Assembly (NCBI GenBank): GCA_038245295.1
Contig: JBBRSP010000001.1
Location: 32,001-96,000, forward strand
DNA: 64,000 bases
Source: Candidatus Binatia bacterium
GTDB taxonomy: Bacteria; Desulfobacterota; Binatia; HRBIN30
Direction of reading: 5' to 3'
Numbering within the stretch: position 1 is the first letter of the stretch; each line of letters opens with the position of its first letter. This document shows positions 1 through 64,000 of the stretch, piece by piece. The notes beneath the pieces are model-generated. The model searched no databases and had not been told where the DNA came from. It saw nothing but the letters and a program-made list of their open reading frames with translations. A program made the translations under genes and the position numbers.

Positions 1-2741
1 CCGATGGGGATGGCCTCGAAGTTTTGGCCGCTCAGAGAATTGGTGAGATTGGCAAAGGTGAGTTTCCCGGGTTGGCAGGCTCCGCCCGAAAGGGCTGCGG
101 CGGTTGCGGTAACGGCCGCTGCGGTCGGGGGGAGTGGATCGAACAGCCAATCCGAGCCGCAAGAGGCGGCCGCGGGCAGGCGGGCGATGAGACCGACACG
201 GTACTGGAGTATGTACGCCGCATCGATAGCCGACAAGGTTCCGCTGGCGTTCACATCGCAGCCGAGCAGTGCTTCAGGGGACAGGGATCGCGCTCCGACG
301 GTGGCCTCGAGGGCGTAGGCCGCGTCGATCGCCGAAACGCTGGTGGCGACTCCACCCGTTTTGCTAGGTGTCAGGACCCAGCTGCCGTTCGGGACGCCCG
401 GCAGGGTGAAAGTTCCGGACTGGTCCGACGACGCTTGCAACGCCGGGGGTTGGCCCGCGGCATTTGCAAGCGAAAGAAGTGTTTGAGGTATGCCGCCGCG
501 GCTCGCGAAGTGTACTACGCTGCCCGAAACGGTCAGGCCGGCCGGCACGCCTGAAGCGCCCACTTCCCGAATCCGATAACTGTCGGCCTGGGAAACAAAG
601 AGGTTCCCCGAATCATCAACGGCAATGCCGGTGGGACGGACCAGGCTAGCAGACGTAGCCGCTCCGCCATCGCCCGAGTTGCCCGTAGCTCCCATGCCAG
701 CGACCGTCGTGATGACCCCGGTAGTAGCGTCGACTCGGCGGATACGCCGATTGTCGGCGTCGGCGATGAACAGGTTCCCGACCGTGTCGACGGCCAGTCG
801 GAACGGGTAGTTCAAGGCGGCGGCAGCTGCCGGGCCGCCGTCGCCGCTGTACCCGGGCCAGCCTATTCCGGCGTATCGATCGATCGTGCCGTTGCGAACG
901 CGGCGCACGGAGTGATTCGAATAGTCAGCGATGAAAAGGGTTCCGTCGGCCGTGATCGCCACATCCGTTGGTGACGACAAACTCGCCGCGGTGGCAGGGC
1001 CGTTGTCGCCGGTATTTCCCCAACTGCCCGACCCGGCGACCGTCGAGATGATTCCCCCCGGTGTGATTTTCCTTACTCGGCTATTGGCGAAGTCAGCGAC
1101 GTAAACGTTGCCGGTGGCGTCAACCTCGACGCCGTAGGGAAAGGCCAGCTGGGCGTTTACCGCGGCGCCATTGTCGCCCCCGAATCCGTAGACGCCGTTG
1201 CCGGCGTAAGTCGTGATTGTACCGGAGGTACTGACTTTGCGGATCCGATTATTGAGGGTGTCGGCGATCCACACCGTCCCATCGGCGGCATTGGTGACGT
1301 CGAGTGGGTTGTTCAGTGAAGCCGCCGTGGCGGGCCCCCCGTCGCCGGAGAAGCCGCCGGTACCATTGCCGGCAATCGTTGAGATCAGGCCGCTGGTGCG
1401 GTCGACCTTGCGGACACGGTGCCCGGCACTATCGCCCAGGTAGAGATCATGGCTCGAAGCGGCACGACTTGCCTCCACGCCGTTGGGCTCGACGATGGCA
1501 TTCAGTGCCTGGCCACCGTCACCGTTGCTTCCGCCGATCGCCGTGCTGATGATGCCCGACGAATTTACTAGGCGAACGCGATTGTCGGCGCTAGGAACCG
1601 AACTGGTGGTGACACCCAGGTAGACATTGCTGGACGAGTCGGAGGCAACCGCATTCAGTCGCCAAAGGGTTGCTTGCGTCGCCGGGCCGCCGTCTCCTGA
1701 AGAACCGGTTTGGCCGTTCCCGGCGATAGTCGAGATTATCCCGTTGGCTGTGACGACGCCACTGGTGGCCTGGATTCGGCGGACGATGTTGTTTCCAGAA
1801 TCGGCGATCAACAGATTGCCAGATGGGTCAAACGCGATCCGATATGGAAGATTGAGGCGGGCTGAAAATGCTGGTCCGCCCGACCCACCAATTCCGGCAT
1901 AGCCGTCCCCGGCGATCGTCGAGATTACACCGCTCGTATCCACCCGGCGGATACGTTGGTTGTTGTAGTCGGCGATATAGAGGTTGCCGGAGCTGTCGAT
2001 GGCCAGCCCCGAGGGACTCGCCAGTGTAGCGCTGGTCGCCGGCCCGCCATCGCCGCTAAAGCCCCAAGCTCCGGTACCAGCGACTCGCGAGATGACACCC
2101 GCGGTGCTCACTTTGCGGACGACATTGCCGTTGAACTCAACGACGTAGAGACTACCCGCCGGATGAACGGCGAGTCCGCGGGGCGCTGCGAGACTCGCGG
2201 CGGTTGCCGCCGCACCGTCGCCAGATGTTGAGAGCTGCCCGTTCCCGGCGATGGTCGAGATAAGGCCGCTGGGAGCAATGTGTCGGATCCGATTATTTCC
2301 CGTGTCCGCGAAGGTGACACTTCCATCGGCGCCTGCCACTACGTCGGTTGGAAAGGAAAGTTGGGCCGCCGTCGCCGGTCCGCCATCGCCGCTGAATCCG
2401 GCCGATCCGGTGCCGGCGATGGTGCTGACGCCGTTAGCAGTCCCTAGCGTGATCTTACGTACGAGATTGTTCTGTCCATCGGCGATGTATACCAGGCGCG
2501 CACCATCCGCCGTGACACGAACGGCAATCCCACGTGGGTTAATGATGGCCTGCGGCGCAGCCTCGCCGTCGCCAAAGCCAGACCCGACAACGGATTGAAT
2601 CACTCCGGCAGCCGGGTCGGTTGCGGCCGCGGAGGAGGGGCCGAAGCACACCAGGATCAGGCCGCACCCGAGCGCTGCGAGCCGTCCACCAAATAAACGA
2701 AACGGGGAAGCCCGCTCGACTCGATCTACGATACGACGCAT
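1..2741 (-). CDS. Secreted NHL-repeat (teneurin-like beta-propeller) protein with carboxypeptidase-regulatory-like and dockerin-like domains; runs off the left edge
   Basis: Absent from the ORF track because no stop lies in the window. Hand translation from ATG 2741: MRRIVDRVERASPFRLFGGRLAALGCGLILVCFGPSSAAA (signal peptide), about a dozen repeats like ISTIAGNG..GFSGDGGPATAASL..P.G(L/I)AVD..GNLYIAD..N.RIR, then ..SDQSGTFTLPGVPNGSWVLTPSK and GCDVNASGTLSAIDAAYILQYRVG. Confidence 0.85.
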   Translation of the reverse strand, partial: MRRIVDRVERASPFRLFGGRLAALGCGLILVCFGPSSAAATDPAAGVIQSVVGSGFGDGEAAPQAIINPRGIAVRVTADGARLVYIADGQNNLVRKITLGTANGVSTIAGTGSAGFSGDGGPATAAQLSFPTDVVAGADGSVTFADTGNNRIRHIAPSGLISTIAGNGQLSTSGDGAAATAASLAAPRGLAVHPAGSLYVVEFNGNVVRKVSTAGVISRVAGTGAWGFSGDGGPATSATLASPSGLAIDSSGNLYIADYNNQRIRRVDTSGVISTIAGDGYAGIGGSGGPAFSARLNLPYRIAFDPSGNLLIADSGNNIVRRIQATSGVVTANGIISTIAGNGQTGSSGDGGPATQATLWRLNAVASDSSSNVYLGVTTSSVPSADNRVRLVNSSGIISTAIGGSNGDGGQALNAIVEPNGVEASRAASSHDLYLGDSAGHRVRKVDRTSGLISTIAGNGTGGFSGDGGPATAASLNNPLDVTNAADGTVWIADTLNNRIRKVSTSGTITTYAGNGVYGFGGDNGAAVNAQLAFPYGVEVDATGNVYVADFANSRVRKITPGGIISTVAGSGSWGNTGDNGPATAASLSSPTDVAITADGTLFIADYSNHSVRRVRNGTIDRYAGIGWPGYSGDGGPAAAAALNYPFRLAVDTVGNLFIADADNRRIRRVDATTGVITTVAGMGATGNSGDGGAATSASLVRPTGIAVDDSGNLFVSQADSYRIREVGASGVPAGLTVSGSVVHFASRGGIPQTLLSLANAAGQPPALQASSDQSGTFTLPGVPNGSWVLTPSKTGGVATSVSAIDAAYALEATVGARSLSPEALLGCDVNASGTLSAIDAAYILQYRVGLIARLPAAASCGSDWLFDPLPPTAAAVTATAAALSGGACQPGKLTFANLTNSLSGQNFEAIPI

Positions 2742-2995
2742 ACGTGTTAGTGCATCGAAGCATCTGCGATTCGCTGGCGGATTGCAAGTCATTCTCTTTT
2801 TGCAAACGATCAGCGGATTGGTTGCGGCGTTCTCTCGGCGAGGCCTCCCTGCGCGGCACCGAGTTGGACCCTGGAATGTCAGAAATAGTTGGCTTTTGAT
2901 TGACACTTGAAAAGGCTCGTGGTACCTCGCCCGGGATGTCGTACTTCGACAAGCAGGAGTGCGCCTTAGCAACTGCGGACTGGTGGGGAGTGTTA

Positions 2996-4246
2996 ATGGA
3001 CGGGATGTCGAAGCGGAGGGTCGGATACGTGGCCTCAAAAATTACCAACTATATTGCGATGACTGGTGTGCTAGCCGTCGTTGGGGCGGGATCCGCTGAA
3101 GCGCAACTCAATCTCGGCCTGAATCAACGTTCTGCGGATGGAACAGTGTACGAGGTTGTTGCCGTCAACAATGTCGTGCCTCTGACTGCCGGTGCAGAAG
3201 TTGTCCGGGTGACCTCGATTGCCGGCTCCGTTAACGGCGCCCAAGCATGCTCAAACACAAGTGGTGGCTCTGGCCTGCCAACCTCAGCTCTGGCTGGTCC
3301 TGATCCTTCAATCCCTCAGTTGCTCCAACCGATCTCCTCGGTGCAACGCACAGGGATTCTGATGCCCGACAACTTTACTGTGTCGTTCAACCCTTCAGGG
3401 TCGGGACGGCTGACGATCGGTGGCGGAACACAGTTCGACATCTGCTTGGATTCGGCGAATTGCGTCGGCGGAGCGGGAGACGCTCCTGTGGTGAGTATGC
3501 TCTCGAATGCTGGCGGGATTCCCGCTGCCTGCACCGGGACTGCAATCGCTAGCTGCTTCGGAGCAACCCGCTCGGCCTTCGGGTTCGGGATCCCTGGTGA
3601 TGGAACTGCCGCCAATAACTGCATCCCGACCAGCGATATGGTGAACAACCCTATGGGGTTACGGATCACGGCCGACACAACGGTGTGTGCCCCGACTCCA
3701 GCTGACGGATTCACCGTGGGACCCGGCCAGTTGGTGGTGTTCATTTACTCGGGGATGTTGTCGATGTCCGGATTCACGGTTGGCGCCGGCGGGTTTGGTG
3801 TGAGCACCGATGCCGTCAACAATCCCGGCTGTCCCGCCAACACTGTGATCACGTCGGATGCGCAGGCGCCGAGTGCGCCGCCGCTCCCGCCGCCAACAAT
3901 CACCGCGACGCCGACCGTGACGCCGACGAACACGCCGACCAATACACCGACGAGAACGCCGACGAACACGCCGACGAGCACGCCGACCAATACACCGTCG
4001 AACACGCCGACGAGCTCCTCGACGCCGACCAACACGGCGACGCGCACGCCAACTAACACGCCCACGCCGACGAATACCCCGACGCGGACAGCAACTCTAA
4101 CGCCGACGATTCCGCCGACGCCTACGGCGCCGCCGATTCCTCTTATCCCATCGCCGGCATCACCGTCCGGGGCGCTCTTGATTGGTGGCCTTGGTGTATC
4201 GATCGCCTGGATGTTGCGTCGCGCCGCGAAAAGCGGCGCTCGATAA
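2996..4246 (+). CDS. Secreted Cys-rich surface protein with Pro/Thr stalk and C-terminal TM sorting signal (paralog 1)
   Basis: GGGGAG RBS before ATG 2996; signal peptide ending AEA|Q; TPTN repeats; ends [38 protein letters not shown]. Confidence 0.85.
   Translation: MDGMSKRRVGYVASKITNYIAMTGVLAVVGAGSAEAQLNLGLNQRSADGTVYEVVAVNNVVPLTAGAEVVRVTSIAGSVNGAQACSNTSGGSGLPTSALAGPDPSIPQLLQPISSVQRTGILMPDNFTVSFNPSGSGRLTIGGGTQFDICLDSANCVGGAGDAPVVSMLSNAGGIPAACTGTAIASCFGATRSAFGFGIPGDGTAANNCIPTSDMVNNPMGLRITADTTVCAPTPADGFTVGPGQLVVFIYSGMLSMSGFTVGAGGFGVSTDAVNNPGCPANTVITSDAQAPSAPPLPPPTITATPTVTPTNTPTNTPTRTPTNTPTSTPTNTPSNTPTSSSTPTNTATRTPTNTPTPTNTPTRTATLTPTIPPTPTAPPIPLIPSPASPSGALLIGGLGVSIAWMLRRAAKSGAR
3900..4128 (+). 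repeat. Imperfect 12-nt coding tandem repeat (ACGCCGAC(C/G)AA(C/T); TPTN)
   Basis: Direct reading of repeat units inside paralog 1. Confidence 0.85.
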
Positions 4247-4273
4247 AACACAACGTCTTTTCATGAATTGCCC

Positions 4274-4306
4274 AGGGGGGAGTCTCGGACTCCCCCCTTT
4301 CTTTTT
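4274..4306 (+). terminator. Rho-independent terminator
   Basis: AGGGGGGAGTC-TCG-GACTCCCCCCT followed by TTCTTTTT. Confidence 0.85.
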
Positions 4307-4427
4307 GTCGACGAGCTATTTGGGGTTGACTAGCTCGCGAATTTGCTTGATGTTTGCGACGTTTCACGCCACTCACAGTTGGCGTGATGAGGATGGGCCG
4401 GTCGGATAGCAAAGAGGGGAAGAGCGA

Positions 4428-5876
4428 ATGAGAGTGGAGACGTTTGCAGCAAGGGCCGTTCAGGGCGGCGTGATCGCGCTGGTGCTAGCGTTTGCGTTAC
4501 CTCAAGGCGCTAGCGCACAATTCTCACTGGGGCTTTCTCAGCGTGCTGCGGACGGTACGGTCTACCAGGTTATCTCCGTCGCAAACTCGCCTCTCTCCTC
4601 CGGTGCGGACGAGATGCGCGTCCTGACCGTGGCTGGAGCGACGGGCGGGCTATCTGGATGCTCGCAGATCGGCGCCACGTCAGGACAACCTGTGTCGGCC
4701 CTGGTTGGCGCCAACGTCAATGCCGGACAAGTGCAGCGCCCGCTGGTGGATATAACCCGTACCAGTGTCATCACGCCAGCCAACTTCAACGTTACCTTCA
4801 ATTCCAATAATAGTGGGCGCCTCACAATCGGTGGCATCGATATCTGTCGAGATGCGGGAAACTGCGCCGGTGGCGCTGGAGACGCCCCGATCTTTACGCT
4901 GGACGACATGACCGACCCGCTCGTTGGCCAGGCGTGCCTGGCGACTACGACAACCGCGACCTGCCTCGGCGTGGCAACGCGTTCGCAGTTGGGATTTGGG
5001 CTGATGCGTGACGGCTCAGGGAATTGTCTACAGAATCCAACAGCCGACTCGACCGTGTGTGGGCCGCGGCCCAGTGACGGGTTCACGGTTGGTAAAGGTC
5101 AGATCATCGTCTTCATCTACGACGGCAGCCTCGGCATGTCGGGGTTCACCAACGGTATTGCCGGTTTCGGTATCGATACGGACTTGGTTAACATTCCACA
5201 GTGCATGAACTTCCTGGCGGGATCGATTGTGACTGCCGACGAGCAGAATCCGAGTGCGCCGGCCCTGCCGCCACCCACTGAAACGCCGACCCCGACACGT
5301 ACGAATACGCCGACCAACACGCCGAGTTCGACGCCGACAACCACCCCGACGAACACGCCGACGGTGACGCCGACCAACACGCCAACCAACACGCCAACAA
5401 GGACGCCAACGAACACCCCGACGAATACGCCGACGAATACGCCGACGAACACGCCATCGCCAACCAACACGCCGACCAACACGCCGACCAACACGCCGAC
5501 AAATACACCGACGAATACGCCGACACGAACCTCGACGCCGACGAATACGCCGACGAATACGCCGACAAGCACCCCAACGCCGACGAATACGCCGACCTAC
5601 ACGCCGACCAACACCCCGACCAACACGCCGACCAACACCCCGACGCCAACCGCCACGCCGACGCAAACGCCGACCAACACGCCGACGGACACCCCAACAC
5701 CGACGAGTACGCCGACGAGCACGCCGACCCTGACGCCGACGATTACCCCAACACCCACTGCGCCACCGATTCCTCTCATCCCAAGCCCCGCCTCGCCTGC
5801 GGGAGCGGCCCTGGTTGGAGGATTGGCCCTCTCTATAGGGTGGATGTTGCGACGCGCTGGGCGGCACCTGGACTGA
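4428..5876 (+). CDS. Secreted Cys-rich surface protein with long Pro/Thr stalk and C-terminal TM sorting signal (paralog 2)
   Basis: Signal peptide ASA|Q; N-domain clearly homologous to paralog 1 ([18 protein letters not shown] vs QLNLGLNQRSADGTVYEV); ends [37 protein letters not shown]. Confidence 0.9.
5275..5760 (+). repeat. Imperfect 12-nt coding tandem repeat array (TPTN)n
   Basis: Many ACGCCGACCAAC / ACGCCGACGAAT units. Confidence 0.9.
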
Positions 5877-5896
5877 TCTGATAGCTTCGTGTCTTC

Positions 5897-5937
5897 AACG
5901 GCGGGCGTCCCTAGGGATGCCCGCCGTTTCTCTTTCT
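5897..5937 (+). terminator. Rho-independent terminator
   Basis: AACGGCGGGCGTCCC/GGGATGCCCGCCGTT inverted repeat then TCTCTTTCT. Confidence 0.8.
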
Positions 5938-6040
5938 GGAGTCCACGGACCTAAAAGGATGCCATTTTACGTTCCGGAGAGACCCGCAAGTCGTTGAGGG
6001 AGTGGTCGGGTATATGAGCGGCGGGGGGGGGGGACTCGTT

Positions 6041-6072
6041 AGACAGGGCGCCGCCAAACGCGCGCCCTGTCT
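6041..6072. terminator. Hairpin just downstream of the HTH gene (probable terminator)
   Basis: AGACAGGGCGC...GCGCCCTGTCT inverted repeat. Confidence 0.5.
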
Positions 6073-6083
6073 CGTTGTTTCGA

Positions 6084-7052
6084 CTAGGATGAAACTGCCG
6101 CGGCGTGTGCCGGCGACTCTCGGTCAGCGAGAATCCGGCGCAGATGCTGGATACTGATCTTATCGACGACGCGGTCTCTAATCAGGGCCGCGCGCAGAGC
6201 ACGCAATGACCACGTATTTCGCTGGATCCCGACATCGCTGGGTGACCGGCCAGCGTACGTGGCAATGGCAAGACGTATCTCCGGGGTAAAGACCGTCGGC
6301 GCCACACGCCTTCGCGCCGTTTGCAGCGCCAGGATGCCATGCCGCTGAAAACGTTGCGTCCAACGACGAACGGAATTTCGCCCCACTCCCAGTGCTGTGG
6401 CAATTTCCGTTTCATTCAAGCCCGCGGATCGTGCCAGGACAATGCGCGCCCGGCGACCGACTTCGACGTTGAGATGCTGCGTGAGATTTTCAAGCCCCTG
6501 ACGAACTTCATCTGACAGAACGACGCCTTTTGATCCGTCGCGCTGCCAGTACTGCTCAGGGAGAGGTAGTGGCCGGACCAGTTGCCTGAGGGTTTCGACG
6601 CTGATGTTACGGACCACGCCACGACGCACCAAGTGGGTTCGAAGTCGGCGGAGCGACCAATTTGAAAACGATTCGCCGACCTCGATTGGCGACGACATCG
6701 CTACACGTGCCACCGCATCTTGGATTGTGTCGTTGAAGCGGCGCTTCCTTGCCTTCCCGGCCGAGCCGTGAGCTAAGCCAGCGACACCCGAGCGCTGAAA
6801 GCGCGACAGCCAGCGCCGCGCGGTCGCACGATCAATCCCCAAGATGCGTGAAATCTGACTGAGAGAGTTTCCTTCATGTCTCAGAAGGACGATTCGAGCG
6901 TGCCTACTTGTACTGGGTGTGCCCTCGCCAGCCAGCCACTGCAACTCAGCGAAAACACCTGGCAAGATGTGAATCGAAGCTCCCCCGTCCGAGCCGTGGG
7001 TCGACTCGTCGTCTTCTTGAAAGGTCTCGTTGATCGACCCTTCTTTCATCAC
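6084..7052 (-). CDS. Protein of two tandem IS630-type N-terminal HTH/winged-helix modules, no DDE domain
   Basis: Internal duplication: RHARIVLL..G.S..QISRILGI.RATARRW..RFQRSG..GL ... WSLRRL / RRARIVLA..GL.ETEIATALGV.RNSVRRW..RFQRHG..AL ... WSLRAL. Confidence 0.8.
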   Translation of the reverse strand: MMKEGSINETFQEDDESTHGSDGGASIHILPGVFAELQWLAGEGTPSTSRHARIVLLRHEGNSLSQISRILGIDRATARRWLSRFQRSGVAGLAHGSAGKARKRRFNDTIQDAVARVAMSSPIEVGESFSNWSLRRLRTHLVRRGVVRNISVETLRQLVRPLPLPEQYWQRDGSKGVVLSDEVRQGLENLTQHLNVEVGRRARIVLARSAGLNETEIATALGVGRNSVRRWTQRFQRHGILALQTARRRVAPTVFTPEIRLAIATYAGRSPSDVGIQRNTWSLRALRAALIRDRVVDKISIQHLRRILADRESPAHAAAVSS

Positions 7053-7119
7053 AAGCCGTTCTCCCTCATCACCCGGCCACGCTTACTCCGCTCAGCGCCA
7101 GAAGGCAAGCCCATCGCTA

Positions 7120-7269
7120 TCAGACCTCGTCCCAATCCGGGCCTTGGATCTCGGTGCAAGACTTCTCGGCCGTTGCGTTGCGATCTGCGCAGGAACGGAT
7201 CTCTCGAGTGGCGGATACCTGGCCTTCGACTGGGGCGAGATCTGATTCCGGACGTTCCACATTGTGCAT
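7120..7269 (-). CDS. Putative 49-aa small protein MHNVERPESDLAPVEGQVSATREIRSCADRNATAEKSCTEIQGPDWDEV
   Basis: Perfect GAGGAGG RBS (7275-7281) 5 nt before ATG; shorter than any ORF in the track; co-oriented with the HTH gene. Confidence 0.55.
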   Translation of the reverse strand: MHNVERPESDLAPVEGQVSATREIRSCADRNATAEKSCTEIQGPDWDEV

Positions 7270-7298
7270 GCGATCCTCCTCGATGAAGAAGATCTCAT

Positions 7299-7314
7299 TG
7301 CAATCATCTCGCCA
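7299..7314 (-). promoter_or_regulatory. Sigma54 (-24/-12) promoter candidate
   Basis: TGGCGAGATGATTGCA has GG-N10-GC spacing and lies about 30 nt upstream of the small ORF start. Confidence 0.6.
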
Positions 7315-7408
7315 CCAGTCCTAGGCCCACACAGCCTCCCGTTTCAGGGGAGCAGGCTAGATCGGGTGACCTGATATCGGAACACTCATCCGGAACTTGT
7401 GTCGCTTC

Positions 7409-8065
7409 TTATCGTCGGCGCTTGCGTGGGGCGGCCTGCGTTTCCGAGAGTTTGTCGACTACGCTCACCGTCCTCATCGCGGCTCGTTCCGCCGCGGCAC
7501 TCTGCTCAGCTGCCTGGTCAGCGGCGACCGTTGCTCGATCTGCTGCTGCCTCCATCCGCGCGATGATGGCATCCAAGTTCGACTCGGGCGCCGGCCTCAG
7601 GGGTGGTGCAGCCGATACTGTTTCGGCCGGAGCGGCCGGCTCGGCTTCCGCCGGTGGAGCTAGGGCTGCTTCGATCTGCAGGCGCTTTGCGCCGGGTATG
7701 CCACCCTGGAACTTCAGCGCACCTAAGTCGCTAGCTGCAGGGATAGCGGGGAGGCGCCCGAAGTCGGCCTCGATGTTCCGGTGGAGGTAGTAAACGCGAA
7801 CCTCGTACGTTTCCCACGGCCAATCGGGTGTGATCTCTTGAATCTCGGCAAAATTGGGTTGTCCGTAAAGCTCAAGATACTCTCTTAGGTCAGCGTTCTT
7901 GGCTGCTTCTGCGTCAAGGGTCGCATTGGAGATGGAGTAGGCTTCGCCGACTTCAATGATGTAGGGCCGCCGAGCCGTCCGTTCGCGTCGCACATCGGCG
8001 TGGCCTGGCACTGCGGCGAAGGCGCTTAACGCGAATACAATCAACGCGACAATGGGTTTTGACAT
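7409..8065 (-). CDS. Secreted hypothetical protein with Ala-rich coiled-coil C-terminus
   Basis: GGGAGGA RBS, MSKPIVALIVFALSAFAAVPGHA signal peptide. Confidence 0.7.
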   Translation of the reverse strand: MSKPIVALIVFALSAFAAVPGHADVRRERTARRPYIIEVGEAYSISNATLDAEAAKNADLREYLELYGQPNFAEIQEITPDWPWETYEVRVYYLHRNIEADFGRLPAIPAASDLGALKFQGGIPGAKRLQIEAALAPPAEAEPAAPAETVSAAPPLRPAPESNLDAIIARMEAAADRATVAADQAAEQSAAAERAAMRTVSVVDKLSETQAAPRKRRR

Positions 8066-8086
8066 GATGATCCTCCCGGGTACGAG

Positions 8087-8115
8087 AGCGTACGGGAGGC
8101 GGCGTATGTGGTCAA
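8087..8115 (-). promoter_or_regulatory. Sigma70-type promoter
   Basis: TTGACC-N17-TACGCT upstream of ATG 8065. Confidence 0.5.
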
Positions 8116-8160
8116 GCGACATTTGCCGGCGGTGCATGCCCTAGCGTGTTCTGGTAGAAA

Positions 8161-10764
8161 ATGAGGACCACGATGCCTAATCAGCCGTCTCCGACCCTCT
8201 ACATCATCGACGCGAGTTCCTACGTCTATCGAGCCTTTCACGCCCTGCCACCGCTCACGAGCTCTTCGGGTGAACCCGTCAACGCGGTTCTGGGCTTCAC
8301 CACAATGATCCTGAAGCTTCTCAAAATGGTGCAACCCACGGCGCTCATCGCCGTCTTTGATCAACCCCAGCGGACGTTTCGGGATGATCTCTATCCAGCC
8401 TACAAGGCAAACCGTGAGGCGATGCCAAGTGAGTTGGTTTCTCAAATGGACGGCGTTCACTCGATGGTGAAGGCCTTTCAAATCCGATCTGTCTCCGTGG
8501 CAGGCGTTGAAGCCGACGATGTCATCGCGACTCTCGCCAGGCAGGTGACGCCCCGCCTGGACGTCGTCGTGATCACCGGCGACAAAGACTTGGCCCAAAT
8601 CGTTGACGATCATGTCCGTCTCTGGGACACGATGCGTGATCGCTGGTTCGACCCCGCAGCGGTGCGGGAGAGGTTTGGGGTTGCCCCAGCGCAGATCGCC
8701 GATCTCATGGCACTGATGGGGGACGCCATCGATAACGTACCTGGGGTACCCGGCATCGGTGCCAAAACCGCCGCCGCCTTACTGCAGGAATTTGGCTCCC
8801 TGGAAACGATTCTGCAGTCCCTTGAGCAGGTTGCTGCAATGAAGGGGTTGCGCGGCGCCACGAAGGTTGCGGCGGCGCTCCGCGAGCACGCTTCGTTGGC
8901 GCTATTGAGCCAAAACCTGACCAGGTTGAAAGGTGACGTCCCGTTGAGCGCCGATGCCACGGCCTTTGAATACGGCGGTCCAGATCTTGAGGCTCTCCGC
9001 CTGCAGTTCGAACACCATGGGTTCCAGCGCCTCCTGAAGGAATTCGCGACCAGCACGCTTCCCAACCCCGTCGAGGCGGCGGCACGCTGGGGGCCTGGTG
9101 AGATCGATCAGATCCTCGACGCGGCGGCAAAAAGCAGTGCCGTGGGCTTTGCTTGTGAGACGGTCGCTGACGAAGTCGTGCTCGGTCTCGCAACAAGCGA
9201 TGGCCTGCGCGGGTGTTTTCGCGGCTCGCGTGAAGATGTCGACAGGTTACTCCCCCTGTTCGCCGACTCGGCGATCGCCAAGATCACATACGACCTGAAG
9301 TCGAACCTGCTCCGCCTAGGCGGCTCCTTTGACGATATGGCGAGCCTGTCCGATGTGATGATTGCTTCATACTTGCTCGAGGCCTCGACGACGCATCGTC
9401 TGGAAGATCTGAGTGCGCAGATCCTCGGTGAGGCACTACTCAGCGAGAGCGAGCCCCTGGAGGATCGCCTTACCGGTATCGCATCGATATCGATGCGATT
9501 GGCAACGCGTCTTGACCAACAGATCCGCGATCAAGATATGGAAGGACTCTACCGCGATGTCGAAATCCCTCTGGCGCGAGTACTCGCCCGCATGGAGCGC
9601 GAAGGGATCTTCCTCGACACAGCCATCCTCGAGGCGATGAGCGTCGAGTTGAACGTGCGTGCCCAAAAGCTGGAGAGCGAGATCTACGAGTTGGCCGGCG
9701 GACCCTTCAATATCAGTTCACCACCTCAACTGCGCGAGCTTCTCTTCGGGAAGCTTGCCCTACCGACAAAGGGTGTGAAACGCGGCAAGACCGGGCTATC
9801 GACCGACGTGGATGTATTGACCCGCCTGTCGCTGGTGCATCCCCTACCCAAACGGATCCTCGACTATCGGAGTGTCACCAAGCTGAAATCGACCTACGTC
9901 GATGCTCTGCCGGCAGCGGTCGACCCAATAACCCATCGGTTACACAGCTCCTTCAACCAAACCATCGCGGCTACCGGTCGCTTGAGCTCGAGCAACCCGA
10001 ATCTCCAGAATATTCCGATCCGAGGCGAGGATGGCCGGCGAATTCGATCTGCTTTCGTGGCGCCGCTCGGACACCATCTGCTGGTCGCCGACTATTCGCA
10101 GATCGAGCTCCGAGTGCTGGCGCATCTGACGGAGGACGAGGGTTTGCGGGAGGCTTTCCGGAAGAATGCCGATATCCATGCCGAAACAGCCTCGACGGTC
10201 TTCGGCGTTCTACCGGGGTTGGTTTCGCCGGAGATGCGGCGCGTCGCCAAGGTGATCAATTTTGGTGTGATTTACGGCATGGGCGCGGTGAGTCTGGCGA
10301 AGGAGATCGGCAGCAGCACTGGTGAGGCGGAGCGGTATATCCATGACTATTTTGAGCGGCATGTGCGGGTCCGCGACTACATTGAGCGAGTCCGGGCGCA
10401 AGCCCGAGCGACAGGCTACGTATCAACGATATTAGGGAGGAGACGGGCCGTCCCGAATATCGCGAGCGCCGATCGCAACCTACAGCAATTGGCCGAGCGG
10501 ATCGCGACAAATACACCGATCCAGGGCTCGGCCGCAGATCTGATCAAGGTTGCCATGGTGCATCTGGATGCTGAGCTGAAGAGAACAGGCTATGCGGCGC
10601 GGCTCGTGTTGCAAGTCCACGACGAATTGGTGTTTGAGGTCGAGGATGGATGTCTTGCCGAGGTCACGGAACTCGTGCGGACAGGAATGGAGGGCGCGTA
10701 TCCACTCCTGGTACCGCTTGTCGTCTCGATTGGTGTCGGAAAAAATTGGTCGCAAGCACATTAG
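8161..10764 (+). CDS. polA: DNA polymerase I
   Basis: 5'-3' exo N-terminus (IIDASSYVYRAFHA, EADDVIA), TGRLSSSNPNLQNIP, DYSQIELR, AKVINFGVIYG, LQVHDELV. Confidence 0.97.
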   Translation: MRTTMPNQPSPTLYIIDASSYVYRAFHALPPLTSSSGEPVNAVLGFTTMILKLLKMVQPTALIAVFDQPQRTFRDDLYPAYKANREAMPSELVSQMDGVHSMVKAFQIRSVSVAGVEADDVIATLARQVTPRLDVVVITGDKDLAQIVDDHVRLWDTMRDRWFDPAAVRERFGVAPAQIADLMALMGDAIDNVPGVPGIGAKTAAALLQEFGSLETILQSLEQVAAMKGLRGATKVAAALREHASLALLSQNLTRLKGDVPLSADATAFEYGGPDLEALRLQFEHHGFQRLLKEFATSTLPNPVEAAARWGPGEIDQILDAAAKSSAVGFACETVADEVVLGLATSDGLRGCFRGSREDVDRLLPLFADSAIAKITYDLKSNLLRLGGSFDDMASLSDVMIASYLLEASTTHRLEDLSAQILGEALLSESEPLEDRLTGIASISMRLATRLDQQIRDQDMEGLYRDVEIPLARVLARMEREGIFLDTAILEAMSVELNVRAQKLESEIYELAGGPFNISSPPQLRELLFGKLALPTKGVKRGKTGLSTDVDVLTRLSLVHPLPKRILDYRSVTKLKSTYVDALPAAVDPITHRLHSSFNQTIAATGRLSSSNPNLQNIPIRGEDGRRIRSAFVAPLGHHLLVADYSQIELRVLAHLTEDEGLREAFRKNADIHAETASTVFGVLPGLVSPEMRRVAKVINFGVIYGMGAVSLAKEIGSSTGEAERYIHDYFERHVRVRDYIERVRAQARATGYVSTILGRRRAVPNIASADRNLQQLAERIATNTPIQGSAADLIKVAMVHLDAELKRTGYAARLVLQVHDELVFEVEDGCLAEVTELVRTGMEGAYPLLVPLVVSIGVGKNWSQAH

Positions 10765-10817
10765 AAAGGGCCCGGCGGTGAATATCGATCCAGGGGCTGC
10801 GTCGGAGCGGGGACGTT

Positions 10818-11396
10818 GTGGAGCGAACTGACAGTGAGCTTGTTCGAGAGACCAGACGGGGCGACAAGGATGCGTTTCGTGAACTGGTCGAGCGCTATCA
10901 GCGCAAAATCACCAGCGTTGCCCTCGGTATGGTCCGGAACCATGACGATGCGATGGAGATTGCCCAAGATACGTTTATCAAGGCCTACCAGAACTTGGAT
11001 GGGTTCAAGGGCGATTCGAGCTTCTACACATGGCTGTACCGCATCGTCGTCAACCGCGCCATTGACGTCCAGCGCCGAGAGCGCCGTCATCCCGTTGTCG
11101 CTGTTGAGGACCGGTTCGCATCCGACGATGGATCCGATCCCTACGAGAGAATTCACGTCGAACACCAACGTGGAGATCCGCATGAACAAACACAGTCCAA
11201 AGAGATCGGAGGGCGAGTGAAGCAAGCCATCGACGAGTTGACCCCCGATCACAAAGCCGTCATACTTTTGCGTGAGGTTGAAGGTCTTTCCTACGACGAG
11301 ATCAGTCGAATCATGCAGTGTTCTCTGGGTACCGTGATGAGTCGCCTCCATTATGCGCGCAAGAAGCTTCAGCGCAGCCTCAAGGACTGTATGTGA
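10818..11396 (+). CDS. ECF RNA polymerase sigma factor (RpoE-like)
   Basis: DAMEIAQDTFIKAY, SFYTWLYRI, EGLSYDEIS..GTVMSRLHYAR. Confidence 0.93.
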   Translation: MERTDSELVRETRRGDKDAFRELVERYQRKITSVALGMVRNHDDAMEIAQDTFIKAYQNLDGFKGDSSFYTWLYRIVVNRAIDVQRRERRHPVVAVEDRFASDDGSDPYERIHVEHQRGDPHEQTQSKEIGGRVKQAIDELTPDHKAVILLREVEGLSYDEISRIMQCSLGTVMSRLHYARKKLQRSLKDCM

Positions 11397-11438
11397 TGCG
11401 GCCGCTGACTCCCAAACAACGTAGAGATCGGGGCGGTT

Positions 11439-11996
11439 ATGCAAGCCGCTGAGTCACCTCTCTCCTGCAAAGACGTGGACGGACTGCTTCCCCTCTTCCT
11501 TGACGGGGAACTCGATGCGCGGCAGATGCGCGCCGTCGCCTTACACGGTAGTCGTTGTCTCGAATGCGAAAATGAGATCCGCTCCCTGGAGCGTCTCCAC
11601 GTCTTGATCAAGTCCACCGTTGAGGAGCAACTCGAGGCGGTCGACTTTTCTCACTTTTGGAACGATCTGAGCGCCAAACTTCCCCCGAAACGGTTGTCTT
11701 GGGCAACCCGGCTCCGCTCTCGCTGGGGTGACGCAGAAGGGTTCCGCTTCAATCCATACGTTGGATTGGCCGCGGCTGCGGCAGCTGCAGCTCTAGGCTT
11801 CCTACTCCTTAACACGCCGACAACACCGACGGTGCAGCCGGCGGCCCAGCAAGTTGCGTCGCAGGAAGACCCCGCGTCGATCGATTCGCTTTCTAGCGAT
11901 GTTAGCTCCGTTGCGGTCGTCAACGACCCCGAAACGAGCACAGCAGTTCTGTGGGTGAGCGACGATACGGTGGTCGACGACGGAGCCAACCGATGA
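11439..11996 (+). CDS. Zinc-finger (zf-HC2/ZAS) anti-sigma factor with TM helix
   Basis: LDGEL...HGSRCLEC (HxxxCxxC), then a hydrophobic Ala-rich segment. Confidence 0.85.
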   Translation: MQAAESPLSCKDVDGLLPLFLDGELDARQMRAVALHGSRCLECENEIRSLERLHVLIKSTVEEQLEAVDFSHFWNDLSAKLPPKRLSWATRLRSRWGDAEGFRFNPYVGLAAAAAAAALGFLLLNTPTTPTVQPAAQQVASQEDPASIDSLSSDVSSVAVVNDPETSTAVLWVSDDTVVDDGANR

Positions 11997-12478
11997 CCTG
12001 GTTGGCTCTCACGGTGGCGAGTGCGGTGGTGGCCTTCGTCACCTCTGGGGCAATTGCTCAGGACGCCGTCGGACCCCTCGGCGTAGTGCCCGACACAGTT
12101 GAAATCCGGATTGGTGCCGTCATCGCTAGTAATACGGGTACGGACTTCGATCCACGATTGGTCGCCCTACGCCATCAGTTCAACGCCCTCTTCCAGTACA
12201 CCTCCTATCAACTTCTCAAGGAAGAGCGCCAACGGGTCGCGTGGGGCGGCCGCGCTGGGTTTGATATTCCTGGAGGCCGCTACGTCGTTGTCGTTCCGCG
12301 GGAATACAAAAATGAGCGGGTGTCGATGAAGGTCATGGTAATCGAAGGAACGCGCCCGATTATCGATACGGTACTGTCTTTACGCGATCATGCGACCCTG
12401 CTGGTCGGAGGTCCACGGCAACGCGACGGAGTCCTGATTTTGTCGATTGGGGCCGATACGCCGAGGGTGCAACCATGA
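11993..12478 (+). CDS. Periplasmic hypothetical protein coupled to the anti-sigma
   Basis: ATGA overlap with the anti-sigma stop; signal peptide AIA|Q. Confidence 0.7.
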   Translation: MTWLALTVASAVVAFVTSGAIAQDAVGPLGVVPDTVEIRIGAVIASNTGTDFDPRLVALRHQFNALFQYTSYQLLKEERQRVAWGGRAGFDIPGGRYVVVVPREYKNERVSMKVMVIEGTRPIIDTVLSLRDHATLLVGGPRQRDGVLILSIGADTPRVQP

Positions 12479-12741
12479 TCTTGGACCTCGCCCGTTTTCT
12501 GTCTCAGGCCTTCAGCGCGGCTGACTCCGTTACGCGTGCTCTAATGCTCTGGGGACCGTCGTCCGGCTTCCCAAACCCATGGATGAACACCCTCGCTGCC
12601 TTGGGTGCGTTGGCCTTGTTAGCCGTGGCTGCCGGCGTTGCCGTGGGATCACTGAGCTCTCTGCTTGTCGCATCCCTGGTGTTGTACCTTCTCCTGACCG
12701 ACGTTTTTGGTGTGGCGATCGAACTGAACAACCCGGCCTGA
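12475..12741 (+). CDS. Small membrane protein
   Basis: ATGA overlap; long hydrophobic C-terminal half. Confidence 0.6.
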   Translation: MILDLARFLSQAFSAADSVTRALMLWGPSSGFPNPWMNTLAALGALALLAVAAGVAVGSLSSLLVASLVLYLLLTDVFGVAIELNNPA

Positions 12742-12757
12742 GCCGGACAGACCGGGC

Positions 12758-14020
12758 TTACGCCCGGCCTGCCTTGTCGCGGTAGTATTCAATCAGCAAG
12801 CTTGAGATCTCCGGTCGCAGAATGCGTGCGTCCGGTTTCTCACCTCCCGTGAGCAGGTCGCGGATCTTCGAGCCAGAGATCGATACCGGTTTCTCGTCGG
12901 CGTGGTTTTCCATGAGATCAACCCGGCCGACGCTCTCGAAGTAAGCGGCGAACCCGATGTTGCACGGGCGCGTTCGTAAATCGCCTTTCAGGTGGTTGAA
13001 GATCTCCTGTGCGTCGAAGTCTCCCCAAATCGGCGAACCGTCTTTGTACGGCGCGTCCGCGTGCTTGCGGCCGATGACGATGTCGGTGAAGCCATGATTT
13101 TGCCGATAGATCGCGTGCATGACGGCTTCCTTGGGCCCGCCGTACAGCATCTTGATGTCCAAGCCGACGAGTTCGAATACGTCGGTTAGGTCGTAGCCGC
13201 GATCTTTCCACAGAGCATCGTCCTTGTCTCCCTGCCCCAGAAGTTGCCCGTCGTGCAGAGCGCGGTAACAGCGCATGCGTACACGCGCCGGAACGTCATC
13301 GCCCTTGAGCTCACCGATGAGAGGATTGAGGACGACCCCGGCAAAGCTGCCTTCTCGCGTCAGACGCTCGACGCCGGCGACGAGCGCGTACTCGTGCGCT
13401 CGGTGCAATGGGTTACGCGTTTGGAAGGCGAGTGCACGCTCCCAACGACGCTCGGCAATCAGGGTGCGTGTCTGTCGCGGCGAGAAGACAAACTCGCCGT
13501 ATTCGGGGTCGATTCGCTGCGGCAGCGCCCAGATCTCGCCGCCCACGAGCTTGGTGCGTAGGTCCTCGGTGATGATCTGCCCGCCAGGGTGATCCATGCG
13601 ATTGGTGCCGTAGAACCGCTCGTTGTGTTTGGCCTTGTCCCAGTCGAATACATCGCTGATGCGCACCACGCCGACGATCGCACCCTCGTGGGCAAGGGCT
13701 GCCGAATGGCCAGGCTTCAGTGTTTTGGCCTCGTCATCGGTGACCGGCAACGAGATTGGAGCTGTCCATGCATAGTCCCGGAAGCCAAATTCGATGGAGG
13801 AGTTGTCGAGTACGTAATGCCATGTCTCTTCGTCCATGAATCCCGAGAGAGGCGACAGCGTGCCGTCCGCGATTCGATAAACCGTCGAGATATCGGCGCG
13901 GTTTACTTCGATGCGGGGCAGTGCACCGGCTTCGTGGAGAAACTGCTTGCGACGCGAGAGCGGTACGCTGCGCGAGACGGGCGCTTCTAGACCGCCATGA
14001 ACCTGGACCAGATCGGGCAT
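12758..14020 (-). CDS. sat: Sulfate adenylyltransferase (ATP sulfurylase)
   Basis: FQTRNPLHRAHE, YGGPKEAVMHAIYRQNHGFT..IGRKHA, ISGSKIR. Confidence 0.93.
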   Translation of the reverse strand: MPDLVQVHGGLEAPVSRSVPLSRRKQFLHEAGALPRIEVNRADISTVYRIADGTLSPLSGFMDEETWHYVLDNSSIEFGFRDYAWTAPISLPVTDDEAKTLKPGHSAALAHEGAIVGVVRISDVFDWDKAKHNERFYGTNRMDHPGGQIITEDLRTKLVGGEIWALPQRIDPEYGEFVFSPRQTRTLIAERRWERALAFQTRNPLHRAHEYALVAGVERLTREGSFAGVVLNPLIGELKGDDVPARVRMRCYRALHDGQLLGQGDKDDALWKDRGYDLTDVFELVGLDIKMLYGGPKEAVMHAIYRQNHGFTDIVIGRKHADAPYKDGSPIWGDFDAQEIFNHLKGDLRTRPCNIGFAAYFESVGRVDLMENHADEKPVSISGSKIRDLLTGGEKPDARILRPEISSLLIEYYRDKAGRA

Positions 14021-14081
14021 AATCGTAGACTCCTCTTCTTCGTGTCAGTTTCGCCGAGGCGGTGAACAACCGCGGTCGGCG

Positions 14082-14708
14082 TCAATTCCTGTTCGTTGCC
14101 TCAAGCCCATGGTGCGGGCAACCTTCGACGGGCACCGACGAGATCAACTGGTCGCGCGCCAGATCGACGAGAGTCGATGTGGCGGCGGCCGACAAACCCA
14201 CCAGGTTTCGTAGCACGGCGAGGCTGGAAATACCGGCGAGCACAAGGGCGGACACATCACTCCAAAGCCGGTTGCATTCAAACCCGGGAATGCGAGCAAC
14301 GCAGGCACTGCACCATTGCCCGGTGCTGTGGTCCCTGAGCGGGCCAAGGATCTGGGGCGAGCTGTTTGTTCCGATCAGCCACGTCGGGACCCCGGAGCGC
14401 AGAATCTGCTGCGCGTCTGCTTCGGTAATGGCTGCCGCCACTACCGCTGCATCAACCTGGGAAAGCGAGGTGCTGAGATCGGCCCCGTGCACGACGCGGG
14501 TATCGGGGTTGTCGATCCGAAGGGAGTTAGACGAAACCAGAAGGAGGCCGACCCCGGCACGACCCAAGTAGCTAGCGACGGTCTCCGCCAGGCAACCACT
14601 GCCCAGTACGAGAACCCCGGAGGCGAGCAGGTTCGACTGAGCCGCGCCATTCATGTCTGGCAGCAGCAATTGCCGGCTGTAGCGTTCGATCTGGTTGTCC
14701 GTCAGCAT
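14082..14708 (-). CDS. Degenerate ThiF/MoeB/E1-like protein (keeps RYSRQ, lacks adenylation motifs)
   Basis: MLTDNQIERYSRQLLLPD..AAQSNL; P-loop GSGCLA; no DxD..SNLxRQ; CSAC and CPHH. Confidence 0.8.
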   Translation of the reverse strand: MLTDNQIERYSRQLLLPDMNGAAQSNLLASGVLVLGSGCLAETVASYLGRAGVGLLLVSSNSLRIDNPDTRVVHGADLSTSLSQVDAAVVAAAITEADAQQILRSGVPTWLIGTNSSPQILGPLRDHSTGQWCSACVARIPGFECNRLWSDVSALVLAGISSLAVLRNLVGLSAAATSTLVDLARDQLISSVPVEGCPHHGLEATNRN

Positions 14709-14722
14709 CGCGACCCGGGTGT

Positions 14723-15709
14723 CTAGTGGTGCGACTGTTGGCGCTCGCGCCAATCTTGCCAGCCGGCCCACAAATTTGTACTCAAATATCGATCCCCGAA
14801 GTCACAGAAGATAGCGACAATGATACCGGCGTCGAGCTCTCTGGCGATCCGCAAGGCGCCCACCATCGCGGCACCGGAGGACTGGCCGACCACCAGCCCT
14901 TCTTCCGCGGCAAGGCGGTAGACCATTTCGTACGCGACATCGGTCCCTATGCTCAACTTCCGATCAAGCTCATTCTCATGGTAAATGCCCGGGACAATCG
15001 AGCTCTCCATGTGCTTGAGCCCTTCCAGTCCATGCCAGGCGTCGTCCGGCTCGATCGCCACAACCTGGACGCTGGAGTTCCGCGACTTCAGATACCTCCC
15101 AGTGCCCATGATCGTTCCGCCCGTTCCGATACCGGCGACGAAATGGGTGATTTGGCCTCCGGTATCGCCCCAGATCTCCGGTCCAGTGCTTTCGAAGTGG
15201 GCGCGCGGATTCACTTCGTTAAAGTACTGGTCGGGTTTGAAATACTTTCCCGGCGATTCGGCGATGATCTTGCGGCACAACAGGATGGCTCCATCGGAAC
15301 CTTCCAAGGGATCACTGAAAATCGTCTTCGCTCCGTAGGCGTTGACGATCCGTTTGCGTTCGATGCTCACATTGGCCGGCATGACCAGTTCAACCGGATA
15401 TCCGAGCGCCGCACCCGCCATGGCCAGGGCGATTCCCGTGTTCCCCGATGTCGAATCGAGTATGGTCTTGCCGGCGCAAAGCTTGCCGTTCTGCAGCCCG
15501 TCGCGGACCATCCAAACGGCGGGACGGTCCTTGACCGAGCCACCAGGGTTGAGGCCTTCCAACTTGGCGAAGATCCGCACCCGCGGTGGAACGTTGTCGC
15601 GCAGCCTCTTGATCTCGATGAGCGGTGTGTTGCCGACGAGATCGAGAATCGATTCCGCTTTGCGCGGCCGCTGGGTCAGCGCCGCATCCTGTGCCACCCG
15701 TGCCGCCAT
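14723..15709 (-). CDS. cysM: PLP-dependent cysteine synthase (CysM-like)
   Basis: NPGGSVKDR, STSGNTGIA, GIGTGGT, GQSSGA, DFGDRYLST. Confidence 0.88.
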   Translation of the reverse strand: MAARVAQDAALTQRPRKAESILDLVGNTPLIEIKRLRDNVPPRVRIFAKLEGLNPGGSVKDRPAVWMVRDGLQNGKLCAGKTILDSTSGNTGIALAMAGAALGYPVELVMPANVSIERKRIVNAYGAKTIFSDPLEGSDGAILLCRKIIAESPGKYFKPDQYFNEVNPRAHFESTGPEIWGDTGGQITHFVAGIGTGGTIMGTGRYLKSRNSSVQVVAIEPDDAWHGLEGLKHMESSIVPGIYHENELDRKLSIGTDVAYEMVYRLAAEEGLVVGQSSGAAMVGALRIARELDAGIIVAIFCDFGDRYLSTNLWAGWQDWRERQQSHH

Positions 15710-15725
15710 GACGCGCTGACCAGAA

Positions 15726-16001
15726 TCAACCGCCGGCGATGGCGGGAACGATCGCCACTTCGTCTCCGTCCTTGAGCGCCGTTTCGAGGCTGTTCAGGAA
15801 GCGGATATCATCGTTGTTGACGAACAGATTGACGAAGCGCCGCACCTTGCCGGCCTCATCGCACAACCGCTCTTTGATGCCGGGGCATTTCTTCTCGAGA
15901 TCCTCAATTGCCTGCGCGACATTGGATCCTTCGACCGATACTTCCTCGGAGCCGCCGGTGAAGCGACGCAAAGGGGTTGGGATTCGAACGCGAACAGCCA
16001 T
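15726..16001 (-). CDS. Ubiquitin-like sulfur carrier (MoaD/ThiS/CysO family)
   Basis: [17 protein letters not shown]...[29 protein letters not shown] with exposed C-terminal GG. Confidence 0.93.
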
Positions 16002-16085
16002 CCTTACTTTCCTCCAATCATCGAATCCGGCGACCCGGTTGGGCGCAGCCAGAACCTCTCTTCGTTCCTTCATTCCGTTGTGAAG

Positions 16086-16859
16086 TCAACCGGAGTCGTC
16101 GCTTGTAGTGTGGGCACTCGATCCTTCCGACTTAGCAGCACCGCAAACCGGGCACTGCGGGTCGGGTGCCGTCGCGATCTGCCGCAACCCTCCGGTTCGG
16201 CCGTCGAAGAGCAGCAGGCTCCCCTGACGGAGCGGTGGCACCGATGGTTGGTCGATGACGCGCCACGCCTCCGCAGCCTGAAGGGCCCCGAGCACGCCAA
16301 CCACCGGCCCCAACACTCCGGCGCGCTCGCACGTCAGTGCCTCGTGCGATCTCGGCGGTTCGACAAACAGGCATCGCAAACACGCCGTGTGGCCCGGTCT
16401 AACCAGAAATAGTTGCCCCCGCCAACCGATGGCGCCGGCGTGGCAGAGCGGAATGCCAGCCCGCACACAGGCATCGTTCAACACGAACTTCGTGGCTTCG
16501 TCGTCGACCGAATCGACCACGACATCCGCCTCGTCGATGATGGCCGCAACGTTTGTGGCATCAACGTGCTGGGCGATGGCGGCGACACGCAGTGTAGGGT
16601 GATCGCGTTGGAGTCGAGCTGCGGCAACCCACACCTTGAGCGAACCGATGTCACTCTCCGCGTAGAGGAGTTGGCGGTGCAGATTCGAGAGCTCGATACG
16701 ATCCGCGTCGACGAGGGTGAGTCGTGAAATGCCCGCTGCCGCGAGGCCGACTGAAGCAGGAACTCCGAGGCCACCGAGGCCGATGACGACGGCGTGGCCT
16801 CGACGCAGCAGTGCCTCACCGGTGACGGCACCGGCCACCTCAGTAATAGGAACGTCCAC
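16086..16859 (-). CDS. ThiF/MoeB adenylyltransferase (E1-like) lacking the N-terminal RYxRQ segment; start uncertain (GTG 16859 or 16838)
   Basis: GLGGLG, DADRIELSNLHRQ, K, DSVDD, CLRC, LTCERAGVLG, CPVC; upstream part of the ORF overlaps bamD and is probably not translated. Confidence 0.88.
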   Translation of the reverse strand: MDVPITEVAGAVTGEALLRRGHAVVIGLGGLGVPASVGLAAAGISRLTLVDADRIELSNLHRQLLYAESDIGSLKVWVAAARLQRDHPTLRVAAIAQHVDATNVAAIIDEADVVVDSVDDEATKFVLNDACVRAGIPLCHAGAIGWRGQLFLVRPGHTACLRCLFVEPPRSHEALTCERAGVLGPVVGVLGALQAAEAWRVIDQPSVPPLRQGSLLLFDGRTGGLRQIATAPDPQCPVCGAAKSEGSSAHTTSDDSG

Positions 16860-17772
16860 GTCCAAAAGGATCGAAGGCCGGTCCCATCGCCGGCATCGCT
16901 CCGCCGCCGCGAGAAGGTGGACGCGGCAAGTCGAATGCCGGCAGTTGCACCGTCTCGAGCGCGCCGGGAGTGCGCTGTCGGCCATTGAGTGCAAGCAGAT
17001 CATCAATCGGATCGCTGGCCTTGCGCGTTTTTGGCAGACCGATCCTTTGCAACTCTTGTTGCGCCGTGATCGCTTCCGCGGTGCCGGGGTGCAGATTGGC
17101 GAGCGCCTGGTAGGCCAGGGCTGCCCGATCGTTCTGCTCGCGCGCCTGATACAACGCGGCAAGCTGGAGAAGGCCATCGACGGCACTGCTGGTATCACCA
17201 TAGTGCGCCGCCAAATCGAGCAAACGGGTTTCTTGCGCCGACTCATTATCGTGACGTCGATAGAACTCCGCCACGTAGAATTCGTGCTTGGCGAGGTGTT
17301 CGCGGCAGCGCGTGAGCTGTTGCCGCGCCAAGGTGGCGAAGGGGCTGTCTGGATACTGCCGCGAGACGGTCAAGAAATAGGTTTGCGCGTTTAATGCGGC
17401 TGTCTGATCGCGATCAATGAGGTCAATCTGCTTCGCGTAACACATTCCTAAAATGTACCCGATGAACGGCAGGTGGGCACTCGTCGGGTGGCGCCTCTGG
17501 AAATCCGACAGGGCTACGATGGCCTCGGCATAATTGCCGTCCAGATACTGCGCATGTGCAATCTTGAGTTCGGCTTCCTCGGTATGGTCGCTGAAGGGAT
17601 GTTGATCGAGCAACTCATGGTACTCTTCGACAGAACGCGACAACGAGCCGGATCGAAAATCGTTCGTCGCGTCGCGAAAGTACTCGTCGGCGGAGCGCAC
17701 AACCTTGTTCTCACAGCCGAACGTCAGGGCCAAGAAAATCAGCCATACGTGGCGAGTACGACGTTGATTCAT
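16840..17772 (-). CDS. bamD: Outer membrane assembly lipoprotein BamD
   Basis: Lipobox LTFG-C, TPR-like helices, HPFS, RDQT, YPDSPF, LAKHEFYVAEFY. Confidence 0.88.
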   Translation of the reverse strand: MNQRRTRHVWLIFLALTFGCENKVVRSADEYFRDATNDFRSGSLSRSVEEYHELLDQHPFSDHTEEAELKIAHAQYLDGNYAEAIVALSDFQRRHPTSAHLPFIGYILGMCYAKQIDLIDRDQTAALNAQTYFLTVSRQYPDSPFATLARQQLTRCREHLAKHEFYVAEFYRRHDNESAQETRLLDLAAHYGDTSSAVDGLLQLAALYQAREQNDRAALAYQALANLHPGTAEAITAQQELQRIGLPKTRKASDPIDDLLALNGRQRTPGALETVQLPAFDLPRPPSRGGGAMPAMGPAFDPFGRGRSYY

Positions 17773-18473
17773 AAAAGGATCACCCGCGTCCGTGCGGCTT
17801 CCCAAAGTCGTTCTTGGGCCTCGGGCCAGCGATCAAGAAATTCCTCGTCAAAGATAATGCGTAAGCGATCCGCCGTGTAGAAAATTAGCAAGCCACAGTC
17901 GTAGCGCCAACCTCTCGACGTGTCGCCGCCTGTGGCCGCATACATCGCCACCATATAGACCAGACGCGACAAATCGGCCTTTGTGCCGGCGTACTTCACC
18001 TCTCCCACTGCCCCAAACGGTAGGGGAAACTGCAATCGGAAGGCGGGAGCGATGGCGCGCGTCGGGGCCTTAAATACCGCCGCTGCACAATCGGTGAACT
18101 CTGGAACCTCGCTCCGCAGTCGTGCGAAGACGCGTTCGATGGCCGGCCGAGCCAGACCGAGCGCTGCCTCGTGCTGGGTAGGCCCCCTCTCTTCTCCTTC
18201 GTAGCGGAAGACCCGGAATGGGTCGGCCTCGACTTCGCGCTTGCGACACCATGCCACCAAAATGTCGTCGATCTTGTTGTAGAGAAGCCGTTGTCGAAAC
18301 GAGCTCTCGGTGTCGAATCTCTTCTTGGTGCGTTGCGCTTGCTCGTCACGAGCCTTTGCCAGAATCAAACGGACGCACTGCTTATCACCCAAGGTCTCGT
18401 CGGCCCTCAGATTACGTTCCAAGGTATCAAAGAACGCCCGCGCTGCCTCACGTTTTGGATCGAGGTTCACCAT
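17769..18473 (-). CDS. Hypothetical protein, possible PD-(D/E)XK-like fold
   Basis: AGGAG RBS; ATGA overlap with bamD; APAFRL..PLPFGAVGEVKY segment. Confidence 0.65.
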   Translation of the reverse strand: MVNLDPKREAARAFFDTLERNLRADETLGDKQCVRLILAKARDEQAQRTKKRFDTESSFRQRLLYNKIDDILVAWCRKREVEADPFRVFRYEGEERGPTQHEAALGLARPAIERVFARLRSEVPEFTDCAAAVFKAPTRAIAPAFRLQFPLPFGAVGEVKYAGTKADLSRLVYMVAMYAATGGDTSRGWRYDCGLLIFYTADRLRIIFDEEFLDRWPEAQERLWEAARTRVILL

Positions 18474-18529
18474 CTCGGGAATTTCTCCTTCGCGTCGATC
18501 TTCAGCGCTCGCGCAGCTCCCGCATCATG

Positions 18530-18557
18530 AAAAAGGCCCCGCCGAAGCAGGGCCTTT
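18530..18557 (-). terminator. Rho-independent terminator after tRNA-Gly
   Basis: AAAGGCCCTGC-TTCG-GCGGGGCCTTTTT on the minus strand. Confidence 0.85.
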
Positions 18558-18562
18558 GAGAG

Positions 18563-18636
18563 AGCGGGTGACCGGGGTCGAACCGGCGACCTTATGCTTG
18601 GCAAGCATACGCTCTAGCCAACTGAGCTACACCCGC
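18563..18636 (-). tRNA. tRNA-Gly(GCC), CCA not encoded
   Basis: GCGGGTGTAGCTCAGTTGGCTAGAGCGTATGCTTGCCAAGCATAAGGTCGCCGGTTCGACCCCGGTCACCCGCT forms a cloverleaf. Confidence 0.96.
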
Positions 18637-18706
18637 ATGCAGCGCTGCGCGACATAGCGAAGTCATATCGATGAGTCAAAGCGGATTCGCTCATTCCCGC
18701 CAGAAT

Positions 18707-19141
18707 TTACTCGGTCGGACCGGCCGCCGTCACCGTGATTTCGGTTTCGTCGTTATCTTGCACGCCGTTGACCGAATCAACAAGTTTCAACTTGACCTGA
18801 TAGGTGCCGGGTCGCGAGTAGACGTGCACCGGACTTGGTTCGTGTGAAGGTGGTGACCCGTCGCCAAAATCCCAAGTCGGTTCGCCTTCTGCGTCCGTGC
18901 ACATCCCCTCGGTGGTGAAGTGAATCTCAAGGGGTGCGGGCCCTTGCTCGAAGTCTGAATCGGCAACCACGACGCATGAGGGAGGCGGAGCGACCGGCGT
19001 GGCAAGGGTCGGTGCCGGCTTCGGTGCCGCCGGCAGGCGGCCTTCTTGCGGAATGGGCAGGGGGGCTTCGGGTGTTTCGTTGCAGCTCTGGCAGCCGGCG
19101 AGGCCGAGAGTGAGGCCCACGGCCATCATCAGATGCTTCAT
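18707..19141 (-). CDS. PKD-domain lipoprotein
   Basis: MKHLMMAVGLTLGLAG-C lipobox; WDFGDGS...HVYSRPGTY. Confidence 0.85.
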   Translation of the reverse strand: MKHLMMAVGLTLGLAGCQSCNETPEAPLPIPQEGRLPAAPKPAPTLATPVAPPPSCVVVADSDFEQGPAPLEIHFTTEGMCTDAEGEPTWDFGDGSPPSHEPSPVHVYSRPGTYQVKLKLVDSVNGVQDNDETEITVTAAGPTE

Positions 19142-19169
19142 TCCGTATTTCTCCTTCGGAGACCTGCCG

Positions 19170-19919
19170 CTAGTTCTCGGCGTTGTCGTCGACGGTAATC
19201 GTGGCGTCGCGTCGAGCGATTTGTCCTTGGGCGTTGGTCGCGGTGACCAACACGGTGTATTCACCGGGCTGCCGATAGGTATGCGTCGCTGTATTTGTGG
19301 AGTCGCGCGCGCCATCGCCGAAATCCCACTGAACCGTGATGGGACCGGGAATATCTTCATCGACGGTGGCGGCAAATTGGACGTGTAACGGCGCTCGGCC
19401 CACATCCGGATCTGCTTCGATCTCGACCTCGAAACCTTCTTCCTCGACGGTGATGCTTACATCGTCGACGTCATCGACGCCGGGCCCCGTGCCGCGCAGC
19501 GTGGCGACATACTCGCCCGCTGACTGGTACGTATGTGTTGCATTGAGGCCGTTCGCGGTTGTGCCATCACCGAAATCCCAACGGTAGCGGACCCCGGCAA
19601 CACCTTCGTTGACCTCGCCTTCGAACGTGACCTGCAGCGGCGCGCCGCCGCTACTTGGTTCGGCGTTCGCTCGAAGCGCCAGCCCAGGCGCCGGTTGATT
19701 GCTGTCAGAGACTGGGGAGCGTTCCAATCGCGGCGTTGGCTTTGTTGCCCCCTTCTCGTCGAGGCTTTTTGAACGCTCGGCGAAGGCGGGGGATGGTGTC
19801 GCTTTTGCCGCGTGCGAAGTGGCGGTGGAATCAGACGCCTTGTCGCAGGACGCGAGGACCAACGCACCTCCGATCGCACCGACGACGATCAAACTACGGC
19901 GAGCCCAAGACAACTGCAT
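19170..19919 (-). CDS. Lipoprotein with two PKD domains
   Basis: LVLAS-C lipobox; two WDFGDG..THTY..(A/P)GEY motifs. Confidence 0.85.
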   Translation of the reverse strand: MQLSWARRSLIVVGAIGGALVLASCDKASDSTATSHAAKATPSPAFAERSKSLDEKGATKPTPRLERSPVSDSNQPAPGLALRANAEPSSGGAPLQVTFEGEVNEGVAGVRYRWDFGDGTTANGLNATHTYQSAGEYVATLRGTGPGVDDVDDVSITVEEEGFEVEIEADPDVGRAPLHVQFAATVDEDIPGPITVQWDFGDGARDSTNTATHTYRQPGEYTVLVTATNAQGQIARRDATITVDDNAEN

Positions 19920-20049
19920 TGTTCACTATGTAACCGTGCGCGTTTGCACGAGTCAACGTGCTGTCGCGGAGTGTGAGACGCAGGATGCAGCATTGCGTGG
20001 GTATCGGGGCCTTGCTATTGCACGCCGGCCTTTGACATTTTGCGCAAAC

Positions 20050-20121
20050 GGCGGCGTACCCAAGTGGTAAGGGAGAGGTCTGCAAAACCTTTATGCACCG
20101 GTTCGAATCCGGTCGCCGCCT
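20050..20121 (+). tRNA. tRNA-Cys(GCA), CCA not encoded
   Basis: GGCGGCGTACCCAAGTGGTAAGGGAGAGGTCTGCAAAACCTTTATGCACCGGTTCGAATCCGGTCGCCGCCT. Confidence 0.95.
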
Positions 20122-20264
20122 TCCTTTCTCCGTCCAACCCCAACAAATTTCCTCTGCAGAACCGGGCCAGCGGTGCGAGCATAGGCATGTTGTGCGTCGG
20201 TGCCGTATGCGCCAGCGCCTGATCAAGCCCTGGCACATCCGACACCGCTGCGGGAGAAAACTGT

Positions 20265-20753
20265 TTAGAGCTTCGACAAGACTGTTTCGGCGCTGGACAC
20301 GTCGAGACCACCCTTCGGCTCGACCAGAAGCTCGGTGACCTTACCGTCTTTGACAATCATCGCGTAGCGCTGTGACCGCGATCCCATCCCAAAACCGCTG
20401 GCATCCATGGCCAGGCCGACTGCCTTGGTGAAGTCGCCATTTCCGTCGGCAAGCAGTCTGACCTTGCCCTTGGCCTTCTGGGCCTCGCCCCAGGCTCCCA
20501 TCACAAATGCATCGTTCACCGATACGCAGACGATCTCATCGACGCCTTTGCCGCGAATCTCGTCCGACTTTTCCACGAAGCCCGGCAGGTGGCGCGCCGA
20601 ACACGTCGGCGTGAAGGCTCCCGGAACGGCGAACACGACGACGGTGTGTCCCTTGAAAAGATCACTCAGGGGAACATCTTTGGGCCCCCCATCGGTCATT
20701 TCTTTTAGGCTGAGATTCAAAGGTAATTGCTCTCCAGCTTTGATCGACATCAT
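20265..20753 (-). CDS. Peroxiredoxin, Prx5 type
   Basis: VPGAFTPTCSARHLPG, SVNDAFVM, RSQRYA. Confidence 0.92.
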   Translation of the reverse strand: MMSIKAGEQLPLNLSLKEMTDGGPKDVPLSDLFKGHTVVVFAVPGAFTPTCSARHLPGFVEKSDEIRGKGVDEIVCVSVNDAFVMGAWGEAQKAKGKVRLLADGNGDFTKAVGLAMDASGFGMGSRSQRYAMIVKDGKVTELLVEPKGGLDVSSAETVLSKL

Positions 20754-20832
20754 TCTCTCCTTCTTGTGGTTTGCTCGGCAAAGCCGGGGGCCAACCGCGG
20801 CCGGCTTCAGAACTCCGCAGCAACGATCCGAG

Positions 20833-21531
20833 TCACTTTACCAGATCGTCGGATTTGAAACCGAGTTGGGTGTGTGATCCGTCGCAGAAAGGCTTATTCT
20901 TCGACTGACCGCAGCGGCAGAGGTAGACAGGGTCTTCCTCGAGCTTGAAGCTGTTGCGTTTGGCATCGACGATGTCGACGGCGCCCTTGATCTCGTAGGG
21001 GCCGTCCTTCAACACTTTGATCCGCACATCAGGCATCGACAGTTCCTCCTCACGCCGCTCCGTACTCGCGCCTGCCCCCGGGTTCAAGAGCATACTGTTG
21101 TCATTCGGCAGGCGACCCAGTAACTCGCGTTGCGCCGGCAGCATCATGCTGACAGCCTTCTCCAACAGGTAGAATCGGCACACGTCGTTTTCCAAATCAT
21201 GGCTGACACAACGGCCGTCGGCATCGATCGCGGTCGTACACGTCGCTCGCACGGTGGCCCAGAAGGCGTGCACAATCTTGCCCGAGCGCTGTTCAATATG
21301 CCCGAGCTCCATATGGACATCGACGGACACGCCGGTTTCTTCGAATGTTTCTCTCGCCGCCGCCTCTTGCGGCGTTTCACCCTCCTCGATGGCACCCTTG
21401 GGAATGCCGAACAGTGGCCGCTTGAAGGTGGCGCCGCGCGGGTGCACGAGGAGAACCTCGAGTCCCTGCACACCCATTCGCGTCACAACACATCCCGCAG
21501 ATTGCGCCGGCTTCGAGCGCCGGGTTGTCAC
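20833..21531 (-). CDS. NUDIX hydrolase in frame with a CDGSH iron-sulfur domain (CDGSH part probably also made alone from ATG 21036)
   Basis: Nudix box GAIEEGETPQEAAARETFEETG; C-terminal LCRCGQSKNKPFCDGSH; GAGGAGG RBS before internal ATG 21036. Confidence 0.8.
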   Translation of the reverse strand: MTTRRSKPAQSAGCVVTRMGVQGLEVLLVHPRGATFKRPLFGIPKGAIEEGETPQEAAARETFEETGVSVDVHMELGHIEQRSGKIVHAFWATVRATCTTAIDADGRCVSHDLENDVCRFYLLEKAVSMMLPAQRELLGRLPNDNSMLLNPGAGASTERREEELSMPDVRIKVLKDGPYEIKGAVDIVDAKRNSFKLEEDPVYLCRCGQSKNKPFCDGSHTQLGFKSDDLVK

Positions 21532-22406
21532 GCCTCAACCTCATTGGTTTTGGCAACCAAAGCAAAGTAGCGACCGCGATCCTTGATGATTCGTTGCTGG
21601 GTCGCGAAATCGATGTAGGTCAGTCCGAAACGTCGCGCATAGCCGTGGGCCCATTCGAAATTGTCGAGTAAGGACCGGCAAAAGTATCCCTGAAGTCGCG
21701 CGCCGTCCTGGATCGCCCGCTGCGCCGCCGCCAGATGGAGCGCCAGGTAGTCCACTCGTTGCGGATCATGGACGGCACCGTCCGCCACGACATCGTCGTA
21801 CGAAGCACCGATGTCGATGACCGGAGCGTTGTAATCGCGCGTGATGCGCATGAGCGCGTCATACAAGTGATCCGGGTACACTTCCCAGTTCATCATCGTG
21901 TGAGGGCGGCCTGCCTGCGGTACCGTTACGGTTCCCATCAGCAGGGAGGTTGGATCATCTTTGACAACGGCGCGCGTGTAACTGTTGTGACCCCGAAAAT
22001 CGATCGGCGGGCATACGATTTCCATATCCCCCGCCTCGATCGCTGGTGCGAGAGGCCCCAGCCGTTGCAGGATGTCAGCTGGATAACTTCCGAGCAGGGG
22101 TAGATCCCAGTACCAGCGATTCACCACGCCGTCGTAACGGCGTGCCGCTTCGCGGTCGGCATCCGAGTCCGCAGCCGGATATACGGGCATCGAGACTTCG
22201 GTGATGCCGAGAACGGCAACGTCTTCCGCGTAACGATGGTGGTGGTCGCACGCTACATCGCCGGTCTCGCCACGTTCGACCGTACCAGCCTTGTGGGAGA
22301 ACGTATCCCAGACCGAAGCACCCTTGCCGTCTTCGTTGGAGGCGCCTTCGATCTGGTATGCCGCCGTAGCGGCGCCCCACAGGAGCCCCTCGGGAAATCG
22401 GCGCAT
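21528..22406 (-). pseudogene. GH1 beta-glucosidase with in-frame internal deletions
   Basis: FPEGLLWGAATAAYQIEGA and SLLDNFEW retained; the large region containing the NEP motif is missing after YAEDVA; TENG reduced to DIGAS. Confidence 0.8.
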
Positions 22407-22497
22407 GCTTCCTCCTTGATGCAGCGCGCCTCGACAACGAATCTGGGGGCGGCGTCAAGGCAGCCTCTCCGGATCCTGTTCAGCGTCGCCACGTTCT

Positions 22498-22959
22498 TCA
22501 CGATACGTCGCGCCTGCCGCGGCGAGCCCGTGCCACGTTCAGGCGGGCGAATGCCGCGGCGAGTGCCGGGTCCTTGATCTCAGGAAGCTCGACCGTGGCG
22601 GTCTCGACGGTAGCCGTGACGGGTCGCGGCGTGGCTTCGGGCGGCCGCGGCGTCAATCTTCCGGCAACGAAGGCGATGTCACGCACCACGGGCTCGCCCA
22701 ATCGCGCATTCAGATGCTCGATGATCTGCGGGCGCATCATCTGCAATTCTTGCAACCAACTGTGCGATTCGACGTGCACCACAAGCACGCCGTCGGCGAA
22801 GCGCTCGGGCTGCGCGCGGCGCGCGATGTTGGCGCCGACGACTTCGTCCCAGCACGTCCAAATCAAGTACGGCCGCCAGTTGCGCCCGCGATTGGCGCGG
22901 CGCAGGAGAGACTCAACGAAGGAGCCAACTCGGTCTGGCGATGTGGTGCGGCGGCGCAT
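22498..22959 (-). CDS. dciA: DUF721 / DciA replicative-helicase-loader family protein
   Basis: WDEVVGANIARRAQP...GVLVVHVESHSWLQEL..I...LN. Confidence 0.8.
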   Translation of the reverse strand: MRRRTTSPDRVGSFVESLLRRANRGRNWRPYLIWTCWDEVVGANIARRAQPERFADGVLVVHVESHSWLQELQMMRPQIIEHLNARLGEPVVRDIAFVAGRLTPRPPEATPRPVTATVETATVELPEIKDPALAAAFARLNVARARRGRRDVS

Positions 22960-23014
22960 GCCAACCAACCATACGTGCCGCCGCCAAGAAAAACGAGGAT
23001 CGTGCTCGGAAGAT

Positions 23015-23068
23015 TTGACAACCCCATATGTAGTGGTGTAGGTAGCCGGGTCTCACAACTGGTTGGGG
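23015..23068 (+). promoter_or_regulatory. nrdJ promoter region: TTGACA plus two NrdR-like boxes
   Basis: TTGACA 23015-20; ACCCCATATGTAGTGG (23021-36) and TCACAACTGGTTGGGG (23053-68), 32 nt apart. Confidence 0.75.
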
Positions 23069-23139
23069 AATCTGGGGAGACGGGCCTGGCTCAGGAGTGA
23101 GAAACAACGTCAACGATAGCGCGGAAAAGAGGTCGAGCG

Positions 23140-25929
23140 ATGGGCGAACCAGTGCGGAGGAAGAGGGCGGAAGGGCAGGGCGGAACGCAAGCGCTTGCAG
23201 CCGAACAACAACGGCCGGTCTCATCCGGGGCGCGGCAGGGGCTACGCTTCGAGCGCTACTTCACGACGCCACAAGTTGATCCGTTCGACGCCGTCGAGTG
23301 GGAGCACCGCAGTGCGGTCATCTCCGGCGAAAAGGGCGAGGTCGTCTTCGAGCAGCACAATGTCGAGATCCCCAAAGCGTGGTCGCAATTGGCCACCAGC
23401 GTCGTCGTGTCGAAATACTTCCGCGGTCCGCTCGGTAGCCCGGAGCGCGAGCACAGTGTCCGCCAGCTCATCGGGCGCGTCGTACGCACGATTCGCGGCT
23501 GGGGCGAGAAGCAAGGATATTTCGCCTCGCCGGCGGATGCCGATACGTTCACGGCGGAGTTGACCCATTTACTCGTGAACCAGAAGATGGCCTTCAACAG
23601 CCCGGTCTGGTTCAACGTCGGCATCGAGCCGCGGCCCCAGTGCTCGGCGTGTTTCATCCTGTCTGTCAACGATACGATGGAAGGCATTCTTGGCTGGTAC
23701 CGCAATGAAGGCATCATCTTCAAAGGCGGCTCCGGCTCGGGGGTGAACCTGTCGCGTATCCGTTCGTCACGCGAGAAGCTCGCCGGCGGCGGTACCGCCT
23801 CGGGGCCGGTGTCGTTCATGAAAGCCGCCGACGCCTCGGCGGGGGTGATCAAGTCGGGGGGCAAGACCCGTCGCGCCGCCAAAATGGTAGTGTTGGACGT
23901 TGACCATCCGGATATCGTCGACTTCATCCGTTGCAAGGAAGAAGAAGAGAAAAAGGCGTGGGCCTTGATTGACGCGGGTTATGACAGCTCGCTCGACGGG
24001 CCGGCGTACGGTTCGGTTTTCTTCCAGAATGCCAACAACTCGGTGCGCGCCACCGACGCCTTCATGCGTGCGGTTGAGCAGGATGGTGTGTGGCAGACAC
24101 GTTACGTGCTCGATGGCGAGCCGGCGGAAACCTACAAGGCGCGCGATGTGATGCGCCTGATCGCCGAGGCCACGTGGGTCTGCGGCGATCCGGGTATGCA
24201 GTTCGACACGACGATCAACAACTGGCACACCTGCCCGAACGCCGGCCGAATCAACGCCTCCAATCCGTGTTCCGAGTACATGCACCTCGATAACTCGGCC
24301 TGTAACCTGGCGTCGCTCAACCTGATGAAGTTCATCAGCGACGAAGGTGATTTCGACGTCGAGGCATTCCGGCGGGCGGTAGCGATCACCATCACCGCGC
24401 AAGATATTGTTGTCGACAACTCGAGCTATCCGACAGCGGAGATCGAAGCCAACGCACATGCCTTCCGCGAGCTTGGCCTAGGCTACGCTAACCTCGGCGC
24501 GCTTCTGATGTCGCTTGGTTTGCCATACGACTCCGAAGCCGGCCGCCAGTATGCCGGAGCCGTTACGGCCTTGATGTGCGGCGAAGCCTATCTGCAGTCG
24601 GCGCGCGTCGCCGAACAGATGGGACCGTTTGCCGGTTACGCGGCGGACAGCGAAGCCACTCTCAATGTCATCGCCAAACATCGCGGCCAGGCCTACAAGC
24701 TCGATCCGACGTTTGTGCCCCTCGATCTGCTGAGTGCGTCGCGCACCTCTTGGGACGAGGCGTTGGCGTACAGCCAGAAACACGGCGTCCGCAACTCGCA
24801 GGCCACCGTATTGGCCCCGACGGGCACGATCGCCTTCATGATGGACTGCGATACGACCGGTGTCGAACCTGACATCGCGCTGGTGAAGTACAAGAAACTG
24901 GTCGGTGGCGGCATGTTGAAGATCGTCAACAACACCGTGCCGCGCGCCCTCAAACGTCTCGGGTATGAGTCGCGTGAAGTTCAGAACATCGTCGAACACA
25001 TCGACGAGCACGACACGATTGAAGGCGCTCCCGACCTGAAAGACGAGCACCTTCCGGTTTTCGATTGCGCCTTCAAGCCGGCTCAGGGAATTCGCTTCAT
25101 TCACCACATGGGCCACCTGCGCATGATGGGATCGACGCAGCCGTTTATTTCCGGCGCGATCTCCAAGACCATCAATATGCCACACTCCGCTTCGGTGGAA
25201 GACATCATGGATGCCTACAGCGAAGCCTGGCGGCTGGGCGTCAAGGCGGTGGCGATCTACCGCGACGGTTGCAAGCGAACGCAACCACTCAATACGTCGA
25301 AGAAGAGTGATCGCGCCGCCGCCACGACGGCCGCCGCCCCCGAGTTCCATCCGGTGCGTCGACGCCTTGGCAACGAATGCCGTTCGGTGCGCCACAAGTT
25401 CGATATCGCCGGACACGAGGGTTACATCCACATCGGCATGTACGACGATGGCCAACCAGGCGAGATCTTCATCAAGATCGCCAAGGAAGGCAGCACCGTC
25501 TCGGGCCTCATGGATACGATCGGGATCCTCACGTCGATGGCGTTGCAGTATGGCGTGCCGCTCGAAGTCCTCGTTGATAAGTTCAGTCACGTTCGGTTCG
25601 AACCGTCCGGATTCACCAAGAACCCGGATATCCCGATCGCCAAATCCCTGATCGACTACATCTTCCGTTACATGGGCTCACGCTTCATGAACGCCGAGCA
25701 ACGTAGCCAGATCGGCATCCTCGGTGGCGAGGGAATCGAAGCTCCATCGGGTGAGGCGGCGGCGAATGCGCCGACGCCGGCGGGCGCGGCACTGAGCCAT
25801 TCGGTGTCGGCTCTGGGCTTCAGCCCGCAAGCCGACGCACCAAGCTGCCACGAGTGTGGCTCGATCATGGTGCGCAACGGCAGCTGTTACAAATGTCTCA
25901 ATTGCGGAACGACGAGCGGGTGCTCTTGA
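23140..25929 (+). CDS. nrdJ: Class II (adenosylcobalamin-dependent) ribonucleotide reductase with TSCPD domain and C-terminal Zn ribbon
   Basis: FNSPVWFN, QCSACFI, SNPCSEY, APTGTI, ISKTIN, CxxC..CYKCLNCGTTSGCS. Confidence 0.96.
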   Translation: MGEPVRRKRAEGQGGTQALAAEQQRPVSSGARQGLRFERYFTTPQVDPFDAVEWEHRSAVISGEKGEVVFEQHNVEIPKAWSQLATSVVVSKYFRGPLGSPEREHSVRQLIGRVVRTIRGWGEKQGYFASPADADTFTAELTHLLVNQKMAFNSPVWFNVGIEPRPQCSACFILSVNDTMEGILGWYRNEGIIFKGGSGSGVNLSRIRSSREKLAGGGTASGPVSFMKAADASAGVIKSGGKTRRAAKMVVLDVDHPDIVDFIRCKEEEEKKAWALIDAGYDSSLDGPAYGSVFFQNANNSVRATDAFMRAVEQDGVWQTRYVLDGEPAETYKARDVMRLIAEATWVCGDPGMQFDTTINNWHTCPNAGRINASNPCSEYMHLDNSACNLASLNLMKFISDEGDFDVEAFRRAVAITITAQDIVVDNSSYPTAEIEANAHAFRELGLGYANLGALLMSLGLPYDSEAGRQYAGAVTALMCGEAYLQSARVAEQMGPFAGYAADSEATLNVIAKHRGQAYKLDPTFVPLDLLSASRTSWDEALAYSQKHGVRNSQATVLAPTGTIAFMMDCDTTGVEPDIALVKYKKLVGGGMLKIVNNTVPRALKRLGYESREVQNIVEHIDEHDTIEGAPDLKDEHLPVFDCAFKPAQGIRFIHHMGHLRMMGSTQPFISGAISKTINMPHSASVEDIMDAYSEAWRLGVKAVAIYRDGCKRTQPLNTSKKSDRAAATTAAAPEFHPVRRRLGNECRSVRHKFDIAGHEGYIHIGMYDDGQPGEIFIKIAKEGSTVSGLMDTIGILTSMALQYGVPLEVLVDKFSHVRFEPSGFTKNPDIPIAKSLIDYIFRYMGSRFMNAEQRSQIGILGGEGIEAPSGEAAANAPTPAGAALSHSVSALGFSPQADAPSCHECGSIMVRNGSCYKCLNCGTTSGCS

Positions 25930-26043
25930 GGGCTCGGCGTCGTTCGTAAGCTGTGGAGGGGAAGGCCGCGTGGTGCGGAGTGGTTGTGTGGGGCCTTCCT
26001 CGTGGTGGTGTGGTGGCGGCCGAGGTTGACTCGGGCGGGGCGC

Positions 26044-26682
26044 CTATTCCAGGCGCCCCGCTGCTGGACTCCCAGTTGTTGTGTGGATCAACCGCTGGAA
26101 GAGTGTAATCTTTAAATGCTCGACGAGATCCGTGGCTTGTGCCGGGGATTCGCCGTCCATGAACTGTTGGACCAGAATCCCCGCCAAAGTCACCATGGTC
26201 AATCCCGCATCTCGCGCCGCATCCGCGTCGCGGCGGAATACACCATCCCGCTGACCCATTTCAATGATTTGTTGGAGCGACCCGCGGAATAGGCTGTAGA
26301 GCTCGCTCACACGCCGGAACCCTTCTTCATCAGATTGGTCGTGGCGCAGCACGAGACTCAAGAAGAACCGTACCGAATACACGTTGTCGGTCACGAAATC
26401 GTAGAATGAGTCGATCAACTTGGCGATCTGATCCTGCGGGCTCTGCCCTTGCGGCTCATCCAGGTCGATGAAGTAGGGCTCGAGCGTTTTCTGCAGAGCG
26501 CTGCGGTAAAGCTGCTCTTTGTTTTCAAAGTGCCAGAAGATCAACGCCTTACTGACGTTCGCCTGCCGCGCTACTTGAGACAGCGATGTCGTGTCGTATC
26601 CCTGCTGTGCGAAGAGGGCCACCGCCGCTTCCAAGATCTTCTCGCGCGCTTGCAGCGCTTCTACGTCGTGTTGAATCTCCAT
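26044..26682 (-). CDS. TetR/AcrR family regulator
   Basis: ILEAAVALFAQQGYDTTSLSQVARQANVSKALIFWHFENKEQL. Confidence 0.9.
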   Translation of the reverse strand: MEIQHDVEALQAREKILEAAVALFAQQGYDTTSLSQVARQANVSKALIFWHFENKEQLYRSALQKTLEPYFIDLDEPQGQSPQDQIAKLIDSFYDFVTDNVYSVRFFLSLVLRHDQSDEEGFRRVSELYSLFRGSLQQIIEMGQRDGVFRRDADAARDAGLTMVTLAGILVQQFMDGESPAQATDLVEHLKITLFQRLIHTTTGSPAAGRLE

Positions 26683-26704
26683 CGATCGACTCAATGCGGT
26701 CCTG

Positions 26705-26734
26705 AAGCTACGGGAAAGGGCTGCCGTGTGTCAA
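26705..26734 (-). promoter_or_regulatory. Sigma70-type promoter for the TetR gene
   Basis: TTGACA-N18-TAGCTT. Confidence 0.45.
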
Positions 26735-26783
26735 CGAGCTTTCGCTTGCATACCCCCCCGCTAATCGGGCAGGTTGTTGAGCC

Positions 26784-27650
26784 ATGGATCGTCCGCCCCC
26801 TGTCTTCAGCTGGATCCTGCGCGCCGCGGCCGCATGGATCGCTACACTGGCGCTGACGCTGGCGGTGTGGACGCCGGCCGCCGAGCCGTGGCGCGCCCAG
26901 CCGGTCAAGTTGGAACGGGAGCCGGCGTCGGGCACAGTGCTGAACGTTTCCGGTCCGCCGCCCAAGACGTGGTCGCTGAATACCGGGGGCTGGGTCATTC
27001 GGGTCGACGGCGCCGAAGTGGCCATTCCAGCCTTGGCGGATCAGATCGCTGCCATCCCACGCGCCAGCTTTGCGCGCGCCTTGTCACCGTATGACTATCT
27101 GATTGCCCGCCACGCCAAGGCCGAGGGCTTCGATTGGCGCCTGATCACGGCCGTCGCTTTTGAAGAGTCACGCTTTAACCCTACCAGCCTGAGCTCCAAG
27201 GGCGCCTATGGGCTGATGCAAGTCCGGCCGATCGCCGCCGAAGCGGTGGGCGAATCGGAGTTCCATGCCCCAGAGGACAATGTGCGCACCGGTGTTCGTT
27301 ACCTGAGGCAACTCTATTCCAATTACGGCCAAGCGAGCGGCGAAGACCGTCTGCGTCTGGTGCTGGCCGCGTACAACATTGGTCCCGGCCACTTGCGCGA
27401 CGCCCAAAACGTCGCCCGACGCTTCGGCTACGATCCGAATCGGTGGTTCGGTCATATGGAGCTGATGCTGCCTTTGCTCGAACAGCCGCCGGTGTATAGC
27501 GAGCTACCCAACGGCTTTGCCCAGGGCAGTGAGACGGTTGCCTATGTCGACCGTATCCTTCGCCGCTACGCGCGATACCTGGAATCGACCGCCGGCACGC
27601 CGACGCACGACGCCTTTTCGTCCTCGGCCGGCGCATCGGCGAACGGCTAG
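26784..27650 (+). CDS. Lytic transglycosylase (SLT domain, MltF-like catalytic part)
   Basis: DWRLITAVAFEESRF, GAYGLMQ, LAAYNIGPGHLRDA. Confidence 0.88.
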   Translation: MDRPPPVFSWILRAAAAWIATLALTLAVWTPAAEPWRAQPVKLEREPASGTVLNVSGPPPKTWSLNTGGWVIRVDGAEVAIPALADQIAAIPRASFARALSPYDYLIARHAKAEGFDWRLITAVAFEESRFNPTSLSSKGAYGLMQVRPIAAEAVGESEFHAPEDNVRTGVRYLRQLYSNYGQASGEDRLRLVLAAYNIGPGHLRDAQNVARRFGYDPNRWFGHMELMLPLLEQPPVYSELPNGFAQGSETVAYVDRILRRYARYLESTAGTPTHDAFSSSAGASANG

Positions 27651-27737
27651 ACGGGGGCAGCACCGGCGCCTCGGGCGAGATCCGCACCCGCATCTTCCCG
27701 GTTGTCTCTCGGCGCTCGTGTGCTAGCCGATGCAACC

Positions 27738-28436
27738 GTGTTGACTCTTCGACCTGCGGACCAACGTGGTGTGTCCAGGATGTCGTGGCTCGACAGCCGG
27801 CACACGTTTTCTTTCGGTGAGTATTACGACCCAGCGCATCTCGGGTTCCACAGCCTGCGTGTCATCAACGACGACCGTGTCGCCGCCGGCGGTGGCTTTG
27901 CCACCCATGGCCACCGGGACATGGAGATCTTGACGTATGTGCTCGAGGGGGCGCTCGAGCATAAGGACAGTCTGGGCACCGGGTCGATCATCCGTCCAGG
28001 CGAGGCGCAGCGCATGAGCGCCGGGACCGGGATCAACCACAGCGAGTTCAACCAATCCACAACGAGCCCGGTTCATTTCCTGCAGATCTGGATCATTCCG
28101 GCCCAACGCGGCATTGCCCCCGGTTATCAACAGTGTGCCATCGCGACGACCGATGTCGCGGGGCCGCTGCGGCGAGTCGCCGGCCCCGGAGCCGGCACTG
28201 ATTTCGTCACGTTGCACCAGGACGTCGATGTTTTTGCGATTACGCTGGGTGCGGGAGAATCGACGCGATACACGCCGCGTTCTGATCGCTACCAATGGAT
28301 TCAATGTGCGCGCGGCGCCGCGCTCGTCAACCAGCAGGCGCTTGTCGAAGGCGACGGGTTGGCGATCGAAGCCGAGTCGGCGATCGGCATCAGCACTGCC
28401 ACGACGGCTGAGCTGCTGCTATTCGACCTTGCTTGA
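27738..28436 (+). CDS. Pirin family protein (YhhW-like)
   Basis: WLDSRHTFSF, LRVINDD, THGHRDMEI, HKDSLG, HSEFN, FLQIWI. Confidence 0.92.
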   Translation: MLTLRPADQRGVSRMSWLDSRHTFSFGEYYDPAHLGFHSLRVINDDRVAAGGGFATHGHRDMEILTYVLEGALEHKDSLGTGSIIRPGEAQRMSAGTGINHSEFNQSTTSPVHFLQIWIIPAQRGIAPGYQQCAIATTDVAGPLRRVAGPGAGTDFVTLHQDVDVFAITLGAGESTRYTPRSDRYQWIQCARGAALVNQQALVEGDGLAIEAESAIGISTATTAELLLFDLA

Positions 28437-28489
28437 ACCGGTCGTAAGCCGGGCGGAATCGTGACTTTTCAACGCGGGAGATGATGACG

Positions 28490-29821
28490 ATGGCAGGAAA
28501 AGAGACGCTCACAATCACCGACAACCGAACCGGCAAGCAGTATGAGGTCCCGATCGAGCAGGGCACCATCCGCGCCACTGACTTGAAACAGATCAGAACC
28601 GACGACGATGACGGTGGTCTCTACACCTATGACCCCGCCCTCGTGAACACCGCCACCTGCAAGAGCCGCATCACTTATATCGACGGTGACAAAGGCATCC
28701 TGCGCTATCGCGGCTACCCGATCGAAGAGTTGGCTGAAAAGAGCACCTACCTCGAGACCGCCTATCTGATCGTCAAAGGCGAGCTGCCCGACGCCCGGCA
28801 TCTCAGCTTCTGGAAACGCAACATCACCACCCACTCGATGGTGCACGAGAACATCAAGAAGTTCGTCGAAGGCTTCCGCTACGACGCGCATCCGATGGGC
28901 ATCATGGTCGGCACCATCGGCGCCCTGTCGACGTTTTACGCCGATGCCAAGGACATCCTGGGAATGGAGTCTCGCCGCCTGCAGACGCGCCGGCTGATCG
29001 GCAAGATCCCGACCATTGCGGCCTGGGCCTATCGACACAGCCGCGGTTTGCCGTACGTCTATCCGGACAACGACCTCAGCTACACCGGGAACTTCTTGTC
29101 TATGCTCTACAAGATGACCGAGGTCAAATACACGCCGAACCAGACACTCGAGCATGCCCTCGACGTATTGTTCATCTTACACGCCGACCACGAGCAGAAT
29201 TGTTCGACGAACGCGCTGCGCGCCGTCGCCAGCTCACAAGTCGATCCGTATTCCGCCGTCGCAGCCGCTGTGGCCGCCCTCTACGGTCCTCTACACGGTG
29301 GCGCCAACGAAGCGGTAATCCGCATGCTGACGGATATCGGCTCGGTCAGCCGCATTCCGGACTATATCGAGAAGTTCAAGAAGGGCGAAGGCCGCCTGAT
29401 GGGCTTCGGCCACCGCGTCTACAAGAACTACGACCCGCGCGCCACGATCATCAAGCGTATCGCCTACGAAGTCTTCGATGTGACCGGCAAGAACCCGCTG
29501 ATCGACATCGCCCTCGAGCTGGAGCGCATCGCCCTGCAGGACGATTACTTCGTCAAGCGTAAGCTCTACCCCAACGTCGACTTCTACTCGGGCATCATTT
29601 ACCAGGCGATGGGTTTCCCCGTCACCATGTTCCCGGTGCTGTTCGCCATCCCGCGCACCGCCGGCTGGATGGCGCAGTGGGCCGAGTTGGTGCGCGATCC
29701 CGAGCAGAAGATCACACGACCACGGCAGATTTTCATCGGCGAGCCGGCACGCAAGTACGTCGAGCTCAACGAGCGCCCGGCACCGTCGATGCGTGAGGAT
29801 GCCGTGAGCGTGGAGATCTGA
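28490..29821 (+). CDS. gltA: Citrate synthase
   Basis: LHADHEQNCST, GPLHGGANE, MGFGHRVYKNYDPRA, YPNVDFYSG. Confidence 0.97.
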   Translation: MAGKETLTITDNRTGKQYEVPIEQGTIRATDLKQIRTDDDDGGLYTYDPALVNTATCKSRITYIDGDKGILRYRGYPIEELAEKSTYLETAYLIVKGELPDARHLSFWKRNITTHSMVHENIKKFVEGFRYDAHPMGIMVGTIGALSTFYADAKDILGMESRRLQTRRLIGKIPTIAAWAYRHSRGLPYVYPDNDLSYTGNFLSMLYKMTEVKYTPNQTLEHALDVLFILHADHEQNCSTNALRAVASSQVDPYSAVAAAVAALYGPLHGGANEAVIRMLTDIGSVSRIPDYIEKFKKGEGRLMGFGHRVYKNYDPRATIIKRIAYEVFDVTGKNPLIDIALELERIALQDDYFVKRKLYPNVDFYSGIIYQAMGFPVTMFPVLFAIPRTAGWMAQWAELVRDPEQKITRPRQIFIGEPARKYVELNERPAPSMREDAVSVEI

Positions 29822-29868
29822 TGCTGCGCCTACGATCTCACCAATTTACCGATCGGTAGGCGCAAGCT

Positions 29869-30546
29869 TTAGCTTGCGGAGCTCGGGGCACGGAACACAC
29901 CGGCGGTGTGTCGCAGATCCACACGACCATCGGCGATCACTCGACGTAGCTCCTCGAGATCCTCGATCTCGTCAATGTCGAACGAGGGCGGCAGCAATGC
30001 CGCCCTCAGTCCTAAAGCCGCACAACGTGCCAACGTCGCCGTCAACACATGGGGCGTGCTCATTTCGATCCCGCTGAAGACGTCGTGCGGCTCTTTCATC
30101 GCGATGAGGTAATACCCGCCATCGCGGCTCGGCCCCAACACAACGTCGTGATCCGCTAGCTTCTCGTCGGCTTCATCGAGAAGCGTCGACTCGATGTGGG
30201 GTACGTCAGCGCCGATCATGACCACGCGAACGAATCCCTGTTTGTGCAGTGTGGCGAAGACATTGCGCATGCGTGCGCCCAATTCATTCCCCGACTGCGA
30301 CAGATAGAGCCCCGGCTCAACGAACAGCGAGGCGAAGTCGGCATCCGCTGGCGTGTAACACCAGACGAGCTGACGAGATCCACGGCGGAAGCGTGATTCG
30401 AGGTCGCGCAGGAATGCCGCATAGAGGTCGCAGGCGCCTTGCTCGCCCAGCACCTTGGCCAGGCGCGTCTTCACATCGCCAGCGCGCGGATACCGGGCCA
30501 TGACGGCAAGGGCGTTGGGCAGAGTTCCTTTCCGGGCCGTCGTCAT
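29869..30546 (-). CDS. TIGR04282/DUF2064 family nucleotidyl/glycosyltransferase-like protein
   Basis: MARYPRAGDVKTRLA, QSGNELGARM, IGADVP, VVLGPSRDGGYYLI, DIDEIEDL. Confidence 0.85.
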   Translation of the reverse strand: MTTARKGTLPNALAVMARYPRAGDVKTRLAKVLGEQGACDLYAAFLRDLESRFRRGSRQLVWCYTPADADFASLFVEPGLYLSQSGNELGARMRNVFATLHKQGFVRVVMIGADVPHIESTLLDEADEKLADHDVVLGPSRDGGYYLIAMKEPHDVFSGIEMSTPHVLTATLARCAALGLRAALLPPSFDIDEIEDLEELRRVIADGRVDLRHTAGVFRAPSSAS

Positions 30547-32927
30547 GAGCGTTTGCTCCACGTTCGAGTGTGTCGCCCTGGAGGCAGCGCCGCCGTGGTG
30601 CCGTCGGGCAGCACCAATTCTGCCTCGGTCCCCGGTGGCACCGTCACATCGACGTTGCCGTGATTGTCGTCGGCGAGCCGCCACGCAACTTCGATGCGGC
30701 CATTCGGGGAGTCCTGTTGCGTGTGCGCGTTGCCGATGCCACCACCCGGCCGTGGCGCAACGCGAAAACGCCGGTAGCCAGGCGCGAGAATCTGCAGGCC
30801 GGCGACGTAGCGGTGCAGGAAGGAAATCACCGCGCCCTTGCTGTAGTGATTGAGCGATGCGTGGGCGACGCCGGCGGCGTCGATGCCATCCCATTCCTCC
30901 CAAACGGTCGTGGCGCCGCGCTCGATCATGAGCAGCCACGACGGCGCCGTGTTCTGAAACAGCAGCTCGTAGGCGATGTCGAGATGTCCGTTGTCGGCCA
31001 GCACCGGCAACAGGAACGGTGTGGCCAGGAATCCGGTACCGAGATGCGTGCCGGCAGCGCGAATGAGCGCCACGAGGTCGTTTGCGGTCTGTGCTCGCCG
31101 CTCGCGCGGCACCAGATCGAAGGCGAGGGCGCGAACCAGAGTCGCCTGCGTGTGCGGCGTGATGCGGCCGTTGGCGTCGATGAACTCGCGCCGCCACGCA
31201 TCACGCACATTCTCGGCAAGCTTTCCGTAGCGTTCCGCGTCCCCGCCACGCCCAAGTGTTTCGGCCGTCTGCGCCACTTGCAGCGTCGAGCGATAGAAAT
31301 AGGAGGTCGCCAGCGCGCCGTGGTCGCTGGATACGGCGAGGTTGATCGAGTCGGCGAGTGACTGGCCAGGCTCGAGCCATTCGCCCCAATGATATCCGCT
31401 ATCCCAAATGTAACGTTCATGCGGCGCGGGCTCGGCCGAACGCTCAACCCGCGAGTGATGCCGGCCCGTCGCCGCGGCGCGTTCGGCAAAACCCACCCAG
31501 GCGGTCATCGATTCCCATTGGTCGGCGAGAACCTGCTGGTCGCCGGTGGCACGGTAGATCTCCCACGGCACGTGCACCGCGGCGTCGCCCCAGCCAGCCG
31601 ACCCGACCATGCCCTTCCAGTAGGGGGGCTCGCGGTCATCCATCGCATGGGGCTCCGGGACAAGATTCGTCACCGCGCCATTCGCGAACTGCTCGGCCGC
31701 AAGATCGCGAAGCCACTTCCTGGTGAAACCGGTGACATTGTAGAGATACGCCGCCGTCTCGATGTAGATCTGCCAATCCCCCGTCCAACCGGCACGCTCG
31801 CGCGTCGGGCAATCGGTCGGAATGTCGCACGCGTTACCGCGGAAGCTCCACTCGGCGATGCGATGGATGGCGTTGACGCGCGCGTCCGAGCAATCGAAGG
31901 AACCGATGCGGCGGAAATCGGTGTGGACCACGACGCTGGCGATGTCGCCGGCGACCAGTGGTCCGGGGTGCCCGTCGACGCGGACGTATTGGAAGCCCTT
32001 TGTGCTGTGGCGCGGCTCGAAGACATCGCCCTCGACACCGGCGGAGATGACGCTGTCCGTTTGGAAGGTCACAGATCGATCCGCTTCCATAGACGTGCCG
32101 CTGGCGATGTTCTCCTGAGTGACATCGCCGCTGCGATCGAGTGCTTCGCCGTAGGTCAGGGTGAGCGACGTTCCCGCCGGACCGAGATTCCGTAAGCGCA
32201 CCCATCCATGACTATTCTGTCCGAAATCGACGACCCATCGACACGGCGACAACTCGCGGACCGTGACCGCGCGCAGCTCCTCGACACGCCGCACCGGCGG
32301 CGCGAGCGATGCACACAGCTCACGATATCCATAGTCGGCGACGCGCACGGGGCTCCACGAGGAACGATCCGTTCCGGGCTCGGACCAGCCGGGAACACGC
32401 CGCCGCAGATCCTGTACTTCGCCGGCGATGAGATCGGCGCGCCGGATGTGACTGACACACGACCGCCAGTTTGAGTCCGTCGCAACGCGGATCACCTTGC
32501 CCGACTTCAGTGTGACGACAAGCTGCGCCAGGAAGGCCGTTGTCGAGCCGTAGTCGTTGACGCGGCGAGCGACGCTGTTCTGCCCACGCCACCAACCGTC
32601 GCTGAGGATGGCCCCGAGCGCGTTGCGCCCTTCGACGACAAGCTCTGTAACGTCAAAGGTCTGCACCTGGATGCGCTTGCGATAGGAGGTAAACCCGGGA
32701 GTAAGCTCGCAGTCGCCGACACGCTTGCCGTTGATGAATGCTTCGTACACACCGTGCGCGGTGGCGTGCAGGTATGCCGACTGGATCGCCGTCGATACGG
32801 TGAACTCGCCGGCGAGATGATAGGCAGGGCGTTGGCGCTCGGGAACGTCGGTTGGTTCAATCGGCTCGATCCAAGAGCCGACCCACGAATCCGCATTGGG
32901 TATGGACGGGACTGAAGCTGTGGTCAT
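30543..32927 (-). CDS. Alpha-L-rhamnosidase, GH78
   Basis: TAHGVYE, DFGQN, IPTDCPTRERAGWTGD, GTGFLATP, GATTVWE.W, SLNHYSKGAV. Confidence 0.92.
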   Translation of the reverse strand: MTTASVPSIPNADSWVGSWIEPIEPTDVPERQRPAYHLAGEFTVSTAIQSAYLHATAHGVYEAFINGKRVGDCELTPGFTSYRKRIQVQTFDVTELVVEGRNALGAILSDGWWRGQNSVARRVNDYGSTTAFLAQLVVTLKSGKVIRVATDSNWRSCVSHIRRADLIAGEVQDLRRRVPGWSEPGTDRSSWSPVRVADYGYRELCASLAPPVRRVEELRAVTVRELSPCRWVVDFGQNSHGWVRLRNLGPAGTSLTLTYGEALDRSGDVTQENIASGTSMEADRSVTFQTDSVISAGVEGDVFEPRHSTKGFQYVRVDGHPGPLVAGDIASVVVHTDFRRIGSFDCSDARVNAIHRIAEWSFRGNACDIPTDCPTRERAGWTGDWQIYIETAAYLYNVTGFTRKWLRDLAAEQFANGAVTNLVPEPHAMDDREPPYWKGMVGSAGWGDAAVHVPWEIYRATGDQQVLADQWESMTAWVGFAERAAATGRHHSRVERSAEPAPHERYIWDSGYHWGEWLEPGQSLADSINLAVSSDHGALATSYFYRSTLQVAQTAETLGRGGDAERYGKLAENVRDAWRREFIDANGRITPHTQATLVRALAFDLVPRERRAQTANDLVALIRAAGTHLGTGFLATPFLLPVLADNGHLDIAYELLFQNTAPSWLLMIERGATTVWEEWDGIDAAGVAHASLNHYSKGAVISFLHRYVAGLQILAPGYRRFRVAPRPGGGIGNAHTQQDSPNGRIEVAWRLADDNHGNVDVTVPPGTEAELVLPDGTTAALPPGRHTRTWSKRS

Positions 32928-33133
32928 CGTCGTTCTCCCTCAGGCTGGCGAATCACAAGAGCCGGGCCCTGGAGCGAAACGCCACTGTCCGATCAGGAGC
33001 ACGCCGCAAGCTTTCCCCTGCGCACACGGAGCGCAGCCTGACCGTTGATATTAGGTGCAAAGCCGTCCACGCCTGTGCGTGTACTCTCTGCCCAGCGCTT
33101 GCCGGTGACAGACACTCACACGCTCCCACGCGC

Positions 33134-33505
33134 TCAATTGATCGGTACGCCAAACTTGGCGTTCCCGGCGGGGTCATCAAGCTCGAAGAGCCCCCGCAGC
33201 CTGGTCTTACCGCCGGTGATCGTAATCCTGCACCTCGCCGGGATGCCCGGTCCAGGCCCGGCGCCGCAAGTCCCGTCAGCTGCCAGGCCGGGGCATGTAT
33301 TGGTCGCGGTGACGGTCCCAGCGTTGTTGATCAAGTCGACCGTCACACTGGTGATCGGCGAGGTGCTCACGTTGACGGCATTGCAGTACACCGACTCGGA
33401 TCCGAACGCGTAGATATACGACGAGTTCAACGTGCTCGCGATGGCAGACTGCGCCAAGCCAAATGCAACCGCCATGACCGCGATTATCTTTCCAATTTGT
33501 TTCAT
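33134..33505 (-). CDS. Small secreted Cys-containing hypothetical protein
   Basis: GGAG RBS; MKQIGKIIAVMAVAFGLAQSAIA signal peptide. Confidence 0.7.
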   Translation of the reverse strand: MKQIGKIIAVMAVAFGLAQSAIASTLNSSYIYAFGSESVYCNAVNVSTSPITSVTVDLINNAGTVTATNTCPGLAADGTCGAGPGPGIPARCRITITGGKTRLRGLFELDDPAGNAKFGVPIN

Positions 33506-33856
33506 CGAGATACTCCATCTGCGCCGGTCGGGGCGCGACTGCTTGGGCGGGCTGACCCGCATGGGTGCTGTCGCATGCAGAGGGTGGTGCAAGCCGTCGT
33601 GCTCCTGCAGGCGCGCTGAAGACGCTCAAATCCCGCAACCAAAACCGCCGCGAGTCTTAACACGGCCGCCGACCGGAGGCATAGGCGATTCGATGCCCGC
33701 CTGCGAACGACGACGTTCCCCTTACGGTTCACGGGAACCGATGATGCGCCACCAGTCTCGAAAGCCGAATCGTGAGTGCTATCGGGTGTTTCGCTCGAAG
33801 ACGGGCATGGGTATATTCCGGGCCGTTCGGACGAGTTGAGGAAGGGAGAGTCGACC

Positions 33857-34435
33857 ATGAGCAACAACGCATTCGAGTCACGCCGCATCGCCTTTGAGGA
33901 AGAATACTTCGAGAAGAAGGAAGCGGTGCTGGTCGATAAGTTAAAGGCGGTATTCCACAAGAAGATGGATAAAGAGGCGATTCGTCAAGCCACCGGCATC
34001 ACGGATGACGGGGTTCTCGACAACATGGTGGCCCTCAATCTCAGCGGCGAGATGATGTCTGCATTCAAGCTATTGCCGCTCATCGAGGTCGCCTGGGCTG
34101 ATGGTGACGTCGACGAACGGGAAGCGGTTGCCGTCCTGAAAGCAGCCGAGAAGCGCGGCGTGGCGCCCGGCAGCGCCGCGCACTCGATGCTCGAACGCTC
34201 CTTGCGCAACCGCCCGTCGCCGGATTCGCGCAAAGTCTGGTTTCTCTACGCCGACGAGCTCCGCAAGCTCCTCAATCCGAAGGAACTGGAGACCTTCCGC
34301 ACCGATTTGTTGGAGGTCGCACGCTGCATCGCCGCGACGAGTGGCGGCATCTTGAATCTCGCCTTCACCGTATCGCCGAACGAGAAGCGAGTGCTGGAAG
34401 CCGTTGAGCGTGCACTGACCCCGGGGGGAGCTTGA
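33857..34435 (+). CDS. TerB-like hypothetical protein
   Basis: GGGAG RBS; AFESRRIAFEEEYF N-terminus, LPLIEVAWADGDVDERE, VSPNEKRVL. Confidence 0.75.
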   Translation: MSNNAFESRRIAFEEEYFEKKEAVLVDKLKAVFHKKMDKEAIRQATGITDDGVLDNMVALNLSGEMMSAFKLLPLIEVAWADGDVDEREAVAVLKAAEKRGVAPGSAAHSMLERSLRNRPSPDSRKVWFLYADELRKLLNPKELETFRTDLLEVARCIAATSGGILNLAFTVSPNEKRVLEAVERALTPGGA

Positions 34436-34641
34436 GACCGGATGGTAGCGTCTCGATTTGGGATCCACGCCCGCCAGCCGCCCACAGCTCAAACTGAGAC
34501 ACTAACGACCGGATCGCGTCTTTGAATCTGCGGACGAAACCTGGTAGCGCCCCGAGCAACGGCTGATCGGCGGCGTCCGGCCGCTGCTCTTGAGAATTTC
34601 ACGCTGGGCCGAAGGTTGCGTGGGTACAAAAGGGGTTGGCA

Positions 34642-35421
34642 ATGCACAAGGCGCGCGCCGTTCTGCTGGGATTGATCGTACTGGTGGCGGGGACGACGGC
34701 CGCCAACGCCCTCGTGGCGACATTGGCCGCGAGTAAGGACAATTCGATCTTCCAAGAGTTTCCAACCCGCAGTGACGGGGCAGGGCCGGAATTCTACGCG
34801 GGAAACACGGCAGTCGGAAACCAGCGGCGGGCTCTGATCGCCTTCAACACGGCAAGCATCCCGCCCGGTTCCATGATCCTCAGTGTCGACCTGGCCTTGA
34901 CCGTTACGGGCATCCCTCGTTCACCCGCCCCGGCCTCCGAAGTTGTCGAATTGCATCGCTTGCTAGCTGATTGGGGCGAGGCCGGTTCGAGCGGCGATGG
35001 CCAAGGCGACGCCGCCCAGACGGGTGATGCGACGTGGAATGACAGGTTCTTCATGACGGACACATGGGCGACTGCTGGTGGTGACTTCTCGCCGACGGCC
35101 AGCGGCCAGCAGACGATCGGCGGGACGGGCGTCTACCATTGGATTTCGACGCCCGGCATGCGGTCGGACGTCCAGGGATGGGTGAACAATCCGTCGAGCA
35201 ATTTCGGTTGGCTGCTCCTCGGCGACGAGTCGATAAACAAGACGGCGAGAGCCTTCGCGTCGCGGACGCCAGACGAGGCAGGGGATGAGCCCGTGTTGAC
35301 CATCACATTCGTTCCGCCCCCGGGTGCCCCGACGCTCAGCACGGGGGGGATAATCGGACTCGCCATTGCGTTGGCTTTCGTCGGCACGAACAGACTACGC
35401 CACCGGGCTGCGACCGTGTGA
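34642..35421 (+). CDS. Secreted DNRLRE-like domain protein with IPTL-CTERM-like tail
   Basis: SKDNSIFQE, RRALIAF, NFGWLL.GDE, F.SR; ends GAPTLSTGGIIGLAIALAFVGTNRLRHR. Confidence 0.8.
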   Translation: MHKARAVLLGLIVLVAGTTAANALVATLAASKDNSIFQEFPTRSDGAGPEFYAGNTAVGNQRRALIAFNTASIPPGSMILSVDLALTVTGIPRSPAPASEVVELHRLLADWGEAGSSGDGQGDAAQTGDATWNDRFFMTDTWATAGGDFSPTASGQQTIGGTGVYHWISTPGMRSDVQGWVNNPSSNFGWLLLGDESINKTARAFASRTPDEAGDEPVLTITFVPPPGAPTLSTGGIIGLAIALAFVGTNRLRHRAATV

Positions 35422-35794
35422 CAGGCGCCGGCGCCGGGAAACAGGCCGCAGTATGCCGCGCCGAGGCGGGAATGGAGCGATAACGCAGGCCGCATAGAAG
35501 GTGCCCCGCTGCCAAACGCGCTAGGAAGCCCGTAGAGCCCCGATCGGCACCCAGGACGACCCTACCTAGCCACACAAACTCAACGTTTTTCGGCTTTTTC
35601 GCGAGAGGACCCTTGAAAAATAAGGGTTTTCTCTCCTGTCGACGCCTCCTCCGGTCCGAGCTCGGCGAAATCCCTGTTCCGCTCCCGGGGGACGACGTGT
35701 ACCTCCAAGGTTTATCAAGAATCACCAGACCTACCGTCTATGCATTCCGTAGGGTTGCGGACGTACAGGCGTTCCAACTAAGTTCCGGCGCCCA

Positions 35795-36520
35795 GTGTCC
35801 GTACTCATCAACTCACTCATCGCCACCTTCCTCATCAGCCTGATTTCCCTGGTGGCTCTCGTCTTCTGGAAGACGAAGTGGTCGGACAGTCTGGAGACGG
35901 CCTCGCTCAGCTTCGGCGCCGGGGTTCTCCTGGCGACGACCTTTTTGGAACTACTCCCCGAGGCCCTGGCGCGCGGCGGTAACGACGTGTTGTCGGCTTC
36001 GATGGCCGGCATGATCGGCTTCTTTGCGCTCGAAAGGGTGTTGCACGAGAACCATTCCGATGCGGCCATTCACGCCGGACCGTCGCGTTATCTCATTCTG
36101 ATCGGTGATGGTGTTCACAATTTCATCGACGGTGTGGTGATCGCCGCCAGCTTTGTCATCAGCCCAACGCTTGGCCTCACCACGACACTTGCCGTCGCGG
36201 CTCATGAGATCCCGCAAGAGTTCGCCGACTACGGCATCCTGGTGAGTGGTGGCTTCACGCGCCGCGTCGCGCTGCAGCTGAACTTCCTCTCCGGCCTTAC
36301 CGCCATTCTCGGCGCCATCGTCTGCCTGATGTTTCAGGAGACGATCGAGAAAAACCTGGGGTGGTTCATGGCCGCCACAGCCGGGATGTTTCTTTACATC
36401 GCCGCCTCCGACTTGATGCCCGAGCTGCAACATCCGCAACGCCGCGGCTCATGGCTGTCCGGGGCGCCTCTGCTGGTGGGTGTAGCGCTCATCGCGCTCC
36501 TGGAGTTTTTCGTACACTAG
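35795..36520 (+). CDS. ZIP family metal transporter
   Basis: GDGVHNFIDG, AHEIPQEFADY, GMFLYIAASDLMPE. Confidence 0.92.
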   Translation: MSVLINSLIATFLISLISLVALVFWKTKWSDSLETASLSFGAGVLLATTFLELLPEALARGGNDVLSASMAGMIGFFALERVLHENHSDAAIHAGPSRYLILIGDGVHNFIDGVVIAASFVISPTLGLTTTLAVAAHEIPQEFADYGILVSGGFTRRVALQLNFLSGLTAILGAIVCLMFQETIEKNLGWFMAATAGMFLYIAASDLMPELQHPQRRGSWLSGAPLLVGVALIALLEFFVH

Positions 36521-36572
36521 GCTCGTCGCCAGAGCCGTTAAACGCAGCGCGTCGTACCGCCAACCTTCGGTC

Positions 36573-37601
36573 TTATGTACGCGTCGCTTCAACGATGCTG
36601 AGGGGCGATGTTGTTGGCAGGACTCGCTTCAGCGTCAGCCCCGCCTTGGCCATCACCTTCTGAAATTCCAGCTTGGTGCGCTCCTGGCCGCCGGGAACAA
36701 CCATCATGTTGATGTCGAGCAGTTTACCCCAGTCGGCTCCATTGCCCGGTGGAATGACGTGCTCGACAACCAATACGCGGCCGTCGCGTTTCATCCCTTC
36801 ACGGCAATTGCGCAAGATGCGAATTGCCTTCTCATCGTCCCAATCATGGATGATGTACTTCAGGACGTACAGGTCGGCCCCAGCCGGCACTTCGCGGAAG
36901 AAGTCGCCACCCACGGTGGCGCAGCGACCGCGAATCACCGGGTTGGTAATGAAGCCGCTGTGGGTTGCCGCCGACACAACGGCCGGCTGATCATACAGCA
37001 CGCCACGTAGGTTGCGATGTTGCGTCAGGATCTCGGAAACCAGGTGTCCGTGGGCGCCGCCAACGTCGACCATCGTCGAGAACTTGCTGAACGGATACGC
37101 CTGCGCGACGGCGGCATTCTCGGGGCCCGAAATGCTGGCCATCGAAGCCGAGAACTCGCGTTCCTTCTCGGGGTGCTGCTGCAGGTAGGCGAAGGCAGGC
37201 ATCTTGTGGACATGATCGAAGGGTAACTCGCCGGTACGGATCCCGTGTTCCAAGGCGCCCCAGGCGGCCCAGTTGTAGTTGTCGACGACCATCAGGGCGA
37301 AGGGCCGCAAGGAGCCCGGTTCATTGCGCTTCAACGTCTCGGCCAGCGGCGTCATGCGAAATTTGCCGTCGGGCGTCTCGGCGAAAATATCGACACTGGC
37401 GAGGGCTCGTAGCAGGCGTCGCACATACGGCGGATGCGCCCCCACCTTCTTGGCGATCGCCGCCGGCGCCATGGCGCCGCGGCCGAGCGCGTCGGCGATT
37501 CCCAAACGTGCGGCGACAAAGATCAGCTGCGAAACCCAATAGCCGGTGAGGAGGCCAAGCATCTGCTCGTTGGCAGATGGACGGCGGCGAGCGGTGGGCA
37601 T
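36573..37601 (-). CDS. O-methyltransferase (dimerisation + methyltransf_2 domains)
   Basis: VDVGGAHG, GGDFF, LKYIIHDWDD, GGQERT. Confidence 0.9.
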   Translation of the reverse strand: MPTARRRPSANEQMLGLLTGYWVSQLIFVAARLGIADALGRGAMAPAAIAKKVGAHPPYVRRLLRALASVDIFAETPDGKFRMTPLAETLKRNEPGSLRPFALMVVDNYNWAAWGALEHGIRTGELPFDHVHKMPAFAYLQQHPEKEREFSASMASISGPENAAVAQAYPFSKFSTMVDVGGAHGHLVSEILTQHRNLRGVLYDQPAVVSAATHSGFITNPVIRGRCATVGGDFFREVPAGADLYVLKYIIHDWDDEKAIRILRNCREGMKRDGRVLVVEHVIPPGNGADWGKLLDINMMVVPGGQERTKLEFQKVMAKAGLTLKRVLPTTSPLSIVEATRT

Positions 37602-37649
37602 GCGGTTTCTTCCTTCCTGGATCTGCAAAAAACACCAGACGGGGCAAAA

Positions 37650-38507
37650 TCAGTTGCGACGAATCGCCTTACTGAGCCACGCCATCGCAAGGCCGAGGCC
37701 AAGCAGTGTTGCCACAACTTGACCCGGCGGGAAATCTTCATAGTTCGCGAGGATGAAGCCGAGAGTCGACCCACCCAGCGCCACCAACGGGGCCACCCAG
37801 AACATGTGGCGCACTTCACGGCACAAATTCTTGGCAATCAACGCCGGCAACACCAAGCAGCCGAAGGTGAATAGCATGCCGGAAACATGCATGGACAGAC
37901 CCACGGACAGCCCTAGCCAGATGGCAATCCCGCGCTGCCACCGGCTCACCGGCACCCCCACCGCGCCTGCCATCTCAAGGTCCATCAACAAAAGAACAAT
38001 CGTCGGCAGAAAGCCTGCGAGCAACACCAGGGTCACGACGTTGAGCAGCAGGAACGCCGCAACGTCGGTGTTGGTGGCGCCGATGATCGTGCTCGACAGC
38101 AGCCGATGAACCTCCTCGAGACCGTGCGGGCTCTGGGACAGCAGCAGAATCGCCGCGCTGGCGGAGACCACGTAAACCCAGCCGGTGACCGCTTCGTGGG
38201 TTTCGGACGTGGCGTGGGTGCCGCTGCGCGAGGTGATCAGGGCGCCGAGGATGGCGAACAGTCCGCCGCACGACGCCAACAGCGCATCGCTGCCGCACCA
38301 TTCGCAGGCCATCGATTCGCCCCAACTCGCCAACCACATGCCCACGGCGATGCCGAGCATTGAAGCATGCGATACGGCGGCGCCGATGAAGATCTGGTCG
38401 CGCGCCACCACGGCGACGCCAACCAGGGACAGCAGCAGGGCGATGAGCCAGCCGGCGATGTAGGTGTCGTGGAACAGGGGCCACGAGCTCAGGAAGGCGC
38501 TGATCAA
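37650..38507 (-). CDS. Metal ABC transporter permease (ZnuB/MntB-like)
   Basis: Multi-TM; RDQIFIGAAVSHASMLG; ATGA-type overlap with the ATPase. Confidence 0.85.
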   Translation of the reverse strand: MISAFLSSWPLFHDTYIAGWLIALLLSLVGVAVVARDQIFIGAAVSHASMLGIAVGMWLASWGESMACEWCGSDALLASCGGLFAILGALITSRSGTHATSETHEAVTGWVYVVSASAAILLLSQSPHGLEEVHRLLSSTIIGATNTDVAAFLLLNVVTLVLLAGFLPTIVLLLMDLEMAGAVGVPVSRWQRGIAIWLGLSVGLSMHVSGMLFTFGCLVLPALIAKNLCREVRHMFWVAPLVALGGSTLGFILANYEDFPPGQVVATLLGLGLAMAWLSKAIRRN

Positions 38508-39256
38508 TCGTGCCCCCCAACGGAGTGGATGTGGTCGATGTCCTGACCGTACACAGCCCGCAGATTTTCCGCGGTGAGTGTACTTGCGGTCGGGCCGGCG
38601 ACAACCTTGCCGCGGTGAAACAGCGCCACGTGCGTGGCGTATTGTCGTGCCATACCGAGATCGTGGGTCACCATGATCATGGCAATGCGGCGCTCCTGGC
38701 GCAGCTGCGCCAGCCCTTTGAGGAGTCGCGACTCGGACGACGGATCGAGCCCGGTTGTCGGTTCGTCGAGGATCAAAATATGTGGATCACGGATCAATGC
38801 TCGAGCAATCAACGCACGCTGGCGCTGCCCGCCCGAGAGAGCCCAGTAACTGCGGTCCTCCAGCCCGGCGAGATCGACCCACGCCAAGGCCGCCGCCAGG
38901 CGATCCTCACTCGAACCGGTTGAGATGCCGACCAGGCCGAGACCGACGAATTCGCGGATGGTCGTCGGCAAGGTGCGATTCAGCTCACAACGCTGCGGCA
39001 CAAAGCCGATTCGCTCCAGGCTTGCTTCGGTCGGGTGGCGCCATAACGTACCGCCGCGAATCGGCAGCAGTCCCAGAACGGTGCGCAGGAATGTCGTCTT
39101 GCCGGCGCCGTTCGACCCCAGGAGACACCAGAACTCGGCGCGACGAACCTCGAACGAGCAATCGGCGACGACGAGGTCGCGGCCGTAACCCAGTTGCAGG
39201 TGCGAGGCGCTCAGCAGCAACTCGGGATCGCTTCGCAGCGGGAGATCTTCGGGCAC
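38504..39256 (-). CDS. Metal ABC transporter ATPase (ZnuC-like)
   Basis: GSNGAGKT, GFVPQ, LSGGQRQR, ILDEPT, VTHD. Confidence 0.9.
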   Translation of the reverse strand: MPEDLPLRSDPELLLSASHLQLGYGRDLVVADCSFEVRRAEFWCLLGSNGAGKTTFLRTVLGLLPIRGGTLWRHPTEASLERIGFVPQRCELNRTLPTTIREFVGLGLVGISTGSSEDRLAAALAWVDLAGLEDRSYWALSGGQRQRALIARALIRDPHILILDEPTTGLDPSSESRLLKGLAQLRQERRIAMIMVTHDLGMARQYATHVALFHRGKVVAGPTASTLTAENLRAVYGQDIDHIHSVGGHD

Positions 39257-39386
39257 GCTGACAGCAGTAGCAGCCAGCCTTTAGGCAGAGCAACAAATGA
39301 TCGGCCGCCTTGCGCGCGTAGCGACCACGACCAACCGAGGGTTGATCGGCGGTGGTGAGGCATTGTTCAGCACGCCCTAAAGGAAT

Positions 39387-40418
39387 TCAGCCGCGCAACA
39401 GCACATCGGCAGTCCAGCGCATGGCGCGGACCAGTCGCTCGAAGAGCGGCACGCGGTGCACCCAATGGCGCAGGAAGCGCAAAATGCGGCGCTCGACGCG
39501 GAAGCGATCCCAGGGCTGGTTCTTGGCTACGGTAGTGCCGCCGCGTTGCGATGCTTCTTCTATTGGTCTGTACAGTGTGGCGCGCGGGAAGCCCCACGTC
39601 CCCAGATCGTCATCGTCCAGCTCGTCGAGAATGGCGCGAAGTCGAATCAAATTGTGCGGCGCGCTCACCAACTCGTCCGCCCACCGGTGCAGCGAATCGG
39701 TGACCGGCCGCGTCTGACGATTGACGGTGACAGGGTCGCCGAGTCCCTTGGTCTCGTGTTTCTGGGCGCCGTACTCGACGGTTCCGGCCTCGAACGCCAG
39801 GCCCAGGAAGTCGAAGACGCGGCGCATCTCCGTCTCGGGCTGCTGTACGAGCTCTTCGTACTGGACGCGGCAGATCGGCACCGCCTGTTGGCGTAGGAAT
39901 TGCGCCATGGCCGGCACATAGCGACCCAGTATGGGGTTGAATCGTTCCGCTGCCTCGAAGTCTCCGTCGAAGAATGAGTTGGCGTACGAGCAGAAAATCG
40001 CGCCCGGATGTCGCGTCAGCACGATGTAGCGTGCCTGCGGGTAAAGCTGGCTCAGGAAGGGGAGGATCAACGCGTTGGCCGGCGTCTTGTCGAGGAAGAA
40101 GCATTTGCCGCCGCCGCGCACGTCGAGCATTCGCCCATAGAGGGTATCGGCATAGGCCCGACATGCATCGAGGTAATCGGCTTTGCCACGCGGCAGATCA
40201 GCGACGAACTCGCGTACCGCCTGGGCCGCCTGCAAGTGATCAAATGGCGCCGCATCGACATTGTCGAAGTAACCGAGATGCGCCAACGGCCCCAGGAGAT
40301 GTGGTTCGGGACGACTGTAGATCTGCGAGTGTGAACCCAGCATTCGCATCAGCAACGTTGACCCGGAGCGCGGCGGACCGATCACGAAGATCAACTGCGC
40401 CTGCCGCAACTCACTCAT
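39387..40418 (-). CDS. Sulfotransferase (sulfotransfer_3 type)
   Basis: GPPRSGSTLL, FLDKTP.N, RHP.AIFCS, YEELVQQPE. Confidence 0.9.
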   Translation of the reverse strand: MSELRQAQLIFVIGPPRSGSTLLMRMLGSHSQIYSRPEPHLLGPLAHLGYFDNVDAAPFDHLQAAQAVREFVADLPRGKADYLDACRAYADTLYGRMLDVRGGGKCFFLDKTPANALILPFLSQLYPQARYIVLTRHPGAIFCSYANSFFDGDFEAAERFNPILGRYVPAMAQFLRQQAVPICRVQYEELVQQPETEMRRVFDFLGLAFEAGTVEYGAQKHETKGLGDPVTVNRQTRPVTDSLHRWADELVSAPHNLIRLRAILDELDDDDLGTWGFPRATLYRPIEEASQRGGTTVAKNQPWDRFRVERRILRFLRHWVHRVPLFERLVRAMRWTADVLLRG

Positions 40419-40747
40419 TTCTTGCGCCTCGCCTCATCGATGTAGTCGGCGAGCAGGTTCTTCGAATGCTCAGCCTCGTGGCAGTAGACGCAAAGGTTCT
40501 CCCAGTTGCTGCCGTCGGGCGGGTTATAGTTGTGGTTGCCGTCGCGGTGATGCACGGTCAGCAGATGCAGCGTGTTGGCTTCGAATTCCCGGGCGCAGCG
40601 GGCGCAGATCCAGCCGTAGAGAGCCAGAGAGCGCTCGCGGTAACCGGCGGCGCGCTGTTGCGCCGCGTCGCGCGCTGCGCGGACGATGTCGGCACTGCTC
40701 CGGGGGGAGGTCGGCTGGCGGCGTTGTGCGGGACGAAAGCTACGCAT
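40415..40747 (-). CDS. yajD: YajD family HNH nuclease
   Basis: YRERSL..Y.WICARCAREF, LTVHHRDGNHNYNPPDGSNWENLCVYCH. Confidence 0.88.
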   Translation of the reverse strand: MRSFRPAQRRQPTSPRSSADIVRAARDAAQQRAAGYRERSLALYGWICARCAREFEANTLHLLTVHHRDGNHNYNPPDGSNWENLCVYCHEAEHSKNLLADYIDEARRKK

Positions 40748-40790
40748 GATCTGCCGCTATCTGACGCCTCATCCCGCCTCGCTTCAAGCC

Positions 40791-43226
40791 CTACGAGGCC
40801 GCGGGCAACTTGAGCACGGTGGGCTTGTCGAAGCGCAGGAATGACCAGTCGGAAGTACCGGCAGGACGGATGAACAATCGTGCGCCGACGTCGGCGGCAG
40901 CGAGAAAACGCGCCTTGGCGGTGATCGTGTGGGCTCCTGCGGTAAGAGTAATGGCCCCGTCATACGCGTGCCCGTCGAGAGTCCACGCAAATTCTGCCTG
41001 ACGTGACTCGGCAAAAAACTCGTAAGAGCCGGTCTCGTTCAGAGTGAACGTCCCATCCCATTCGACTCGGCAGTTATAGGCGCCGACACTGCCGATCCAC
41101 ATGCATTTGTCCGGTACGAATGCCCAACTCATCGCCGGCTCGAGGCGGGACAGGAAGGGGACCGGTTCATTGTTGCGGAAGTAGAGCGCCTTCAGGCCGC
41201 TGGTGGGCGCTTGCGCCGGAGGCAGAGAGTGAACGACGCAAGCGGCGTAGTCGAGATGCGGCAGGCCTTCCGGGTGACGCACCATCCGACATTGGGCGCC
41301 CGGAATCTTCTCTTGCAGCAGACTTTCGAGCTGTTCGATCTCAAACGGCTTCTGGATCAGCACATGCAGCTCGTGACCATCCGCCCGCTTGTCTGCTCCC
41401 GCGAGGAGTGGCACGACGTCCGTGGTGACAACGCCGGCGTTCCGCGTCGTGCGCCACCACGCGAAGTCATTCGGCAGCATTAGATTGCTGATGTCGCTCA
41501 CTGCCAGCATGTACGAATTGTCGGGCATCGCGTTGTAGTAGGCGATTCCCGACGTGTACGCGTTGCGGAAGACGTCTCGCACGGCGCGGCTGGTGATGGT
41601 GCGGTTGAAGAACGCATCGTAGTTGGACGCGAACGCCGCGCCGCCGACGACCAAGGCTAGCAGCGGCAGCACCCAGACGGCAACCTTGCCGAAGATCGAA
41701 CGCGCCACCGCGTCAAAGCGATCGGTCGCAAACGCGATGAGGACGAAAAGCAACGGGACAATTACTTGCAGTCGACAGACCACCAGCGTCTGCGTCAGCG
41801 TCGAACCAGCGATGAGCAACAGCAGGAAGGTGAAGGCGAAGTAACCCTGCAGACGGTGGCGCCACCAGAGGACACAGTAGAAGATCGCGATCGTGAACAG
41901 CACCCCGGTGATGGGGTCCAACATCGGCTCCAGGGGCAGGTTGTACGACTGGATGGAGTCGCCAACGTGGTTGAAGATTTTGGCCGTCTCGATCTGCCGC
42001 TCCCAGCGCAAGCGCAGCCACGAGCTCCACTCCGAGGTGTAGTAGCCCTTGTTCAGGTACGAACGCTGGTAGGCCTCCATGAAGTAGGCAGGATTGCTGC
42101 GCAGCCGATCGACAAGGATCACTAGCGGCCCGCTGAGTGCGGCGGCAGCGATGGTCATACCCATCGCTTGGATGACGACGTGCCGTCGCGCGACGACGCG
42201 TTCCTCATCCGCCGTGGCATTCCACCAGCGCCGCACGGCAACCAGGAAGCGACTGGCCAGGAAGATTCCGACGACCAAGCCAGTGGCGCGATAACCGGCG
42301 TAGGCATAGAGCGTGTAGCCGGTCCAGAAACCGATCAGCGGATAGAGCGCCAGACCGCCACGTTTGCTCTGGCGGACGCACAGCGCCCACAGGATGACGA
42401 CGATCAGTGTTGTCGGGAAAACGGCATGAGCATTCCGCGCGTAGTTCAGATGCCAGCGTGCCATGGCGAGCAGCAGCGTGCCGAACGCGGCAGCCGGCCA
42501 GGAGACGACCTGTCGGGCAATGAAATAGGTTGCCAGCACGGTCAGGCCGCTGACGATCATGAACGGTATGCGCAATGCTTCGGTGGTGGGCCCCATCCAC
42601 TTGAAGAACGGCACCGGCATCCAACGATCCAACATGAATTCCCAGGGACGTGCATTGTTCATCACGATATCCCAGGCACCCATCCCGGATTGCGGCTCTT
42701 CGATCGCGAAAAACCCATCCGCCGGCGGGAAGTAGTCGAAACGGTAGAAACGCAGGAAGAACCCAAAGGCGACGATGGCGCAAACAGCCAAGACTTCGGT
42801 GCGGCTGATCTGTGGCCGCTGGTGGGGCAGACGCCAAGGGCGATCGAGAAGCGCCAAGCCCCAGCTGCAGCTGAAGATGGATCCCGCGGCCAGCGGCGCC
42901 GCCCAGAGGAACTCAAGGTTCCAGCTGCGGAAAAGCCAGTAACAGGCGTAGACGTAGGCCGCGGCGCTCACGCAAGCGAGCAACAGACCGAAGATCCGCC
43001 GCGCGCCCCATTTTTCGGGGGCCGGGTAGATCAATGCCGGCGAAGCTGTCGGCTCCGGTGGCCCCAGAAGAATGGCGACGAGCAGGGAGCCGAGGACCAG
43101 GGCGGTCGTCGAGACCGGCCAATTGATCTGCTGGGCGACGTACCATTGGCCGACGCCAGCGGTTGCCAACCCGGCAAAAATACCAGCGACGCGCCATGGA
43201 GCAATCTTGGATGCTGCTTCTGTCAT
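40791..43226 (-). CDS. GT-C (PMT/GT39-like) polytopic membrane glycosyltransferase with C-terminal PA14-like beta domain
   Basis: Many TMs; LRFYRF..FP..F.IEE first-loop acidic pair; EALRIP; GLKALYF...WDGT. Confidence 0.7.
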   Translation of the reverse strand: MTEAASKIAPWRVAGIFAGLATAGVGQWYVAQQINWPVSTTALVLGSLLVAILLGPPEPTASPALIYPAPEKWGARRIFGLLLACVSAAAYVYACYWLFRSWNLEFLWAAPLAAGSIFSCSWGLALLDRPWRLPHQRPQISRTEVLAVCAIVAFGFFLRFYRFDYFPPADGFFAIEEPQSGMGAWDIVMNNARPWEFMLDRWMPVPFFKWMGPTTEALRIPFMIVSGLTVLATYFIARQVVSWPAAAFGTLLLAMARWHLNYARNAHAVFPTTLIVVILWALCVRQSKRGGLALYPLIGFWTGYTLYAYAGYRATGLVVGIFLASRFLVAVRRWWNATADEERVVARRHVVIQAMGMTIAAAALSGPLVILVDRLRSNPAYFMEAYQRSYLNKGYYTSEWSSWLRLRWERQIETAKIFNHVGDSIQSYNLPLEPMLDPITGVLFTIAIFYCVLWWRHRLQGYFAFTFLLLLIAGSTLTQTLVVCRLQVIVPLLFVLIAFATDRFDAVARSIFGKVAVWVLPLLALVVGGAAFASNYDAFFNRTITSRAVRDVFRNAYTSGIAYYNAMPDNSYMLAVSDISNLMLPNDFAWWRTTRNAGVVTTDVVPLLAGADKRADGHELHVLIQKPFEIEQLESLLQEKIPGAQCRMVRHPEGLPHLDYAACVVHSLPPAQAPTSGLKALYFRNNEPVPFLSRLEPAMSWAFVPDKCMWIGSVGAYNCRVEWDGTFTLNETGSYEFFAESRQAEFAWTLDGHAYDGAITLTAGAHTITAKARFLAAADVGARLFIRPAGTSDWSFLRFDKPTVLKLPAAS

Positions 43227-44215
43227 GGGCGGTTAGGTCGCAAGATCACCAGGCCATTGTCGCTCGGTAGAAGCGGGGCCACCACGGCGAAGGCCGCGAG
43301 GGCCAATCCGGTGACGGTCTGCTTGAGGCGGCCGGCGACGGTCCGTTCGCCATCCATGCGAGCCCGGTGCAGGCTGCCGCGCCAGGATAATGCCCGTTGC
43401 GGTTTCATTAAAACGACCTCGAATCCAGCGGCTCGCGCCAGGGCGGTCAGACTGTGGGGCGAATAGTAATAGAGGTGCGGAAACGGGTAGTGCACCTGAA
43501 ACATGCGCTCGAGAGGCCCGTGTGCGCCGAGTCGGTTTAGCGCCCGCGCCAGCTTGAAGACGAAACCGTTTGCCATGGGCAGCGCCATGACGACGACACC
43601 GCGTTCGGTCAAATGTTGCCGCACGCTGCGCAGGATACCGATTGGATTGGCGAGATGCTCAAACACATCGTTGAACGAGATGATCTCGAAGCTCGGCCAA
43701 TCGGCTGGCAAATCTTGGGGGAAGAACCCCGGGGTTACACGCACCCCGACTTGCGACGCGCGGGCTGCAATCTGGTCGTAGAAAAACGCGTCGGGCTCTA
43801 TGCCGTAACTCTCGTACATGGCCTCCGCGGCCATGGTAATGAACCAGCCGTTCGAGCAACCTACGTCGAGCAGTCGTCGTGGTGTTTCAGGAAACAGCTC
43901 GTTGAGACGCTGCAACGCCTGCAGGTAATTGTCCCGTCTCAACGTCGCTAGAGCTCCGTCGAACTGACTGCGATCAAGGATCAAATCGGCGACGTTTCGC
44001 GGTGCCCCGTGCAAGGCGAACAGTCCACAGGTGGGGCACTCGACAGCCTCGTAGCCTGCCAGATTGCCGAGCGAACTCGGGGAGCCTGGAGCGCCGCATG
44101 GACAGGGCAGTGTTTGGCTAGTTTGTGATGTCACAGATGACTCGGGCGGGTTGCTGACGGCAGCCACTGGCAATCGCGTTTCGACCCATTTCTGCAAGCC
44201 GCCAGCGTCTAACAT
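43223..44215 (-). CDS. Class I SAM-dependent methyltransferase with N-terminal Cys motifs
   Basis: CPCG, CPTCG, LLDVGCSNG, DVFEHLANP. Confidence 0.85.
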   Translation of the reverse strand: MLDAGGLQKWVETRLPVAAVSNPPESSVTSQTSQTLPCPCGAPGSPSSLGNLAGYEAVECPTCGLFALHGAPRNVADLILDRSQFDGALATLRRDNYLQALQRLNELFPETPRRLLDVGCSNGWFITMAAEAMYESYGIEPDAFFYDQIAARASQVGVRVTPGFFPQDLPADWPSFEIISFNDVFEHLANPIGILRSVRQHLTERGVVVMALPMANGFVFKLARALNRLGAHGPLERMFQVHYPFPHLYYYSPHSLTALARAAGFEVVLMKPQRALSWRGSLHRARMDGERTVAGRLKQTVTGLALAAFAVVAPLLPSDNGLVILRPNRP

Positions 44216-44301
44216 GGGCCTCCCGTAGCGGCAAGTTGTGCGGATCGTTCACCTTTCAGCACGAGCGAACTCGCCTGGGCCAATTCCGGCGGCCACCCCG
44301 A

Positions 44302-47300
44302 TCATGGTGTGACGGCGTTGAACCATGTGCCGGTGTTCCTCCGCGCCGACGCCGTGTAGCTCGCTTCCCAGCAGGGTGGTCCATCGCTCTTCTGCAATTG
44401 AACGATGACCGCCGGTGCTTGATTTAGGAATTGTGTTGGGCTGAGCGGCACCGGCAGCGGTAACGCCAGCCCCTTGCCGACCATGATGATCGATGCCTTG
44501 CCCGCGACACCGCTGTACAGTCGCGTCCGCAGGATCCCATCGGCTGCCTTGAGGCGATCGAGATAGCGGAATCCCGTCAATCTGGATGTCGCCCCGCATG
44601 CCTTTGTGCCGCAGATCCGCGCCGCCGGGACGAAGAATTGCCCGACCAACAATGGCGCCGGCGCATCATCATAGATGCATAACGTGTATCCGGTCGATTC
44701 AAGCGGATTGCCGAATTCAGCGGTGTCCGTCGTGGCCCCACGGGTCCATTTCCATGTCATGGAGTTGCGGGTCGGGAGCGTGGCGTACTTGAGAGAAAAA
44801 GACGACTTGAGTGAAACCCGACATCCGACGATCGGTTCAGGTGGACATCGGAATGGAGTGCCGGTTGGGCTTGGGGTTTGGGTAGGCAATGGTGGTTCTA
44901 TCTCCGTGACCGTGCCCGATGGACTCGCTGTGTGGGTGGGGCTGGGTGTTGCGGTATGGGTGCGTGTCGCTGTCGTGGTTGCGGTAACGGTCGGCGTCCG
45001 CGTTGCCGCTCCTGTAGAGGTTGGCGTCGCCGAAATTGTGAAGGTGGGTGTCGGTGTTGCCGGGGCTGCCTGCCCGCTGCCGGCGGAAAAGTGGGCGATA
45101 ATTCGTTCGGCCGACAAAGCTTGTCCGTAGAAGGCGATCTCGTCTAGCTGGCCGAAACCATTGCTCCAGCCACCGCCAGCAGCGTAACCCATCTGCCAAT
45201 GATCGCCCGCGGCCAGCGTGGTCACAGGCAATGGGGTGCCCTCCTCGACACCATTTACAAACAAGCGCACGAACCCGCCGTTGGCGGCTGTACCGACGAG
45301 ATGGTAGGTCTGGCCGGGTGTAACCGTCCTCGAGCTGGTCACGATGAGTTCGGCTGTGGAGGTCAGGAATACGCGATGCTGGAAGCGCGCTTCGCTTCCG
45401 AACCGCTGGACCGTCAACTCCTGGACGTAGTTTCCGCCAGCATTCACACGCAACACGACAACTCGCGGAGCCATCGTTCCCGAGTCTGTTCCGCTCGGCT
45501 TGAACCACGCTTCTATCGTATAGGCAGCGGTGTCTGCCGTCTGGGGTGCGATGACGGCACCATTCGCTCCATCGACCGAGATCGATTTGTCGCTCGTCGA
45601 GGTCAACAGGGATGGGAGACCCTTCCCGACGCCGGACCCGGAGTAGGCGGCGTGGAATCCACCGCCGCTCGAATCGAAGGCTATGGCACCCGACAGTTCC
45701 CCCAGATGGTAATAGCCTGTCGGGGAATCCGAGAGGACGGTTGCTGCGTAGTTCGGCCCCGCATAGGGTGTCGGCGTTGCAGTTGGTGTGTGGGTGCCGT
45801 CACGCGTCGGCGTCGGTTGCGGGTTCGGGAAGGTCAACTTCTCAAAGGGTGTCTTGTAGATCAGCAGGCGCGACCAGTCTGTATCGTAGAGGTAGAGGTT
45901 TCCTTCGCTATCGAAGAACGGGCTCCCCGACGCGAAGCCGGTGAAGTCGCCAAGCGCCAGTTGTGGCAGGGTGCTCGCCAGAGGCGCCGTGAAGAGCAAC
46001 GGGTACCTGGTGGCGGCATACGGGTTATTCGGCAGAATCATGTATCCTTGGGGCGAGAAGGCCGGTTTGAGCGGGCTGATCAACGGATCTTGACTCGCGG
46101 CGGTTCCTTGCGTCGTGAAGCTTCCGCCTGTGCCGTAGACTCGGGTCGCATTGGGCGCGACCAGAGCCAATGTCCCCGTCGATGCCGGAAATGCACTCGC
46201 GTCGAACTCCAATAGCCGATGAGTCGATCCACCCTCACCACCATTGTCGGAGACGAAGAGATTGCCGCTCGCGTCGAGCGAGACATAGTAAGGTACGCAA
46301 AGGGTATTCGCCGTGGGCGCAGAATCGTGACCGTTGCAACCGGAGGACGTTGGCGACGGTTGGCCAAGAATGACGTCGACGTAAGCGCCCGTCGATACGT
46401 TGCGCAGACCCTTGAGATTGACGACACGATAAACGCGGCTGTTTGTCGAGTCGGCAATCCAGACCTCGTCACCGTTTGGAGTCGCGGCGAAGTCGATAAA
46501 GTCAGCCCCTGCCGTGGTCATGAGTGTGCCCGGGAACCCGAGCACTGGATAGCCGGTGAAACCGGCGGCGGCATTCAAACCGATCGTGCGCGCCGGCTTG
46601 CACCCGCCACCCATACAATTGCCGAGCTGGCTGCTGAACACGAGAATCTCGTCCTTGGGGTTTTGCGTGTGCATGACCCACAGTTCGGTCCCGACGATTT
46701 GTGGAAACGCGAAGTAGTTCTGGAACGTTGCCGTGTACAAGTCGGTCTCGCCGAGGACGTCATCCGCTGCCATGTGCGTGGTCGCAAACGCCAGATCGAA
46801 GCCGTTCCAAATTAGAAGCCGATGCCCATCGGCGACGACTAGTTGATCGCCGTACAGGGCACCGCCAAATCCAAAACGAAGATCGTCGGGGCCGATGCCG
46901 GCTCGAGTCTTCGGGAAGACCTGCTGTGCACTCTGTAGCTGTGAACTGGGGCTCTGGCCGAACAGAGAGCGGCGGAACCGCAGCAGCTGGCCGGTATTCC
47001 CAGCCCATTTGTCCAAAGCCAGGAGGTCACCGCTCGGATCCGTCCCACTGCCGTATAGGACAGGCACCTGGGTGGTCGAGAGCTTGGTCAGAGAAGGGCT
47101 ATCGAGATCGAAACGATCCAAATAGAAGCAGTCATTGCCAACCCACAATGCATGACTCACGGAATCGATGAACAGCTCTTGGGAACGCGTGTAGTGTCCG
47201 CCGATGTCGCATGTGAGGTTGATCGGCAAAGCTCGGGCTGCGCTCATACCGGTTGTGAATCCGGGCCTGAACTCCAGTACGCGCGAGACCCCCGAAAAAT

Positions 47301-48600
47301 CAGAGTCCGTGACATACAACCATCCGGTTTGCGAATCGAAAGTGACATCCGAAGGGAACGCCATTTTGTCGAGTGCTCGGGCCGTGCTCCCTTGCGACGT
47401 CGTGGTGCAATTCGGCTGACCGAGCACGACGTCCGCCGTTTGCTGAATGATGCCACCAATCCTGGGGAATCGAAGGACGCGAGCGTTGCCGGAGTCGGCA
47501 ACCCACATACTCCCAGAGTTGTCGAAGGCGAGCCCGCCGACGGTTTCGAAATGCAAGGATTGGCAGGTGGCGCTGGCGCCGCGGTTCGCCTGGTTCGCCG
47601 AATAGTCGGCTTGGCCCCAGACCGCATCGGCGGTGGAGTCGGTATTGAATGGGTCGTCGAACCTGAGGACGCGATTGTTGTAGAGATCCGTGACGTACAG
47701 AGCGCCTGCCGCGTCGACCTCCAAATTGGCCGCCATCACGGTTTCACCGATACTCACCTGGGTTGGCGGGATCAGGCAGAGACTCGTGTTCGATGCTGGG
47801 GCACGCGACGGTAGCAGCTGAGCTGTACCGTCGCCGTTGCAAGCGGAAACGTCCACCGCGCTGGGCTGACCGATGACCTTTTGGATCTGGATTTCGGCAT
47901 CTGGAGTACAAGCGCCGCCACCACAGTCTGAATCCGACATGCACGTCGTACCACTCACGGTGCCACCAGTGCAGTTTCCGATGTGATCGAATGCGATGAT
48001 TCGATTGTTGTTGGTATCGGCGATGTAGAGGCGGGTTGGCTGACCGGCGCGCGTGTCAAAAGCCAAGCCCCCGGGCCATTGCATGACAGCTGCGGTCGTT
48101 TTGGCATAGGCGTTTTGGCCAAAATCCGGCTGGCCAAGAACAATGTCGGCCCAAAGATCGCCGCTGCTACCGCGTTGCGGGCCGTTGTCGAGCTGCGCCG
48201 TTATGCAGTCGGATACGGGGTCGTTTCCGGACGGTCGGTCGGCGACGACCCTGTAATAGTAGGTTGTACCGGGCGCGAGGCTCGACGACGTACCGAAGCG
48301 GGCTCTATCTGTAGGCAGCTTGCCCGTGTCGCCGTAAGCGTTGGTGGCGCTAGACACATTGTATGTCGTAAACGTCGTGAAGGCCGACGAGGTGCTACGT
48401 TGAATTTGATATTGAGAGATGCCGGCTTGCGGTGCCCAACTTAGCGCGATTTCGATTGTCGTCGACCCGATGTGACGCAAGGCGAAGCTACCCGCGCCGC
48501 AAATTGCGCTCGCCGGCGCAGCAACGGAACCGGCGGCGATGCCGGCAGCCACGACTGCCATCGTCCACGCCTTTCGGATACCCCTCTCGCACCATCGCAT
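44302..48600 (-). CDS. Large secreted protein: FN3-like, NHL repeats, LamG-like domain, Pro/Thr linker, Cys-rich C-terminal domain
   Basis: Signal peptide; LAPGTTYYYRV; ADxVLGQP repeats; VLSDSPTGYYHLGE..LDEIAFY..ALS; TPT repeats; WKWTRG..FGNP..YTLCIYD tail. Confidence 0.8.
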   Translation of the reverse strand: MRWCERGIRKAWTMAVVAAGIAAGSVAAPASAICGAGSFALRHIGSTTIEIALSWAPQAGISQYQIQRSTSSAFTTFTTYNVSSATNAYGDTGKLPTDRARFGTSSSLAPGTTYYYRVVADRPSGNDPVSDCITAQLDNGPQRGSSGDLWADIVLGQPDFGQNAYAKTTAAVMQWPGGLAFDTRAGQPTRLYIADTNNNRIIAFDHIGNCTGGTVSGTTCMSDSDCGGGACTPDAEIQIQKVIGQPSAVDVSACNGDGTAQLLPSRAPASNTSLCLIPPTQVSIGETVMAANLEVDAAGALYVTDLYNNRVLRFDDPFNTDSTADAVWGQADYSANQANRGASATCQSLHFETVGGLAFDNSGSMWVADSGNARVLRFPRIGGIIQQTADVVLGQPNCTTTSQGSTARALDKMAFPSDVTFDSQTGWLYVTDSDFSGVSRVLEFRPGFTTGMSAARALPINLTCDIGGHYTRSQELFIDSVSHALWVGNDCFYLDRFDLDSPSLTKLSTTQVPVLYGSGTDPSGDLLALDKWAGNTGQLLRFRRSLFGQSPSSQLQSAQQVFPKTRAGIGPDDLRFGFGGALYGDQLVVADGHRLLIWNGFDLAFATTHMAADDVLGETDLYTATFQNYFAFPQIVGTELWVMHTQNPKDEILVFSSQLGNCMGGGCKPARTIGLNAAAGFTGYPVLGFPGTLMTTAGADFIDFAATPNGDEVWIADSTNSRVYRVVNLKGLRNVSTGAYVDVILGQPSPTSSGCNGHDSAPTANTLCVPYYVSLDASGNLFVSDNGGEGGSTHRLLEFDASAFPASTGTLALVAPNATRVYGTGGSFTTQGTAASQDPLISPLKPAFSPQGYMILPNNPYAATRYPLLFTAPLASTLPQLALGDFTGFASGSPFFDSEGNLYLYDTDWSRLLIYKTPFEKLTFPNPQPTPTRDGTHTPTATPTPYAGPNYAATVLSDSPTGYYHLGELSGAIAFDSSGGGFHAAYSGSGVGKGLPSLLTSTSDKSISVDGANGAVIAPQTADTAAYTIEAWFKPSGTDSGTMAPRVVVLRVNAGGNYVQELTVQRFGSEARFQHRVFLTSTAELIVTSSRTVTPGQTYHLVGTAANGGFVRLFVNGVEEGTPLPVTTLAAGDHWQMGYAAGGGWSNGFGQLDEIAFYGQALSAERIIAHFSAGSGQAAPATPTPTFTISATPTSTGAATRTPTVTATTTATRTHTATPSPTHTASPSGTVTEIEPPLPTQTPSPTGTPFRCPPEPIVGCRVSLKSSFSLKYATLPTRNSMTWKWTRGATTDTAEFGNPLESTGYTLCIYDDAPAPLLVGQFFVPAARICGTKACGATSRLTGFRYLDRLKAADGILRTRLYSGVAGKASIIMVGKGLALPLPVPLSPTQFLNQAPAVIVQLQKSDGPPCWEASYTASARRNTGTWFNAVTP

Positions 48601-48718
48601 CCGCTTTTGCCCCCGCCTCTTGACCGCATCCGGCTGACGTGTCGGGGAATCTCGCCGATCGTTTGGTGGTAGTCAAGGAAACTCGTACCCACGAACTCCT
48701 ATGCTCGCGATCTCGGCT

Positions 48719-49894
48719 TCAACCGCGTTCCAGCGCCGCGACGCATTCCACGTGTTCGGTCTGCGGCAAGAGGTCGAACGGCAGGAGGTTCGCGGTGCGG
48801 TAGCCGTGCTGGGCGAACCAATCGAGATCGCGCGCCAGGGTGGTGGGATCACAGGAGACGTAGGCGATACGTTTGGGCTCGGCCCGCAGGATCGCTTCGC
48901 GGGTGCGCTCGTCGGCGCCTTTGCGTGGTGGATTGAGGGTGATGATGTCGACGCTGCCGAGCAGGTCGAGCAACTTCGGTAACTCTACGCCGACGTCGCC
49001 GCAATAGAAACGCACATTGTGGAAGCCGTTGAGCTTGGTGTTGCGTTTGGCGTCTTGCACCGCCACCGGCGAGGCTTCGATGGCGAAGACGCGCTTCGCG
49101 GTGATGGCCAGCTGGAAACTCAGACCGCCGACACCGCAGTAGAGGTCGATCGCCGCCGACTCGGCGTCGGGCGCCGCCCACTTCGCCGCCGTCTCGTACA
49201 GGCGTCGTGCGACCGGCACATTGGCCTGCAGGAAGGCGCCGGGGTTGGTGATGAACTTGAACGAGCCGACACGTTCGGTGAGCGTCGGCTCGCCGGCAAG
49301 CTGAACATACTCCCTGCCAAGGATGACGTTGCCTGGATCGTCGTTGATGTTCTGCACGACGCCGGTGACGCGCGGCAAGGCGGCGATGGCGCGTGCGAGT
49401 TGGCGTCCCTGCGGGATCGTGCGTTCGGCCGAGACGAGAATGACCTGCACCGACTTCGACCACGTGGCGGCGCGCACCACCACATAACGTAACCAGCCGT
49501 GGCGCGTGCGCTCGTCGTAGGCCAGCACCTTGTGGTCATCGAGCACCGCGCCGAGACGGGTCAGTACGTCGCGGATCAGGGGATGATGCACGGGGCACTC
49601 GCTGATGTCGCTCACCTGATGTGTGCCGGGTCGGTAGATGCCCAGCAATAGGTTGCGTCCGGCTCGCCGCACGACGAGTTTGGCCTGATTGCGATAGCCG
49701 AACGAATGCGGCGCGCCGACCACCTCCGGGATCTCGACATGGCGCAGAGACTCGTAGGCGCCGAAGGCGTCAACGACGCGCTGCTGCTTGAAGGCCATCT
49801 GCTCACGGTATGGCTTGCCGATCAGCGGACAACCGAAACAGCGCGGGTAGTGGGCGCAGGGTAGGGCGTTGGTAGCTGGTGTTGGAGGGCTCAT
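48719..49894 (-). CDS. rlmD: 23S rRNA (uracil-1939-C5)-methyltransferase
   Basis: CAHYPRCFGC, FLQAN, DLYCGVG, NPPRKG, YVSCDPTTLARD, HVECV. Confidence 0.9.
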   Translation of the reverse strand: MSPPTPATNALPCAHYPRCFGCPLIGKPYREQMAFKQQRVVDAFGAYESLRHVEIPEVVGAPHSFGYRNQAKLVVRRAGRNLLLGIYRPGTHQVSDISECPVHHPLIRDVLTRLGAVLDDHKVLAYDERTRHGWLRYVVVRAATWSKSVQVILVSAERTIPQGRQLARAIAALPRVTGVVQNINDDPGNVILGREYVQLAGEPTLTERVGSFKFITNPGAFLQANVPVARRLYETAAKWAAPDAESAAIDLYCGVGGLSFQLAITAKRVFAIEASPVAVQDAKRNTKLNGFHNVRFYCGDVGVELPKLLDLLGSVDIITLNPPRKGADERTREAILRAEPKRIAYVSCDPTTLARDLDWFAQHGYRTANLLPFDLLPQTEHVECVAALERG

Positions 49895-50016
49895 GGGGGC
49901 GTGTGCTTGTAAGTTGCTGATAGCACACGCGCAAGAAGTGCGGACCGTTGCCACGAATCAATCGACGCTGCTGCCGGTTGATTGCGTATCGGCGCCAACC
50001 CTGACAGCGTGCGCCG

Positions 50017-51882
50017 GTGCTCGCGCCGATCTTGTCTCTAGCGATCGTTGCCTTCTACGTTTGGAGCGTCTGGCGTTTGCTCCGCCATGAATCACGGGAG
50101 TTCCATCTCGTCCTCCTCGTGATCGTCATACTGGCCCTGGCGCTGCGTCTGGCCTATCTCGGCGACTATCCCCCCGGCCTCAATGAAGACGAAGTAAAGG
50201 GTCTGGAGCGCGGCCAGGTGGCACTCAACGAAGGCACCCTCTTTGGCCGCGGCGTCGAAGGGCCGATCCTCTTGAACGCCCTCTTCATGTCGCAGCTCTT
50301 GCCGCTGTTGGGTCCCGTGCGCTGGGCCGTGCGCGGCTACTCCTTTGTCGGCGGGATTCTCGCCTGCGCGGTGATCGCCGCGGTCGGACGCGCCATGCGG
50401 CTGGGCCGCGTCGCTTCCCTGGTGGGCGCCGCTCTGGTTGCCGTTTTGCCGGTTTTCAATTTCTACAGCCGTGTCGCGTGGGGCGGCGAGCTGACGTTCC
50501 ATCAGGCGCTGCTGCTCGCGGCCCTAGCCCGTCTGATATGGCAAAATGGCAACCGCGGCGATGTTGTCGTGGGTGGCGTCGCCAGCGGTCTGCTGCTGTG
50601 GGACTACGCCGCCGGCCGCTCGATGCTCGCCATGCCGATTCTGGCAGCAGCCCTGGCAAGTGGCATGAACAGTTTACGCTGCCTGCTCATTCCCCTTGGT
50701 GGCCTCCTCGTCTGGAGCCCCTATCTAGCCGGGTTTTGGCTCTGGGTGCGCGATCAGTTCGGCGCCACACTCGATCCAGGCTACCATGACTCGACGCTCA
50801 CCACCGTGGCTCGCAAGTTCGTCGGGGCACTCGACGCACTGACACGACCACGCTCGCGGACCGGCTGGATGAGCATTCCAAGCGGCGCAACGTTTCCCTG
50901 GTTGGCTCTCGGATTAGCCCCCCTGGGCTTTGTGCGGAGCTGGCGTCATGCGGTGTTCTTGCTCGGCGGGTTCTGCCTCGGCCTGACACCCAGCTTGCTC
51001 AGCGAAGGCACGGCGCCGAGCGCTCACCGCATGCTGATGGCCTACACCTTCATTCCATTGGCCATCGCTTGTGGAATCGATGCCGTGCCGCGGCCGCGGC
51101 TGCGCTGTTGGGCCGCTGTGTCGTGTGTTGCCGTGCTTGGCGTGCTGAGCGTGCGGTCCTTCTTCTCGGCAACATACTGGGACAACGAGTCCCAGGCCGT
51201 TTTCCCGCGCGACCGCACCCTCCTCGCCGAGACCGCCGAGCGCAACCCGGCGGTGCGCAAGATTGTCGACGGGGGCATCAAGTATCATTGGGGTTTGCGC
51301 CGCCTCAGTGCCAAGGATTCGGAGTTGCTATCAGTCGAAAACTGGCTGCCGCCAACGGGTGTGCCGCTGCAGTACGTGATGGGACCGCACTCCAGCGCGC
51401 TGCGCGCCTTTTACCTCGATCTCTTTGGCAGCGAGCGCATGACGATGATCGGCCAGGGCTTTCTGTTGCGTCTCGAAGCCGCCGATTGGAGGTGGATCGA
51501 AGCGCACGGATGGACCTACCGCGCGACTTGCGAGGCTACCGTGCGTCAAATCCATGTGCCGACGTTGCATCAACGGGGCATTGGCTTCCGCGATCTCGCT
51601 TGCCCACACGGGGCGGATCACGAGTGGCGCGCCCGCTGGAACGGCCCGCGTGAGTGGGTCGCCGTGACCTTCTCGGGCGACCTCGGCGTTGAAGTGAATG
51701 AACGGCTGGTGGCCGAAAAACACGGGGAAGAGCAGGAGCAAACCTTTGAGCTCGTCCCAGGCGACGACGTTCGCCTTCACTTGCACACCGAGGGCCTGTG
51801 GCCCGATGTCAAGCTGTTCGAAATGTCGCCGCAAACCCGCCGCCTGCCGCGCTGGGAATCGGCTACGCCGATCGATCCCTAG
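50017..51882 (+). CDS. GT-C (PMT/GT39-like) membrane glycosyltransferase-like protein
   Basis: LRLAYL..YPPGLNEDE first loop; multiple TMs; soluble C-terminal domain. Confidence 0.65.
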   Translation: MLAPILSLAIVAFYVWSVWRLLRHESREFHLVLLVIVILALALRLAYLGDYPPGLNEDEVKGLERGQVALNEGTLFGRGVEGPILLNALFMSQLLPLLGPVRWAVRGYSFVGGILACAVIAAVGRAMRLGRVASLVGAALVAVLPVFNFYSRVAWGGELTFHQALLLAALARLIWQNGNRGDVVVGGVASGLLLWDYAAGRSMLAMPILAAALASGMNSLRCLLIPLGGLLVWSPYLAGFWLWVRDQFGATLDPGYHDSTLTTVARKFVGALDALTRPRSRTGWMSIPSGATFPWLALGLAPLGFVRSWRHAVFLLGGFCLGLTPSLLSEGTAPSAHRMLMAYTFIPLAIACGIDAVPRPRLRCWAAVSCVAVLGVLSVRSFFSATYWDNESQAVFPRDRTLLAETAERNPAVRKIVDGGIKYHWGLRRLSAKDSELLSVENWLPPTGVPLQYVMGPHSSALRAFYLDLFGSERMTMIGQGFLLRLEAADWRWIEAHGWTYRATCEATVRQIHVPTLHQRGIGFRDLACPHGADHEWRARWNGPREWVAVTFSGDLGVEVNERLVAEKHGEEQEQTFELVPGDDVRLHLHTEGLWPDVKLFEMSPQTRRLPRWESATPIDP

Positions 51883-51885
51883 CCT

Positions 51886-52800
51886 TCAACCGCCAAGCAG
51901 GTCGCGCGCCAGGCTCCGGCTGCCGCGACGCGCCAGTGTCTTATGGAGGAAGGCCGCGATCTCGCGCGGTTTCGGGTGGCGTAACATCTCGACGAGCACC
52001 TGCCGCGTGTAGCGGCGCACCGAGCGCCGGTGGCAGGCCAAGGCCGTCGGGTCGTTGTCGTACTCGGGGAGAATTTCGTGGTCGAAGTGTGCATGTCCGT
52101 CGGTGCCCGCAACCAGCGTGGCGCTTTCGCGTGGGCCGCGACGCCACGCGGTCGCGGCGATGTAACGGATGGCGAGTCCGGCACGCAGCTGATCCGACGG
52201 ATTCGCTGGCGAGCCGTGAATCATTCGGAGGTCGTGCAAGGACGCTTGTCCGGCACGCAGTTGCATGGCCACGGTGTCGCGTTCGTTGATGTGCGTATCC
52301 AACGATTGGCCGCGCAGCAGCGCGTTGTGCTTGTCGAAGTTTACCCGATGGCGCTGCTCGGGCGCCCGATGTGAGCCGGGGACTACCGAAACGCAGCCGT
52401 TGGCCGTGGTGCTGTCCGTCAGGGCCACCCAGGCGGTGAGGACTTCGTTGCCGGCGAACTTCCAATAGACCGAATCCTGGTGCCACGGCACGTGTTGAGG
52501 ATCGCCCCCTGCCTTGATGAAGAACGTTGAGCGCCAGACGAGCACATCGGGGCCGAGCAGATCGCTGGCGGCACCAATGAGTGCCGGGTGACGCACCAAA
52601 TCGGCGGCCCACTTGAGATAGAGATGCGGCTTGTGTCGGTGTGCCGGAGACAGCGGCAAGCCATTGGCGGCAAGCAACGAACGAAACGCGGCTTGGGTTG
52701 CGGCGAGAGTCGCGCCGCTCAGGACTTCGATCGGATAGAAATAACCGTCGGCGCGATACTGGGCGAGGGCGTCATCGGCGAGGCGGCGCGGTACCGCCAT
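51886..52800 (-). CDS. PhyH family Fe(II)/2-oxoglutarate dioxygenase
   Basis: PWHQD, TAWVALTD, VVPGSH, IHGSPAN.S..RAGL. Confidence 0.9.
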   Translation of the reverse strand: MAVPRRLADDALAQYRADGYFYPIEVLSGATLAATQAAFRSLLAANGLPLSPAHRHKPHLYLKWAADLVRHPALIGAASDLLGPDVLVWRSTFFIKAGGDPQHVPWHQDSVYWKFAGNEVLTAWVALTDSTTANGCVSVVPGSHRAPEQRHRVNFDKHNALLRGQSLDTHINERDTVAMQLRAGQASLHDLRMIHGSPANPSDQLRAGLAIRYIAATAWRRGPRESATLVAGTDGHAHFDHEILPEYDNDPTALACHRRSVRRYTRQVLVEMLRHPKPREIAAFLHKTLARRGSRSLARDLLGG

Positions 52801-53321
52801 CACCAACCGCGCGACATGTCGAACTTGAACGGGATGCGGTCATTGTCGAGGGGCAAACGCAGCTTGTCCGGATCGGTGTGGTCGAACGGTACGGTCTTGA
52901 AGTTGACGGCGATGACGTCGCTGCTGCCGAGATTACGATCGGCATGCCAGATTCCCGGCGGGATATTCATGATGCGGCGTCGGTAGGATGACAGGACAAC
53001 CCGCGCCACCAACCCGAGCGTCGGCGATTGTGGGCGCTCGTCGTACAACACCAACTCCATCTCGCCGAACATTACGAAATAGCGATCTTCGGTCTTCTCG
53101 TGCAGAGACCAGCCCTTGATCATGCCGGGACGGATCGTAAACGCGTAGGCGAACGTGCATGGCTCGGACAGCAATCCCCAGCGTAAATCAAAGATCTCGA
53201 AGACCTCGCCGCGTGCATCGCCGTGGGTTTGCACGTCGTGGAAATGCACGCCATGCGGCAGTGGGGTGATGGGTTCTCCCGCTGACGTCACCGTCTGGCG
53301 ATCCTTGCTTGGAGCATTCAT
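52800..53321 (-). CDS. dTDP-4-dehydrorhamnose 3,5-epimerase-like cupin (RmlC-like)
   Basis: HGDARGEVFE, PGMIKGWSLH, LYDERPQSPT, IPPGIWH. Confidence 0.8.
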   Translation of the reverse strand: MNAPSKDRQTVTSAGEPITPLPHGVHFHDVQTHGDARGEVFEIFDLRWGLLSEPCTFAYAFTIRPGMIKGWSLHEKTEDRYFVMFGEMELVLYDERPQSPTLGLVARVVLSSYRRRIMNIPPGIWHADRNLGSSDVIAVNFKTVPFDHTDPDKLRLPLDNDRIPFKFDMSRGW

Positions 53322-54181
53322 GCGATTGGCGTGCCCTCTTGCGGGCGCGTTGTAAGCCGCTGGTACCAGAAGCGCAAGAATTTTGGACCCGACCGTAAGC
53401 CGAACAACAGGAAGTCGCGCCACTGGCGTTGGCGTATTTCCCATGAGCGGTGCCGGTCACCCGAGCGCATGCGCAGCGATGCTACCCATCTGGGGTCTTC
53501 GAGCAAAGCCAAATATTTCGCCTGCGGCGCCTCGCGGCTGAGGTCGTAGTGCCGGTCCCAGTGCAGCGCATAAAAACGCAAGACGGTCAGATGATCGATG
53601 TACGCGGATGGTTGCTCGGACGTCCGCACCCGATTGTAGAATTCGCGATCGCCGAAGCGCACCAGTTGATCGTTCCAATATCCGACGGCGGCGAAAACAT
53701 CGCGCCGATGCACGCAGTTCACCGATCCCATGAACCAGTTGCGCAGAAAGCGCTGGGCGAAAGGGCCGCGCCAGTCGAAGGCGAAGAAGTACGGATCGAG
53801 AGTGTCGGGCACCTGCACGGGGCACGAGCGCATCGCCACCAGACTCAGACGACGGTTTTGCAGCGCCGCTACCGCCGACTCCAGATGATCGGTAAACCAC
53901 AGATCGTCATCGTTGCAGTAGGCGATGATTGGCGCGTTGGTCTCGGCGAGCACTTGGTTGCGATGCGCGTAGCCGAATCCCCGACCCTTCGAGAATCGAT
54001 AGAAGCGCAGACGCTCGTCGTCGAAGCGGCGCACCTGTTGCTCGGTTGCGTCGTCACAGCCGTCGCCGATGACATGCAGCGTGAAGTGTTTGTAGGTCTG
54101 CCGCAACACCGACTCGATTGCATACCCGACGGTGTGCGGACGCTTGAACGTGGGTAGGATGATATCGACGGCGTCGCTCAT
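53318..54181 (-). CDS. GT2 family glycosyltransferase
   Basis: [30 protein letters not shown]. Confidence 0.88.
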
Positions 54182-54684
54182 TTATTGGACCGGAATGCTC
54201 CGCTACGGCCGCCGCTCTTCTCCATCAATCTGACCTCGGTGATGACCATCCCACGATCGGCCGCCTTGCACATGTCGTAGATCGTCAGTGCGGCGACACT
54301 GACGGCCGTCAATGCTTCCATTTCAACGCCCGTGCGGCCGCTCACCTTCACCGTTGCCTCGATCTGCAGACGACCACGCCCCGCGACCGTGAAGTCGATA
54401 TTGGCTACCTGAATGGGGAGGGGGTGACACAAGGGGATCAGATCGGACGTGCGCTTGGCCGCCTGAATGCCGGCGATGCGCGCCACGGCCAATACTTCGC
54501 CTTTGGCGATCTTGCCGCTCTGGATCAGGAGCAACGTGGCCGGTTGCATGACCACGACGCAGCGCGCGACGGCGACACGTTCGGTGATCGGCTTGTCTCC
54601 GACATCGACCATGCGGGCGCGGCCCTGCGTGTCGATGTGAGAGAGGGCGGGGGGTTTTGTCTGACGTCCGGGTCGCGTCGGCAT
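54178..54684 (-). CDS. moaC: Cyclic pyranopterin monophosphate synthase
   Basis: [42 protein letters not shown]. Confidence 0.95.
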
Positions 54685-54821
54685 ACGGCGTGTATAGCGA
54701 AACCTCGCGGTGAGACGCGACCTCCGGCCGCGATAGCTGGCGAAGGATTCGCAGCCCGCCGCATGCGAGGCTGGACCTACCTGGGTTGCCGAAGCCAACG
54801 TTCAACCCTACCTTGGCGCGT

Positions 54822-55763
54822 ATGCCACACCACAAGCTGATCATCATTGGTTCCGGACCCTCTGGCCTGACGGCGGCGCTTTATGCGGCGCGCGCCGACT
54901 TGGCTCCCGTCGTCATCGAGGGATCGCAGCCCGGTGGTCAGCTGACCATTACCACCGAGGTCGAGAACTATCCCGGCTTCCCGGAAGGGTTGCAGGGGCC
55001 CGAGATGATGGACCGCTTTCGCGCTCAGGCCGAGCGTTTCGGGACGCAATACATCTACGGCGACGTCTCGAAGGTCGAGTTGGCGCAGCGGCCGTTCAAG
55101 CTGCTGGTTGGCAAGGACACATTTACCTGCGACGCCCTGATCATCTCGACCGGCGCTTCCGCGAAACTCCTTGGACTGGAATCGGAGAAACTGTTGATGG
55201 GGCATGGCGTGTCGGCCTGCGCCACCTGCGACGGTTTCTTTTTCAAAGGCAAAGAGCTCGTCGTGGTAGGTGGCGGTGACACGGCGGTCGAGGAAGCACT
55301 CTACCTCACGAAGTTCGCCAGCAAGGTGACGATCGTTCACCGGCGCGACGAACTGCGTGCATCGAAGATCATGCGCGACCGAGCCCTCAAGAATGACAAG
55401 GTCGCTTTTGTCTGGGACTCGATCGTCGAAGAGATCCTGGGTGCCGCCGACAAGACAGGTGTCACCGGCGTGCGCCTGCGCAACGTCAAGACCAACACGG
55501 TCAGCGAGTTCAAGACCGATGGTGTCTTCATGGCCATCGGCCATCAGCCCAATACACAGCTCTTTGTCGGCCAACTCGACATGGACGAGACCGGCTACCT
55601 GCTTACCCAGGCCGGCGGTACGGCAACCAACGTCGAAGGCGTGTTTGCTTGTGGCGACGTGCGCGATCACGTTTACCGCCAGGCCATTACGGCCGCCGGC
55701 TCGGGCTGTATGGCGGCAATCGATGCGGAGCGCTGGCTGGAAACAAAAAAGAGTGAAGAGTAA
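54822..55763 (+). CDS. trxB: Thioredoxin reductase
   Basis: GSGPSG, GVSACATCDG, GGGDTAVEEA, RQAITAAG. Confidence 0.96.
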   Translation: MPHHKLIIIGSGPSGLTAALYAARADLAPVVIEGSQPGGQLTITTEVENYPGFPEGLQGPEMMDRFRAQAERFGTQYIYGDVSKVELAQRPFKLLVGKDTFTCDALIISTGASAKLLGLESEKLLMGHGVSACATCDGFFFKGKELVVVGGGDTAVEEALYLTKFASKVTIVHRRDELRASKIMRDRALKNDKVAFVWDSIVEEILGAADKTGVTGVRLRNVKTNTVSEFKTDGVFMAIGHQPNTQLFVGQLDMDETGYLLTQAGGTATNVEGVFACGDVRDHVYRQAITAAGSGCMAAIDAERWLETKKSEE

Positions 55764-55778
55764 ACGGGGCTTTCACCC

Positions 55779-56549
55779 TTATTTCGTAGTGCGTACGGCT
55801 ACGCCGCGTTCGAGCAGGTAATCCTTGCACTGGTGTACGGTGTATTCGCGATAGTGAAAGATCGACGCGGCGAGTGCCGCGGTGGCGCCGCCGGCGGTGA
55901 GCCCTTGATAGATGTGCTCGAGGTTGCCGACACCGCCCGAGGCGATCACTGGCACGTGCACCGCATCGGCGATGGCCCGGGTTAGCTCGATGTCGTAGCC
56001 GCCTTTGGTGCCGTCACGATCCATGCTGGTGAGCAGGATTTCACCGGCCCCGTAGCGCTCCATTCGTTGAGCCCATTCGATCGCTTCCAGCCCGGTCGGC
56101 TTGCGCCCGCCGTGCGTGAAGACCTCCCAGCGCTGCGGGCTGCCCGGCACACGCTTGGCATCGATGGCGACGACAACGCATTGGCTGCCGAACTTCTCGG
56201 CCGCCTCGCGCACGAACTCAGGTCGGTTCACCGCCGCTGTATTGATCGACACCTTGTCGGCGCCGGCCTTCAGCAGATTGCGGACATCCTGCGCTTCGCG
56301 CACGCCGCCGCCGACCGTGAGCGGCATGAAGACCGTGTCGGCCGTGCGCGCCACGACATCCAGAATAATCCCGCGTTGTTCGTGCGACGCGGTAATGTCG
56401 AGGAAGGTCAACTCGTCGGCGCCTTCGGCGTCGTAGCGCTGCGCCACTTCGACCGGATCGCCGGCATCACGCAGGCCGACGAAGTTGACGCCTTTGACGA
56501 CGCGTCCGTCTTTGACATCGAGGCAGGGAATGATGCGCTTGGCCAACAC
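55779..56549 (-). CDS. hisF: Imidazole glycerol phosphate synthase cyclase subunit
   Basis: [28 protein letters not shown]. Confidence 0.97.
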
Positions 56550-56553
56550 GGTG

Positions 56554-57279
56554 TCACTCCTTCGCGACGCGGATTGCTTCTGCCAGGTTCACGGCGCCGG
56601 TGTAGATGGCGCGCCCGACGATCACGGCGTCAAGGTTAGCGACCCCGGCGTCGCGCACGGCTCTGATATCCGCCAACGAACCGACGCCGCCCGAGGCGGT
56701 GACGGGAATCTTGACGGCACGCGCCAGATCGGCGGTGGCGCTGACGTTGACGCCTTGCTGTGTGCCGTCACGGCTGATGTCGGTGTAGATGATGCGGCGC
56801 GCGCCCCATTGTTCGACACGCGAGGCTAGATCGCGCGCCGAGACCGTGCTCGTTTCGACCCAGCCCTGCACGGCCACCATCCCATCTCGAGCATCGATGC
56901 CGACGGCGATCCGGCCGGGGAAGCGACGACACGCGTCTTCGACAATCTTGGGCTGTGACAACGCCGAGGTACCGTAGATGACGCAGTCGACGCCCATGTC
57001 GATGAGCTCGGCGGCGCGTTCCACCGTGCGCACTCCGCCGCCAACTTCGATCGGCATGGTCAGGTGTTTGCACAAGCCGGCGATGGCGGCAGCGTTCACC
57101 GGTGTGCCGCTTACGGCGCCGTCGAGATCAACGACATGCAGATACTCCGCGCCCTCCGAGGCCCAGCGTTGGCCCATGGCAACCGGATCGTCGCCATAAA
57201 TGGTCGCCGCATCCATTTCGCCACGCAACAAGCGCACACATTTGCCGCCCTTCAGATCAATCGCTGGAACGATCAGCAT
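56554..57279 (-). CDS. hisA: ProFAR isomerase
   Basis: [30 protein letters not shown]. Confidence 0.96.
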
Positions 57280-57288
57280 CCTCGTACC

Positions 57289-57906
57289 TCAATGTTGCGC
57301 GACCAGCTTTCCGAAATTTGCCAGGATTTTGAGCCCGACCGCCTGGCTCTTCTCCGGGTGATACTGTGTGGCAAAAACGTTGTTGCGATACACCGCCGAC
57401 GTGAACGGCGCGCCGTAATCGGTGCTGGTGGCGGTGAGCGTCTCGTCGCTCGGCTGCACATAGAAGGAGTGCACGAAATAGACGTAGGCTCCGTCGTCGA
57501 TACCCTCGAGGTGCGGCACCGGCTGGGTTTTGCGGATCTGATTCCACCCCATGTGCGGCACTTGCAGACCGGGCTGGTCGCGAAAACGAACGACGCGCCC
57601 GGGGAAGATGCCAAGACCCTTCACCGGACCGAACTCCTCGCTCTCTTCGAAAAGCAGCTGCATACCGAGGCAGATGCCGAGAAACGGCGTGCCGCGATCG
57701 ATCACATGCCGTACGGTGGCGATGAGGCCGTAGGTCTCCAGGTTGTTCATGCACGCGCCAAAGGCGCCGACTCCGGGCAGCACGACACCGGCAGCCGCTT
57801 CGATCTCGGCCGGGTCGCGGCTGACGATCGCGTCGCAACCAACCCGTTCGAGGCCTTTCTGCACCGAGCGCAGATTGCCCATGCCGTAATCGATAATAGC
57901 GATCAT
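57289..57906 (-). CDS. hisH: IGP synthase glutamine amidotransferase subunit
   Basis: DYGMGNL, LGICLGMQ, PHMGWN, QYHPEKS. Confidence 0.96.
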   Translation of the reverse strand: MIAIIDYGMGNLRSVQKGLERVGCDAIVSRDPAEIEAAAGVVLPGVGAFGACMNNLETYGLIATVRHVIDRGTPFLGICLGMQLLFEESEEFGPVKGLGIFPGRVVRFRDQPGLQVPHMGWNQIRKTQPVPHLEGIDDGAYVYFVHSFYVQPSDETLTATSTDYGAPFTSAVYRNNVFATQYHPEKSQAVGLKILANFGKLVAQH

Positions 57907-57942
57907 GTTGTCATCCGATGGATCAGTCGGATCCGACTGATC

Positions 57943-58596
57943 CTAGAGCTTGCCCTTTGTCGACAGCACGCCGTGCACGCGTGCATCCACCTGCGTCGCC
58001 TGATCCATGCAGCGCGCGAACGCCTTGAAGGCCGCTTCGATGATGTGATGCGCGTTGCGGCCATGCATCTGGTTGAAGTGCAGGTTCATTGCGGCACTAT
58101 TGGTCAAGGCCAGGAAGAAGTCGTGCACGAGCTCGGTGTCGAAGGTGCCGACGCGCGCCTGCTCGATCTTCAGGTTGTAGCCGAGGAATGGACGACCACT
58201 GAGGTCGACCACGGCATACACGAGTGCCTCGTCGAGAGGGCAGGCGGCATCGCCGAAGCGGCGTATGCCGGCTTTGTCTCCGAGAGCATCGCGCAGCGCT
58301 TCGCCAAGGGTTAGCCCGACGTCTTCCACCGTGTGGTGTTGATCGACGGCCAAATCACCAGTGGCTTTGATGCTCAGATCGAAGAAGCCGTGGCGCGCAA
58401 ATGCATCGAGCATGTGGTCGAGGAAGGGGATGCCGGTGTCGATCGCTATGCGACCACTGCCATCGAGCTTGAGCTCGACCGTGATCTCCGTCTCCTTGGT
58501 TGAGCGGACCACCTTGGCGCTGCGCCCCTTTTCGCGCGGGCGTACCGCGACCGGCGGCCGTGCCGCGGATCGTGTCGTAGTCTTCACGCGTGCCAT
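57943..58596 (-). CDS. hisB: Imidazoleglycerol-phosphate dehydratase
   Basis: TGIPFLDHML, HHTVED, NAHHIIE, STKG. Confidence 0.96.
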   Translation of the reverse strand: MARVKTTTRSAARPPVAVRPREKGRSAKVVRSTKETEITVELKLDGSGRIAIDTGIPFLDHMLDAFARHGFFDLSIKATGDLAVDQHHTVEDVGLTLGEALRDALGDKAGIRRFGDAACPLDEALVYAVVDLSGRPFLGYNLKIEQARVGTFDTELVHDFFLALTNSAAMNLHFNQMHGRNAHHIIEAAFKAFARCMDQATQVDARVHGVLSTKGKL

Positions 58597-58613
58597 ACTT
58601 CGCGTCTCCTTCC

Positions 58614-59924
58614 TCAACCTCGGGCGGCGGGGGCAAAACGCACTCGCACTGCCGCGGCGTGCGCGTCGTAGCCTTCGAGCCCAGCCAATGTCTCTACCGT
58701 TGGCGCCAATCGCTCAAGCCCTTTGCGCGTCGCCGTTACCACGCTCGTGCGTTTCAGGAAGTCGTAGGTCCCGAGCGGCGAGAAGAAGCGTGCCGTGCCG
58801 CCGGTCGGCAGGACGTGATTTGGCCCGGCCACATAGTCGCCGAGCGGCGCCGGGGAATACGGCCCGATGAAGATGGCTCCCGAGTTGCGCAGGCGCGGCG
58901 CCACCGCCTCGGCATTCTCCACCATCAGCTCCAGGTGCTCCGGGCCAACCTCGTCGGCTAGCACCACGGCCTCGTCGATGTCGCGTACGAGGACCAGTGC
59001 ACCGCGATGCTTCAAGACGGCGGCGATATCCTTGCGGCGCGGCAGCAAGGCGAGCTGGCGCGCTAGTTCGGTCTGCACCGCGATCGCCAGCGGCCGCGAG
59101 GTCGTCAGCAACACGGCGCACTCGTCGCCGCTGCCGTGCTCCGCCTGGGCCAACAGGTCGGCGGCGACGAAACGAGGGTTGGCGGTGCGATCGGCGATCA
59201 CCAGGACCTCGCTCGGGCCGGCGATCTTGTCGATGTCGACGACGCCGTAGACGATCTTCTTGGCGGCCTGTACCCAGGCATTGCCGGGGCCGACGATCTT
59301 GTCGACGGGCTGGATGGTCTTTGTTCCGAAGGCGAGGGCGGCGACGGCTTGGGCGCCGCCGATCTGGTACACCGCGTCGACTCCGGCAATGGCGGCGGCC
59401 GCGAGCACGGCGGGGTTGAACTCACCCTGACCGCGCGGTGACACCATGATGACTTCGTCGACGCCGGCAACCCGCGCCGGAATGGCGTTCATCAACACCG
59501 ACGACGGATAGGCCGCATGGCCGCCGGGGACGTACAAGCCGACGCGCCGCAACGGCGAGATTTGCTGGCCGAGCTTCAGACCGACGGGATCGCGATAACT
59601 CCACGAGCGCGTCAGCTGTTTCTTGTGATACGCGGCGATGCGTTTGGCGGCGAGGCGCAAGGCGCGCAGCGCCGCTGGGCTTGTCTGCTTCGTTGCCTCG
59701 GCGATCGCCGCGTCGCTGACGCGCAGGGTCTTGGGTGTCAGCTTGAGATGGTCGAAGCGCTGCGTCAGCTCGATGACGGCTTTGTCGCCGCGACGGCGTA
59801 CGTCTTCGACGATGCGGCGCGCCTGATCATCGACGGCGGCGCTGCCTTGCGCGCCGCGGTCGCGAATCGAAGCAAACTGCCGCGAGAAATTCCTGTCCTG
59901 CGTGTTCAGTATCCGGATCAACAT
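58614..59924 (-). CDS. hisD: Histidinol dehydrogenase
   Basis: [37 protein letters not shown]. Confidence 0.96.
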
Positions 59925-59928
59925 CTCA

Positions 59929-61191
59929 CTACCCTTTTCGTTCCTTGACCCGCCGGATGTCTGCCCCGAGGGCCGACAGCTTGGCCTCGATGCCGGCATA
60001 GCCGCGATCGAGATGATAGATGCGCGATACTTCGGTCGTGCCTTCGGCCGCAAGGCCGGCGATTACCAGGCAGACACTGGCGCGCAGGTCGGTGGCCATC
60101 ACCGGAGCGCCGCTCAGGTTGGTAACCCCGCGCACGACGGCGGTGTTGCCCTGGATCTTGATGTCGGCGTTCATGCGACTGAGCTCCTGTACATGCATGA
60201 AGCGGTTTTCGAAGATGGTCTCGGTGACGACGGAGGTGCCGTTGGCGAGAGTCAATAACGCCATACTCTGGGCTTGCAGGTCGGTCGGGAAGCCAGGGTA
60301 GGGCATCGTCTTGATGTCGATGCTGCTCAGGCGGCGATTACCGGTGACCCGCACACCGTCTTGCCGTTCGTCGACGTCGGCGCCGGCCTCGCGTAGTTTC
60401 TCGATCAAGGCGTTGAGATGATCGGCGCGGGCACCGCGCACGAACACGTCGCCACCCGTCGCGGCCGCGGCGATCATGAACGTTCCCGCCTCGATGCGGT
60501 CCGGGCAGACCGTGAAATCGGTGCCATGCAGTTCCGCCACGCCTTCGATCGTGATCACCGCTTCGCCGGCACCGTGGATCTTTGCGCCCATCGAGATGAG
60601 CGCGTTGGCCAGGTCGACAACCTCGGGCTCACGGGCCGCTTGTTCGATGCGTGTAACGCCGTCCGCTAGGGCCGCCACCATCATGAGATGTTCGGTGGCG
60701 CCCACCGACGGAACCTCGAGGTAGATGGTCGCACCGTGCAGGCGTTCCGCCTCCGCCTCGGCATAGCCGTGCACGAGGCGCACCGTTGCGCCCATTTTCT
60801 GCAGCCCGTCGAGGTGCAGGTTGACCGGACGACTGCCGATCGCGCAGCCACCCGGTGTCGAAACTCGCGCTCTGCCGTGCCGCGCCAGCAAGGGGCCGAG
60901 GACGAGAAACGAGGCGCGCATCGTCTTGACGAGATCGTAGGTTGCCTCGAGGCGCGCCAAGCGATCGGCACAGATCTGCACGACGTCGCCGTCACGCTCG
61001 ACGGTGGCGCCGAGATCCTGCAGCAGCCGCTGCGTTGTGCGCACGTCGACGACGTTCGGAACATTGCGAAAGGTGCAGGGCTCACGCGTCAGCAGCGACG
61101 ACAGGAGAATCGGCAGGGCGGCGTTTTTGGCGCCTTCGACGGTGACGTCGCCCATCAGGCGTTTGCCGCCACGAATTAGAATCTGGTCCAT
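59929..61191 (-). CDS. murA: UDP-N-acetylglucosamine 1-carboxyvinyltransferase
   Basis: [35 protein letters not shown]. Confidence 0.97.
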
Positions 61192-61194
61192 GTT

Positions 61195-62055
61195 CTACCA
61201 ACGCGCCCGTAACAGCCGCGGCAGGCCGGCGTAATCCTTCACGACCGTAGCGTCTCGACAGCCTGCGTCATGTGCCAAAGCGAGGACAGCTGGTTCCTGG
61301 TCGCAGCCGATCTCCATCAACAGCCAGCCGCCGGCCACGAGATACGATGGTGTCGCGGCGACCAGGCGACGAATGACGTCGAGACCGTCGGCTCCACCAT
61401 CGAGGGCGAGGCGCGGTTCGTACGACAGCTCCCGTTGGCCGCCATCGATCGCCGTCGACTCGACGTAGGGCGGGTTGCTGGCGATGAGGGTGAAGCGCTG
61501 CCCGACAACCTCGTCGAACAGGTTGCCGCACGCGAATCGAATGCGATCGGAGACGCTGACGCGTTCGGCGTTGCGGCGCGCAACCGCGACGGCGGCCGGA
61601 GAGATGTCGCTTGCCGTCACTGCAACGCCGGGTAGCGCATCGGCCAGGGTAATGGCGATACAACCACTGCCGGTGCCGATATCGCAAAGCGACTCGATGC
61701 CGCCGAGCTCCAGTGCCTGTTCGATCAACAGCTCGGTTTCGGGGCGTGGGATGAGCACGTCCGGTGTGATCTCGAAATCGAGCGACCAGAATTCCTGATG
61801 ACCGCGCAAGTATTGCAGCGGCACGCCTTGCGCGCGCTTCTCGAGGAGGGCCTCGAAGCGACGGTGGTCGGCTGGGGTGATGGGCGAGGTGAGTCGCACA
61901 TGCATGGCGCTGCGATCGAGGCTGCAGCTTTCGGCGAGCAGCAGCTCGGCGTCGAACCGCGGGTTGTCGACACCGACCTCGGCGAGGCGTTGCGTCGCCG
62001 TGTCGAGCACGGTGGACAGTGTCGTCGCGGCTTCGTTTGTCGACGGGGTCTGCAT
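61195..62055 (-). CDS. prmC: Release factor glutamine methyltransferase
   Basis: VLIPRPETE, DIGTGSG, SNPPY. Confidence 0.95.
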   Translation of the reverse strand: MQTPSTNEAATTLSTVLDTATQRLAEVGVDNPRFDAELLLAESCSLDRSAMHVRLTSPITPADHRRFEALLEKRAQGVPLQYLRGHQEFWSLDFEITPDVLIPRPETELLIEQALELGGIESLCDIGTGSGCIAITLADALPGVAVTASDISPAAVAVARRNAERVSVSDRIRFACGNLFDEVVGQRFTLIASNPPYVESTAIDGGQRELSYEPRLALDGGADGLDVIRRLVAATPSYLVAGGWLLMEIGCDQEPAVLALAHDAGCRDATVVKDYAGLPRLLRARW

Positions 62056-63122
62056 CAGTCCGCCGACTTGAGTGCCTCGGCCTGATAGTGGGTGTTGAGT
62101 GCGTCGATCACCGGCTCGAGCTCGCCCTCGACGACGCGATCGAGCGAGTAGATGGTCAAATTGATGCGGTGGTCGGTCAGGCGACCCTGCGGGAAGTTGT
62201 AGGTACGGATACGTTCCGAACGATCGCCGGTGCCGACCATGCTGCGGCGATTCTCGGCCACCTCGGCATGTTGCGCCGCTTGTGCCTGTTCGAGAAGGCG
62301 CGAGCGCAGGATCTTCAGGGCTTTGTGTTTGTTCTTCAACTGCGACTTCTCGTCCTGGCAGCTGACCACGAGGCCGGTCGGCAAGTGGGTGATCCGCACG
62401 GCCGAGTCGGTCGTGTTGACGCTCTGGCCGCCGGGCCCGGACGAACGGAACACATCGATGCGCAGTTCCTTGACCTCATCGATCTGCACTTCGACGTCGT
62501 CGGCTTCGGGAAGCACGGCGACGGTGACCGTCGACGTATGGATGCGGCCGGAGGCTTCGGTGACCGGCACCCGTTGCACGCGGTGCACGCCGCCTTCGAA
62601 CTTCAGGCGGCTGTAGGCGCCCTGGCCGGCGATCAACGCGATCACTTCTTTGTAGCCGCCGAGTCCGGTCGGACTGGCGCTCATCATCTCGACGCGCCAG
62701 CCGCGGTTCTCGGCGTAGCGGCTGTACATGCGGAACAACACGCCGGCAAACAGGCTTGCCTCGTCGCCACCGGCGCCGGCGCGAATTTCCAAGATGATGT
62801 TGCGATCGTCGTTCGGGTCTTTGGGCAGGAGTAGGCGCTTCAGCTCGACATCGAGCGCCTCGAGCTGCTCGCGCATGCCAGGTAGCTCCGCTTTGGCGAG
62901 CTCGCGGATCTCGGCGTCGCCCGCGTCGAGAAGCTCCTTGAGGCCGTCGATCTCAGCCGAGAGCTTTTTCCAATCGCGATAACGCGCCACGATCGCTTCG
63001 AGATCGGCGCGTTCCTTGGCGAGTTTGGCGAAATCTTTCCGGTTGCCGAGCAACGACGGATCGGAGAGGGCCGCTTCCAACTCCGTGTAGCGGTGCTCGA
63101 CATCTTCCAGCTTGTTCAGCAC
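62055..63122 (-). CDS. prfA: Peptide chain release factor 1
   Basis: PVT motif (RVPVTE), [16 protein letters not shown]; likely GTG start 63122. Confidence 0.96.
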
Positions 63123-63187
63123 GGCAGGACCGCTCCCAGTTCCACACGCCGCACGCCGCAATCGCCCGGTCGCGCCGGGATCCGGAC

Positions 63188-63224
63188 AAAAGAAAAGGGC
63201 GCGGGAGGTTTACTCCCTCGCCCT
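63188..63224 (-). terminator. Rho-independent terminator after rpmE
   Basis: AGGGCGAGGGAG..CTCCCGCGCCC followed by TTTTCTTTT on the minus strand. Confidence 0.7.
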
Positions 63225-63263
63225 CCTCGATCGGACCCATAACCGACCGCAATCGTGCGGCGG

Positions 63264-63497
63264 CTAGTTCTCGGTGACAGGCTCGGCAGCCGGGGCAGTG
63301 CCTGTCTTGTACTTGCGATTGAAGCGCTCCACACGCCCCGCTTGGTCCATGAGCTTTTGCTTGCCGGTGTAGAACGGATGGCAATTTGAGCAGATTTCAA
63401 CATGGATCTCAGGCAGCGTCGAACGCGTCTCAATCGTGTGGCCGCAGGCGCAAATGATCCTGCTGGCGACGTAATTGGGGTGTATACCTTCTTTCAT
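63264..63497 (-). CDS. rpmE: 50S ribosomal protein L31 (Zn-binding type)
   Basis: [23 protein letters not shown]. Confidence 0.96.
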
Positions 63498-63616
63498 AAG
63501 CTTCAACTCCAATCGGGAGCGCAGCGGTTAGCAGCGGCTATCGGTTCTCGCAACCCACTGCGGGTTCTACGATCGAGGACTGCAGGGACTGCACGGGCTT
63601 CAACGACTGTAACGAC

Positions 63617-64000
63617 TCAGGATCCGAGAGAGCGGACTGCCGCTACGGCGCGGCGCCAGCCCTGATAGAGCGATTCGCGTTGCTCGGGGCGCATCTTGGG
63701 GCGGAAAACGCGCTCGGAGCGGCGCACGCGATTGAGCTCGCGCTCGGTTTTCCAGATGCCGGCCCCGAGGCCCGCGAGCAGGGCGGCGCCGAGGGCGGTG
63801 GTTTCGATGACGTGTGGGCGATCCACCGTCGTGTTGAGCAGATCAGCCTGGAATTGCATGAGAAAGTCGTTGGCGACCGCGCCGCCGTCGACTCGCAGGC
63901 CGGTGAGTGGTCGGCCCGACTCGGCGACCATGGTGTCGACCAGGTCGCGGGTCTGGTAGGCCATCGACTCGAGCGTCGCACGCACGACGTGGGCTCGTTC
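63617..64000 (-). CDS. glpK: Glycerol kinase, 3' end (partial)
   Basis: RATLESMAYQ, LRVDGG..NDFLMQFQAD, ETTALGAA. Confidence 0.9.
   Translation of the reverse strand, partial: ERAHVVRATLESMAYQTRDLVDTMVAESGRPLTGLRVDGGAVANDFLMQFQADLLNTTVDRPHVIETTALGAALLAGLGAGIWKTERELNRVRRSERVFRPKMRPEQRESLYQGWRRAVAAVRSLGS

What the first reader, a model, noticed from the sequence alone, without database searches (positions are those of the whole stretch)
14082..16859. Two complementary, half-broken E1-like genes flank a ubiquitin-like protein: a candidate bacterial heterodimeric E1
Seen: ThiF-A (16086-~16859) has the full adenylation set (GLGGLG, DxDxIxxSNLHRQ, K, DSVDD, two CxxC, LTCERAGV). It lacks the N-terminal RYxRQ segment, and its N-terminus abuts the bamD stop, leaving no room for one. 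ThiF-B (14082-14708) starts with MLTDNQIERYSRQ, but its P-loop is decayed (GSGCLA), the DxD/SNLxRQ/K segment is deleted, and only a variant Zn site (CSAC...CPHH) remains. Established: in the E. coli MoeB homodimer the second Arg of RYNRQ (Arg14) completes the partner's ATP site in trans. In eukaryotic NAE1(APPBP1)/UBA3 and SAE1/SAE2, a catalytically inactive adenylation subunit donates this arginine to the active subunit. Inference: ThiF-A and ThiF-B form an obligate asymmetric heterodimer that activates the co-encoded GG-terminated Ubl, paralleling the eukaryotic E1 architecture.
Basis: partly seen in the sequence, partly recalled or inferred. Interest (0 to 1): 0.88.

Follow-up and report, generated by a model that had tools for sequence, protein, structure and literature searches.

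The report
Two-gene split E1-like enzyme in Binatia
A cysteine-synthesis operon carries two complementary, half-degenerate copies of a ubiquitin-E1-like enzyme that are inherited together across most of a bacterial class and probably work as an asymmetric pair, as eukaryotic E1 enzymes do.

Summary
On the minus strand lie bamD, ThiF-A (16838/16859-16086), a GG-ended CysO/MoaD-like Ubl, cysM, ThiF-B (14708-14082) and sat. A has every adenylation motif but lacks the N-terminal RYxRQ segment. B keeps that segment but has lost the P-loop, SNLxRQ/Lys segment, catalytic Asp and crossover-loop Cys.

Neither is a sporadic defect. I examined 148 Ubl loci of the same class. Of these, 114 have A+B, 22 have one full-length ThiF and no B, and 2 have two full-length copies in the A and B positions. 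The 10 others are cut by a contig end or have a fragmented A gene. No locus combines a full-length ThiF with B, and no uncut locus has A without B.

B's most conserved part is its first 30 residues, and the second Arg of RYSRQ is invariant. B is predicted to fold like ThiF/MoeB. An A:B model scores ipSAE 0.88 (best control 0.00) and puts B's RYSRQ helix against A's SNLHRQ motif.

Best reading: duplication and complementary degeneration produced a heterodimeric, single-site E1-like CysO activator. "Obligate" is not shown, because published work reports the MoeB/ThiF arginine finger as non-essential. I class it as a new variant of a known kind.

The parts
16840..17805 (-). bamD (outer-membrane assembly lipoprotein); conserved upstream neighbour of ThiF-A
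   Evidence: Pfam YfiO 6.9e-34; NCBIfam TIGR03302 BamD 170.5 bits, over its cut-off. A BamD homologue lies next to the A-type gene in most A+B loci.
16086..16838 (-). ThiF-A: the catalytic (active adenylation) subunit. It has all ATP/adenylation motifs, the crossover-loop Cys and two CxxC, but no N-terminal RYxRQ helix. Start GTG 16838 (alternative GTG 16859).
   Evidence: The alignment of 68 A-type proteins has these invariant positions: G20 G22 L24 G25, D44, S51 N52 L53 R55 Q56, K68, D109 D112, C153 C156, C170, C229.
15726..16001 (-). CysO/MoaD/SAMP-like ubiquitin-fold sulfur carrier ending in Gly-Gly (the ORF is open to 16073)
   Evidence: Pfam ThiS 6.1e-18; NCBIfam MoaD_arch 54.1 bits, over its cut-off. 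It was found in 190 of 201 genomes of the class sample at E<=1e-10.
14723..15709 (-). cysM-type PLP cysteine synthase
   Evidence: Pfam PALP 3.6e-69. NCBIfam cysKM 344.6 bits (cut-off 344.15) and cysM 380.1 bits (cut-off 394.2).
14082..14708 (-). ThiF-B: non-catalytic ThiF-fold subunit. It keeps the N-terminal RYSRQ helix and the dimer-interface helices. The P-loop is decayed, the SNLxRQ/Lys segment is deleted, the catalytic Asp and crossover Cys are lost, and the Zn site is partly kept (CSAC...CPHH).
   Evidence: Family alignment A1. Predicted fold pLDDT 85, pTM 0.84. Foldseek top hits are ThiF 1zud (E 2.7e-12, TMq 0.73) and MoeB 1jw9.
12758..14020 (-). sat (sulfate adenylyltransferase), a frequent downstream neighbour of ThiF-B
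   Evidence: Pfam ATP-sulfurylase 2.6e-54 plus PUA_2. Sat follows B in several related loci.

Best explanation
The operon encodes a thiocarboxylate-dependent (CysO/CysM-type) cysteine synthesis route. Its E1-like activating enzyme consists of two paralogous subunits that arose by duplication of one full-length ThiF/MoeB-type gene, followed by complementary degeneration. ThiF-A binds ATP and adenylates the C-terminal Gly-Gly of the Ubl. ThiF-B no longer binds nucleotide but keeps the ThiF fold, the dimer interface and the N-terminal RYSRQ helix. The two form an A:B heterodimer with a single active site (A's). B's N-terminal helix, with its invariant second Arg (the equivalent of MoeB Arg14), lies over that site in trans. 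The Ubl adenylate is then converted to a thiocarboxylate by a sulfur donor not encoded in A or B, since neither has a rhodanese domain. CysM uses the thiocarboxylate to make Ubl-cysteine, which a JAMM hydrolase encoded elsewhere would release.

Shown here: the gene content and motifs, the class-wide co-inheritance of A with B, the mutual exclusion of B with full-length ThiF, B's pattern of conservation, and B's predicted fold.

Inferred: the physical heterodimer (model only), the role of B's Arg, and the sulfur donor and release steps (by analogy with M. tuberculosis CysO/CysM/MoeZR/Mec).
For: (1) Complementary motifs are present in the window.

(2) A-type is a clade. By regex, only 5 of the 120 best homologues of A carry R[YF]xR[QH] in their first 80 residues.

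(3) B-type is a family. An exhaustive HMMER search gave 2628 hits at E<=0.001. From P0001, P0003 and the listed hits P0125-P0272, 68 proteins pass a B filter: 185-245 aa, N-terminal RYxRQ-like motif, no P-loop, no SNLxRQ.

(4) In the survey of 148 Ubl loci (+-6 kb) of the class, 114 are A+B, 22 have a full-length ThiF only, and 2 have two full-length copies. Four have A only and all are cut on the B side. Five have B only; 4 of these are cut on the A side and 1 has a fragmented A. One locus is at a contig start with none. There are 0 cases of full+B and 0 of A+full. A+B occurs in 16 of the 19 families sampled (earlier versions).

(5) Intermediates exist in family f2. G005 and G108 have two full copies. 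G076 has an A whose N-terminus has decayed and a 254-aa B whose SNLHRQ has become LTALRRQ.

(6) In the tree, B rows together with the full copies at the B position form one side of a starred branch (98; 97 without the N-terminal columns). A rows group with the full copies at the A position (93). B branches are several times longer than A branches.

(7) Conservation in B is highest in residues 1-30 (3.2-3.5 bits, against 1-2.5 elsewhere). R12 is invariant in 68 of 68 sequences. Predicted interface positions are more conserved than the rest (2.36 vs 1.75 bits, Mann-Whitney p 3e-4).

(8) The A:B+ATP model scored ipSAE 0.88 in each of three runs, with the best of 3 controls at 0.00. That mark was reached by 116 of 157 solved complexes and 2 of 215 mismatched pairs. 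The runs agree in >=92% of contacts and the partner pLDDT is >=77. B residues 8-13 touch A residues 50-55 (SNLHRQ).

(9) B's predicted fold matches ThiF/MoeB over its whole length.
Against: There is no physical or expression evidence. The complex model may pass from memory, because ThiF and MoeB homodimers are solved structures, and I could not compare A:A or B:B (one job only). Passages of PMC13139853 say the MoeB/ThiF arginine finger is not catalytically essential and that E. coli TcdA lacks it, so A could function without B. The 114 A+B loci are kin. The state may go back to a single event, and the AU test does not reject one A clade (p-AU 0.275), so the co-occurrence rests on few independent contrasts. 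The own genome also encodes a full-length Rhodanese-ThiF. The window's B has only a partial second Zn motif (CPHH). No B-A fusion protein was found (weak evidence).
Confidence: 0.7

Rival explanations
1. A works alone as a homodimer without an arginine finger, as E. coli TcdA does. B has been kept for a different, non-catalytic job, for example as a Ubl- or CysM-binding scaffold, a regulator, or a dock for a sulfur donor.
For: The arginine finger is reported as non-essential in MoeB/ThiF and absent from TcdA (passages of PMC13139853). B evolves fast outside its N-terminus. B always sits after cysM and often before sat.
Against: This does not explain why loss of A's N-terminal helix is found only where a B exists, nor why B is never found beside a full-length ThiF (0 of 148 loci). 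It also does not explain why B's best-conserved part is exactly the helix that A lacks. The A:B model is confident.
Confidence: 0.2
2. A pairs with the genome's other full-length ThiF (Rhodanese-ThiF on contig 12), which would donate both the arginine finger and the sulfur. B would then be irrelevant to A.
For: A full-length Rhodanese-ThiF exists in the same genome (Pfam positions 1-237). A and B lack a rhodanese domain, whereas M. tuberculosis MoeZR, which serves CysO, has one (PMC3227635, abstract seen in listing).
Against: That gene is unlinked, is only 36% identical to A, and is complete in itself, so it is expected to homodimerise. The idea leaves the strict A/B co-inheritance unexplained.
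Confidence: 0.05
3. B is a functionless, decaying duplicate.
For: The catalytic motifs are lost, a segment is deleted and the branches are long.
Against: An intact B ORF is kept in 114 of 148 loci across 16 families, with an N-terminal 30 residues at 3.2-3.5 bits, an invariant R12 and conserved Cys. It folds confidently (pLDDT 85).
Confidence: 0.03

Closest known systems
E. coli MoeB and ThiF (homodimeric E1-like adenylyltransferases of MoaD/ThiS)
   Same: The fold, the ATP-binding and adenylation motifs (in A), the Zn-binding CxxC pairs, a Gly-Gly sulfur-carrier substrate, and an N-terminal Arg contributed in trans across the dimer (MoeB Arg14, ThiF Arg11; passages of PMC13139853). B's model matches 1zud and 1jw9 best.
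   Different: Those enzymes are symmetric homodimers with two active sites (PMC12355090, passage). Here each gene carries only half of the feature set, so only an A:B pair would rebuild one complete site.
M. tuberculosis CysO-CysM pathway with MoeZR and Mec
   Same: A GG-ended CysO-like carrier next to a CysM-type PLP enzyme, and a ThiF-family activator (PMC3227635, title and abstract from the listing).
   Different: MoeZR is a single full-length ThiF with a rhodanese domain. Here the activator is two genes without rhodanese, and no JAMM gene lies in the operon; a Prok-JAB gene lies about 320 kb away on the same contig.
Eukaryotic heterodimeric E1s NAE1-UBA3 and SAE1-SAE2 (inactive plus active adenylation domains)
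   Same: The adenylation core is asymmetric: one subunit has lost nucleotide binding and keeps the N-terminal Arg that completes the partner's site. This rests on my own recall for NAE1/SAE1. The IAD/AAD concept and UBA1 Arg57 are in a passage of PMC12355090.
   Different: There is no catalytic Cys domain, no UFD, no E2 and no conjugation, and the substrate is a sulfur carrier. The origin is independent, inside one bacterial class.
Bacterial BilD E1 of BilABCD antiviral systems
   Same: It is a bacterial E1 whose inactive adenylation domain supplies an Arg (Arg9) to a single active domain (passages of PMC10557695).
   Different: BilD is one polypeptide (IAD-AAD-CYS) in a true E1-E2-Ubl-DUB conjugation system. 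That paper states that all other known bacterial E1-like proteins are homodimers. Here there are two separate genes in a housekeeping sulfur pathway.
Yeast Tcd1-Tcd2 (ThiF-like heterodimer for ct6A)
   Same: Two ThiF-like paralogues of which one (Tcd2) is catalytic and the other (Tcd1) contributes an arginine finger (passages of PMC13139853).
   Different: It is eukaryotic, its substrate is tRNA, and both subunits are full-length with extra domains. The finger mutation had little effect there.

Membership tests
ThiF/MoeB/E1 adenylation-domain superfamily (Pfam PF00899) | Significant match to the family profile | tested here: met
   A scores 207.5 bits against a cut-off of 28.1. B scores 24.0 bits, under the cut-off, over positions 1-47 only, so B meets this by fold and not by the curated sequence threshold (next row).
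ThiF/MoeB/E1 adenylation-domain superfamily (Pfam PF00899) | Rossmann-like ThiF fold over the whole domain (tested for B) | tested here: met
   B's model has pLDDT 85 and pTM 0.84. Foldseek gives ThiF 1zud at E 2.7e-12 and TMq 0.73, and MoeB 1jw9 at E 6.6e-10.
Canonical homodimeric MoeB/ThiF adenylyltransferase | P-loop GxGGxG, the Arg of SNLxRQ, Lys and the catalytic Asp all in the same chain as the N-terminal RYxRQ arginine finger | tested here: not met
   A has the catalytic set but no RYxRQ. B has RYSRQ but none of the catalytic set.
Heterodimeric (IAD/AAD) E1 core | One subunit lacks nucleotide-binding motifs and the other is complete | tested here: met
Heterodimeric (IAD/AAD) E1 core | The inactive subunit supplies the N-terminal Arg to the active subunit's ATP site | tested here: inconclusive
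   R12 is invariant in 68 of 68 B-type proteins. In the model, B residues 8-13 touch A residues 50-55. Contacts with ATP were not reported, and there is no experiment.
Heterodimeric (IAD/AAD) E1 core | A physical A:B heterodimer | not testable with these tools
   Only a model is available: ipSAE 0.88 against a best control of 0.00. It may reflect likeness to solved ThiF/MoeB dimers.
Canonical conjugating E1 (Uba1, NAE, SAE, BilD) | A catalytic Cys domain inserted in the crossover loop, an E2 partner, and a UFD or E2-binding element | tested here: not met
   A is 250 aa with a short crossover loop bearing one Cys. The operon has no E2-like gene.
CysO/CysM thiocarboxylate-dependent cysteine synthesis | A GG-ended ThiS/MoaD-fold carrier adjacent to a CysM-type PLP enzyme and a ThiF-family activator | tested here: met
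   The synteny is conserved in 148 loci.
CysO/CysM thiocarboxylate-dependent cysteine synthesis | A rhodanese sulfurtransferase domain on the activator and a JAMM (Mec) hydrolase in the cluster, as in M. tuberculosis | tested here: not met
   A and B have no rhodanese domain. Prok-JAB genes occur only elsewhere in the genome. The chemistry itself is not testable here.

The most novel reading that the evidence does not exclude
Most of the class (labelled Candidatus Binatia/Binatota by the sources of homologues) runs its housekeeping CysO activation on a two-gene heterodimeric E1-like enzyme. It would have evolved from a homodimer independently of eukaryotic E1s and of BilD. Living intermediates survive in one family: two full-length copies in G005 and G108, and half-decayed copies in G076. 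If so, the homodimer-to-IAD/AAD transition thought to underlie all canonical E1s could be replayed step by step with natural proteins.
Probability: 0.55. Interest if true: 0.8.

Novelty: new variant of a known kind. Interest (0 to 1): 0.72.

Why it matters
Canonical E1 enzymes are thought to descend from MoeB/ThiF-like homodimers by duplication and inactivation of one adenylation domain, but the intermediate steps are not observable in eukaryotes. Here a bacterial class shows the same kind of asymmetry in a simple sulfur-carrier enzyme. It shows the ancestral state (one full gene), the duplicated state (two full genes), a half-decayed state and the fully complementary state side by side.

This gives a tractable system for asking what the inactive subunit and its arginine finger actually contribute. 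That question is open, since the finger is reported as dispensable in MoeB/ThiF. It also defines an unannotated protein family: B-type proteins are labelled 'hypothetical protein' or are mis-named adenylyltransferase/sulfurtransferase by sources. Finally, it corrects the expectation that every ThiF-family gene next to cysO/cysM is an active enzyme.

Tried and rejected
Searches for relatives of B in named genomes:
- (search for related loci with B alone in genome contigs): 167 pattern matches, none confirmed.
- (same scan with the B alignment): the pattern matched ordinary ThiF N-termini. Of 80 loci, only L158 (a MAG labelled Deltaproteobacteria) has a true B, and it has an A in the same locus. 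This gave no usable picture of the range outside the class.
- (word-based search): only 1 close B homologue. The exhaustive search was needed.

Motif rules:
- My first rule ([ST]N[LIV]x[RP][QH]) mis-called canonical enzymes with NNLQRQ as 'B' (61 of 81 ORFs). I tightened it and recounted.
- Seven B-like ORFs with a changed first Arg (for example DHYSRQ, EWFSRQ), and L086, were first scored 'other' or 'frag'. They are B by inspection.

Other tests:
- Two independent losses of A's N-terminus: the tree suggests it, because the f2 A groups with the f2 full copies (97*). The AU test does not reject a single A clade (p-AU 0.275), so I do not claim it.
- Fused B-A or A-B proteins (Rosetta stone): (longer proteins) gave 6 hits. 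Four carry ThiF plus rhodanese Pfam domains, and one of those also a ThiS domain. One carries a further N-terminal domain (PF26450) with ThiF and rhodanese. P0276, inspected, has a single canonical ThiF domain followed by a C-terminal extension with no second ThiF domain. None is a fusion. This is weak evidence.
- Earlier scan notes by sequence: nothing.
- Upstream 'RWDRP' in A's frame as a hidden arginine finger: rejected.
- A:A and B:B models for comparison could not be run, because the cap is one complex job.
Full report
ANATOMY. On the minus strand the window carries six genes in a row:
- bamD, 17805-16840
- ThiF-A, 16838 or 16859 to 16086
- a ThiS/MoaD-fold Ubl ending in Gly-Gly, 16001-15726 (the ORF is open to 16073)
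- cysM, 15709-14723
- ThiF-B, 14708-14082
- sat, 14020-12758

Pfam and NCBIfam confirm each assignment. ThiF-A matches the Pfam ThiF profile from position 16 to 238 of 238 (207.5 bits). ThiF-B matches positions 1-47 only (24.0 bits, under the 28.1 cut-off) and NCBIfam MoeB PRK05690 positions 3-91 of 250.

The bamD stop is at 16842-16840. The GTG used by the public gene call (P0005, 250 aa) follows one base later. A's reading frame stays open upstream across bamD and there reads 'RWDRP' 36 residues before the P-loop. I read 80 A-type ORFs of relatives from stop to stop. Only one has any R[YFW]xR within 60 residues upstream, and that one is at -10. Many have a stop 15-30 residues upstream. I therefore take the motif in the window as chance and conclude that A-type proteins really lack the segment.

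A AND B ARE BOTH FAMILIES. Of the 120 best homologues of A, only 5 carry R[YF]xR[QH] in their first 80 residues. Most start about 12-20 residues before the P-loop.

A word-based search found just one close relative of B (P0003, 43% identity). An exhaustive HMMER search found 2628 hits at E<=0.001. From P0001, P0003 and the listed hits P0125-P0272, 68 proteins pass a B filter: 185-245 aa, N-terminal RYxRQ-like motif, no P-loop, no SNLxRQ.

Their alignment (A1) has L2, R12, Q24 and G52 invariant. Q6, R9, Y10, S11, Q13, G20, G23, L27, L28, G36, L48, A51, G54, C133, C136 and C197 are at least 90% conserved. Sixteen of these 20 positions lie in the first 54 residues. Information content is 3.2-3.5 bits per column in residues 1-30 and 1-2.5 bits elsewhere.

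Sources name these proteins 'hypothetical protein [Candidatus Binatia bacterium]' or 'adenylyltransferase/sulfurtransferase'. The nearest ESM-Atlas clusters are mostly Candidatus Binatota (a lead only).

The A-type alignment (A2, 68 sequences) keeps every catalytic position invariant: the P-loop, D44, SNLxRQ, K68, D109/D112, the crossover Cys C170, and both CxxC.

CO-INHERITANCE. The CysO-like Ubl is present in 190 of 201 sampled genomes of the class at E<=1e-10. That tally includes the unpublished genomes G177 and G087.

I fetched +-6 kb around every row listed except the own genome and G177. This gave 148 loci; G192 contributes two. The 80 further matches that one search did not list were not examined, and 11 genomes had no match.

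I classified the ThiF-like ORFs with an HMM built from A1 plus motif rules. The result for the 148 loci:
- A+B: 114.
- One full-length ThiF and no B: 22.
- Two full-length ThiFs, one in the A position and one in the B position: 2 (G005, G108).
- A only: 4. Each is cut by a contig end on the cysM/B side.
- B only: 5. Four are cut on the A side; in L124 the A gene is fragmented.
- Neither: 1. The Ubl is at a contig start.

No locus combines a full-length ThiF with a B, or an A with a full-length copy.

By family, the full-length state is found in f6 (10), f15 (11) and f17 (1). The A+B state is found in 16 families. Family f2 holds both the doubled full-length state (2) and A+B (1).

The usual order is bamD, A, an optional ThrC-like PLP gene, Ubl, cysM, B, and often sat.

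These loci are kin, so the number of independent contrasts is small.

INTERMEDIATES AND TREE. In f2, G108 has two canonical copies. In G005 the B-position copy already has a weakened P-loop (GAGAVG). G076 has an A whose N-terminal segment has decayed in sequence, and a 254-aa B in which SNLHRQ has become LTALRRQ without the deletion seen elsewhere.

In a quick maximum-likelihood tree of 78 rows, the B rows plus the two B-position full copies form one side of a starred branch (SH-aLRT 98). With the N-terminal columns removed, the starred set (97) holds 25 of the 26 B rows plus both full copies. The A rows group with the A-position full copies (93).

Sub-clades of A and B mirror each other by genome family. 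B end branches are about 1-3 changes per site, against 0.1-0.8 for A.

The tree places the f2 A with the f2 full copies (97*), which would mean two independent losses. The AU test does not reject a single A clade (p-AU 0.275), so I leave that open. Long-branch warnings apply to the B rows.

STRUCTURE AND COMPLEX. B folds confidently (mean pLDDT 85, pTM 0.84). Its best structural matches are E. coli ThiF (1zud, E 2.7e-12, TMq 0.73) and MoeB (1jw9) over the whole chain. B is therefore a complete ThiF fold without the catalytic residues.

The A:B+ATP model scored ipSAE 0.88 in each of three runs, and the best of 3 controls scored 0.00. That mark was reached by 116 of 157 solved complexes and by 2 of 215 mismatched pairs. 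The runs agree in at least 92% of contacts, and the partner pLDDT is at least 77. The calibration holds only roughly here, because I supplied my own alignments and a ligand rode along.

The interface includes B residues 5, 8-13, 15-16 and 18-19 (the RYSRQ helix) against A residues 50-55 (SNLHRQ). One reported pair is A:51 with B:9. ThiF and MoeB homodimers are solved structures, so the pass may come from likeness. It shows that the pair is compatible with the family's dimer geometry, not that it binds.

Predicted interface positions of B are more conserved than the others: 2.36 vs 1.75 bits (Mann-Whitney p 3e-4). Without residues 1-30 the values are 2.00 vs 1.54 bits (p 0.002).

LITERATURE. 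For each paper below I saw passages only.
- PMC13139853 states that ThiF Arg11 and MoeB Arg14 are arginine fingers from the neighbouring subunit, that these fingers are not essential, and that E. coli TcdA lacks one. It also states that yeast Tcd1-Tcd2 is a ThiF-like heterodimer in which Tcd1 gives the finger to the catalytic Tcd2.
- PMC10557695 describes BilD, a bacterial E1 with an inactive and an active adenylation domain in one chain. Its Arg9 comes from the inactive domain. The paper says that all other known bacterial E1-like proteins form homodimers.
- PMC12355090 describes MoeB and ThiF as homodimers in which both subunits are active.
- PMC3227635 (title and abstract in the listing) covers MoeZR serving CysO.

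Searches for a described two-gene bacterial ThiF pair found none. This covers the held library only.

INTERPRETATION. The simplest account of all this is a duplication of the operon's ThiF followed by complementary degeneration. A kept catalysis and lost the trans-acting helix. B kept the helix and the interface and lost catalysis. An A:B heterodimer then has one complete site.

The account explains three things. A without its helix occurs only with B. B never accompanies a full-length copy. Selection on B is concentrated on the helix.

What it does not establish is that the pair is obligate, nor that the Arg is what matters, given the published non-essentiality. B might instead stabilise A, impose single-site asymmetry, or dock another partner.

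The own genome also has a Rhodanese-ThiF and a JAB-ThiF fusion elsewhere, and a separate Prok-JAB gene. The sulfur donor and the hydrolase of the pathway are thus probably encoded outside the operon. This is inferred by analogy with M. tuberculosis.

VERDICT. I class it as a new variant of a known kind: an asymmetric E1-type adenylation core, here as two genes in a bacterial sulfur-carrier pathway, conserved class-wide, with natural intermediates. Interest 0.72.

Noticed in passing
L025-L254 (e.g. L032:6445-7728, minus strand); absent from the window: In 42 of 80 A-type loci and 16 of 17 full-length loci of the first 100 surveyed, a gene of about 1.3 kb lies between the ThiF gene and the Ubl. 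It is a ThrC-like PLP enzyme with an N-terminal Cys-rich ribbon (Pfam PALP 3.4e-69 plus a NinF-like zinc motif). In the window A and the Ubl are adjacent.
   Followed up: partly
own genome G000:C12:13662-14366 (L001) and G000:C6:177396-178094 (L003): The genome also encodes a full-length ThiF with an N-terminal rhodanese domain, and a ThiF preceded by a weak Prok-JAB match (a JAB-ThiF fusion in a 516-aa open frame). A separate Prok-JAB gene lies at G000:C1:367971-368306.
   Followed up: partly
L026 (G005), L034 (G108), L048 (G076): One family (f2) holds the doubled full-length state and a half-decayed A/B pair. These are natural intermediates of the split.
   Followed up: yes
L124 (G037): The A-position gene appears broken into two ORFs (188 aa and 145 aa), while B, cysM, the Ubl and sat are intact. 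This could be a frameshift or an assembly error.
   Followed up: no
L079 and L122 (G192): One genome (8% contamination by the table) gives two Ubl loci on different contigs, each cut at a contig end. They may be two strains in one bin or a real duplication.
   Followed up: no
window 10818-11996 (+): An ORF pair just beyond sat looks by eye like an ECF-type sigma factor and an anti-sigma factor with a Zn-finger-like N-terminus. I did not scan them against families.
   Followed up: no
window 17769-18473 (-): The 234-aa ORF upstream of bamD has no Pfam match at E<=0.01.
   Followed up: no
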